From the IMG/VR virus record IMGVR_UViG_2690316049_000001, positions 1 through 9,686 of that record: a DNA stretch of 9,686 nucleotides; one strand, 5' to 3'. Shown here piece after piece: positions 1 through 9,686 of this stretch. A model generated the notes under the pieces. The model was not told the DNA's origin and searched no databases. It saw only the letters and a program-made list of their open reading frames with translations. How positions within the stretch are numbered: position 1 is the first letter of the stretch; each line of letters opens with the position of its first letter. Position numbers and translations under genes: made by a program. Source of the DNA: a virus (lineage: Duplodnaviria > Heunggongvirae > Uroviricota > Caudoviricetes).

Positions 1-37
1 GCGAAGGTCGTAGGTTCGACTCCTATTATCGGCACCA
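1..37 (+). tRNA. thrW: 3' end of a tRNA gene (T-arm, acceptor 3' strand, encoded CCA), probably tRNA-Thr; truncated by the window start; prophage attachment side
   Basis: Positions 1-37 read gcgaaggtcgtaGGTTCGACTCCtattatcggcaCCA: a T-loop TTCGACT flanked by a 5-bp T-stem, a 7-nt acceptor 3' strand and CCA. The anticodon is outside the window, so the Thr assignment rests on recalled similarity to the thrW 3' end used as a P22-type attB. A tyrosine integrase converges on it from 52. Confidence 0.7.
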
Positions 38-51
38 TTTAAATCAATAAG

Positions 52-1215
52 TTACACATCATTAGTACCTTCCTTATTTTTTGACTGGGACAAATTTGGG
101 ACCGATGGGTTCAGGATCGAGTCTATTTGCCGTGCGTGTTCGGTAAGGTGATTAGGTGCAAGGTGAGCATATCGACGAACCATTTCGATAGACTCCCAGC
201 CTCCCATTTCCTGTAACACTGACAACGGGACTCCGGCTTGAACCAGCCAACTTGCCCAGGTGTGTCTCAAGTCGTGAAATCTGAAATCATCAATACCAGC
301 CCGTCTCAGCGCCGCTTTCCAGGCTGTGTTTGCGTCATACCGCATCTTCCTTACTGTTGGCGCTTTCGTTCCGTCTGGTTTGGTACAGCTTTCCTTGTAC
401 ACAAATACCCAACGGTGATGATTCCCGATTTGTTTTTTCAAAACGCGACATGCAGTATCATTCAGCGCAACGCCGATTGCGCGGTTTGATTTACTCTCTT
501 CTGGGTTTATCCATGCCACCCGGCGCTGCATATCTATTTGTTGCCATTCAAGGTTGATGATGTTCGAGCGTCTTAAGCCTGTTGCCAGTGCAAATTCAAC
601 AACAGACTTTAATGGCTCCGGACATTCATCAATCAGCCTTTGTGCTTCATGGGGCTCCAGCCAGCGGATCCGTTTATTCTTTGGTTGAGGCACTTTAATA
701 ATTGGTGCCTTATCCAGCATTTTCCATTCACGCTCTGCGGCTCTTAGTAGGGCCTTTATAAATGAAAGATGCGTAGCCTTCGTTGCAACGGACGCTGGTT
801 TTGGCGTGTATTCTGGAACAGGTTTCCCTTTTTTTCTGCATGCTTCTGCCCTGAGTTTCCAGTTTTCCTCATGACGCCGGTTCGTCATTTTCTGCATTGC
901 TGAATAAATTTTTGATTCAGTAATGTCTCTTAGTTGCATTCCTGCGAAATGTTGAAGCCAGAATCCGATCCGGCTTTTGTCATCGTCCAGTGATTTTTTA
1001 TGTGCTTTCTCTTCAAGCCACCTGACACACGCTTCCTCGAACGTTATATCAGGTATTTCACCAAGTTTGCTGACCCGCCATGCTTCAGCCTTTAGCTTGT
1101 CATGGAGTTCTGTCGCCTGCCTTTTGTCCTTTGTTCCAAGAGACTGTTTAAATCTTTTACCGTTCGGCAATGTGAAACTGGCGTACCATATTTCACCTCT
1201 GCGGAAGAGTGACAT
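52..1215 (-). CDS. int: Tyrosine site-specific integrase (P22-type)
   Basis: 387-aa ORF. C-terminal catalytic signature is visible in the translation ([11 protein letters not shown] ... MVRRYAHL, i.e. H-x-x-R and the Tyr nucleophile). N-terminus [31 protein letters not shown] matches my recollection of P22-family Int. SD GAGGA lies 6 nt upstream of the ATG at 1215. Position is immediately next to the tRNA 3' end. Confidence 0.93.
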
Positions 1216-1442
1216 TTTCTTTCCTCTGTTATGCCATCACCCGCGCTCACCTGGACAGTATGCAGCGGAGACTGAAGAGCCGCAATGCAGGCTTGTCGTG
1301 TTGTGAGGTAAGGAGATTTATTCTTAGTGGGATCTTTGCGTGTTGCCTGAAGACGCCCTGTGCGTATCCAGTTAATGGCAGTCGGTCTGGATATCTTGAG
1401 AAAATGACAGGCCTCATCGAGTGTGAGGCTGTATGGCTCCAT
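1092..1442 (-). CDS. xis: Excisionase / Xis-type HTH protein
   Basis: Internal start [33 protein letters not shown] is an excisionase/AlpA-type HTH. SD GAGGTG lies 6 nt upstream of the ATG at 1442..1440. This ATG overlaps the stop of the upstream gene (TAATG). The listed upstream extension to 1526 has no RBS. The 3' end overlaps the int start by 124 nt in a different frame. Confidence 0.8.
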
Positions 1443-1786
1443 TATTTCACCTCTTGCTGTGACATTGTTGAAAAATGGATACCAGCTCGTTGCTGCCAGA
1501 CGATCCAACCGAGAGTCATATCCCATGCCATGTATTCGTTATCGCCGTTTTTTGCTCTCCGACGATCGACTGTTTTACCGAAACGCTTTTCCATAAATAA
1601 TTCATAGGCTGCGCGTTCATCTGGCTCAACTTCCAGAGATGCCAGTGCAATCCGTGCCAGTTCTAAATCATTTTCAAGCTCAGCGCGAATCTCAGCGAAT
1701 GCACTCTGTGTTAAGGCGAACTCAATGCTCTGCACTTTATTCCGTGCGCGCTCAAGCAGTGCATGGTAGTTAATTTCGGTTGTCAT
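1442..1786 (-). CDS. Hypothetical early-left phage protein (114 aa)
   Basis: Complete ORF with SD GAGG upstream. Its ATG overlaps the stop of the upstream PAPS-reductase-like gene (ATGA) and its stop overlaps the xis start, giving a translationally coupled chain. No recognisable motif. Confidence 0.65.
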   Translation of the reverse strand: MTTEINYHALLERARNKVQSIEFALTQSAFAEIRAELENDLELARIALASLEVEPDERAAYELFMEKRFGKTVDRRRAKNGDNEYMAWDMTLGWIVWQQRAGIHFSTMSQQEVK

Positions 1787-2661
1787 ACCCCTACCTCTTT
1801 GAATTCCAATTCCAATTGATCACCCCAGATTTCACATGACTCTGAACACGAGCCGGTATCGAATCGCCTGGCCTGTACCATCGCCTGATACAAATTTCTG
1901 TAGTCGCTGTTGGCAGACATTCTGGCAATTCCGTCAAGCGTCAGGTGACCACGGTACATAATGTCTTTACCTGTTCTGCGATGACCATCCCTGACGTGTT
2001 TGCCTGTAACCAGCTCATTAAAAACTCGCATCAGACCTGGTTCGTCTTTACATGCAAGCCCCAGCTTTTGCGTTGACTTTTTGATGCAGAAAACACAGTT
2101 CCCGAGATGCTCCGGGATTTGCAAATCAAAAGGTTGTTTTCGCCACCACCGGATAACATCCGACTTATCAAAATCTGACAGCTCGGCAAGATACCGGACG
2201 CCCGATTTCGGTTTCAGCCTACGGGGTTCGTCTGCACGAATACCCAGCCATGTGATGTAATTACCTCGCCCGAAATGGTTATCGCAGTATTTTGTGAAAG
2301 GGATGAGTTTTAGCCTATCAGTACAGAGCGCGCCGCCGATGTATGGCGTGCCGTACTTTTTAACCATGTCCATAAACGGTTTAAGCACCGGCATTCGTGT
2401 CTGAATATCCTTTGGCTCCCATTCTGTATAACCATTTGGCTGCCCAAGCTCAGGATTTATATCGACCTGTAACACAGTTAGTGGTATGTCCCAGAACTTC
2501 ACAACCTCCCGGATAAAGCGGTATGTCAGCGGATGTTCGCAACCGGTATCCATAAAGATGTAGCAGACGTTATTGCCAGCCTTTCTTTGTTCTTCCATCA
2601 GGTGAACAAGATATGCGGATGTTCTCCCGCCAGAAAAACTAACTACATGAGTTATGCACAT
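1783..2661 (-). CDS. PP-loop ATP pyrophosphatase, PAPS-reductase-like family protein
   Basis: Chosen start MCITHVVSFSGGRTSAY at 2661 carries the PP-loop motif SGGxTS near the N-terminus. Cys pairs in the C-terminal part (CVFC, CSESC). The listed ORF extends 39 codons further upstream into the preceding gene; the internal ATG was chosen because the PP-loop normally sits at the N-terminus. The start overlaps the upstream gene stop by 10 nt. Confidence 0.78.
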   Translation of the reverse strand: MCITHVVSFSGGRTSAYLVHLMEEQRKAGNNVCYIFMDTGCEHPLTYRFIREVVKFWDIPLTVLQVDINPELGQPNGYTEWEPKDIQTRMPVLKPFMDMVKKYGTPYIGGALCTDRLKLIPFTKYCDNHFGRGNYITWLGIRADEPRRLKPKSGVRYLAELSDFDKSDVIRWWRKQPFDLQIPEHLGNCVFCIKKSTQKLGLACKDEPGLMRVFNELVTGKHVRDGHRRTGKDIMYRGHLTLDGIARMSANSDYRNLYQAMVQARRFDTGSCSESCEIWGDQLELEFKEVGV

Positions 2662-3188
2662 TTGCGTAATTCCGATAACTCGTTGAAGCGTTCCATAAAC
2701 ATCCCGTAGGCATGGCCCGGTGCCAGTGGAATAACTTTGAACATCTCTGTTGCCGGGATACCTTCCAGTACAGGCCATAAAGAGCCATCATCAAGCCCGA
2801 GATCACGGCGTTCGGTTGCCAGCATGATGAGATCGGCATATTTCACGGGCGTGCTCATAACCGGGGGCAACTCGTATTTCTCACGGATTACTGCATCTAT
2901 TTTTTCTTCCATCCGTTTATAGTCAGGAAGAAGGCGTTTCAGTGGCGCCGGGATGTCCTGGCAATACGCTTCTGTTGCATCATGCATTAACGCTTCAAAA
3001 GCAAATTCCTGCGGTACCAGTTGGCTGCAAAGCACCGCATGTTGGGCAACGCTGTAGAAATGTGAAAGATGCCCTGCAAAGCGACAGATATTTGAAAGAG
3101 AAACCGCGATATCGTTAATAACGATGTCGTCTTTATTTATCCTGTCATAATAAAAATGCTTCCCGGAAAAAGTTTTAATAAATGACAT
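2652..3188 (-). CDS. HD-domain phosphohydrolase (YfdR-like 5'-deoxynucleotidase family)
   Basis: 178 aa from the ATG at 3188, with SD GGAGAA upstream. HD motif visible (ALMHDATEAY) with an upstream His (FAGHLSHF). Length and architecture match my recollection of the cryptic-prophage protein YfdR of E. coli; this is unverified. Confidence 0.78.
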   Translation of the reverse strand: MSFIKTFSGKHFYYDRINKDDIVINDIAVSLSNICRFAGHLSHFYSVAQHAVLCSQLVPQEFAFEALMHDATEAYCQDIPAPLKRLLPDYKRMEEKIDAVIREKYELPPVMSTPVKYADLIMLATERRDLGLDDGSLWPVLEGIPATEMFKVIPLAPGHAYGMFMERFNELSELRKCA

Positions 3189-3281
3189 TTTGTTCTCCAC
3201 GTATATGCGCTGCACCGCGCTGAATTCTGGTAAAAGGAAGCCCTCACCATCCGGCGATTATTGAGTCAATTACGTTTCCAT

Positions 3282-3303
3282 AAATGCCCCCGCAGGGGCA
3301 TTT
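3282..3303 (-). terminator. Stable GC hairpin between the DUF2303-like and HD genes (possible attenuator or intra-operon terminator)
   Basis: Perfect palindrome aaatgcccc-cgca-ggggcattt: 9-bp stem, 4-nt loop, with flanking A/T runs. Function not determinable from sequence. Confidence 0.35.
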
Positions 3304-3315
3304 GCAGTAATGAAA

Positions 3316-4140
3316 TCAGGCGGTGAAAGTACCAATAAAGGTTTCTACTTTGCTGTCCTTGAATTTCTCAACAAGCAGATCACGAAATTCGTTAGCCATT
3401 TCTTCCTGCACTGCTTCCAGCTGAATAATGCGCAGAACCAGTACAGGACGATCGCCAGTGATAATGCTGAGGCGTAATTTAAACGGACGTTCTTTCAGGC
3501 CTTCAAACGGAACGCATTTAAATTCAAATGCCACAGGCATAATATCTTTGGTCTTCGCTTCGACAGACTCCATCAGGGAGCGTTTGCCGCTGAAGTCATT
3601 ATCTTCAAAATCAGCGGTCTGGTTTGCTTCAATCGTGATTTTACGGACAGCCGCAGCCGCTTTTGTTGCCTGAATAGCGTCACCATTAGCATCAAAGCCC
3701 ACAAGATAGTCTGCCCAGTCTTCAATCCATTCTGCTAGTGACTTCTGGGAGTTACGCTCGCCGTTAATAGACAACAGAGCAGAGAACGGTGCTGTCTTTT
3801 TCAGTTTGAGTGTGGCGGTGTTATCTGCGTGACCTGGTTCATCAATAGTACCCAGGTTAAGCACACTGACGGCTCGCATATTATCGGCATCGATAAAGCA
3901 GCGGGTGCCTTCATCTGCAAGATCTTTAGAGTAACGGGTAAAGTCATCGATGCTGGCAGTGGAAAGCGCACCACGGAAACGGAAGCGATTTAAATTAAAT
4001 TTTTCCAGATCATGAATGCGGAAATTCTCAGGCAATGCCACAGCATCGGCACCAATCTTACTGATAATTTCATTAACACCCTGAGCAGAAATAAGGGCAT
4101 GGATTTGATTAATTGCGGTTGCGTCTAAGTTCTGAGACAT
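3316..4140 (-). CDS. DUF2303 / YfdQ-like prophage protein (274 aa)
   Basis: Complete ORF with SD GAGGA 7 nt upstream of the ATG at 4140. Size and position, directly upstream of the HD-domain gene, match the YfdQ-YfdR arrangement recalled from E. coli cryptic prophage CPS-53. Family assignment is from memory. Confidence 0.75.
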
Positions 4141-4205
4141 AATAAGTCCTCACTATATAAAGATATTCAGTGATGAGATAAATAATCGGTTAATTAAGAA
4201 CGATA

Positions 4206-4568
4206 TTAATGACCTGCTGCGCGGAGTTTTCCGTCAGGTTCACCGGCAAGAGTCAGTAATTGTCCCTGGTCTTCCTGCAGAATAGTCAGGCGACCACCGC
4301 GATTGACATACATCGGCGTTTCGGTGGTGTCTTCTTCGGAAATTTTCCCGCGGTTAGTCGGGCGAACATATGAGAGTTTGTGTTTGATTTTCACACGGTT
4401 CTCATCAAATGGTTCGATTTCCAGGTTGAGTGAGACCTTACCTTTGGTTTTCGTGTTCATCACACCGGAAGCGACTTCACTGAGAACTGCGCCGATTTTG
4501 GTTTCAAATACGCCGCCGTCCAGCTCCCCAATAAATGCCTGCACATCAGTACTGCGTTCGCTAGCCAT
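4206..4568 (-). CDS. Hypothetical phage protein (120 aa), first gene of the leftward operon
   Basis: Internal start MASERSTDVQAF at 4568 has a strong SD (AGGAG, 7-nt spacing). The 106-codon upstream extension in the ORF track is Arg/Cys-rich translation of GC-rich DNA and has no RBS. Confidence 0.7.
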   Translation of the reverse strand: MASERSTDVQAFIGELDGGVFETKIGAVLSEVASGVMNTKTKGKVSLNLEIEPFDENRVKIKHKLSYVRPTNRGKISEEDTTETPMYVNRGGRLTILQEDQGQLLTLAGEPDGKLRAAGH

Positions 4569-4588
4569 TTTTCTGCTCCTAATCATAT

Positions 4589-4751
4589 CGACCCTGCAAG
4601 GTCGGTTGGTTTCTCCACAAAACAGAGAAGAACACCTGCGGTGGCAGCCGCCCGGATGGATTGGGTTATGAGCCCGTCGTCCGGTGATGTTCTTCTCTGT
4701 TTTGTAAAAAGAGCGGTACCAGCCGGAAGCAAGTGTACAAACTGGTACCGC
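4589..4751. other. GC-rich structured non-coding segment: three consecutive hairpins, including an 18-bp perfect inverted repeat
   Basis: Hairpin A: cgacc/ggtcg (4589-4604). Hairpin B: ACAAAACAGAGAAGAACA (4617-4634) pairs perfectly with TGTTCTTCTCTGTTTTGT (4688-4705), enclosing a 53-nt GC-rich loop with sub-stems (gcgg/ccgc, ccgga/tccgg, ggg/ccc). Hairpin C: 10-bp stem gcggtaccag/ctggtaccgc (4713-4722 with 4742-4751). No credible ORF on either strand. Confidence 0.4.
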
Positions 4752-4977
4752 GAGGACTACACACAGCATAAAGTTGTGGTGCCGGGTGCCTCCCGGTGCC
4801 TGGCGAAGGTTGCACACCAGGCGGGTGGGTATCCACAGAAGGTCGACTGTCAGCCTCAACCTTAACCCGCGTGCGCTGAGCCGCATTCACCACAACGCTA
4901 AGGATTCTCTCTGGTTGAAAATACTTAGCTGTTATGTGCCTGCTTTTAGCCACATCAGGCGAGGTGGACCTAGTTAT

Positions 4978-5021
4978 TCCCCAACAACAAGGATTTGGTT
5001 AATCTGGATATCCCCAACAAC
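4978..5021 (+). repeat. Two 11-bp direct repeats TCCCCAACAAC spaced 33 bp apart, upstream of the 5038 ORF
   Basis: Exact copies at 4978-4988 and 5011-5021, each preceded by AT. A 33-bp spacing is about three helical turns, typical for a direct-repeat transcription-factor binding pair. Confidence 0.5.
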
Positions 5022-5037
5022 TAGCTGAGTATTCAAC

Positions 5038-5559
5038 GTGATAGCTGAACTGTCTGCGGCTATGGCCGCTATAAAGGAGACTGCCGGTCTTGCTAAGGTT
5101 ATTAATGACGCGAAAACGGATGCAGAAGTTAAAGCTGCAACCATTGAACTCCAGAACAAACTAATCACGCTTCAGGCAGAATGCTTCTCTCTTGGCGATG
5201 CGATCCGCCTTCGTGATGAAGAGGTGATGCATCTCAAAGCAAAAATTGCAGAGTTTGAAGATTTTTGTGCCAAGGTAGAAGGATATGTCCTTGATCAGCT
5301 TGACTCTGGTGCTTTTGTTTACTCTAAAAATGAAATTGTGAGTGGAAAAGAAATAACTGTGCATCTGTGCCCACTTTGTTATTCCAAAAATATAAAATCG
5401 ATACTTCATCCGCTTCCAGTAGGTAAAACTTCTCATTTTCTTACAAGCCGTTGCCTTCACTGTGAAAATAAATTTCTTATGGAAAAAAATCCGATGTACG
5501 AACGACCAAGATCATTACGTGAGTTGGGGCGAGATCTGAATTCGCCTTGGATTCCTTAA
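5038..5559 (+). CDS. Hypothetical coiled-coil plus C4 zinc-ribbon protein (moron-like, convergent with cI)
   Basis: 173 codons from GTG 5038 (alternative ATG at 5062). N-terminal half is predicted helical (IELQNKLITLQAECFSLGDAIRLRDEEVMHLKAKIAEFEDF). C-terminal part has Cys-x2-Cys, 24 residues, Cys-x2-Cys (HLCPLC ... CLHC). Strongly AT-rich, unlike its neighbours. Followed by an intrinsic terminator. The start codon is uncertain because neither candidate has a strong SD. Confidence 0.6.
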   Translation: MIAELSAAMAAIKETAGLAKVINDAKTDAEVKAATIELQNKLITLQAECFSLGDAIRLRDEEVMHLKAKIAEFEDFCAKVEGYVLDQLDSGAFVYSKNEIVSGKEITVHLCPLCYSKNIKSILHPLPVGKTSHFLTSRCLHCENKFLMEKNPMYERPRSLRELGRDLNSPWIP

Positions 5560-5601
5560 ATCTTGCATTGGTTGGATGATACCCAGATTGTTAAAGAGCT
5601 A

Positions 5602-5624
5602 AGCGTCCTGTAGGGCGCTTTTTT
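5602..5624 (+). terminator. Rho-independent terminator downstream of the 5038-5559 ORF
   Basis: agcgtcc-tgta-gggcgct: 7-bp stem with one G.U pair and a 4-nt loop, followed by a run of six T (5619-5624). Confidence 0.6.
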
Positions 5625-5702
5625 GTTGCTAACGAATCATCCTGGACTTCATATGCCCCAGGCGGCTACTTCGTGGGCGTCCTGCCTGTTCGTTATCTTT
5701 GA

Positions 5703-5731
5703 TATAAAATCTAACTTAACTTAGTTGTCAT
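5703..5731 (-). promoter_or_regulatory. Candidate leftward (pL-like) promoter with an operator-like 14-mer (OL-a, CTAACTTAACTTAG, 5711-5724) in its spacer
   Basis: On the minus strand: -35 ATGACA (5731..5726), spacer, weak -10 TTTATA/TATATC (about 5708..5701). The 14-mer CTAACTTAACTTAG matches the CTAA-N5-CTTAG motif found twice in the cI-cro intergenic region. Lies just downstream of the cI stop, where OL/pL sits in lambdoid phages. Confidence 0.3.
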
Positions 5732-5789
5732 GGCAAGAGAAAACACCAAACTTTTCTTAGTTCGGTGCCTTAGTTAGAGAAGAGAGGCC

Positions 5790-6416
5790 TTAGAGTTCGT
5801 ATTGAACTCCTTTGACTACACCAATGATAAGGCAATTACCATTGATAGGGATGTTGGGATACCGAGGATTTAATGGTACTAAAAACTTTTGAGGGCCATC
5901 GATGACTAATTTTTTTACTGTAGCTTCGTTTGTTCCATCAAGTCGAGCGATGACTATTTTTCCATGACGAGGTTCTGCATCTGGATCTACAATCACTGTT
6001 GCGCCTTCTGGTATTGTTGGGAGGCCATTAGGGTTAGTCATGGAGTCACCTTTAACCTCTAATGCAAATGAGTTATCACCAACCTTTAATGATGTATCTA
6101 CCCACTTGTCCACTTCACTAAACACTTCTGCTGCCCTGCACTCAGTAAACTGCCCAGCCTGAACCCACGATATTACAGGAACTCTGCGCATGTTTGTGAC
6201 GAGTTTGCCTTCAAACTCAGCACCATAAAGAATGTAATCTATTGACGTATTGAAGAACTTCGCTAATTTCGAAAGTGCCTCCCCACCAGGGGTATTGATG
6301 TCTTTCTCCCAGTACCCCACAGCAACGTCGCTTACTCCACAAAATTTACCCAATTCTTTCTGGGACGTTCTGGTAACTCTTCTCAGAGCTTTTATACGCT
6401 GACCAACCGTTTCCAT
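5790..6416 (-). CDS. cI: CI-like prophage repressor (HTH_XRE plus S24 LexA-type autopeptidase domain)
   Basis: 208 aa. N-terminal HTH (TSQKELGKFCGVSDVAVGYWEKD). Ala-Gly cleavage site (WVQAGQF). S24 catalytic motifs visible (GDSM with the Ser, downstream Lys in TVKKL). Divergent from the cro-like gene. Confidence 0.9.
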   Translation of the reverse strand: METVGQRIKALRRVTRTSQKELGKFCGVSDVAVGYWEKDINTPGGEALSKLAKFFNTSIDYILYGAEFEGKLVTNMRRVPVISWVQAGQFTECRAAEVFSEVDKWVDTSLKVGDNSFALEVKGDSMTNPNGLPTIPEGATVIVDPDAEPRHGKIVIARLDGTNEATVKKLVIDGPQKFLVPLNPRYPNIPINGNCLIIGVVKGVQYEL

Positions 6417-6428
6417 AGGAGCACCATT

Positions 6429-6491
6429 TCTTTAATTGCTAAGTAATCTTAGTTTTTATTGACCAAAGATAGATTTGTAATTAGCATCTAA
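6429..6491. promoter_or_regulatory. OR-like operator/promoter region: two 14-bp CTAA-N5-CTTAG sites flanking a candidate pR
   Basis: OR-a CTAAGTAATCTTAG (6429-6442, palindromic outer arms) and OR-b CTAATAAAACTTAG (6478-6491). Between them: -35 TTGACC (6449-6454), 17-nt spacer, -10 TAGCAT (6472-6477). OR-b overlaps the -10 and start-site region. SD GGAGGG precedes the cro ATG at 6514. Confidence 0.5.
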
Positions 6492-6513
6492 TAAAACTTA
6501 GTTTGGAGGGCGT

Positions 6514-6714
6514 ATGACAACTGACGATATCGAAAGCTACTTCGGCAGTATTGAGAAAGTTGCTGCTTTTTTCGGCATAACAACTGAAGCCGTTTATCAG
6601 TGGCGAAACCGTCCGGGCCAGTTAATTCCAAAAGGACGTGCAGCAGAAGCTGCATATAGAACTTGCGGACGGTTGCCATTTAAACCTGAGCTTTATGAAA
6701 AATCTAATGGATAA
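6514..6714 (+). CDS. cro: Cro-like small HTH regulator (YdaS/Cro family)
   Basis: 66 aa, HTH (IEKVAAFFGITTEAVYQWRN), strong SD, divergent from the cI-like gene across the operator region. Confidence 0.85.
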   Translation: MTTDDIESYFGSIEKVAAFFGITTEAVYQWRNRPGQLIPKGRAAEAAYRTCGRLPFKPELYEKSNG

Positions 6715-7309
6715 ATCGATTAACAGAAACCACAGAACGATGAGGCTAACCGTGGGTAAGCATCACTGGAAAGTAGAAAAACAGCCTGAGTGGTACGTGA
6801 AAGCTGTCAGAAAAACTATCGCAGCGTTGCCGGGGGGTTACGCTGAAGCAGCTGACTGGCTGGATGTAACAGAGAACGCATTATTTAACCGCCTTCGTGC
6901 CGATGGCGATCAGATTTTCCCGCTGGGATGGGCAATGATTTTGCAACGTGCTGGTGGAACTCACTTCATTGCTGACGCTGTGGCGCAGTCTGCAAATGGC
7001 GTCTTTGTGTCTCTTCCTGACGTCGAGGATGTGGACAACGCCGATATTAACCAGCGTCTGCTGGAAGTCATTGAACAGATCGGCAGTTATTCAAAACAGA
7101 TTCGTTCAGCAATCGAAGACGGTGTAGTGGAACCGCATGAGAAGACAGCAATTAACGACGAGCTGTATCTCTCAATTTCGAAGCTGCAGGAGCATGCAGC
7201 ACTTGTCTACAAAATTTTTTGCATTTCAGAAAGTAATGACGCCCGCGAGTGTGCAGCTCCGGGCGTCGTGGCGTCGATTGCTTCTGGTTGTGGAGAAACT
7301 AACGCATGA
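6695..7309 (+). CDS. Early regulatory protein in the CII position (possibly CII/YdaT-like); start uncertain
   Basis: Long ORF directly after cro. Candidate starts are ATG 6695, 6707 or 6740, none with a strong SD; the listed GTG 6638 has an SD only 1 nt away. The stop overlaps the next ATG (ATGA at 7306-7309). Family assignment is positional and from weak recollection. Confidence 0.55.
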
Positions 7310-7644
7310 ACAGTTTAACAACACACTACCGTCGCTCGCAACTGATTGCGCTTCCTGTACCGGGTGGAAAAGCGAAGGTGGAGTATTGCTATGCAGTAAA
7401 TGTACCAGGTGACAGGGAAATTGTAACCCACAGCTTTGCAGAGTGGGCTGTGGGTGATTTCAACCGGCAGAAGGAGACAGTCCTTTGCGACAAGTTAACC
7501 GCTGGTTCAAAGATCACTACGGAGTGCCCGTCAGAGTCATTCGTTGGGAACCGGAAACACAACGGGTTATCTACCTCCGCGAAGGCTATGAGCATGAGTG
7601 CTTCAGCCCGCTCGAACAGTTTCGTCGTAAATTCAGGGAAATAG
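7306..7644 (+). CDS. Hypothetical protein; possible frameshifted gene (see findings)
   Basis: ATG coupled to the upstream stop (ATGA). The first ~58 residues look protein-like. The C-terminal half in this frame is low-complexity, while the -1 frame (7458-7664) encodes a protein-like sequence ending [54 protein letters not shown]. Confidence 0.45.
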
Positions 7645-7653
7645 AGGTCGGTC

Positions 7654-9686
7654 ATGAGCACTAAATTAACCGGCTATGTATGGGATGGTTGCGCTGCATC
7701 AGGCATGAAGTTATCCAGCGTGGCAATTATGGCCCGCCTGGCTGATTTCAGTAATGACGAAGGTGTGTGCTGGCCATCAATTGAAACCATTGCCCGTCAG
7801 ATTGGCGCGGGGATGAGTACCGTCAGAACGGCTATCGCACGGCTGGAAGCAGAAGGCTGGTTAACGCGTAAGGCGCGTCGCCAGGGTAACAGCGCACAGG
7901 CGGCAGCAGACTCACAAACTGCATCGGCAAACTCCGCGACAGCAGCCAAAAAATCAGAAACCAACGCGAAAAATAGCGAGGCAGCAGCAAAGAGCAGCGA
8001 AACAAACGCTAAAGCCAGCGAAACTAATGCTAAATCCAGTGAAACAAACGCGGCGAAATCTGCGGCGGACGCACTTAATTATCGCAACCAGGCGCAATTA
8101 ATTGTTGGCGATAATATCGGTCTTGGCTCAGCCCCGCGTGATTGTCCTGATATTTCCGGCAACCCATCAGGGTATATCGGATTTATGCGCATTATGAGTA
8201 ATGCAAAAGGATTTCCATCGATTGCATCCGGTGAAAGCAGTCTTACGGGGTTTATTAGTCAGGTAGATGGAACACCAGCGTATACAGGTGTATTTCAGGG
8301 ATGGGCTACGCGCTCGCTTTATACTTATCGCTGGAATCCGACAATAGGCCCGCAATGGACACGCCACGCAAGAAAAGATGAGGTTATCCGATTTCAGCGT
8401 TCAAGCGACACAAGAACCATCATTTTATCTACTGACGTTCAGGCGGACGGCTGTTACTTACAGGTTGATGCTGACGGTCAGTGGGGCGCATTTAACCCTA
8501 AAGCTGGTAGATGGCAACCGCTCGCAGTTGCGCAAGGTGGCACAGGGGCGAATGATGCAAGTACAGCGCGCTCTAAACTTGAAGTCATGTTTGAAGCAAA
8601 AACTGGCCTTGATGCGAATACGAACTTAAACGATATAAAAGGTACTACAGCCGGTTTTTATTACCAACCAATGTCTGCCAACGCAAAGCCAGAACTAAAT
8701 TACCCGATACAGCTTGCTGGTGCATTGTTAGTGCAAAGAACTGGTGCTAATGGTAGTGATGGTTGTATCCAGAGCTATTTTGTATATAACAATTCATCAA
8801 TTCTTTATAGAAGGATATATACCAGCACACAAGGTTGGAGTGTATGGAAAAAAATAGTATTAACAGAAAGAATTGAAGAAGGCGAATCGACTACTTACGT
8901 TTATTCGAATTACTCACCATCAGCGCCACGACTTCAGGTGTCAACATCTGGATTGTGGGGTTGCCATAACGGATCGTCATGGGTTCCATTACCTATTGGA
9001 CAAGGAGGCACTAATGCGGCAACTGTTGATGGTGCCAGAACGAATCTTGGCTTAGGTAGGAACAACAGCCCTCAACTTAACAGTCTATTTCTTGATAGAT
9101 ATAGTGATTCGACCAATACATACACATCTAGTGGAATTCTCCATACAAGACTGTTAGCAACTGACAGCACTGTGCGTCTTGGTGCTGATATGTATGTTGA
9201 AACTTTATCAAATGAGCCAGGTCAATTAACAATAAGGTTTACATACGATGGTTCAACTGGTGCTTCAAAATATCTAAACCTTAATTCAGAAGGTAATTTA
9301 ATTGTAGATAGTGCGATACTGAAATCAACGGTTGAAAAACCTTTACAAATAAGGAGCGCTAACCCAGCAATAAGATTTAATGAAACAGATCGCCCGGCTA
9401 ACACGCCTACTTATACTCTCATTGCTAATGCTGGCGACTGGTTTATTCAGAAACGCGATTATGATGATGCCGGAAGCGTTAGTAACGCAATTGCATATAA
9501 TTTCGCAAACGACAGAATTGATGTGCAGAATCTTAAAGCGTCTGGGTTAATTACAGCTAACTCAGGAATTGCAACATTAACAGGTCATGACTGGAACGCT
9601 CAGCATACTGATAACGTCGACAAATTTAGATCAATTGCAGGCAGTACAAACGGCCCGGCAGGCTCTATGGTTCTTGGCGGCATTCA
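7654..9686 (+). CDS. In-frame chimeric ORF: N-terminal HTH domain (replication-initiator-like) fused to a side-tail-fibre body; 3' end beyond the window
   Basis: Translated by hand: ATG 7654 with SD GAGG, no stop codon to 9686 (at least 677 codons). Residues 1-79 carry an HTH (PSIETIARQIGAGMSTVRTAIARLEAEGWLTRKARRQGN). From about residue 80 the sequence is tail-fibre-like: KSETNAKNSE / SSETNAKASETNAKSSETNA repeats, then two modules with the fibre motif QGGTGANDASTARSKL and QGGTNAATVDGARTNLGLG. Absent from the ORF track only because it has no stop in the window. Confidence 0.75.
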   Translation, partial: MSTKLTGYVWDGCAASGMKLSSVAIMARLADFSNDEGVCWPSIETIARQIGAGMSTVRTAIARLEAEGWLTRKARRQGNSAQAAADSQTASANSATAAKKSETNAKNSEAAAKSSETNAKASETNAKSSETNAAKSAADALNYRNQAQLIVGDNIGLGSAPRDCPDISGNPSGYIGFMRIMSNAKGFPSIASGESSLTGFISQVDGTPAYTGVFQGWATRSLYTYRWNPTIGPQWTRHARKDEVIRFQRSSDTRTIILSTDVQADGCYLQVDADGQWGAFNPKAGRWQPLAVAQGGTGANDASTARSKLEVMFEAKTGLDANTNLNDIKGTTAGFYYQPMSANAKPELNYPIQLAGALLVQRTGANGSDGCIQSYFVYNNSSILYRRIYTSTQGWSVWKKIVLTERIEEGESTTYVYSNYSPSAPRLQVSTSGLWGCHNGSSWVPLPIGQGGTNAATVDGARTNLGLGRNNSPQLNSLFLDRYSDSTNTYTSSGILHTRLLATDSTVRLGADMYVETLSNEPGQLTIRFTYDGSTGASKYLNLNSEGNLIVDSAILKSTVEKPLQIRSANPAIRFNETDRPANTPTYTLIANAGDWFIQKRDYDDAGSVSNAIAYNFANDRIDVQNLKASGLITANSGIATLTGHDWNAQHTDNVDKFRSIAGSTNGPAGSMVLGGI
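7948..8058 (+). repeat. Imperfect tandem repeats encoding (K/A/S)SETNA(K) heptad-like units inside the tail-fibre portion
   Basis: Four consecutive units at nucleotide level (tcagaaaccaacgcgaaa, agcgaaacaaacgctaaa, agcgaaactaatgctaaa, agtgaaacaaacgcggcgaaa). Such repeats are typical of the proximal shaft of lambda Stf-like fibres. Confidence 0.6.

Follow-up and report, generated by a model that had tools for sequence, protein, structure and literature searches.

Three consecutive leftward genes at positions 1783-4140 of a 9,686-nucleotide stretch of DNA (the window) raise the question of whether a PP-loop enzyme, an HD phosphohydrolase and a DUF2303 protein act as one module, as a preliminary description of the sequence had suggested. 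Its limits for the genes are correct: all three are on the minus strand, the PP-loop gene ending with its stop at 1783 and the DUF2303 gene starting at 4140 (ORF and RefSeq calls). We find that the region is probably an early leftward operon with two independent elements, a yfdP-yfdQ-yfdR block and a recombined single-gene cassette of the NinC family.

The prophage and its leftward gene string

The window has 100% matches in E. coli chromosomes, where the flanks are tRNA-Thr/proA and a truncated tail-fibre gene. It is a defective (decayed) SfV/SfIV/CPS-53-like lambdoid prophage of E. coli, integrated at thrW (tRNA-Thr), whereas K-12 CPS-53 is at argW. Homology to SfIV, SfV and K-12 CPS-53 extends across the window except for 1652-2653 (blastn for SfIV and CPS-53). 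The region belongs to the prophage's early leftward (pL-type) operon; a promoter scan of the window was not enriched (4 observed, 8.6 expected) and no pL was assigned. The three genes are consecutive as described, but the operon is not limited to them. The RefSeq calls give a longer leftward string, in the order yfdP, yfdQ, yfdR, a ninC-like gene, the yfdT-like orf114, xis and int, with start/stop overlaps of 10 nt (yfdR/ninC), 4 nt (ninC/orf114) and 1 nt (orf114/xis):

52-1170, minus strand: integrase (Pfam Phage_integrase 3.2e-48; RefSeq call), which with xis forms the end of the string (52..1442 together)
1092-1442, minus strand: HTH_17 excisionase-like gene (Pfam HTH_17 3e-8; PHROG 2907 excisionase; RefSeq call)
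1442..1786, minus strand: orf114, yfdT-like with a replaced N-terminus (PHROG 660; 83% identity to K-12 YfdT over the C-terminal 81 aa)
1783..2661, minus strand: NinC (lambda Orf290)-family PP-loop protein, 292 aa, annotated 'PAPS reductase family'
2652..3188, minus strand: yfdR (RefSeq name), HD-domain 5'-deoxynucleotidase/DnaA-binding protein by K-12 orthology, 178 aa
2979-2984, minus strand: HD dyad H68-D69 of YfdR (direct translation)
3282..3303, minus strand: G+C-rich hairpin AAAUGCCCC-UGCG-GGGGCAUUU, 13 nt past the yfdQ stop
3316..4140, minus strand: yfdQ, DUF2303, 274 aa (Pfam; K-12 identity)
4206-4568, minus strand: yfdP, 120 aa, the constant upstream partner of yfdQ (PHROG 204), beyond the interval first described

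The hairpin is in the 127-nt gap between yfdQ and yfdR and is the sole stem that the centroid fold retains; a long U run is lacking, and the terminator scan made no call there. The genes and the mosaic swap discussed below are already known, and RefSeq annotates the block under the same names.

The yfdP-yfdQ pair and yfdR

The DUF2303 assignment is borne out by a match to Pfam PF10065 at 2e-92 (309.7 bits against 26.6, profile positions 2-269 of 269). The window YfdQ is 98.9% identical to K-12 YfdQ and matches the solved structure PDB 9o7m ('YfdQ Protein', 36 chains) at 1.6e-44 by sequence. Searches with YfdP and YfdR gave no match to 9o7m, and we found no paper citing that code in the literature. 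The gene had also been called enzyme-like, which did not hold: YfdQ has no enzyme signature or enzyme fold, and its AF2 model (pLDDT 77) has no whole-fold match in the fold search, whose two libraries lack 9o7m. The window YfdP is 99.2% identical to its K-12 counterpart.

Among 71 species-level yfdQ loci, yfdP is present in 69/71, immediately upstream of yfdQ in every one of these, and yfdR is present in 57/71, downstream and mostly directly adjoining. Stx2a phages and Vibrio phage 44E38.1 also have the yfdP-yfdQ pair; yfdP is directly upstream of the DUF2303 gene in VT2phi_272 (59% identity) and in 44E38.1 (39%). The yfd cluster is common in lambdoid early-left operons (PMC12315714). Judged from gene order, yfdP-yfdQ is the conserved unit, and yfdR is often part of it. 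YfdP and YfdQ would be a non-enzymatic pair, probably forming an oligomeric complex.

YfdR belongs to the HD phosphohydrolases as proposed, based on PHROG 318 ('dNMP phosphatase', 1.2e-109), and the HD motif can be read directly from the translation. The Pfam YfbR-like score is 24.6 bits, just below the 25.9 cut-off, and the NCBIfam score is 19.9 vs 122. The protein matches PDB 2gz4 (Atu1052) at 8.7e-12 with H50, H68-D69 and D78 aligned; YfbR and Atu1052 share the HD fold, and their metal-ligand residues align with those of the window YfdR. Both PGAP and PHROG label it a 5'-deoxynucleotidase. It is 97.2% identical to K-12 YfdR (5 substitutions), which differs from YfbR in binding DnaA and in its reportedly much lower nucleotide affinity (PMC4776307). 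The interaction with DnaA given in the preliminary description is correct (Noguchi & Katayama 2016, PMC4776307). K-12 YfdR is a low-affinity HD 5'-deoxynucleotidase that binds DnaA domain I (Phe46), competing with DiaA and DnaB, and multicopy yfdQ + yfdR + (yfdS or yfdT) inhibits initiation at oriC in K-12 (PMC4776307). The authors concede that the multicopy phenotype is possibly an artefact, and gene deletion gave no phenotype (PMC4776307). From this replication-inhibition set, the window has yfdQ and yfdR; yfdS is absent from the window, and the similarity of orf114 to YfdT is confined to its C-terminal 81 aa. Upon induction or infection, the yfdPQR block may serve host takeover by slowing replication of the host.

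The block could instead be an accessory to phage recombination or DNA metabolism (ssDNA handling, nuclease modulation), which we regard as unlikely, if the best placed of the alternatives. The pair in 44E38.1 is between an RNase T-like exonuclease and an SSB, adjoining a two-gene recombinase, and the pair in VT2phi_272 comes directly after gam-RecT-exo-SSB; the position of yfdP-yfdQ corresponds to the lambda red region, and weak sensitivity to MMS and H2O2 has been reported for yfdQ mutants of K-12 (PMC4776307). However, a complete Rec module accompanies the cluster in some cases and is missing in others, and specialists have for this reason considered a recombinase role unlikely (PMC12315714). 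A search of the 71 species loci found neither SSB nor RecT homologues within 6 kb, and the fold of the YfdQ model is not that of a nuclease, SSB or annealing protein.

ninC as a single-gene cassette

The gene order of K-12 CPS-53 (KpLE1; yfdP-yfdQ-yfdR-yfdS-yfdT), SfV (orf28-33) and SfIV (gp30-34) is the same as in the window, in the same orientation relative to xis and int, with DNA identity of 96.6-97.2% across 2654-4587 (K-12) and 2654-5021 (SfIV). The blastn homology to SfIV and CPS-53 ends at 1651 and restarts at 2654:

1652..2653, no strand: 1,002-bp replacement segment with ninC and the first ~45 codons of orf114 (blastn breakpoints)

This segment occupies the place of yfdS (DUF551) and the 5' end of yfdT in SfIV and K-12, so that the window has ninC and a new orf114 N-terminus instead. 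The blastn homology to Stx2a phage VT2phi_272 is limited to 1774-2663, the ninC ORF itself. In 80 near-identical contigs, yfdS is in the variable slot in 56/80 and ninC in 8/80 by the layout table (7/80 by a coverage-filtered recount). The ninC cassette probably recombined into this slot, which is usually occupied by yfdS.

The 80 NinC loci examined include 10 with the gene after yfdR, 2 of the Stx2a type, ~20 in ninB-ninC-ninG regions and 9 Dam fusions. Lambda has ninC in its nin region, which is rightward, with ninB on one side and ninD-G on the other and with yfdQ and yfdR not nearby, whereas the window copy is leftward, after yfdR. Inspection of the lambda locus places the gene between ninB and ninF/G. 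Based on these sequence comparisons, ninC is an independently mobile cassette that moves as a single gene.

That the PP-loop enzyme, the HD hydrolase and DUF2303 form one nucleotide-pool or DNA-modification module, for example with YfdR supplying or clearing nucleotides for a NinC-made modification and YfdQ as an accessory, is quite improbable. The genes are consecutive and co-oriented, yfdR and ninC overlap, ninC in Stx2a phages follows a divergent yfdP-yfdQ pair with one gene in between, and all three belong to an early operon, a place in which genes for takeover and anti-defence cluster. Set against this, the co-occurrence check fails for the PP-loop gene. The module is not supported because ninC is absent from 71/71 species-level yfdQ loci in the locus census and is a minority occupant of its slot. 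Lambda and many other phages keep ninC in the nin region without yfdQ or yfdR, the Stx2a gene between the pair and ninC is not an HD protein, and the phage distributions of the three families diverge widely (561, 327 and 184 records, with differing host ranges). Only near-identical E. coli prophages (93-100% identity) have ninC after yfdR, which implies few independent events. The module is thus largely refuted by co-occurrence.

We attribute the 10-nt overlap of the yfdR stop with the ninC start to operon packing and not to a shared pathway. Still, two divergent groups of phages, SfV-like and Stx2a-like, have ninC downstream of a yfdP-yfdQ block, and this together with the overlap leaves some room for a functional link. 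Our verdict on the region is known genes in ordinary phage mosaicism, not a three-enzyme pathway.

It is very unlikely that the block is a prophage-borne anti-phage defence that protects the lysogen. It is intact in an otherwise decayed prophage, HD and PP-loop domains are known from defence systems, and NinC weakly matches the SspD, BrxP and DndC models (PADLOC). However, YfdQ and YfdP have zero PADLOC matches and YfdR has one partial match (0.0036), the genes are in a repressor-controlled lytic operon and not in a moron expressed in the lysogen, and no DndA/D/E or SspA/B/C partners were found among the window ORFs or in the family scans.

A possible role of NinC in DNA modification

The PP-loop gene belongs to the PAPS-reductase-like family that had been named for it, with a Pfam PAPS_reduct match (1.8e-8, 35 bits vs a cut-off of 22.5) that covers the N-terminal part only. 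It matches PHROG 33262 (2e-89) and PHROG 424 (8e-89), both named 'PAPS reductase'. The most likely start is 2661 (MCITHVV..., 292 aa), as in the RefSeq call and the homologue starts, rather than 2778, where a longer ORF starts. The protein is 79% identical to lambda NinC over residues 2-287 (tblastn; 78% in the alignment), is similar in size and shares with it the PP-loop and all six conserved cysteines. Lambda NinC is non-essential. The following motifs were located:

2617-2634, minus strand: PP-loop motif SGGRTS (direct translation)
2086..2097, minus strand: invariant CxxC (C189, C192), reading CVFC (direct translation, alignments)
1834..1848, minus strand: invariant C272xxxC276, reading CSESC, in a predicted flexible C-terminal tail (direct translation, alignments)

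The SGGRTS loop is thus directly visible, as had been noted. In alignments of 23-27 homologues with identity down to 51%, the motifs SxSGGRxS and DTGxE and Cys113, 126, 189, 192, 272 and 276 of the window protein are invariant; residues S8, S10, G11, G12, R13 and S15 are invariant across 27 homologues. The AF2 model, made from an alignment without the lambda row, has a pLDDT of 86, with residues 269-292 below 50. Its nearest solved folds are CysH and APS reductase, followed by the Fe-S proteins LarE and TtuA (fold search). The cysteines may bind a metal or an Fe-S cluster.

The database names, Pfam PF01507 and the nearest folds would fit an auxiliary metabolic gene, a true CysH-like PAPS/APS reductase boosting host sulfur assimilation, but this is the least probable reading: the NCBIfam CysH equivalog PRK02090 scores 21.2 bits vs a cut-off of 154, alignment to CysH/APS reductase is limited to the first ~65-100 residues (the N-terminal nucleotide-binding half), the glycine-rich SGGRTS loop is kept where CysH aligns SSSFG, and the C-terminus is GSCSESCE, unlike the catalytic motif of CysH, ECGLH. 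We instead predict that NinC is an ATP-using adenylating enzyme with a canonical SGGxxS loop and six invariant cysteines, one pair of them on the flexible C-terminal tail. The PP-loop enzymes of deazaguanine modification are the QueC family; the window gene belongs to a different PP-loop family, and the link to that pathway drawn in the preliminary description is not supported.

Recurrent fusions to DNA adenine methyltransferases also speak against a reductase. Six of seven long NinC representatives are fusions to N6-adenine DNA methyltransferases, in both domain orders and with two methyltransferase families. Within the 80 NinC loci, true NinC-Dam fusions occur at 9 and a Dam gene adjoins at 24 nt at 3. 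A Dam-like gene in the wider neighbourhood (16/80 NinC loci, <=6 kb) was considered and rejected as an association, with control yfdQ loci at 28/71 and 34/80. In the 71 species loci the Dam-like genes are on the opposite strand, several kb upstream. The neighbourhood was therefore dropped as evidence and only the fusions and the 24-nt adjacency were kept.

The reductase reading is further weakened by a homologue that is tied experimentally to Dnd evasion: p0018 of Vibrio phage 44E38.1 and its partner p0019 confer resistance to the host Dnd system (Piel et al., bioRxiv 10.1101/2021.05.05.442762), and PMC13551039 cites this cassette as anti-Dnd. Over 96% of the query, the window protein and the NinC domain of p0018 (P0199) share 54-55% identity. 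p0018 has a T1-type Dam domain at its C-terminus and acts jointly with p0019, whereas the window gene has no methyltransferase domain, and searches for the Dam domain and for p0019 homologues found nothing below E 0.3 in the whole window (tblastn); the anti-Dnd effect of the cassette may therefore need parts that the window does not have. The window NinC has the PAPS_reduct-type PP-loop fold and conserved cysteines in common with DndC, SspD and BrxP. Its best defence-family match is SspD (2.9e-14), a partial one of residues 5-152 against profile positions 2-125 of 277; the DndC model scores 0.015-0.018 only and the BrxP match is weak (PADLOC). Compared with DndC and SspD, the match is restricted to the N-terminal half, and the operon partners are missing. 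The literature on NinC function held nothing beyond 'poorly understood' and 'non-essential'.

A role in DNA modification or anti-defence, first suggested for the three genes together, does not stand for that unit. For ninC alone it is plausible because of the adenine-methyltransferase fusions and the homologue in an anti-Dnd cassette. We tentatively suggest, as a possibility that is by no means the expected outcome, that the NinC family (lambda Orf290 included) consists of stand-alone ATP-dependent, cysteine- or Fe-S-based DNA modifiers that act at or alongside sites of N6-adenine methylation and allow phages to evade restriction that is phosphorothioate-linked (Dnd/Ssp) or otherwise modification-dependent. 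The partner methyltransferase may be fused, adjacent or the host Dam. In the window prophage, NinC would act on DNA together with adenine methylation by host Dam and would shield the DNA of the phage against modification-dependent restriction by systems of the Dnd/Ssp phosphorothioate type.

The unit worth study around DUF2303 is yfdP-yfdQ, and not yfdQ with a PP-loop enzyme. The lambda ninC gene is linked here to two-way adenine-methyltransferase fusions, to SspD/DndC-type enzymes and to one published anti-Dnd experiment, and these ties yield a specific hypothesis on NinC, open to testing in lambda. If true, it would mean a widespread and unrecognised anti-restriction chemistry in temperate phages.

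Gene string of the prophage remnant

Our list of ORFs and the RefSeq entry for an E. coli locus of identical sequence both show one continuous run of minus-strand genes, from int to yfdP:

52-1170, minus strand, int
1092-1442, minus strand, HTH_17 excisionase-like gene (xis)
1442-1786, minus strand, orf114 (yfdT-like)
1783-2661, minus strand, PP-loop gene (ninC)
2652-3188, minus strand, yfdR (HD gene)
3282-3303, minus strand, strong G+C hairpin (AAAUGCCCC-UGCG-GGGGCAUUU) shortly 3' of the yfdQ stop
3316-4140, minus strand, yfdQ (DUF2303)
4206-4568, minus strand, yfdP

The start/stop overlaps of yfdR/ninC, ninC/orf114 and orf114/xis are 10, 4 and 1 nt. The only sizeable gap in the string is the 127 nt between yfdQ and yfdR; it contains the hairpin, which lacks a long U tract and could be an attenuator or terminator parting yfdP-yfdQ from yfdR onward.

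Positions 1-37 are the 3' end of tRNA-Thr (thrW), with proA adjoining. Beyond cI, cro and a cII-like gene, the sequence passes directly into a tail-fibre gene, with a DUF4222 gene immediately before it (7485-9686). What is left is thus a remnant of a prophage, from which the genes for replication and head and most of those for the tail have been deleted; its immunity region and early-left genes are still intact. At least 80% of the window is present in 23 E. coli genomes. Of the 12 genomes that match best, 11 (E. coli records H1-H11) align with it in two pieces spanning ~14.7 kb, so ~5 kb of extra DNA interrupts the region there; a LEM-3-like GIY-YIG protein is named in the annotation. Between cI and the early-left genes, on the opposite strand, is a gene for a 173 amino acid protein (5038-5559, plus strand; PHROG 1244, unknown function; two CxxC pairs; low G+C, ~0.40), followed by a terminator-like hairpin (5601-5620, plus strand), a location typical of a lysogen-expressed moron. 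The ORF 5' of yfdP (4583-4893, minus strand) is a frameshifted pseudogene in RefSeq, and the long ORF of 226 aa starting at 4886 is unlikely to be the true yfdP.

The yfdP-yfdQ pair and its partners

The preliminary description saw three consecutive enzyme-like genes (PP-loop, HD and DUF2303) that could form a nucleotide-pool or DNA-modification module. The observation of three genes is confirmed, with the motifs SGGRTS (2617-2634) and HD (2979-2984) present, and part of the interpretation finds support. The PP-loop gene matches Pfam PAPS_reduct above cut-off (1.8e-8, N-terminal part only) and PHROG 424 and 33262 (~1e-89 each), the HD gene matches PHROG 318 (1.2e-109) and falls marginally under the cut-off for Pfam YfbR-like, and the DUF2303 call is 2e-92.

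YfdP, YfdQ and YfdR are 99.2%, 98.9% and 97.2% identical to the proteins of the K-12 prophage CPS-53. Multicopy yfdQ and yfdR with either yfdS or yfdT suppressed over-initiation and inhibited initiation at oriC, and purified YfdR binds DnaA via Phe46 of domain I (Noguchi & Katayama, PMC4776307). YfdR competes moderately with DiaA and DnaB; gene deletion gave no phenotype, and the authors concede that what they saw in multicopy may be artefactual (PMC4776307). As related in that paper, YfdR and the 5'-deoxynucleotidase YfbR are structural homologues, and the affinity of YfdR for nucleotides is much lower (via PMC4776307). The HD ligands of the YfdR encoded here align with those of the solved homologue 2gz4. 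A recent survey of lambdoid phages describes the yfbR/yfdQ/yfdP cluster as a frequent component of early-left operons; its function is given there as unknown, and a recombination module as unlikely (PMC12315714).

We compared 71 yfdQ loci, one genome per species, which span YfdQ identities of 99% to 40%. The yfdP gene is present in 69, immediately 5' of yfdQ in every row, and yfdR lies 3' of yfdQ in 57. The pair also occurs without yfdR in Stx2a phages such as VT2phi_272 (L005), where a 147-aa non-HD gene (4450-4893 of L005) for which Pfam has no family takes its place between DUF2303 and ninC, and in Vibrio phage 44E38.1, where an SSB gene comes next. Thus, the core is yfdP-yfdQ, and yfdR is a frequent third member. 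A T1-type Dam-like gene (K-12 counterpart: the fragment yfdM) is found near 28 of the 71 loci (L086-L156), ~4-6 kb upstream on the opposite strand, apparently in the rightward operon, so a naive "Dam nearby" statistic is inflated.

The enzyme-like label for DUF2303 is unsupported, and PADLOC has no match for YfdQ. PDB entry 9o7m ("YfdQ Protein") matches it at 1.6e-44; its 36 chains of one sequence hint at a large homo-oligomer. We found no publication for this entry, and neither fold library contains it. A DUF2303 protein from a Burkholderia phage is reported to be virion-associated. A role in DNA metabolism is possible, given that in two groups of phages yfdQ neighbours genes for an exonuclease and SSB.

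ninC as a mobile single-gene cassette

The PP-loop gene is lambda ninC: its protein is 78-79% identical to lambda NinC (Orf290) over the full length. The lambda gene differs in location, lying in the rightward nin region between ninB and ninF/G. DNA comparison with the related phage SfIV and K-12 places breakpoints at 1651|1652 and 2653|2654, and this 1,002-bp segment stands in for yfdS (DUF551) and the 5' end of yfdT. The DNA shared with the Stx2a phage is confined to 1774-2663, the ORF itself. In 80 contigs whose yfdQ is near-identical, the gene that follows yfdR is yfdS in 56 and ninC in 7-8 (8 by layout table, 7 by coverage-filtered recount). Conversely, of 80 NinC loci, 10 follow yfdR (all 93-100% identical E. 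coli prophages), 2 are of the Stx2a type, ~20 have the lambda-type order ninB-ninC-ninG, and the rest are in other contexts. Phage-collection records number 561 for NinC, 327 for HD and 184 for DUF2303, with differing host spectra. Co-occurrence, set beforehand as the check on the triad, failed: the PP-loop gene is in none of the 71 species-level yfdQ loci within 6 kb on each side. Nothing we found speaks for a module of three enzymes; these are known genes in an arrangement that is routine for the mosaicism of lambdoid phages.

Predicted function of NinC

The motifs SxSGGRxS and DTGxE and cysteines 113, 126, 189, 192, 272 and 276 are kept in 27 homologues down to 51% identity. The AF2 model (pLDDT 86) is confident apart from the C-terminal tail bearing C272xxxC276, and among solved folds it comes closest to CysH and APS reductase, then to [4Fe-4S] LarE, CysD, TtuA and GMP synthetase. 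The CysH equivalog was ruled out (21 bits, cut-off 154); the NinC loop is glycine-rich where CysH aligns SSSFG. Among defence-system models, SspD is closest (2.9e-14), followed by BrxP and DndC.

Searching 1.84 billion representatives with a profile yielded 3,075 relatives. Seven of the best 150 have at least 450 aa, and six of these are fused to N6-adenine DNA methyltransferases, in both domain orders and from two families (PF05869 and PF02086). True NinC-Dam fusions occur in 9 of the 80 NinC loci, and Dam lies 24 nt upstream of ninC in 3 more. The fusion proteins and loci, 24-nt Dam loci included, are P0241-P0243, P0249, P0250 and P0271, and L195-L198, L201-L204, L236, L173, L177 and L187.

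One fusion, p0018 of Vibrio phage 44E38.1, is 54-55% identical to the protein encoded here. Moved together with p0019 into a sensitive phage, it allowed growth on a Dnd-carrying host (bioRxiv 10.1101/2021.05.05.442762), and a later paper cites the case as one of a phage PAPS reductase that promotes evasion of Dnd (PMC13551039). No Dam or p0019 homologue was found in the window, and we found no function assigned to lambda NinC in the literature. From the motifs, fold, SspD match, methyltransferase fusions and p0018, we infer that NinC probably modifies DNA or counters restriction, as an ATP-dependent, cysteine-based enzyme working with adenine methylation. The yfdP-yfdQ genes are recognized as the real conserved pair, and the useful remainder of the analysis is this testable hypothesis for NinC.

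Follow-up and report, generated by a model that had tools for sequence, protein, structure and literature searches.

A probable modular non-coding RNA locus of the KilS/DicF/STnc100 type at the head of a lambdoid early-left operon

Results

Gene map of the window

The stretch of viral DNA analysed here, referred to as the window, was 9,686 nucleotides long (IMG/VR record IMGVR_UViG_2690316049_000001, positions 1 to 9,686). The genes were assigned by Pfam and from public annotation. The leftward early operon was ordered yfdP-yfdQ-yfdR...xis-int, where yfdP occupied 4206-4568 of the minus strand, yfdQ belonged to DUF2303, a xis-like gene for an HTH protein was located in the downstream part of the operon, and int was found at 55-1215 of the minus strand. 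A PAPS-reductase-like gene was also recognised. The start codon of yfdP (ATG, 4568-4566) was preceded by a Shine-Dalgarno sequence AGGAG at 4580-4576. On the other side of the block under study, the window contained a plus-strand moron ORF of 173 aa (5038-5559) to which Pfam gave no class, a gene for a cI repressor of the S24/LexA type (5790-6416, minus strand) and cro (6514-6714, plus strand). A TCCCCAACAAC repeat was considered as the cI operator; it was absent from the cI-cro region and was thus not recognisably the operator.

The GC-rich block formed the head of this operon, and the only leftward path out of the immunity region towards xis and int began with it. The first-pass annotation had reported no N-like antiterminator gene, and none was indeed found between cI and the block among the window ORFs searched with Pfam. 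The sequence of 4570-4970 was 100% identical to a prophage in E. coli WCHEC020031, the insertion site of which adjoins tRNA-Thr and proA, and 95-97% identical to SfIV, SfV and related phages.

Inverted-repeat and direct-repeat searches recovered every repeat and hairpin that had been described previously. The long inverted repeat (4617-4641 with 4681-4705) comprised 25 nt at 88% complementarity, with an 18-bp perfect core (4617-4634/4688-4705) and 53 nt enclosed beyond the core. The GGTACC hairpin (4713-4722/4742-4751) had 10 perfect base pairs, and the GGTGCC repeats were CCGGGTGCCT at 4782 and CCCGGTGCCT at 4792. The two AGGCG(G/A)GGTGG copies, near 4813-4828 and 4951-4967, were a short two-copy family that carried no weight alone. 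The GC enrichment, which had been called strong, was real but only moderate, amounting to 0.53-0.58 over 4501-4900 versus about 0.37-0.50 in the flanks.

All of these repeats and hairpins made sense on the minus strand, which is the strand of the leftward early operon. When both strands were folded and compared with dinucleotide shuffles, the minus strand gave z = -7.0 and the plus strand z = -4.0. Read from 4967 to 4589 on the minus strand, the block consisted of a conserved 5' block, a hairpin P0, a five-helix junction, a linker with a conserved 14-mer, an intrinsic terminator, a Y-shaped long hairpin (module H) and a small hairpin. It had been described as a single block, whereas the comparison of relatives resolved it into at least four separable modules that recombined independently.

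Coding potential

Open reading frames did exist over the block in a mechanical sense. On the minus strand, these were an ORF of 226 aa (4206-4886) and one of 95 aa (4666-4953), and two further mechanical ORFs were present on the plus strand. Some ORFs of the block have been annotated publicly, as orf34/35 in SfIV, as a 'frameshifted hypothetical' by PGAP, and as ymfH in the e14 prophage of K-12. However, no frame was open or in register across the 25 diverged representatives of the relatives, most of which had stops in all three frames. The e14 CDS ymfH spanned the junction, the seed segment, the terminator and the long hairpin. The block is almost certainly a non-coding RNA that has been labelled as hypothetical or frameshifted proteins or, in K-12, as ymfH, and the ymfH entry is likely a misannotation. 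The e14 operon is regulated by prophage induction, being a member of the YmfT iModulon. The literature found on ymfH covered its operon and iModulon membership only.

The five-helix junction

The core of the block was a five-helix junction at 4773-4896 of the minus strand. It was closed by P1 (4896-4888/4781-4773) and contained P2 (4884-4869), P3 (4868-4823), P4 (4822-4798) and P5 (4796-4782); P3 and P4 were variable in relatives, and P5 had 5 bp and a nearly invariant loop AGGCA. The GGTGCC repeats corresponded to P5 plus the 3' strand of P1. Relatives were retrieved with a motif from the element, yielding 17 genome loci and 120 IMG/VR loci. These amounted to 113 unique versions, which fell into 25 clusters when grouped at 88% identity.

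A covariance model of the junction, termed R1, was built on eight sequences and detected 71 junction copies in 68 sources. In the R1 alignment, which was itself fitted to the model, 96.8% of the cells were paired, against 30-44% when the partner was slid. Compensatory changes were recorded in 20 of the 31 pairs, with a covariation score of 0.468 versus at most 0.09. G-U pairs in the minus-strand reading were frequent (120 of 1850 paired cells), and therefore the junction was read as a minus-strand RNA rather than as a DNA-level element. Independent minimum-energy folds of the 25 cluster representatives gave mostly the same helices (P1, an AAU joiner, P2, P3, P4 and P5), with few exceptions such as L013 and L012. 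The nearly invariant nucleotides were clustered in P1, the AAU joiner, P2 and the P5 loop, although P2 and part of P1 had been fixed by the retrieval pattern itself. A check for compensatory changes in homologues, suggested with the first description of the block, thus revealed strong covariation in the junction and a moderate one in the long hairpin described below.

The junction was also present in three cryptic prophages of MG1655. In Qin, dicF ended 17 nt before the junction and dicB began 20 nt beyond it (R1 score of 71.9 bits). In Rac, the distance was 12 nt from kilS and 25 nt to kilR (76.8 bits), and the e14 copy lay under ymfH (139 bits). The genes downstream of the junction in relatives encoded DicB, KilR-like, Kil, YfdP-like and RdgC-like proteins, all of the early-left region. 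In locus L027, the ORF after the junction encoded a 62-aa protein, and the MG1655 gene in that position is annotated as dicB. Many relatives had no terminator motif after the junction; the next ORF began within about 20-45 nt, and P1 was extended to ~19-20 bp. The primary role of the junction may therefore be in cis, outside an sRNA. A second junction upstream of dicF in Qin scored only 6.7 bits with R1; its position and a P1-like GUUGUGGC/GCUGCAAC pair were suggestive, and it is not claimed here.

The 5' end

Upstream of the junction, a conserved 5' block CCACCUCGCCUGAUGUGGCUAAAAGCAGGCACAUAACA (4930-4967, minus strand) was found in 25 unique contexts. In 27 of the 113 unique loci, the junction motif followed it at a distance of 74 nt. 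In some contexts, among them L041, L093 and L072, unrelated sequence extended right up to its first C. The 5' block can form a hairpin GCCUG(13 nt)CAGGC, and the stem had compensatory variants GCCUU/AAGGC in L137 and GCCCGG/CCGGGC in Rac. The 5' block may be where the RNA starts.

Upstream of the 5' block, a convincing sigma-70 promoter was not recognised. A consensus scan of 4927-5700 returned no minus-strand promoter, and 25 upstream variants read by eye contained weak -10 candidates only. The minimum-energy fold paired the 5' block with the 14-mer; this pairing was discarded, as the duplex of -12.1 kcal/mol was equalled by 31% of shuffles.

Between the 5' block and the junction, the hairpin P0 (4897-4929, minus strand) was formed by the inverted repeat GCUAAGUAUUUUC/GAGAAUCCUUAGC of 13 bp with 2 mismatches. 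Unrelated long hairpins occupied the P0 position in the phiES15, Kluyvera and Rac versions. T-arm-like strings were noticed upstream of some junctions, but ARAGORN detected no tRNA in the window or in six loci.

Similarity to STnc100

The Rfam scan resulted in a match to STnc100 (RF02076) at 4926-4704 of the minus strand, covering model positions 1-206 with a score of 49.1 bits against a gathering threshold of 47 and an E-value of 2e-8. The match included the junction and ended exactly at the U-tract of the terminator. It was a marginal score, since SfIV (38.4 bits), sal3 (37.5), phiES15 (40.6) and ST64B (35.1) were all below the threshold, and relatives at about 76-96% identity reached 35-41 bits. 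The STnc100 consensus fold, with a closing helix, internal hairpins including CACCGGGAGGCACCCGG and a 3' terminator, was recovered by the Rfam alignment, and R1 independently gave the paired cells and compensatory changes described above. The GGTGCC repeats corresponded to the conserved STnc100 hairpin CACCGGGAGGCACCCGG, and the GGTACC hairpin with UCUUUUU to the STnc100 terminator.

STnc100 and PasD have been described as prophage-encoded sRNAs, PasD has been detected with Hfq by RIL-seq, and a 2026 preprint linked the two structurally. The window element shared with them the lambdoid prophage context and the arrangement of a structured domain followed by a terminator. However, its P2-position sequence departed from the Rfam consensus and its linker with the seed differed from STnc100. 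Further, STnc100 and PasD have been described near Q, stx and the lysis region, whereas the window element was situated in the early-left operon.

The 14-mer and terminator module

The junction was followed by a linker (4752-4772, minus strand), drawn as single-stranded, which carried the 14-mer UGCUGUGUGUAGUC at 4768-4755. In the single-sequence ensemble, the 14-mer was largely paired, with a mean unpaired probability of 0.3. It was present in 60 of the 113 unique loci at no more than 2 mismatches and stayed invariant while the spacer to P1 ranged from about 4 to 30 nt. This conservation points to the 14-mer as a candidate seed or Hfq-binding segment. Within the window, the 14-mer had no complementary target but itself.

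The intrinsic terminator (4706-4751, minus strand) consisted of the GGTACC hairpin, extended to a 12-bp stem, and UCUUUUU, with a predicted energy of -20.5 kcal/mol. In ST64B, Kp4866-6 and phiES15 the stems were of different sequence and still paired, and the U-tract was conserved; the U-tail of the window terminator had just 5 consecutive U.

The 14-mer and terminator were homologous to the 3' part of KilS (b4833), a Rac sRNA of MG1655 that northern blotting has verified and Hfq RIL-seq has detected. Window positions 4768-4706 aligned to the last 65 nt of KilS with a score of 51, while shuffles had a mean of 15.6, a standard deviation of 2.2 and a maximum of 26 (a distance of ~16 sd). Both elements contained the same 14-mer UGCUGUGUGUAGUC and a homologous terminator GGCGGYAYCAGUUU...CCGCCCUUUUU. 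Both also had a gene of the opposite strand in the sieB position upstream, an early-left gene downstream, and the junction adjacent. The 5' 33 nt of KilS, which is annotated as 98 nt, had no counterpart in the window. The order was reversed as well: the Rac junction was 3' of KilS, while the window junction was 5' of the module, and the slot before KilS was a mere stub GUUGU-AAAUA-ACGAC. An extended -10-like TGTTAAATT, identified by eye, was part of a Rac-specific insert that the window did not have, and the gene downstream was kilR in Rac versus yfdP in the window.

The same slot was occupied by DicF in other loci. The Rfam DicF model matched immediately 5' of the junction in L013, L027 and L043 (63-77 bits), and in L036, L039 and L141 the window-type module replaced DicF between near-identical flanks. 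In the window itself, the DicF model (RF00039, threshold 48 bits) had no match in 4400-5200 at E up to 10. Qin has the same arrangement, DicF being directly followed by the junction and then by a cell-division-inhibitor gene, but the seed of DicF is different, and the ftsZ-type seed was absent in the window. The segment GCGGTAYCAGTTT was common to DicF and the 5' arm of the window terminator; 5 of 2000 shuffles scored as high.

A literature search on the 14-mer showed that UGCUGUGUGUAGUC was identical to nt 62-75 of RprA, a core-genome sRNA induced by Rcs and Cpx. The identity covered 14 nt in the window, 16 nt in e14 and 19 nt in phiES15, in all cases directly 5' of the terminator (RprA nt 60-78). 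By our own estimate, about 0.007 such matches of the 14-mer would be expected in the window by chance. The RprA model (RF00034, threshold 70 bits) did not match the window and gave 41 bits for phiES15. RprA differed in its locus and promoter, and its 5' two-thirds were absent from the window. The hdeD seed of RprA has been mapped to a stem-loop about 31 nt from the RprA 5' end; it was thus not within the shared 14-mer and was absent from the window. The sequence identity suggests a phage mimicry of the host regulator.

The long and small hairpins before yfdP

Module H was a Y-shaped leader at 4617-4705 of the minus strand, which corresponded to the long inverted repeat and lay outside the STnc100 match. 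It consisted of the long stem S1 (4705-4681/4641-4617; 18 bp perfect, about 23 bp in all) and two inner hairpins, Ha (4684-4652), with an inner GGG..CCC, and Hb (4651-4638). When 20 diverse copies were aligned with plain MAFFT, without fitting to a model, 97.3% of the cells were paired, versus 41-51% when slid. Compensatory changes were recorded in 9 of the 32 pairs, and G-U pairs made up 46 of 640 cells. Module H and the terminator (query positions 1-192) moved together, and the mEp460, cdtI and Stx2 phages carried the pair at 97-98% identity.

Directly 3' of S1, a conserved single-stranded GGAGAAACCAAC was located at 4605-4616 of the minus strand. Most versions of module H retained it with minor variation, and it was also found after unrelated long hairpins in L010 and L012. 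The motif after module H could be generalised as GGAGAAAC(C/U)AAC.

A small hairpin CGACC-UUGCAG-GGUCG (4589-4604, minus strand) followed, just upstream of the yfdP Shine-Dalgarno sequence. Its relatives had at least 8 different stems, all of which paired (GGCGG/CCGCC, CCGCCCC/GGGGGC, UCCUU/AGGA, GCCA/UGGC and others), and the loop was mostly U(G)GCAG. This hairpin preceded the Shine-Dalgarno sequence of whichever gene came first, be it yfdP-like, RdgC-like or, in e14, xisE. In L017 and L052, its 3' arm AGAGGA was apparently the Shine-Dalgarno sequence itself.

In phage lambda, the N leader contains nutL and an RNase III hairpin. The window resembled this arrangement in that a long near-perfect hairpin separated an upstream regulatory RNA element from the ribosome-binding site at the first gene of the pL operon. 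It differed in the absence of an N gene and, on reading the sequence, of a boxB-like pentaloop hairpin. A boxA-like CGCUCUUUUUACAA was limited to the window subtype, while most relatives had CCGCCCUUUUU or a similar sequence. The leader as a whole, from the long hairpin to the small one, probably serves the first ORF as an RNase III element or in the control of translation.

Discussion

The first-pass annotation had suggested that a structured RNA without coding function lies where the leftward early operon begins, and this was borne out. It had left the RNA unclassified, a view that no longer holds, as the segment 4926-4704 passed the STnc100 gathering score and the 3' module was homologous to the K-12 sRNA KilS. 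The GC-rich block is probably a modular, non-coding and leftward-transcribed prophage RNA locus of the KilS/DicF/STnc100 type.

We proposed that this locus specifies a terminated and processed Hfq-type sRNA and, in addition, an attenuator and leader of the early-left operon; this was the best explanation, with a probability of about 0.65. Leftward transcription would produce a structured RNA of ~260 nt containing the 5' block, P0, the junction, the 14-mer and the terminator. Much as for long DicF (190 nt), an sRNA the size of STnc100 would be released when transcription terminates at the GGTACC hairpin. Trimming by RNase E or RNase III could then yield a 65-100-nt KilS/DicF-like sRNA of the Hfq type, which would act in trans via the 14-mer. 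Polymerases reading through would transcribe a second leader made of the Y-shaped hairpin, the GGAGAAAC motif and the small UGCAG-loop hairpin. The terminator may therefore have a second function, attenuating or insulating the downstream genes for toxic and recombination proteins.

The source of DicF is the dicBF operon transcript, from which RNase III excises a 190-nt form and RNase E a 53-nt form; a terminator sets the 3' end. A processed and terminated sRNA was proposed because of this precedent and because the window junction and module together, at ~195 nt, were near the 190 nt of long DicF.

Three other explanations were weighed against the processed sRNA with its attenuator and leader. 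A serious alternative, unlikely as the whole account yet compatible with the best explanation, is that the junction, with or without the long hairpin, mainly serves as a cis-acting 5'-UTR switch gated by a protein, a ligand or RNase III for early and often toxic genes (kilR, dicB, kil, yfdP), the sRNA module being a mere neighbour. The many relatives with a Shine-Dalgarno sequence and an ORF ~20-45 nt after the junction, and no terminator motif between, would fit such a switch, as would the growth of P1 in terminator-free relatives to ~19-20 bp, which matches an RNase III substrate in length. The position of the junction directly before dicB and kilR in K-12 and the apparent sequestration of the Shine-Dalgarno sequence by the small hairpin in some variants point the same way. 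The invariant nucleotides in P1, the AAU joiner, P2 and the P5 loop resemble those of ligand- or protein-binding RNAs, with the reservation on P2 and part of P1 given above. However, the window junction was separated from the ORF by the terminator and 140 nt, the switch has no known ligand or binding protein, and STnc100 and PasD have been described as prophage sRNAs, PasD with Hfq in RIL-seq.

Cis-acting antitermination, which had been offered with the first description of the block, is considerably less probable. It would require a processive antitermination RNA like HK022 put, allowing early-left read-through without an N protein. HK022 put is a pair of V-shaped stem-loops of ~73 nt at +1 of PL. 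The lack of an N-like gene, the position of the element at the operon head, a good terminator that must be passed between the immunity region and xis/int, and the annotation of the ST64B repressor as similar to HK022 cI are all consistent with a put-like element. Yet R1, run with filters off, found nothing above noise in the HK022 nun-cI-cro region, a lone 13-bit match being inside IS903, and both the five-helix junction and the closed Y-shaped hairpin are unlike put in anatomy. The junction was repeated two or three times in single loci (L120, L078), occurred after DicF or KilS deep in operons, and often had no terminator behind it, and the 5' block was also present in a Hafnia phage possessing N. 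Least probable of all were a protein-coding block, encoding for example a small protein resembling YmfH or a longer N-terminus of YfdP, and a DNA-level cruciform, operator or recombination site. The annotated ORFs in SfIV, e14 and PGAP records would speak for the former and the perfection of the repeats at the DNA level for the latter. Both were rejected: no frame was conserved in the 25 representatives, PGAP itself called the product frameshifted, the ymfH ORF would cross an intrinsic terminator, and the compensatory changes with about 6.5-7% strand-specific G-U pairs point to RNA, since G-U pairs on the minus strand are C-A mismatches on the other.

A bolder reading was considered a tentative possibility. 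The junction could be a functional RNA itself, an RNase III-gated or factor-sensing switch that lambdoid prophages carry ahead of cell-division-inhibitor and early-left genes (kilR, dicB, kil and yfdP...xis-int), and the module a phage copy of the RprA 3' domain. If so, prophage induction would plug into Hfq and the RprA-linked circuitry of envelope stress, RpoS and biofilm.

The class as such is already known from STnc100 in Rfam, KilS, DicF and the PasD-STnc100 preprint, and the window element joins it. As far as the literature was searched, several features were apparently undescribed: the covarying junction adjoining dicF and kilS, the swapping of seeds like cassettes within one slot, the RprA identity, the long-hairpin leader, and the likely ymfH misannotation. 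The searched literature held nothing relevant on RprA-like phage sRNAs, RprA homologues or RprA mimics. STnc100/PasD, DicF, KilS and RprA are usually studied apart; here they appear as one modular lambdoid early-left system with a common structured junction and exchangeable cassettes of a seed and a terminator. In the reference strain, a well-supported structured RNA immediately precedes dicB and kilR, where it is open to genetic tests. The findings also correct an annotation, as the locus was matched in 2781 of the 5426 complete E. coli genomes (about half), where it now carries protein labels.

Annotations and variation along the structured RNA

Protein-coding genes were annotated across the structured RNA in several homologous loci. 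In the e14 prophage of MG1655 (L151), ymfH (b1142) was placed at 2570-2881, an extent that covered the five-helix junction, the seed, the intrinsic terminator and the long hairpin. SfIV orf34/35 were annotated across the RNA at 4647-5327 and 5215-5559 (L001), an annotated protein gene of the locus L145 overlapped it at 5014-5324, and the window copy was assigned by PGAP to a frameshifted hypothetical protein. It was concluded that all of these CDSs were probably spurious.

Rac (L152 2971-2990, upstream of the KilS seed) and the homologous locus L036 carried only GUUGU-AAAUA-AC(G/A)AC at the position of the full junction of the window. This stub looks like both strands of the closing helix P1 bridged by a pentaloop, as would be left after a clean deletion of the junction. 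In some prophage regions the junction was repeated within a few kb (three copies in L120 and two in L078). The linker slot was found to hold at least four distinct 'seeds', namely the RprA-like one, DicF, CAUGCCAGUGCAAUC (L109) and GUUGCCUAAGCAGUC (L010).

Upstream of the junction, Klebsiella-type variants contained the T-arm-like strings GGTTCGATTCC and GTTCGATTCGGAC together with Rfam tRNA matches. These matches, recorded at 40 bits in the loci L082 (1800-1925) and L017 (4415-4541), were ~126 nt long, far exceeding the usual length of a tRNA. Similar strings were also observed upstream of the junction in the loci L003 and L006, where no tRNA was detected by ARAGORN.

Neighboring RNAs and possible regulatory elements

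To the right of the immunity region, the relatives ST64B, mEp460 and sal3 encoded IsrK and C4 antisense RNAs (L002 6732-6920, L005 5684-5872 and L006 6190-6266); neither RNA was found in the window. On the (-) strand of the window, the string CGCUCUUUUUACAA at 4704-4716, which overlapped the terminator tail, was similar to the rrn/lambda boxA, GCUCUUUAACAA. The likeness was probably a coincidence, since most relatives carried CCGCCCUUUUU or a similar string at that position.

The (+) strand of the window contained a 173-aa ORF at 5038-5559 followed by its own terminator at 5601-5620. No Pfam family was matched above the threshold by this ORF. Both Rac and Hafnia phage Pocitis76 have sieB at this position and in this orientation. 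The ORF may be a moron of the superinfection-exclusion type.

Two exact copies of TCCCCAACAAC were located on the (+) strand of the window at 4978-4988 and 5011-5021, spaced by 33 bp and with AGATTAACC between them. They lay immediately upstream of the 5' block, in the interval that separates the leftward RNA from the rightward moron. The repeat was not found in the cI-cro region. In the relatives from Klebsiella, Hafnia and Rac, the two copies were altered in concert, the equivalent of CTGTAGGGGT occurring twice at a similar spacing. The arrangement resembles a pair of binding sites of a phage-specific regulator.

Follow-up and report, generated by a model that had tools for sequence, protein, structure and literature searches.

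The window, as the whole stretch of 9,686 nucleotides that was analysed is called here, comprises the left arm and the immunity region of an enterobacterial lambdoid prophage. Its minus strand carries an integrase gene, a gene for an excisionase-like HTH protein, a PAPS-reductase-like gene, yfdR, yfdQ and yfdP, which are followed by the open reading frame (ORF) described here, on the plus strand. To the right of the ORF lie cI on the minus strand and then cro, the CII-like ymfL and a DUF4222 gene. The region around the ORF contains the following features:

4704 to 4926, minus strand: STnc100-like prophage sRNA element that ends in a terminator-like hairpin (Rfam RF02076, a marginal match of 49.1 bits against a gathering score of 47).
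4936 to 5021, plus strand: conserved leader element of about 85 nt with GTGCCTGCTTTTAGCCACATCAGGCGAGGTGG, two CCCCAACAAC repeats (4979-4988 and 5012-5021) and a -10-like TAATCT (5000-5005), delimited by alignment, repeat search and flank boundaries.
5038 to 5559, plus strand: rip1-like coding sequence of 173 aa with a GTG start and a TAA stop (ORF list, PGAP, phrog_1244, PDB 9oox_L, Foldseek and dN/dS).
5601 to 5628, plus strand: intrinsic terminator of the cassette; its 8-bp stem lies at 5601-5620, has five G-C pairs and is followed by the T-run TTTTTTGTTG (terminator scan and folding).
5708 to 5736, minus strand: pL-like promoter TTGCCA-17-TAGATT overlapping the operator-like palindrome CTAACTTAACTTAG at 5711-5724 (promoter scan).
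5790 to 6416, minus strand: gene for a cI-type repressor (HTH_3 and Peptidase_S24; Pfam and PHROG), convergent with the ORF.
6439 to 6501, unstranded: OR-like operators between cI and cro, at 6439-6452 and 6488-6501 (pattern search).

The convergence of the ORF with cI and the presence of its own intrinsic terminator, a hairpin with a T-run, had both been described in the original prediction and are borne out by these coordinates.

In E. coli genomes, PGAP annotates the ORF with identical coordinates as WP_000559913.1, a 'hypothetical protein'. The GTG start is supported because the start codons and the N-terminus MIAEL... of homologous loci line up with those of the window ORF in alignments. 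Comparison of the ORF with alleles in the same slot gives dN/dS values of 0.18-0.27, indicating purifying selection, and an exhaustive HMMER scan recovers 808 cluster representatives of the family at 50% clustering, nearly all of which are 145-180 aa long and align end to end. The ORF is therefore a real, selected protein-coding gene. Its GC content is 41.4% (GC3 32%), compared with a window mean of 46.1%, 52% in the left flank and 43.1% in cI. Thus, the ORF is AT-rich with respect to its left neighbours and not with respect to cI, so that the earlier description of a base composition unlike that of the neighbours holds on one side only. Many E. coli chromosomes contain the rip1-like sequence without a single difference. 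A 901-bp query is matched in part, mostly by its flanks, in 1928 of 5426 complete E. coli genomes; at least 80% of it is covered in 373 of the 5426, and these genomes have the present cargo or an allele close to it.

Where a genome matches the window over its full length, the prophage is a remnant of about 12 kb, located at tRNA-Thr beside proA. The genes from int to ymfL are followed in this remnant by DUF4222, a tail-fibre gene, a GIY-YIG gene and IS1, and no replication, lysis, head or packaging genes are found in it. The rip1-like gene and the immunity region are thus kept in a defective prophage, of which strain YD786 carries a fuller version. The tail-fibre gene, 3144 nt long, starts at about 7654 on the plus strand directly after DUF4222 and extends beyond the window, which explains why the ORF list has no entry for this part; an A-rich skew at 7800-8100 lies inside it.

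On the left side of the cassette, a 226-aa minus-strand ORF at 4206-4886 is not one gene but an artefact that joins yfdP (4206-4568) to a frameshifted pseudogene upstream of it (about 4583-4893). The STnc100-like element adjoins the cassette on this side and lies within the same pseudogene, which PGAP annotates as a hypothetical gene with a frameshift. STnc100 has been described as an sRNA that is associated with prophages and related to PasD (bioRxiv 10.64898/2026.05.13.724894). As it was not recovered at the gathering score from the nine related loci scanned, its association with the locus is weak.

The identity of the ORF product is indicated by searches against known structures. A phmmer search of the PDB aligns residues 5-151 of the protein with residues 15-160 of the 164-residue chain 9oox_L, 'ring interacting pore 1 (Rip1)', with an E-value of 1.8e-9. 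This chain is gp037 of phage HK446, and the title of the entry describes a cryo-EM structure of Escherichia phage HK446 Rip1 with the small terminase of Enterobacteria phage T6. An AlphaFold2 model of the window protein, built on 40 homologues, has a mean pLDDT of 93.4. When this predicted structure is compared by Foldseek with the solved structures in the PDB, only two matches are significant, 9oox_L and 9oox_M, with a probability of 1.00 and target-normalised TM-scores of 0.53-0.74. The sequence search and the structure prediction of the 173-aa product, both proposed as checks in the original prediction, lead to the same protein by phmmer and by Foldseek.

Profile and pairwise comparisons agree with this assignment. 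The window protein belongs to phrog_1244, a group of 'unknown function' in PHROGs, with an E-value of 2.7e-52, and the group is matched end to end by the window protein, HK446_037 and DMS3-25 with E-values of 1e-52 to 1e-61. By BLASTP, the window protein has 25% identity with HK446 Rip1 (E 2e-13) and 30% with DMS3-25 over 152 residues (E 3e-20). As the mutual identity of HK446 Rip1 and DMS3-25 is only 31%, the window protein falls within the spread of the family. Scans of the protein with the Pfam, NCBIfam and PADLOC 2023 profiles gave nothing significant; the sole match in PADLOC-DB v2.0.0 (2023), which is older than the description of Rip1, is a spurious one to a type IV DinG model (E 0.023). 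A search of the BFVD viral structures returned one significant unnamed match, which is uninformative.

Membership in the family is thus established by sequence, profile and predicted fold, and the ORF in all likelihood encodes a Rip1-family member, a single-protein, prophage-borne abortive-infection defence. The primary description of Rip1 is reportedly that of Patel, McCarthy, Taylor et al., Nature 651:1060, 2026. It is a known family, of which the window protein is an unannotated divergent relative; the earlier remark that the protein was not recognised as one of a known family is superseded, as the name, structure and mechanism of Rip1 have been available since early 2026.

The predicted structure and the alignments divide the protein into the following parts:

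5038 to 5274, plus strand: N-terminal helical half, residues 1-79, with helices at 2-24 and 28-79 (AlphaFold2, pLDDT 79-97).
5287 to 5487, plus strand: C-terminal beta-rich, predicted zinc-ribbon domain, residues 84-150 (strands of the model, four invariant Cys).
5368-5370, 5377-5379, 5452-5454 and 5461-5463, plus strand: Cys codons, read straight from the sequence.
5488 to 5556, plus strand: C-terminal tail, residues 151-173, with a short helix at 160-168 (alignment; model pLDDT 71-95).

The four cysteines form the motif C111-x2-C114-x24-C139-x2-C142 (CPLC-24-CLHC), a predicted C4 ribbon. All four are invariant in alignments of 10 and of 40 family members, which include HK446 Rip1 and DMS3-25, and a CxxC-(23 to 29)-CxxC pattern is present in 129 of the 133 homologues retrieved. 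The pairing of a long helical region with a CxxC-24-CxxC motif, as read earlier from the sequence, is therefore reproduced both by the helices of the model and by the conserved cysteines. The N-terminal helical half is presumed to be the pore-forming amphipathic region because the review PMC13434031 describes Rip1 in this way, and the C-terminal beta-rich domain, whose role is taken from the same review, is presumed to be the sensor that contacts a ring of phage protein. No transmembrane-grade segment was found in the window protein, the maximum Kyte-Doolittle 19-residue mean being 1.06, at residue 1. On this scale, the extreme N-terminus is the most hydrophobic stretch in both the window protein and HK446 Rip1. 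The hydrophobic moments of the N-terminal helices are modest, 0.15-0.34, and unremarkable. The C-terminal tail is specific to the subfamily and is absent from HK446 Rip1.

Superficially, the succession of a long helical region and four cysteines is also the layout of the DksA/TraR C4 zinc-finger proteins, and the ORF adjoins cI and cro. It is thus conceivable that the protein is a regulator which binds nucleic acid or RNA polymerase through a coiled coil and a C4 finger, in the manner of DksA/TraR or of an antirepressor. However, the protein has no match to zf-dskA_traR or to any other DNA-binding Pfam family at E ≤ 1. In contrast to DksA/TraR, the cysteines sit in a ribbon domain of about 70 residues that is rich in beta strands, and Foldseek returns no DksA/TraR-like structure, Rip1 alone being significant. 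Furthermore, Mu-like phages carry homologues between their terminase genes, well away from any immunity region. A regulator of this kind is thus very improbable, and the loose resemblance to the DksA/TraR layout noted in the original prediction has no counterpart in profile or fold. An McsA-like zinc finger was likewise rejected, as the match to the McsA activator has an E-value of 0.24 only and no structural match accompanies it.

The Rip1 mechanism is taken here from a review (PMC13434031), a meeting report (PMC12908700) and the title of the PDB entry. [quoted passage not shown] By cryo-EM, 12 Rip1 monomers surround an 11-mer ring of small terminase; the amphipathic helix is N-terminal, and the C-terminal half touches the ring. 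The assembly is a pore, as seen by dye release from liposomes and perforation of cells, and the infected cell dies early. Relatives of Rip1 are widespread in Proteobacteria and mostly prophage-borne (PMC13434031, PMC12908700, PMC13601566 for all of these properties). The published position of the Pseudomonas Rip1 matches that of DMS3-25 (PMC13434031).

The closest comparison is with HK446 Rip1 itself. The two proteins align collinearly over their full length, belong to the same PHROG, share the predicted fold and have N-terminal helices and a C-terminal domain with the same four cysteines, whose spacing is 23-24 in HK446 Rip1 and 24 in the window protein. HK446 Rip1 differs in having a 10-residue N-terminal extension and in lacking the C-terminal tail of 20 residues. 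Both genes are single genes with their own terminators, and each lies within a lambdoid leftward early operon in the opposite orientation, in the window apparently so. HK446 rip1 is located between N and cIII, whereas the immediate neighbours of the window gene are pL/OL on one side and the yfdP-type genes on the other. The Rip1-type proteins of Pseudomonas Mu-like phages (DMS3-25, JBD30 and D3112 orf25) fall in the same PHROG and, as in the window, are each encoded by a counter-oriented single gene. Their host and genomic slot are different: the gene of DMS3-25 is reversed with respect to its neighbours, a DUF1804/HTH small-terminase-like gene on one side and the large terminase gene on the other, among the late genes of a transposable phage.

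Upstream of the window gene, the two CCCCAACAAC repeats of the leader are 33 nt apart, start to start, and flank the TAATCT hexamer. The leader at 4936-5021 probably holds the promoter and the 5'UTR region. The assignment of a promoter is tentative, as a scan of the plus strand upstream of the ORF gave no consensus sigma-70 promoter; the -10-like TAATCT at 5000-5005 is the only promoter candidate that has alignment support, the other manual candidates being weak. When either strand of the leader is folded, the energies are no better than those of shuffled sequences (z of -0.5 and +0.3). A pseudoknot-like pairing (GCCUG/CAGGC with CCAC/GUGG) is possible in the leader, with no covariation or energy support found for it. 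The repeats co-vary between loci, being CCCCTACAG, twice, in 689R2 and CCCCCACAA, twice, in contig L010. Candidate roles of the leader are those of a promoter or operator, a 5'UTR and an antisense target.

The leader is not restricted to this gene. In alignments, it also stands upstream of very distant rip1 alleles on other phage backbones and of alternative cargo. An exact-pattern scan finds the leader core in at least 120 viral contigs, and in 95 of the 120 the core is followed, 20-160 nt downstream, by the start of a plus-strand ORF that encodes at least 50 aa; the tabulated cargo ORFs start about 70 nt downstream. The cargo is rip1-like, with 22-99% amino acid identity to the window protein, in 25 of the 120 contigs. 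In 41 of them it is a 144-aa protein of the SfIV_36 type (phrog_5286, function unassigned), and in one, contig L085, it is a SieB-family protein (PF14163, E 4e-11, 43 bits, above the family cut-off). The remainder of the 120 carry an LprI-like lipoprotein with a signal peptide or other small ORFs, apart from 25 contigs in which the slot holds no such plus-strand ORF. By its position, the 144-aa phrog_5286 protein is a candidate defence gene.

The boundaries of the exchange can be located by comparison with related phages. With respect to 689R6 and SfIV, identity ends at 5021 and returns at 5583, so that the swap involves the ORF only and the leader and terminator are kept. With respect to SfV and mEp460, the boundaries are at 4967 and about 5632. 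The terminator is common to the alternative plus-strand cargo of 689R6 and SfIV and is 90% conserved in a Kosakonia locus. The whole 81-nt terminator stretch folds no better than shuffled sequences (z of -0.6), but the hairpin and the T-run are nonetheless canonical. The locus is a genuine cargo slot, at which related phages share the flanks and not the cargo. The original prediction had proposed a repressor-adjacent hotspot of the kind that holds sieB or rexAB, and the occurrence of different cargo, including a SieB-family gene, behind the same leader bears this proposal out directly.

SieB of lambda and P22 (PF14163) is an abortive-infection gene product expressed by the lysogen from a gene antisense within the pL operon, and by analogy the window gene may resemble sieB in these properties, its position being equivalent. 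This position would be accounted for if the window gene encoded a SieB-like membrane exclusion protein, or if the ORF were a chance one antisense to the pL transcript. SieB, however, is an integral membrane protein, while the window protein has no transmembrane-grade segment, bears no sequence or fold relation to SieB and gives no PF14163 match (Pfam, E ≤ 1). A chance ORF is at odds with the 808 family representatives, the invariant cysteines, a dN/dS of about 0.2 and the confident fold. These readings, to which hardly any probability can be assigned, are refuted by the profile, hydrophobicity, family, selection and fold tests.

The orientation of the rip1-like gene acquires significance from the operators that surround cI. 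The sequence CTAAN6TTAG occurs three times in the window, twice in the cI-cro intergenic region and once at 5711-5724, and none of 200 shuffled sequences reaches three occurrences. To judge from these sequences, the site at 5708-5736 between cI and the cassette is probably OL/pL of this immunity type, and the cI-cro palindromes are probably its OR. Early leftward transcripts from this probable OL/pL would therefore cross the rip1-like gene in the antisense direction. The gene apparently lies inside the leftward early transcription unit, antisense to pL. The earlier placement of the gene next to the repressor is thus correct insofar as it adjoins cI and incomplete insofar as it probably sits inside the leftward early unit, antisense to the pL-like promoter at 5708-5736.

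A counter-oriented placement is almost constant in the family. Homologues sit in prophage or phage contexts, the window gene being a single gene in a prophage, and in 10 of 11 contexts the gene is counter-oriented to both of its neighbours, in early or late operons of prophages. The ten are the window, HK446, DMS3, PhiR49_1, 689R2 and five metagenomic or genomic contexts; the eleventh is a 1.2-kb fragment and uninformative. The neighbourhoods of homologues, the inspection of which had also been proposed, therefore fit a prophage-borne function. A 211-aa homologue is found in Rac-like prophages of E. coli (loci L015-L017), where it lies between dicB/DUF1482 and the repressor region and has no leader. 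The family therefore occupies at least four types of slot: adjacent to cI, between N and cIII, adjacent to dicB, and between the terminase genes.

By combining the published mechanism with the features of the window, it is possible to propose how the Rip1-like protein might work. The lysogen would make the protein from the short conserved upstream leader, and the protein alone would be harmless. Late in infection by a heterologous phage, ring oligomers of a morphogenesis protein, which in the studied homologues is the small terminase or the portal, would build up in the cell. The C-terminal zinc-ribbon/beta domain would then bind around such a ring, which would serve as the template for a ring of Rip1. 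The N-terminal helices, bundled together in this assembly, would form a pore across the inner membrane, which would kill the cell before the phage progeny is completed. For the window protein, we infer by analogy with the studied homologues that it is expressed in the lysogen, acts against phages, responds to such a trigger and forms pores. The defence interpretation of the window gene is supported by homology and context, and the exclusion or defence function put forward as a candidate in the original prediction gains support from the Rip1-family relationship and from the prophage slot in which the gene is found.

As the remnant has no packaging genes, the rip1-like gene could also be a relic, though it is intact and conserved. 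The homologue would then no longer act in defence, whether as a silent passenger of the defective prophage, as one in decay, or as a protein that has diverged towards a different membrane role, such as an aid to lysis or entry exclusion. The element in the source genomes lacks replication, lysis and head genes, the adjoining ORF is frameshifted, the scan found no consensus promoter upstream, and the identity to the tested Rip1 proteins is only 25-30%, all of which would suit such a relic. On the other hand, many genomes carry the intact ORF with 100% identity, its dN/dS of about 0.2 points to purifying selection, all four cysteines and the architecture are kept, and the leader and terminator are conserved. 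Loss of the defence function is therefore considered unlikely, and the preferred reading is that of a Rip1-family defence gene.

In P22, the sas antisense RNA controls sieB (PMC12197685). By analogy, the lytic transcription of the resident phage may silence Rip1 in the way that sas acts on sieB. A more general and more tentative possibility, towards which some doubt is in order, is that the locus represents a portable module. The leader of about 85 nt, with GTGCCTGCTTTTAnCCACATCAGGCGAGGTGG and two co-varying CCCCnACA repeats that bracket the -10-like hexamer, might tune the expression of the cargo in the lysogen, and antisense lytic transcription, from pL or from the late region, might turn Rip1 off at induction. 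If so, the terminase and portal rings of the resident phage itself would not trigger suicide, and self would be discriminated from non-self at the level of transcription, analogous to the sas/sieB pair of P22. The leader would then serve any cargo of the slot, whether Rip1-like, SieB-like, a lipoprotein or others.

As the Rip1 family and its mechanism are already published, the present finding leaves the concepts unchanged. WP_000559913.1 and its relatives are annotated as 'hypothetical' in hundreds of E. coli chromosomes, and the Rip1 assignment extends the defence repertoire recorded for clinically relevant lineages by one gene, which is relevant to the prediction of host range in phage therapy. 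The divergent branch to which the window protein belongs, with 25-30% identity to the studied proteins, could be used to learn how the specificity for the trigger, small terminase versus portal, is encoded. Furthermore, the slot, in which rip1 alleles of 22% to 99% amino acid identity share a leader and a terminator, represents a natural allelic series.

Follow-up and report, generated by a model that had tools for sequence, protein, structure and literature searches.

CTAAG-N4-CTTAG repeats in a defective E. coli prophage: predicted operators of a P22-type immunity switch

Which protein, if any, reads the short inverted repeats that flank the repressor gene of a prophage remnant at tRNA-Thr/proA in E. 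coli? The stretch of DNA analyzed here (the window, 9,686 nucleotides) is a defective, truncated lambdoid prophage, the right arm of which is deleted. A preliminary description had noted three copies of CTAA-N5-CTTAG around the repressor gene, and proposed that they are OL and OR operators for a CI-like or Cro-like protein. A pattern search of the window returned the same three sequences and the same position for the first (5711-5724), while the other two had been placed 10 bp too low: they lie at 6439-6452 (not 6429-6442) and at 6488-6501 (not 6478-6491). The repeat unit is a 14-bp dyad, CTAAG-N4-CTTAG, which forms the core of an 18-bp site. Based on the analyses described below, we consider it very probable that these sites are operators of a P22-type immunity switch. 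The type of switch would be ordinary, whereas its specificity appears to be previously undescribed. A literature search for the exact operator strings gave no match, and the literature on mEp460, an isolated phage with the same repressor module, consisted of genome-annotation mentions only. We refer to the sites as predicted operators.

The 1.16-kb repressor module is not confined to this element. At least 80% of its length is present in 516 of 5,426 complete E. coli genomes, or about a tenth, and besides mEp460 it is carried by the isolated phages vB_EcoS-569R4, Kati and LLS. Two genes of the module encode candidate binding proteins:

5790-6416, minus strand: CI/C2-like repressor gene, 208 aa (Pfam HTH_3, 1.3e-9; Peptidase_S24, 1.8e-27)
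6514-6714, plus strand: cro-like gene, 66 aa (Pfam P22_Cro, 4.4e-11)

Residues 3-65 of the repressor align without gaps to residues 4-66 of the P22 C2 N-terminal domain (E 4.4e-11; phmmer, PDB), the matching PDB entries being 3JXB, 2R1J and 1ADR, all from P22 C2. The C-terminal domain matches that of lambda CI (E 5e-28), with VQAG at the cleavage site and KK in both proteins and with GDSMT aligned to GNSMT, and it is predicted to be a LexA/S24-type self-cleaving domain. Ahead of its start codon, the repressor mRNA carries at least about 22 nt of leader, which contains a Shine-Dalgarno-like GGTG. The cro-like protein matches N15 Cro (2HIN, E 9e-5) and P22 Cro (1RZS, E 0.02).

Five predicted operator sites were assigned in the window:

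5711-5724: OL1, CTAACTTAACTTAG, core of the 18-mer 5709-5726; exact pattern match and top matrix score
5747-5760: OL2, CAAACTTTTCTTAG, core of the 18-mer 5745-5762; a weaker site, detected by its similarity to OL1 in a repeat search
6439-6452: OR3-like site, CTAAGTAATCTTAG, core of the 18-mer 6437-6454; arms perfectly palindromic, so that the pattern matches either strand
6464-6477: OR2-like weak central site, CAAAGATAGATTTG, core of the 18-mer 6462-6479; assigned by position and homology
6488-6501: OR1-like site, CTAATAAAACTTAG, core of the 18-mer 6486-6503; pattern match

It could be argued that such repeats reflect nothing more than chance or the AT-richness of promoters, with no specific binding protein behind them. 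The region is indeed AT-rich, promoter-like hexamers overlap or abut the sites, and the short word CTTAGTT taken alone is moderately enriched (6 copies against 1.25 expected, a count reached in 2 of 200 shuffles). The full pattern behaves differently. CTAA-N5-CTTAG has four matches in the window at three sites, the palindromic one at 6439-6452 being counted on both strands, where 0.08 were expected, and none of the 200 shuffles reached four. The count across host DNA that the preliminary description had proposed was made over 200 kb of an E. coli chromosome containing the element at 100% identity, and these three sites were the only matches. Similarly, in 330 kb flanking the relatives the extra matches were four clustered sites at two loci (L015 and L024). 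A weight matrix trained on relatives only was used to scan 9,669 positions of the window; its top four scores were OL1 (25.5 bits), the OR1-like site (22.8), the OR3-like site (20.9) and OL2 (13.0), as compared with a best score of 7.9 bits across 150 kb of E. coli and a shuffle maximum with a mean of 6.7 bits and a 95th percentile of 13.3 bits. The arms are also dyad-symmetric. Together with the strict conservation across genera and the covariation with the repressor described next, these results leave almost no room for an origin by chance or base composition, and we regard specific operator sites as the far better account.

The comparison with related prophages, also proposed earlier, was made with 20 relatives at 64-90% identity from Enterobacter, Kosakonia, Kluyvera, Serratia, Rahnella, Yersinia, Rouxiella, Providencia and Proteus. 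Both the position and the sequence of the sites are preserved, while the surrounding intergenic DNA diverges; in phage LLS (77% identity overall) the sites are invariant and the adjoining intergenic bases differ. The OR3-like site, which is the one nearest to the repressor start, is found in 19 of the 20, and its distance to the OR1-like site is exactly 49 bp in every relative with both. Among 37 distinct sites from the relatives, the T, A and A of the half-site never vary, nor do their symmetric partners; the outer C/G position holds 1.79 bits, the centre 0.6-0.9 bits, and an A/T two bases beyond the core 1.35 bits. The half-site here reads A(A/T)CTAAG. Across the wider family, the dyad covaries with the recognition helix of the repressor: VSDVAVGYWE occurs with CTAAG, VSHVAISQWE with TTAAG, VSRVSVSLWE with GTAAG, VNRVTVTGWE with GTAGG or GTAAG, and VEQPVISQLE with ATAAG. 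Because the dyad changes when the recognition helix changes, these data support pairing the sites with the repressor.

Could the sites nevertheless be primarily operators of the 66-aa P22_Cro-family protein, with the CI-like protein reading something else? The cro gene lies directly to the right of the sites, lambda-type switches have Cro acting on the same operators as the repressor, and Cro and the sites occur together in 14 of the 20 relatives. In the other six, however, which have the same repressor helix, the sites are retained even though no homologue of Cro lies within 700 bp. Since the sites persist in these relatives, they track the CI-like protein and not Cro. The covariation across the wider family points the same way, and xTAAG-N4-CTTAx is the form known for the homologous P22 C2 domain. 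We therefore consider it very unlikely that the CI-like protein reads something else. The sites are likely to be shared by the repressor and Cro, and are not likely to be exclusive to Cro. Of the two kinds of protein named in the preliminary description, the CI-like one is thus the one that the sites follow. The interpretation of the layout given in that description is supported by the HTH_3 and S24 domains of the repressor, the dyads over divergent promoters, the conservation and the P22-like geometry.

The promoters that these predicted operators would control were located as follows; in the promoter scan, hexamer matches were no commoner than in shuffles (3 found against 2.9 expected).

5708-5736, minus strand: candidate pL (-35 TTGCCA at 5736-5731, 17-bp spacer, -10 TAGATT at 5713-5708)
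6459-6487, plus strand: candidate pR (-35 TTGACC at 6459-6464, 17-bp spacer, -10 TAGCAT at 6482-6487)

On the left, the relatives have TTGACC or TTGACA at the -35 position of pL and an invariant TAGATT, and transcription would start near 5701. OL1 sits in the spacer between the two hexamers, just as first described, and overlaps the -10 by 3 bp, a position that is also that of P22 OL1. LLS, mEp460 and most relatives share its exact sequence, while the flanks diverge. OL2 lies 10 bp upstream of the -35, and its score, the fourth-best in the window, is just under the 95th percentile of the shuffle maximum. At its position, Yersinia and Providencia relatives have full-consensus sites and the Proteus relatives have sites with a single mismatch (CTAATAAAACTTAG, CTAAATAAACTTAG and CTAAGTAGATTTAG). 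Additional CTTAGTT half-sites had been reported at 5756, 5769 and 5789. The word is present at the first two positions, and only that at 5756 is part of an operator, as the right half of OL2; position 5789 reads CTTAGAG and contains the repressor stop codon (5790-5792). Both 5769, which is not conserved in mEp460 or other relatives, and 5789 were rejected as a third OL site. In the clade of the window no third OL site was found, and two are evident.

Conservation of OL2 may have more than one cause, as it overlaps a hairpin on the repressor strand:

5744-5767, minus strand: hairpin CACCGAAC-N8-GTTTGGTG followed by UUUUCUCUU, a probable intrinsic terminator of the repressor transcript

The hairpin has a fold energy of -16.3 kcal/mol (z -1.7). 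Pairing holds in 97.5% of cells across 10 relatives, with a compensatory change from C-G to U-A at one pair, and the U-run that follows is conserved; a terminator scan of the window did not include this repressor 3' hairpin among its calls. The overlap with this terminator-like hairpin could by itself explain part of the conservation of OL2. The hairpin also explains the GGTG directly before the CTTAGTT at 5769, though not CTTAGTT itself.

On the right, two sites were said to bracket pR, and they do: the OR3-like site lies upstream of the pR -35 at a distance of 6 bp, with 22 bp between it and the start codon of the repressor gene, and the OR1-like site begins directly after the -10 and spans the inferred pR start. 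The 18-mer of the latter opens with the final two bases of the -10, and so does that of P22 OR1. The relatives have an invariant TTGAC and either TAATAT or TAGTAT as the -10; downstream of pR there is a GGAGG and then the cro ATG. A weak third site between the two had been overlooked. It lies within the spacer of pR, adjoining or overlapping the -35; the three OR sites (6439, 6464 and 6488) are spaced 25 and 24 bp apart. Is this central site real, or is OR bipartite, with only the three strong sites and perhaps OL2 in use and 6464-6477 a mere promoter spacer, unlike the tripartite OR of lambda and P22? Taken alone the central site is insignificant, as it scores 1.7 bits against the mean shuffle maximum given above, and its right arm, ATTTG, matches CTTAG in 3 of 5 positions. 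Its placement points the other way. In a table of 20 loci (the window, mEp460, LLS and 17 relatives), the best partial dyad apart from the OR3-like and OR1-like sites falls exactly 25 bp from the OR3-like site in 20 of 20, with a mean of 6.8 of 10 positions, although the spacer is otherwise free to vary. The deviation is symmetric (A for T at the second base and T for A at the 13th) and is the same, at the same position, as in P22 OR2, ACTAAAGATTCCTTTAGT, which is placed identically relative to its TTGACT as the central site is to the -35 here. In some relatives the central site is near consensus (CTAATAAAGATTAG and TCAACATAACTTAG). Moreover, weak central sites that are filled cooperatively are the norm in lambda and P22. 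A two-site OR is therefore improbable in our view, and a tripartite OR with a weak middle site is preferred.

A promoter for maintenance of the repressor can be suggested from the OR3-like site itself:

6446-6451, minus strand: candidate maintenance-promoter -10, TAAGAT, within the OR3-like site

Here the sequence ATCTTA is invariant in 20 of the 20 tabulated loci, while the other sites mostly have AACTTA. TAAGAT is found at the same place in P22 OR3, AGTTAAGTCATCTTAAAT, which is the counterpart of this site, and in Photorhabdus and Xenorhabdus relatives. Hexamer matching on the minus strand of 6417-6513 gave no convincing -35. The alternative pairs of TAGCAA or AGCAAT with TGGTCA or TCAATA are not conserved and were rejected. 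With TAAGAT as the -10, the central site would lie over the -35 and not at a lambda-like -42; hence positive autoregulation by the repressor cannot be assumed.

Taken together, a working model of the switch can be proposed, in which binding, order of occupancy, cooperativity, start sites, the maintenance promoter and inducibility are all what we infer. Dimers of the 208-aa repressor would bind the 18-bp dyads with the core CTAAG-N4-CTTAG, each helix-turn-helix reading one outer half-site and the four central base pairs being left uncontacted. Occupation of the two cro-proximal OR sites would block RNA polymerase at pR, and occupation of the repressor-proximal OR site would turn down the repressor's own promoter, while the two OL sites would cover pL. 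The lambda-CI-like C-terminal domain would provide dimerisation, cooperativity and RecA-stimulated self-cleavage, and Cro would probably act on the same sites. As the prophage is truncated, the switch may no longer have a lytic programme to control. In practical terms the finding adds only a modest amount: the repressor module can be given predicted operators and promoters together with a likely immunity specificity, and this assignment predicts the phages to which a strain that carries the remnant should be immune. Further, the graded series of C/T/G/A-TAAG dyads with their helix variants provides natural data on how P22-type repressors recognize their sites.

The DNA beside OL holds a further element, possibly the more valuable lead:

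5631-5694, minus strand: structured leader RNA of 64 nt at the 5' end of the pL transcript; not an operator
5694-5689 with 5636-5631, minus strand: helix P1 of the leader RNA
5686-5676, minus strand: helix P2
5662-5658 with 5645-5641, minus strand: helix P3

In 17 distinct copies of the leader RNA, the helices are paired in 97.5% of cells, and compensatory changes occur at 10 of 14 pairs, a number that none of 500 shuffles reached. The exact 22-nt core occurs in at least 120 viral contigs. The RNA begins a few bases past pL, and about 100 other phage contigs have it behind strong sigma-70 matches. It matched no Rfam family; when the entire window was scanned against Rfam (E <= 1), only STnc100 was returned. 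No second copy was found in the window, from which the right arm of the prophage is deleted. We considered whether the element is merely the upstream part of an N-dependent nutL. The window does have a boxA-like word, GCTCTTTAAC, at 5598-5589, but such a word lies within 260 nt downstream in only 9 of 113 distinct copies, which argues against this. The put RNA of phage HK022 was likewise rejected as an identity, since blastn against the HK022 pL region gave only chance words of 8-11 nt; the core is also absent from the put material in the supplement of PMC9378689. There is nevertheless a likeness. HK022 putL is about 70 nt long and lies just downstream of PL (PMC9378689); the leader RNA opens the pL transcript, measures about 64 nt and is structured. 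putL forms two stem-loops (PMC9378689), whereas the leader RNA has three helices, and put RNAs come as a pair, putL and putR, one after each of pL and pR. The leader RNA could represent a second, unrelated class of protein-independent antiterminator RNA.

This suggestion is one half of a joint reading that we offer tentatively and think doubtful as a whole. The other half is that the immunity specificity of P22-C2-like repressors might be largely set by the single outer base of xTAAG-N4-CTTAx, which is C here, T in P22, and G and A in other clades; two or three recognition-helix residues would be its counterpart in the protein. If true, it would supply a compact recognition code for building orthogonal switches.

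Of the known switches, that of lambda is similar in its homologous S24 C-terminal domain, divergent promoters, tripartite OR with a spacing of about 24 bp and an OL over pL, and the motif CAGGACGC is common to both pL leaders. It differs in that the N-terminal domain of the present repressor has no match to that of the lambda repressor, the lambda operators (TATCACCGC...) have a length of 17 bp and an unrelated sequence, and there are no rex genes here. Measured from the start of the repressor gene, the central site is also placed differently than in lambda, so that activation of the maintenance promoter from -42 is not to be assumed. The operators of phage 434 are 14-bp dyads (ACAA-N6-TTGT) and resemble the present sites in being short, with non-contacted central bases, and in being read by the same general helix-turn-helix fold class; they differ in half-site sequence and in the length of the centre, and the 434 repressor was not among the PDB sequence matches of our repressor at E <= 0.01.

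The closest resemblance is to P22. The P22 repressor has an 18-bp site, the central 4 bp of which are untouched (PMC4267663). P22 has OR1-3 and OL1-3, each of 18 bp, with the consensus ATTTAAG-N4-CTTAAAT, and the TAAG core of the half-site with four variable central bases is shared. So is the order of a repressor-proximal site, a -35 with TTGAC, a weak symmetric-variant site in the spacer and a -10 that abuts the third site. OR spacing is 25 and 24 bp here and 25 and 23 bp in P22, the distance from OL1 to OL2 is 36 bp here and 35 bp in P22, the promoter overlaps at OR and OL are the same, and both have a Cro of the P22_Cro family. In contrast, P22 has three OL sites where two are evident here, and its c2 ATG directly abuts OR3, whereas the repressor mRNA here has a leader. 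The N-terminal domains are only about 40% identical. The outer specificity base is C here (CTAAG) and T in P22 (TTAAG), and the recognition helices are SDVAVGYWE and SNVAISQWE, respectively, with the residue pairs D30/N32, G34/S36 and Y35/Q37. P22's own immunity specificity, with its ATTTAAG half-site and SNVAISQWE helix, is thus not matched. Since both half-site and helix differ, we predict that this switch is of the P22 kind with a distinct immunity type, and that no cross-immunity with P22 is to be expected.

A pattern search of the window confirmed three copies of the 14-bp CTAA-N5-CTTAG motif, which the preliminary description had put forward as candidate OL/OR operators flanking the repressor gene. 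The first copy lies where it had been placed; the second and third had each been positioned 10 bp too low. The three sites gave four matches to the pattern, since the middle one also matches on the opposite strand. Only 0.08 matches were expected, and none of 200 dinucleotide-preserving shuffled windows gave four or more. The features relevant to the operators are as follows.

Motif copies, genes, candidate promoters and weak central site
5711-5724: motif copy 1, CTAACTTAACTTAG, exact pattern match
6439-6452: motif copy 2, CTAAGTAATCTTAG, exact pattern match on both strands
6488-6501: motif copy 3, CTAATAAAACTTAG, exact pattern match
5790-6416, minus strand: repressor gene between the motif copies, 208 aa, HTH_3 and Peptidase_S24 domains
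6514-6714, rightward: cro-like gene, P22_Cro family (N15 Cro, E 9e-5)
6459-6464 and 6482-6487, plus strand: candidate pR from the promoter scan, -35 TTGACC and -10 TAGCAT
5736-5731 and 5713-5708, minus strand: candidate pL from the promoter scan, -35 TTGCCA and -10 TAGATT
6464-6477: weak central OR2-like 14-mer, CAAAGATAGATTTG, assigned by position and likeness to P22 OR2; overlooked in the preliminary description

The repeating unit is a 14-bp dyad, CTAAG-N4-CTTAG, whose arms form a perfect palindrome at the 6439 site. In 200 kb of an E. coli chromosome carrying the element at 100% identity, no matches were found beyond the three window sites. The motif is thus not common in the stretch examined, and the check for genome-wide abundance by which the preliminary description proposed to judge it favors the finding. 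The word CTTAGTT occurs at 5720, 5756, 5769, 6448 and 6497. Of the additional half-sites proposed earlier, 5756 is the right arm of a predicted second OL site (OL2, 5747-5760). We rejected 5769 as an operator half-site because it is not conserved in phage mEp460 or elsewhere, and 5789 instead reads CTTAGAG and holds the repressor stop codon.

Comparison with related prophages, also proposed earlier, supported the sites. Phage LLS has all three sites unchanged, along with a fourth that is weaker, amid intergenic bases that differ. A scan of one genome per species yielded 20 repressor relatives (64-90% identity) from Enterobacter, Kosakonia, Kluyvera, Serratia, Rahnella, Yersinia, Rouxiella, Providencia and Proteus. 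CTAAG-N4-CTTAG lies 21-34 bp from the repressor start in all of them except L015, a Serratia metagenome-assembled genome (MAG). Wherever this repressor-proximal site is present, a second site follows exactly 49 bp on, directly after a -10 hexamer, and relatives with an early-left region of the window's type also carry the OL site(s). A second pair of consensus dyads, likewise 49 bp apart, was observed in L015 (~2011-2073) and in the gammaproteobacterial MAG L024 (~1935-1997), ~500 bp beyond the repressor-proximal OR. This suggests a duplicated operator region or a gene inserted between the repressor and the rightward operon.

A weight matrix was built from 37 distinct sites of the relatives, with the window excluded. 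Its four highest-scoring window positions were 5709-5726 (25.5 bits), 6486-6503 (22.8 bits), 6437-6454 (20.9 bits) and 5745-5762 (13.0 bits). Maxima in shuffled windows averaged 6.7 bits (95th percentile, 13.3), and the highest score in 150 kb of E. coli was 7.9 bits. The information profile of the 37 sites is of the P22 type: the T, A, A positions and those symmetric to them do not vary, the outer C/G hardly does, and the four central positions show only an A/T bias. Because A/T is also conserved two bases beyond the core, the site is effectively 18 bp long.

The repressor itself points in the same direction. An ungapped alignment matches its first 65 residues to the P22 C2 DNA-binding domain (E 4e-11; PDB 2R1J, 3JXB and 1ADR), and residues 75-205 align to the C-terminal domain of lambda CI (E 5e-28), with VQAG, GDSMT and KK opposite the cleavage-site and catalytic motifs. 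A CII/CP76-family gene lies downstream of the cro-like gene. The preliminary description had left binding to a CI-like or a Cro-like protein. Among more distant relatives, the dyad type shifts with the repressor recognition helix. VSDVAVGYWE, the helix of the window's clade, is paired with CTAAG; VSHVAISQWE, found in Photorhabdus and Xenorhabdus (VSNVAISQWE in P22), with TTAAG; VSRVSVSLWE with GTAAG; VNRVTVTGWE with GTAGG or GTAAG; and VEQPVISQLE with ATAAG. In six of the 20 close relatives, moreover, the sites are kept even though Cro has no homologue within 700 bp of them. This covariation and the Cro-less loci argue that the sites track the CI-like protein, although by analogy with P22 and lambda, Cro likely uses the same sites.

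The layout at OR closely resembles that of P22. Our reading of the P22 c2-cro interval gives, in order, AGTTAAGTCATCTTAAAT beside the c2 start, TTGACT running into ACTAAAGATTCCTTTAGT and GATAAT running into ATTTAAGTGTTCTTTAAT, with start-to-start spacings of 25 and 23 bp. In the window, an 18-mer at 6437 comes first, then TTGACC running into one at 6462 and TAGCAT running into one at 6486, at spacings of 25 and 24 bp. By itself, the central 14-mer lacks significance (1.7 bits). However, the interval's best partial dyad falls at offset +25 in each of the 20 tabulated loci (the window, mEp460, LLS and 17 relatives; mean 6.8 of 10 positions), and the window site shows the symmetric substitutions (T to A at base 2, A to T at base 13) that set P22 OR2 apart from the P22 consensus. 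Based on these observations, we take OR to have three sites, of which the central one is weak. On the left, OL1 of P22 lies within the pL spacer, 35 bp from OL2; the window's counterparts, 5711-5724 and 5747-5760, are 36 bp apart. The OL2 position is occupied by full-consensus sites in Yersinia and Providencia relatives and by one-mismatch sites in Proteus relatives. In the relatives, pL has TTGACC or TTGACA as its -35 and the same -10, TAGATT, as the window.

Within the OR3-like site (6439-6452), the minus strand reads TAAGAT at 6451-6446. None of the 20 tabulated loci departs from this hexamer. The equivalent positions in the other sites are mostly AACTTA, and P22 OR3 has the same hexamer in the same place. 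These observations support an OR3 role. TAAGAT could be the -10 of a maintenance promoter; no -35 was found for it, and if it is the -10, the central OR site would cover the -35 region. Geometry, conservation, repressor homologies and the covariation of helix and dyad together support the reading of the sites as operators. We predict that repressor at the OR1-like (6488-6501) and OR2-like sites would shut pR and at OL1 and OL2 would shut pL, that occupancy of the OR3-like site would limit repressor synthesis, and that repression would be relieved through RecA-stimulated self-cleavage at the repressor's Ala-Gly site.

Two predicted RNA structures lie on the leftward strand.

Predicted RNA structures between the repressor gene and the early-left genes
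5767-5744, minus (repressor) strand: hairpin, then UUUUCUCUU, a U-run to ~5737
5694-5631, minus strand: structured 64-nt leader element, three helices, invariant core AGGCAGGACGCCCACGAAGTAGCC

The hairpin and U-run lie directly past the repressor stop codon and extend as far as the pL -35. Across 10 relatives, paired cells make up 97.5% of the total, and one pair shows a compensatory change, C-G to U-A. The hairpin probably serves as intrinsic terminator for the repressor transcript and would insulate pL from repressor-gene transcription. Since it overlaps OL2, part of the conservation of OL2 in the clade may stem from the hairpin.

On the predicted pL transcript, the leader element occupies the 5′ end, a few bases past the inferred start. 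It was found in at least 120 IMG/VR contigs and in 49 deposited phage genomes; in all of the latter, regardless of the type of repressor, it sits between the repressor 3′ end and the early-left gene that comes first. The three helices are supported by 17 distinct copies, in which 97.5% of cells are paired and 10 of 14 pairs show compensatory changes, support matched by none of 500 shuffles; one helix has at least 11 different fully complementary versions among 113 distinct copies. The best sigma-70 -10 ends 20-23 nt ahead of the core in 48 of 118 copies, and the presence of the element supports the pL assignment. An Rfam scan returned no family for it, no similarity to HK022 putL was found, and a boxA-like word follows it in just nine of 113 copies. 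A put-like antiterminator, a processing site and an extended nut region are candidate roles. In the window, a boxA-like GCTCTTTAAC lies downstream on the pL strand (5589-5598, minus strand; CGCTCTTTAAC in P22 and Kluyvera relatives), with no obvious boxB hairpin or N-like gene after it in the prophage element.

The window belongs to a lambdoid E. coli prophage. Its 1.16-kb immunity module is 100% identical in many E. coli chromosomes, and at least 80% of it is present in 516 of 5,426 complete E. coli genomes. Identity is 99% in vB_EcoS-569R4, vB_EcoM-689R6 and Kati, 95% in mEp460 and 77% in LLS. Strain WCHEC020031 carries the element as a truncated remnant adjoining tRNA-Thr and proA, in the order integrase, early-left genes, repressor, cro, ymfL, DUF4222 gene, tail-fibre gene and fragment, GIY-YIG gene and IS1. 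The remnant (~12 kb; the whole window, and 17800-29700 of locus L083) jumps straight from the DUF4222 gene to the tail-fibre gene. Despite this truncation, the immunity module is whole, and hundreds of E. coli genomes carry it in identical form, a pattern that would fit retention as a superinfection-immunity cassette. In the early-left region, a full-length Rfam match to the STnc100 sRNA (RF02076; 4704-4926, minus strand; 49.1 bits, gathering score 47; E 2.3e-8) covers DNA that RefSeq annotates as a hypothetical gene with a frameshift. An antisense 173-aa ORF (5038-5559, plus strand) with its own strong terminator (5601-5620, plus strand) is inserted between pL and the early-left genes. It has no family assignment, a DUF641 match being weak and sub-threshold, and mEp460 has a 122-aa leftward gene in its place. 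The ORF looks like a moron whose transcription would run against pL.

The leader RNA is a more unusual object than the operators, and it shares the motif CAGGACGC with the very start of the pL transcripts of lambda and P22. A literature search found no paper containing these operator sequences, and their specificity appears to be undescribed. It is nevertheless a predictable variant of the P22 type, and our comparisons support a P22-type repressor-operator module that is ordinary in kind and differs from P22 in its specificity base.

What the first reader, a model, noticed from the sequence alone, without database searches (positions are those of the whole stretch)
7654..9686. In-frame fusion of an HTH (replication-initiator-like) N-terminus to a tail-fibre body; replication, lysis and head genes absent
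In an intact lambdoid genome the gene after cro and CII encodes the replication initiator, and the tail-fibre gene lies about 20-30 kb away. Here a 79-residue HTH N-terminus continues in-frame into SETNAK shaft repeats and a receptor-binding-type fibre, with the junction near nucleotide 7890. This implies a large internal deletion that left a defective prophage, and the junction happens to preserve the reading frame. The chimera could be expressed from pR on derepression. A misassembly would give the same picture.
Basis: partly seen in the sequence, partly recalled or inferred. Interest (0 to 1): 0.65.

Follow-up and report, generated by a model that had tools for sequence, protein, structure and literature searches.

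The report
Deletion-made initiator–tail-fibre fusion pseudogene
The odd gene is real. It is a scar left when 7.4 kb was lost from an already decayed virus remnant in the E. coli ST410 chromosome, and the break sits at a spot in the viral replication gene where dozens of other independent deletions also begin.

Summary
The ORF from 7654 encodes 79 residues of a lambda-O-like replication initiator (HTH_36) fused in frame to a side-tail-fibre shaft and body (1047 aa in total, with a Peptidase_S74 C-terminus). The junction is GGGTAAC at 7884-7890.

It is not a misassembly. The identical sequence occurs in 14 complete E. coli genomes and the exact protein on 171 contigs.

It is not a natural architecture. 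Full-length relatives carry PF08400 or J-derived N-termini, never an HTH.

The window matches ST410 strain YD786 at 100% on both sides of a 7,389-bp gap, so a clean deletion with a 6-7 bp overlap explains it. That ancestor was already a remnant: its initiator was broken and it carried a J'-'stf fusion. So decay was stepwise, not one 20-30 kb event.

Unexpectedly, the left breakpoint (T|A in GGGT|AACC) is a recurrent hot spot. About 50 distinct fusions start there, including K-12 e14 ymfN/oweE. K-12 CPS-53 yfdO uses it as a right endpoint. The gene's only two other GNTANC sites are also breakpoints. Partner sites share a palindromic G-N-T|A-N-C signature that contiguous microhomology does not explain. 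The enzyme or process responsible is unknown.

The parts
1..37 (+). 3' end of tRNA-Thr (thrW), the left attachment border of the element
   Evidence: RefSeq tRNA-Thr lies at L001 7563-7638, and window position = L001 position - 7601. A 64-bp repeat of this region lies 14.7 kb downstream, at L001 22262-22325.
52..1170 (-). Tyrosine integrase of the prophage remnant
   Evidence: ORF list. RefSeq WP_001132557.1.
5790..6416 (-). CI-like repressor (LexA family, S24 peptidase type)
6459..6487 (+). pR-like sigma-70 promoter match (TTGACC-17-TAGCAT) in front of cro
   Evidence: This is a consensus match only.
6514..6714 (+). cro-like gene
6752..7309 (+). ymfL, a CII-like activator
   Evidence: Pfam PF06892. 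phrog_101 CII-like.
7306..7644 (+). ymfM homologue (112 aa), not annotated in RefSeq here
   Evidence: 97% identical to the K-12 e14 ORF. phrog_1170. Its role as an SOS-inducible division inhibitor comes from bioRxiv 10.1101/2020.11.19.390815.
7485..7664 (+). DUF4222 gene, overlapping ymfM in another frame and the fusion ORF start
   Evidence: Pfam PF13973. RefSeq annotation.
7654..7890 (+). First 79 codons (winged-HTH domain) of a lambda-O-like replication initiator gene
   Evidence: HTH_36. Identical to the first 79 aa of intact 313-aa proteins that match phrog_391 'replication initiation O-like' at E 1.5e-134.
7833..7834 (+). Second recurrent breakpoint (T|A in GGCT|ATCG), intact in this window
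   Evidence: 16 distinct fusions break at aa 59-61. DNA confirmed in L137 and L138.
7862..7863 (+). Third, minor recurrent breakpoint (T|A in GGTT|AACG), intact in this window
   Evidence: It is one of only three GNTANC sites in the gene. Fusions P0078 and P0083 break here. DNA confirmed in L139 and L140.
7884..7890 (+). Deletion junction: GGGTAAC is shared by the initiator gene and the J'-'stf gene, with the hot-spot T|A step at 7887|7888
   Evidence: Junction alignments. Window 1-7889 and 7884-9686 both match YD786 at 100%.
7891..9686 (+). Side-tail-fibre (stf-type) shaft and body; the ORF continues beyond the window to an S74 chaperone domain
   Evidence: 99-100% DNA identity to stf genes from 7884/7887 onwards. 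PHROG tail fibre families. S74 domain at aa 904-955.
7995..8051 (+). 21-nt tandem repeats encoding the SETNAK shaft units

Best explanation
The ORF is a deletion-generated chimeric pseudogene in a decaying lambdoid prophage integrated at thrW in E. coli ST410.

Shown:
- An ancestor of the YD786 type already carried a truncated initiator gene and a J'-'stf fusion gene.
- It lost 7,389 bp: the yfdN tail, Dam-like methyltransferase, LexA-like, RusA, KilA-N, DUF968, Q and KAP NTPase genes, plus fragments.
- The crossover lay between GGGTAA in the initiator stub and GGGTAA(C) in the fibre gene.
- The result is codons 1-79 of the O-like initiator fused in frame to the fibre shaft.
- The deletion removed what was left of the early-right operon. 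The ori iterons and the initiator C-terminal domain were already gone.
- The left breakpoint, the T|A step of GGGT|AACC, is a recurrent deletion hot spot of this initiator gene.

Inferred:
- The chimera is co-transcribed from pR with cro, ymfL and ymfM when the CI-like repressor is inactivated during SOS.
- The product has no phage function. It lacks both the initiator's C-terminal domain and the fibre's virion-attachment domain. At most it is a DNA-binding decoy or inert fibre.
- The hot spot reflects a sequence-dependent breakage or rejoining step at G-N-T|A-N-C sites, followed by selection for loss of the origin and lethal late genes.
- The agent responsible is not identified.
For: - Clean deletion: window 1-7889 equals YD786 L009 8490-16378 and window 7884-9686 equals L009 23762-25564, both at 100%. 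Flanking genes have identical protein accessions in both strains. Both strains are ST410 (PMC6052333).
- Real and inherited: 14 complete genomes and 171 contigs.
- Not a natural architecture: the best 120 homologues have PF08400 or J-derived N-termini, and none has HTH_36.
- Parent of the N-terminus: intact 313-aa initiators are phrog_391 O-like. They carry 15-bp-period iterons 60-210 nt downstream of the breakpoint.
- Hot-spot counts: about 50 distinct C-terminal tails follow ...ARRQG, 16 follow ...TVRTA, and only about 25 lie elsewhere between aa 59 and 132.
- DNA-level junctions at the same T|A: K-12 e14, YD786, this window, L066, L080, L095, L133, L135 and L136.
- K-12 CPS-53 yfdO begins exactly at |AACCGCAATGCG.
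- The gene's only three GNTANC sites are all breakpoints.
- Partner sites for 32 events at the main hot spot (window 7887|7888): -3 G in 24/32, -1 T in 25/32, +1 A in 29/32, +3 C in 20/32. Position -5 is C in 16/32 although the hot spot itself has A. Position +2 prefers T although the hot spot has A.
- 13 of 28 T|A partner sites are strict GNT|ANC, against 9.4% of background TA steps (p = 4e-7).
- All 33 partners that could be placed lie downstream on the same strand, 0.5-11.9 kb away.
Against: - Expression and any activity of the chimera are untested.
- Most hot-spot events were inferred from protein sequences, with parental DNA taken from related rather than identical phages.
- The protein search returned only hits of 139 aa or shorter, so the sample is censored.
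- Some tails may descend from one event followed by divergence or recombination rather than from independent events.
- G at -3, T at -1, A at +1 and C at +3 are also what homology to the two main hot-spot sites would give. The argument for a motif beyond microhomology rests on positions -5, -2 and +2 and on the third site.
- A probe with the DUF968 C-terminus showed a more diffuse breakpoint pattern, including a cluster with no TA.
- The sister deletion in EC98 has a GA junction. Not all decay of these prophages follows the signature.
Confidence: 0.9

Rival explanations
1. The junction is an assembly artefact that joins two unrelated prophage regions.
For: Tail-fibre and early-region sequences are repeated between prophages of one genome, with a median of 1 and up to 8 matching places per genome. 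That can mislead assemblers.
Against: The 3,287-bp stretch across the junction is 100% identical in 14 independently assembled complete genomes from different laboratories and countries. The exact protein is on 171 contigs. The junction has the same structure as the Sanger-era K-12 e14 ymfN junction.
Confidence: 0.01
2. HTH-plus-fibre is a genuine, functional protein architecture of some phages, for example a fibre with a DNA-binding head.
For: The fusion is in frame and the ORF is intact over 1047 aa. RefSeq annotates it as an ordinary CDS.
Against: No other HTH_36+S74 protein appears among the 120 best homologues. All have PF08400 or J-derived N-termini. The element has no virion genes at all. 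The N-terminal 79 aa are 100% identical to a replication initiator whose gene is collinear in hundreds of prophages. The same N-terminus is joined to dozens of unrelated sequences, many out of frame.
Confidence: 0.02
3. A single large (20-30 kb) deletion of an intact prophage produced the fusion.
For: In intact relatives the initiator and stf genes are tens of kb apart. The 7-bp identity GGGTAAC also exists between an intact initiator gene and the fibre gene.
Against: YD786, of the same sequence type and with 100% identical flanks, keeps 7.4 kb between the two points. It already lacks head, lysis and most tail genes, and it already has the J'-'stf fusion that supplies the right-hand junction sequence. 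A third ST410-locus variant, EC98, carries a different deletion of the same intermediate.
Confidence: 0.05
4. The breakpoint coincidences are ordinary, non-specific microhomology-mediated illegitimate recombination. On this view the apparent hot spot is created by selection (loss of ori with the repressor kept) and by shared ancestry of the fusions.
For: Junction overlaps are short, 1-7 bp. Deletions that remove the ori of a non-excisable prophage should be favoured. Some fusions are widespread and could be old; P0015 is indexed in 89 blocks of the assembly collection. Other junctions in the same prophages lack the signature.
Against: - Selection cannot fix an endpoint to one phosphodiester bond.
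- About 50 different partners share the same left nucleotide.
- The same site serves as a right endpoint in CPS-53.
- All three GNTANC sites of the gene, and essentially only those, are recurrent breakpoints.
- Partner preferences at -5 and +2 differ from the hot spot's own bases, and -2 is barely enriched, unlike a base-pairing model.
- The same pairing (hot-spot site with the RusA site) occurs with two RusA alleles and two immunity modules.
Confidence: 0.25
5. A sequence-specific dimeric nuclease, topoisomerase or recombinase, from host or phage, cuts or exchanges strands at G-N-T|A-N-C sites. Pairs of such sites are joined, deleting the DNA between them.
For: - Palindromic consensus C-G-G-N-T|A-N-C-C-G at partner sites.
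- Hybrid junctions always fall at the central TA.
- Use of the site in both orientations.
- Reuse of the same partner sites with different hot spots.
- Other K-12 prophage junctions fall at GGT|A steps: e14 portal'-'baseplate, CPS-53 yfdM and J'-'stf.
Against: - No known enzyme with this specificity could be named.
- e14 Pin sites are different.
- RayT needs GTAG-REP substrates.
- The reported gyrase cleavage preference, scission before G with a 4-bp stagger, does not fit a central T|A hybrid junction.
- Only one possible inversion-type junction was seen, which a symmetric recombinase would be expected to produce more often.
- No DNA-break data are available.
Confidence: 0.35

Closest known systems
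ymfN (oweE'-'aaaE) of the e14 element in E. coli K-12
   Same: It has the same 5' partner, the same initiator gene at 99% DNA identity. It has the same breakpoint: K-12 reads CGCCAGGGT|GATGG and this window reads CGCCAGGGT|AACAGC. It sits at the same position in the cro-ymfL-ymfM operon and is also an in-frame fusion to a late gene.
   Different: The 3' partner is the large terminase in K-12, with a 3-bp overlap (GGT). Here it is the side tail fibre, with a 6-7 bp overlap. The integration site (icd versus thrW) and the immunity region also differ.
yfdO of the CPS-53 (KpLE1) remnant in K-12
   Same: It is the same initiator gene broken at the very same T|A step.
   Different: It is the reciprocal product. 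The C-terminal part, including the ori iterons, is retained and the N-terminal HTH and immunity region are deleted. The left partner is CTCATCAT|ATCGACC upstream of yfdP.
Lambda O-type replication initiators with the origin inside the gene
   Same: The intact parent has an N-terminal winged-HTH domain, iterons in the linker-coding region and an O-like C-terminal domain (phrog_391).
   Different: Only the first 79 codons survive here. There are no iterons and no C-terminal domain, so it cannot work as an initiator.
Lambdoid side tail fibres (Stf) with an S74 intramolecular chaperone
   Same: The shaft repeats, the body and the C-terminal Peptidase_S74 domain are 89-100% identical to stf proteins of E. 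coli prophages.
   Different: It lacks the PF08400 N-terminal attachment domain. The downstream tfa is a 135-nt fragment, and no tail exists to attach to.
Deletions with one endpoint at a defined cleavage site and the other at look-alike sequences. Examples are Int-promoted lambda b deletions, and deletions at the M13 and pC194 origin nick sites described by Michel and Ehrlich (recalled from memory, not checked here).
   Same: The pattern is the same: one or a few fixed endpoints, and many variable partners that resemble the fixed site around the crossover.
   Different: Here no recombinase or nickase site is known at the fixed point. The fixed sites lie inside a coding region about 60 nt before the iterons, and the shared signature is a short palindrome centred on TA.

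Membership tests
Lambda O-like replication initiator (phrog_391 / HTH_36 N-terminal domain) | N-terminal winged-HTH DNA-binding domain | tested here: met
   HTH_36 at aa 24-70, E 1.7e-10. The first 79 aa are 100% identical to those of intact initiators.
Lambda O-like replication initiator (phrog_391 / HTH_36 N-terminal domain) | C-terminal O-like / helicase-recruiting domain | tested here: not met
   Residues 80-313 of the intact protein are absent. Identity to the intact gene ends at 7890.
Lambda O-like replication initiator (phrog_391 / HTH_36 N-terminal domain) | Origin iterons within the gene | tested here: not met
   The iterons (15-bp period, L010 1917-2070) lie downstream of the breakpoint in intact genes. 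They are not in the window.
Lambdoid side tail fibre (Stf) | PF08400 prophage tail-fibre N-terminal (virion attachment) domain | tested here: not met
   No PF08400 hit, whereas intact homologues have it. Identity to normal stf begins only at 7884.
Lambdoid side tail fibre (Stf) | Ala/Ser/Glu-rich shaft repeats, fibre body and C-terminal Peptidase_S74 chaperone | tested here: met
   The S74 domain lies outside the window, at L001 aa 904-955.
Lambdoid side tail fibre (Stf) | Intact tail-fibre assembly gene downstream and a tail to attach to | tested here: not met
   Only a 135-nt tfa fragment follows. There are no tail, head or lysis genes in the element.
Deletion-fusion pseudogenes of cryptic lambdoid prophages (ymfN type) | Both halves collinear with separate genes in intact relatives, joined at a short overlap | tested here: met
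   Left parent L002/L004/L010, right parent L005/L009, with a 6-7 bp overlap.
Deletion-fusion pseudogenes of cryptic lambdoid prophages (ymfN type) | A precursor state still present in a close relative | tested here: met
   YD786 (ST410) has 100% identical flanks and 7,389 bp of extra DNA.
Site-specific recombination by e14 Pin / Din-family invertases | Crossover sites resembling pix/gix (AAACC-NN-GGTTT core) | tested here: not met
   The pix arms of K-12 e14 are AAACCTTGGTTTGGGAGAAGG. The breakpoints are GGGT|AACC, GGCT|ATCG and GGTT|AACG.
REP-associated tyrosine transposase (RayT) cleavage | A GTAG-tagged REP hairpin with cleavage at a CT dinucleotide | tested here: not met
   The requirements are taken from PMC8266576. 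There is no GTAG-REP next to the breakpoints.

The most novel reading that the evidence does not exclude
E. coli, or the lambdoid phages themselves, have a sequence-dependent activity that breaks and rejoins DNA at G-N-T|A-N-C steps (best match GGNT|ANCC). This activity repeatedly excises the origin and initiator region and the late genes from resident prophages. Prophage domestication at this module would then be a semi-programmed, site-directed process rather than random decay. The HTH-fibre chimera, e14 ymfN and CPS-53 yfdO would all be its footprints.
Probability: 0.3. Interest if true: 0.8.

Novelty: new member of a known kind. Interest (0 to 1): 0.5.

Why it matters
On its own the chimera is an ordinary scar of prophage decay. 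It is a useful clade marker inside the high-risk ST410 lineage, and RefSeq presents it as a normal 'tail fiber domain-containing protein' (some sources call it a 'GntR family regulator').

The wider point matters more. The same nucleotide in the initiator gene is the endpoint of dozens of different deletions, including two textbook K-12 pseudogenes. The partner sites share a short palindromic signature. If that holds up, it points to an unrecognised sequence-specific step in how E. coli disarms lambdoid prophages. That step could be tested directly by mutating an 8-bp motif.

Tried and rejected
- Misassembly: rejected.
- Natural HTH+fibre architecture: rejected.
- One-step large deletion: rejected in favour of stepwise decay.
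- Pin/Din invertase pseudo-sites: the pix sequence is unrelated.
- RayT/REP: it needs GTAG-REP.
- Gyrase: the Topo-Seq paper gives no sharp central motif. The stated preference, scission before G with a 4-bp stagger, does not give hybrid junctions at a central T|A.
- ssDNA secondary structure: folds of the region are no better than shuffles (z about -0.2). Two small hairpins do end 3 nt before two of the hot spots.
- Other candidates considered from memory and dropped because the sequences do not fit: Chi, Ter, DnaA box, EcoKI, BstEII-type (GGTNACC), EcoRV star, integron secondary sites (GWTMW), and the IS5, IS630, Tn5 and Tn10 target consensuses. None was tested.
- Literature searches for ymfN/oweE and for deletion hot spots in prophages found no description of this breakpoint.
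- A second probe with the DUF968 C-terminus, meant to test whether any GNTANC site is hot, gave a mixed and inconclusive picture.
Full report
**What is in the window.** The window starts in the 3' end of tRNA-Thr (thrW) and runs through the left arm of a lambdoid prophage remnant.
- The genes in order are: integrase, an excisionase-like HTH gene, early-left genes (PAPS-reductase-like, yfdR, yfdQ, yfdP), a LexA-family CI-type repressor (5790-6416, minus strand), cro (6514-6714), ymfL (CII-like, 6752-7309), a ymfM homologue (7306-7644) and a DUF4222 gene (7485-7664).
- After these comes the ORF in question, from 7654 to the end of the window.
- In the complete record (strain WCHEC020031) that ORF is 1047 aa. 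It is followed by a 135-nt tfa fragment, a GIY-YIG gene and IS1A. Head, tail, lysis and replication genes are all absent.

**Checking the observation.**
- The first 79 residues carry an HTH_36 domain. They are identical to the N-terminus of intact 313-aa proteins that PHROGs classes as 'replication initiation O-like' at E 1.5e-134.
- The intact gene carries a 15-bp-period iteron array (L010 1917-2070), starting about 60 nt downstream of the point where the window diverges. This is a lambda-O-like arrangement.
- From residue 80 on, the protein is a side tail fibre. It has SETNAK-type shaft repeats (21-nt tandem array at 7995-8051), a body 89-100% identical to prophage stf proteins, and a C-terminal Peptidase_S74 chaperone domain.
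- DNA identity to intact initiator genes ends at 7890, and identity to fibre genes starts at 7884. The shared heptamer is GGGTAAC.

**Artefact or natural architecture?**
- The 3,287 bp spanning the junction are 100% identical in 14 complete E. coli genomes. The exact 1047-aa protein is recorded on 171 contigs. This excludes a misassembly.
- Among the 120 best homologues of the whole protein, all have either the normal PF08400 fibre N-terminal domain or a J-derived N-terminus. None has an HTH. The architecture is not a widespread natural one.

**How it arose.**
- Strain YD786 has the same thrW element with identical protein accessions on both sides, but with extra DNA in between. YD786 and AMA1167, one of the 14 genomes, are both ST410 (PMC6052333).
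- Window 1-7889 equals YD786 locus L009 8490-16378, and window 7884-9686 equals L009 23762-25564, both at 100% identity.
- The window is therefore YD786 minus 7,389 bp, with the crossover inside GGGTAA.
- The lost segment held the yfdN tail, a Dam-like methyltransferase, LexA-like, RusA, KilA-N, DUF968, Q and KAP-NTPase genes, gene fragments and the J-derived start of the fibre gene.
- The YD786 state was itself heavily decayed. Its initiator gene was already cut after codon 79 and joined to the end of yfdN (CCAGGGTAA|GCGGGC). Its fibre gene was already a J'-'stf fusion (…ATTGCGGGT|AACAGCGCA). Head and lysis genes were already gone.
- Strain EC98 carries a different 7.1-kb deletion of the same intermediate.
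But it was the last of several steps and removed 7.4 kb, not 20-30 kb.

**Likely behaviour of the chimera (inferred).**
- A pR-like promoter match lies at 6459-6487, and no convincing + strand terminator lies between cro and the ORF.
- In e14 the equivalent operon is SOS-inducible: ymfM is the SfiC division inhibitor, and the next gene is oweE/ymfN (bioRxiv 10.1101/2020.11.19.390815).
- The chimera is therefore probably transcribed on derepression.
- It lacks the initiator's C-terminal domain and ori, and it lacks the fibre's attachment domain and any tail. I regard it as a pseudogene product, at most an iteron-binding decoy. None of this was tested.

**The unexpected part: the breakpoint is a hot spot.**
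- K-12 e14 breaks the same gene at CGCCAGGGT|GATGG (joined to terminase). YD786 breaks it at CGCCAGGGTAA|GCGG. The window breaks it at CGCCAGGGTAAC|AGCG.
- Searching the 79-aa N-terminus against the protein collection returned 120 short proteins. About 50 distinct C-terminal tails follow …ARRQG (aa 77-79), 16 follow …TVRTA (aa 59-61), 2-3 follow …EGWL (aa 70), and about 25 are scattered elsewhere.
- The tails are pieces of RusA, DUF968, KilA-N, Q, methyltransferase, terminases, capsid, fibres and IS3 OrfA, in and out of frame.
- DNA-level junctions confirm the same T|A step in L066, L080, L095, L133, L135 and L136 for the main site, in L137 and L138 for the second site, and in L139 and L140 for the third.
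- The initiator-RusA fusion occurs with two RusA alleles (AACCGG and AACAGG) and two immunity modules. This argues for recurrence.
- In K-12 CPS-53, yfdO begins exactly at |AACCGCAATGCG. The same step therefore also serves as a right endpoint.
- The initiator gene contains only three GNTANC hexamers, and they are exactly these three breakpoints.

**Signature of the partner sites.**
- I could place 36-42 partner sites on related phage DNA.
- For 32 events at the main site: G at -3 in 24, T at -1 in 25, A at +1 in 29 and C at +3 in 20.
- C at -5 occurs in 16 although the hot spot itself has A. T is preferred at +2 although the hot spot has A. Enrichment at -2 is weak.
- The consensus is the palindrome C-G-G-N-T|A-N-C-C-G.
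- Of 28 partners with T|A, 13 are strict GNT|ANC, against 9.4% of TA steps in the same DNA (p = 4e-7).
- All 33 partners that lie in loci with an intact gene are downstream on the same strand, 0.5-11.9 kb away, so they are simple deletions.
- Other junctions in the same prophage family also sit at GGT|A-type steps: e14 portal'-'baseplate J (TGTGGTA|CCG joined with GTGGGTA|TAT), CPS-53 yfdM (TAC shared), and J'-'stf.

**Limits of the hot-spot evidence.**
- Not every junction follows the signature. EC98 has a GA overlap.
- A probe with the DUF968 C-terminus gave a diffuse pattern, including a cluster with no TA.
- Most events are inferred from proteins, the hit list was limited to proteins of 139 aa or shorter, and parental DNA came from relatives.

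**What could cause it.** I could not identify the agent.
- e14 Pin sites are unrelated.
- RayT needs GTAG-REP substrates.
- The published gyrase preference does not produce hybrid junctions at a central T|A.
- ssDNA folding of the region is unremarkable.
- The data fit best a two-part model. First, a sequence-dependent break or strand exchange at GNT|ANC steps. Second, strong selection for survivors that have lost the ori and lethal late genes while keeping the repressor side.
- Plain microhomology joining plus selection remains a live alternative. I give it about 0.25.
- I found no paper describing this breakpoint.

**Verdict.**
- The finding is real and correctly located. Its interpretation is largely right but needs two corrections: the decay was stepwise, and the breakpoint is a hot spot, not a chance position.
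- The chimera itself is an ordinary fusion pseudogene of the ymfN type, a new member of a known kind.
- The recurrent, motif-linked breakpoint is the part worth following up.

Noticed in passing
window 7887|7888, 7833|7834, 7862|7863; related loci L003, L009, L066, L080, L095, L132-L140: All three GNTANC sites of the O-like initiator gene are recurrent deletion endpoints. About 50, 16 and 2-3 distinct fusions use them. Partner sites share a palindromic G-N-T|A-N-C signature. K-12 ymfN and yfdO use the same T|A step in opposite orientations.
   Followed up: yes
window 7306-7644 (+): A 112-aa ORF is 97% identical to K-12 e14 YmfM, the SOS-inducible division inhibitor SfiC. RefSeq does not annotate it in this strain. 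It overlaps the annotated DUF4222 gene (7485-7664) in another frame.
   Followed up: partly
L007 9110-9190 (strain EC98); L009 16038 / 23133: A sister strain carries an independent 7.1-kb deletion of the same YD786-type intermediate. It joins the ymfM/DUF4222 region to the J' part of the fibre gene with a 2-bp (GA) overlap. The same roughly 7-kb block was therefore lost twice.
   Followed up: partly
L009 16378|16379 and 23750-23768 (YD786): The YD786 remnant already had its initiator cut at the hot spot and joined to the yfdN 3' end. Its fibre was already fused to a J fragment at GCGGGT|AACAGC. The fibre gene has therefore had its N-terminus replaced in frame twice in succession.
   Followed up: yes
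L006 7950-8060 (strain AR_0369); protein P0246: The same fibre gene is joined to other upstream partners elsewhere. One is a ParB-adjacent ORF at …ATCAATAAC|AGCGCAC, the same stf position. Another is a Lom'-'stf fusion a few codons further in.
   Followed up: partly
L135 and L136, 3001-3417: A 138-aa initiator-RusA fusion (protein P0015) is indexed in 89 blocks of the public assembly collection. It exists with two junction-adjacent RusA alleles (AACCGG and AACAGG) and two different immunity regions. This suggests repeated formation, or spread by recombination.
   Followed up: partly
L134 1367-2350 (strain P276M): An in-frame initiator-KilA-N fusion reads CGCCGGTA|CAGCC where the hot spot normally reads CGCCAGGGTA. 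The junction carries an extra 2-nt loss that restores the KilA-N reading frame.
   Followed up: no
L003 8283-8363 (K-12 e14); L132 6436-6496 (K-12 CPS-53): Two further classic K-12 pseudogene junctions have their crossover in a shared TA-containing overlap. They are portal'-'baseplate J and yfdM'-'tail-fibre-like.
   Followed up: partly
window 7822-7834 and 7856-7887: Small hairpin-forming inverted repeats end 3 nt before two of the hot-spot T|A steps: CCGTcagaACGG, and CTGGTtaACGCGtaaggCGCGTcGCCAG. Overall folding energy is not better than shuffled sequence.
   Followed up: partly
L001 22262-22325 versus window 1-55: A 64-bp direct repeat of the thrW 3' end and att region lies 14.7 kb downstream. 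It marks the right border of an island that also holds IS1A, an AraC-family gene and pseudogenes.
   Followed up: no
window 4583-4893 (-) and 1783-2778 (-): RefSeq marks a frameshifted hypothetical gene next to yfdP. A PAPS-reductase-family gene sits in the early-left operon. Neither was examined.
   Followed up: no
L001 18651-19424 (-): A LEM-3-like GIY-YIG nuclease gene lies just beyond the tfa fragment at the right end of the remnant. No link to the deletions was tested.
   Followed up: no
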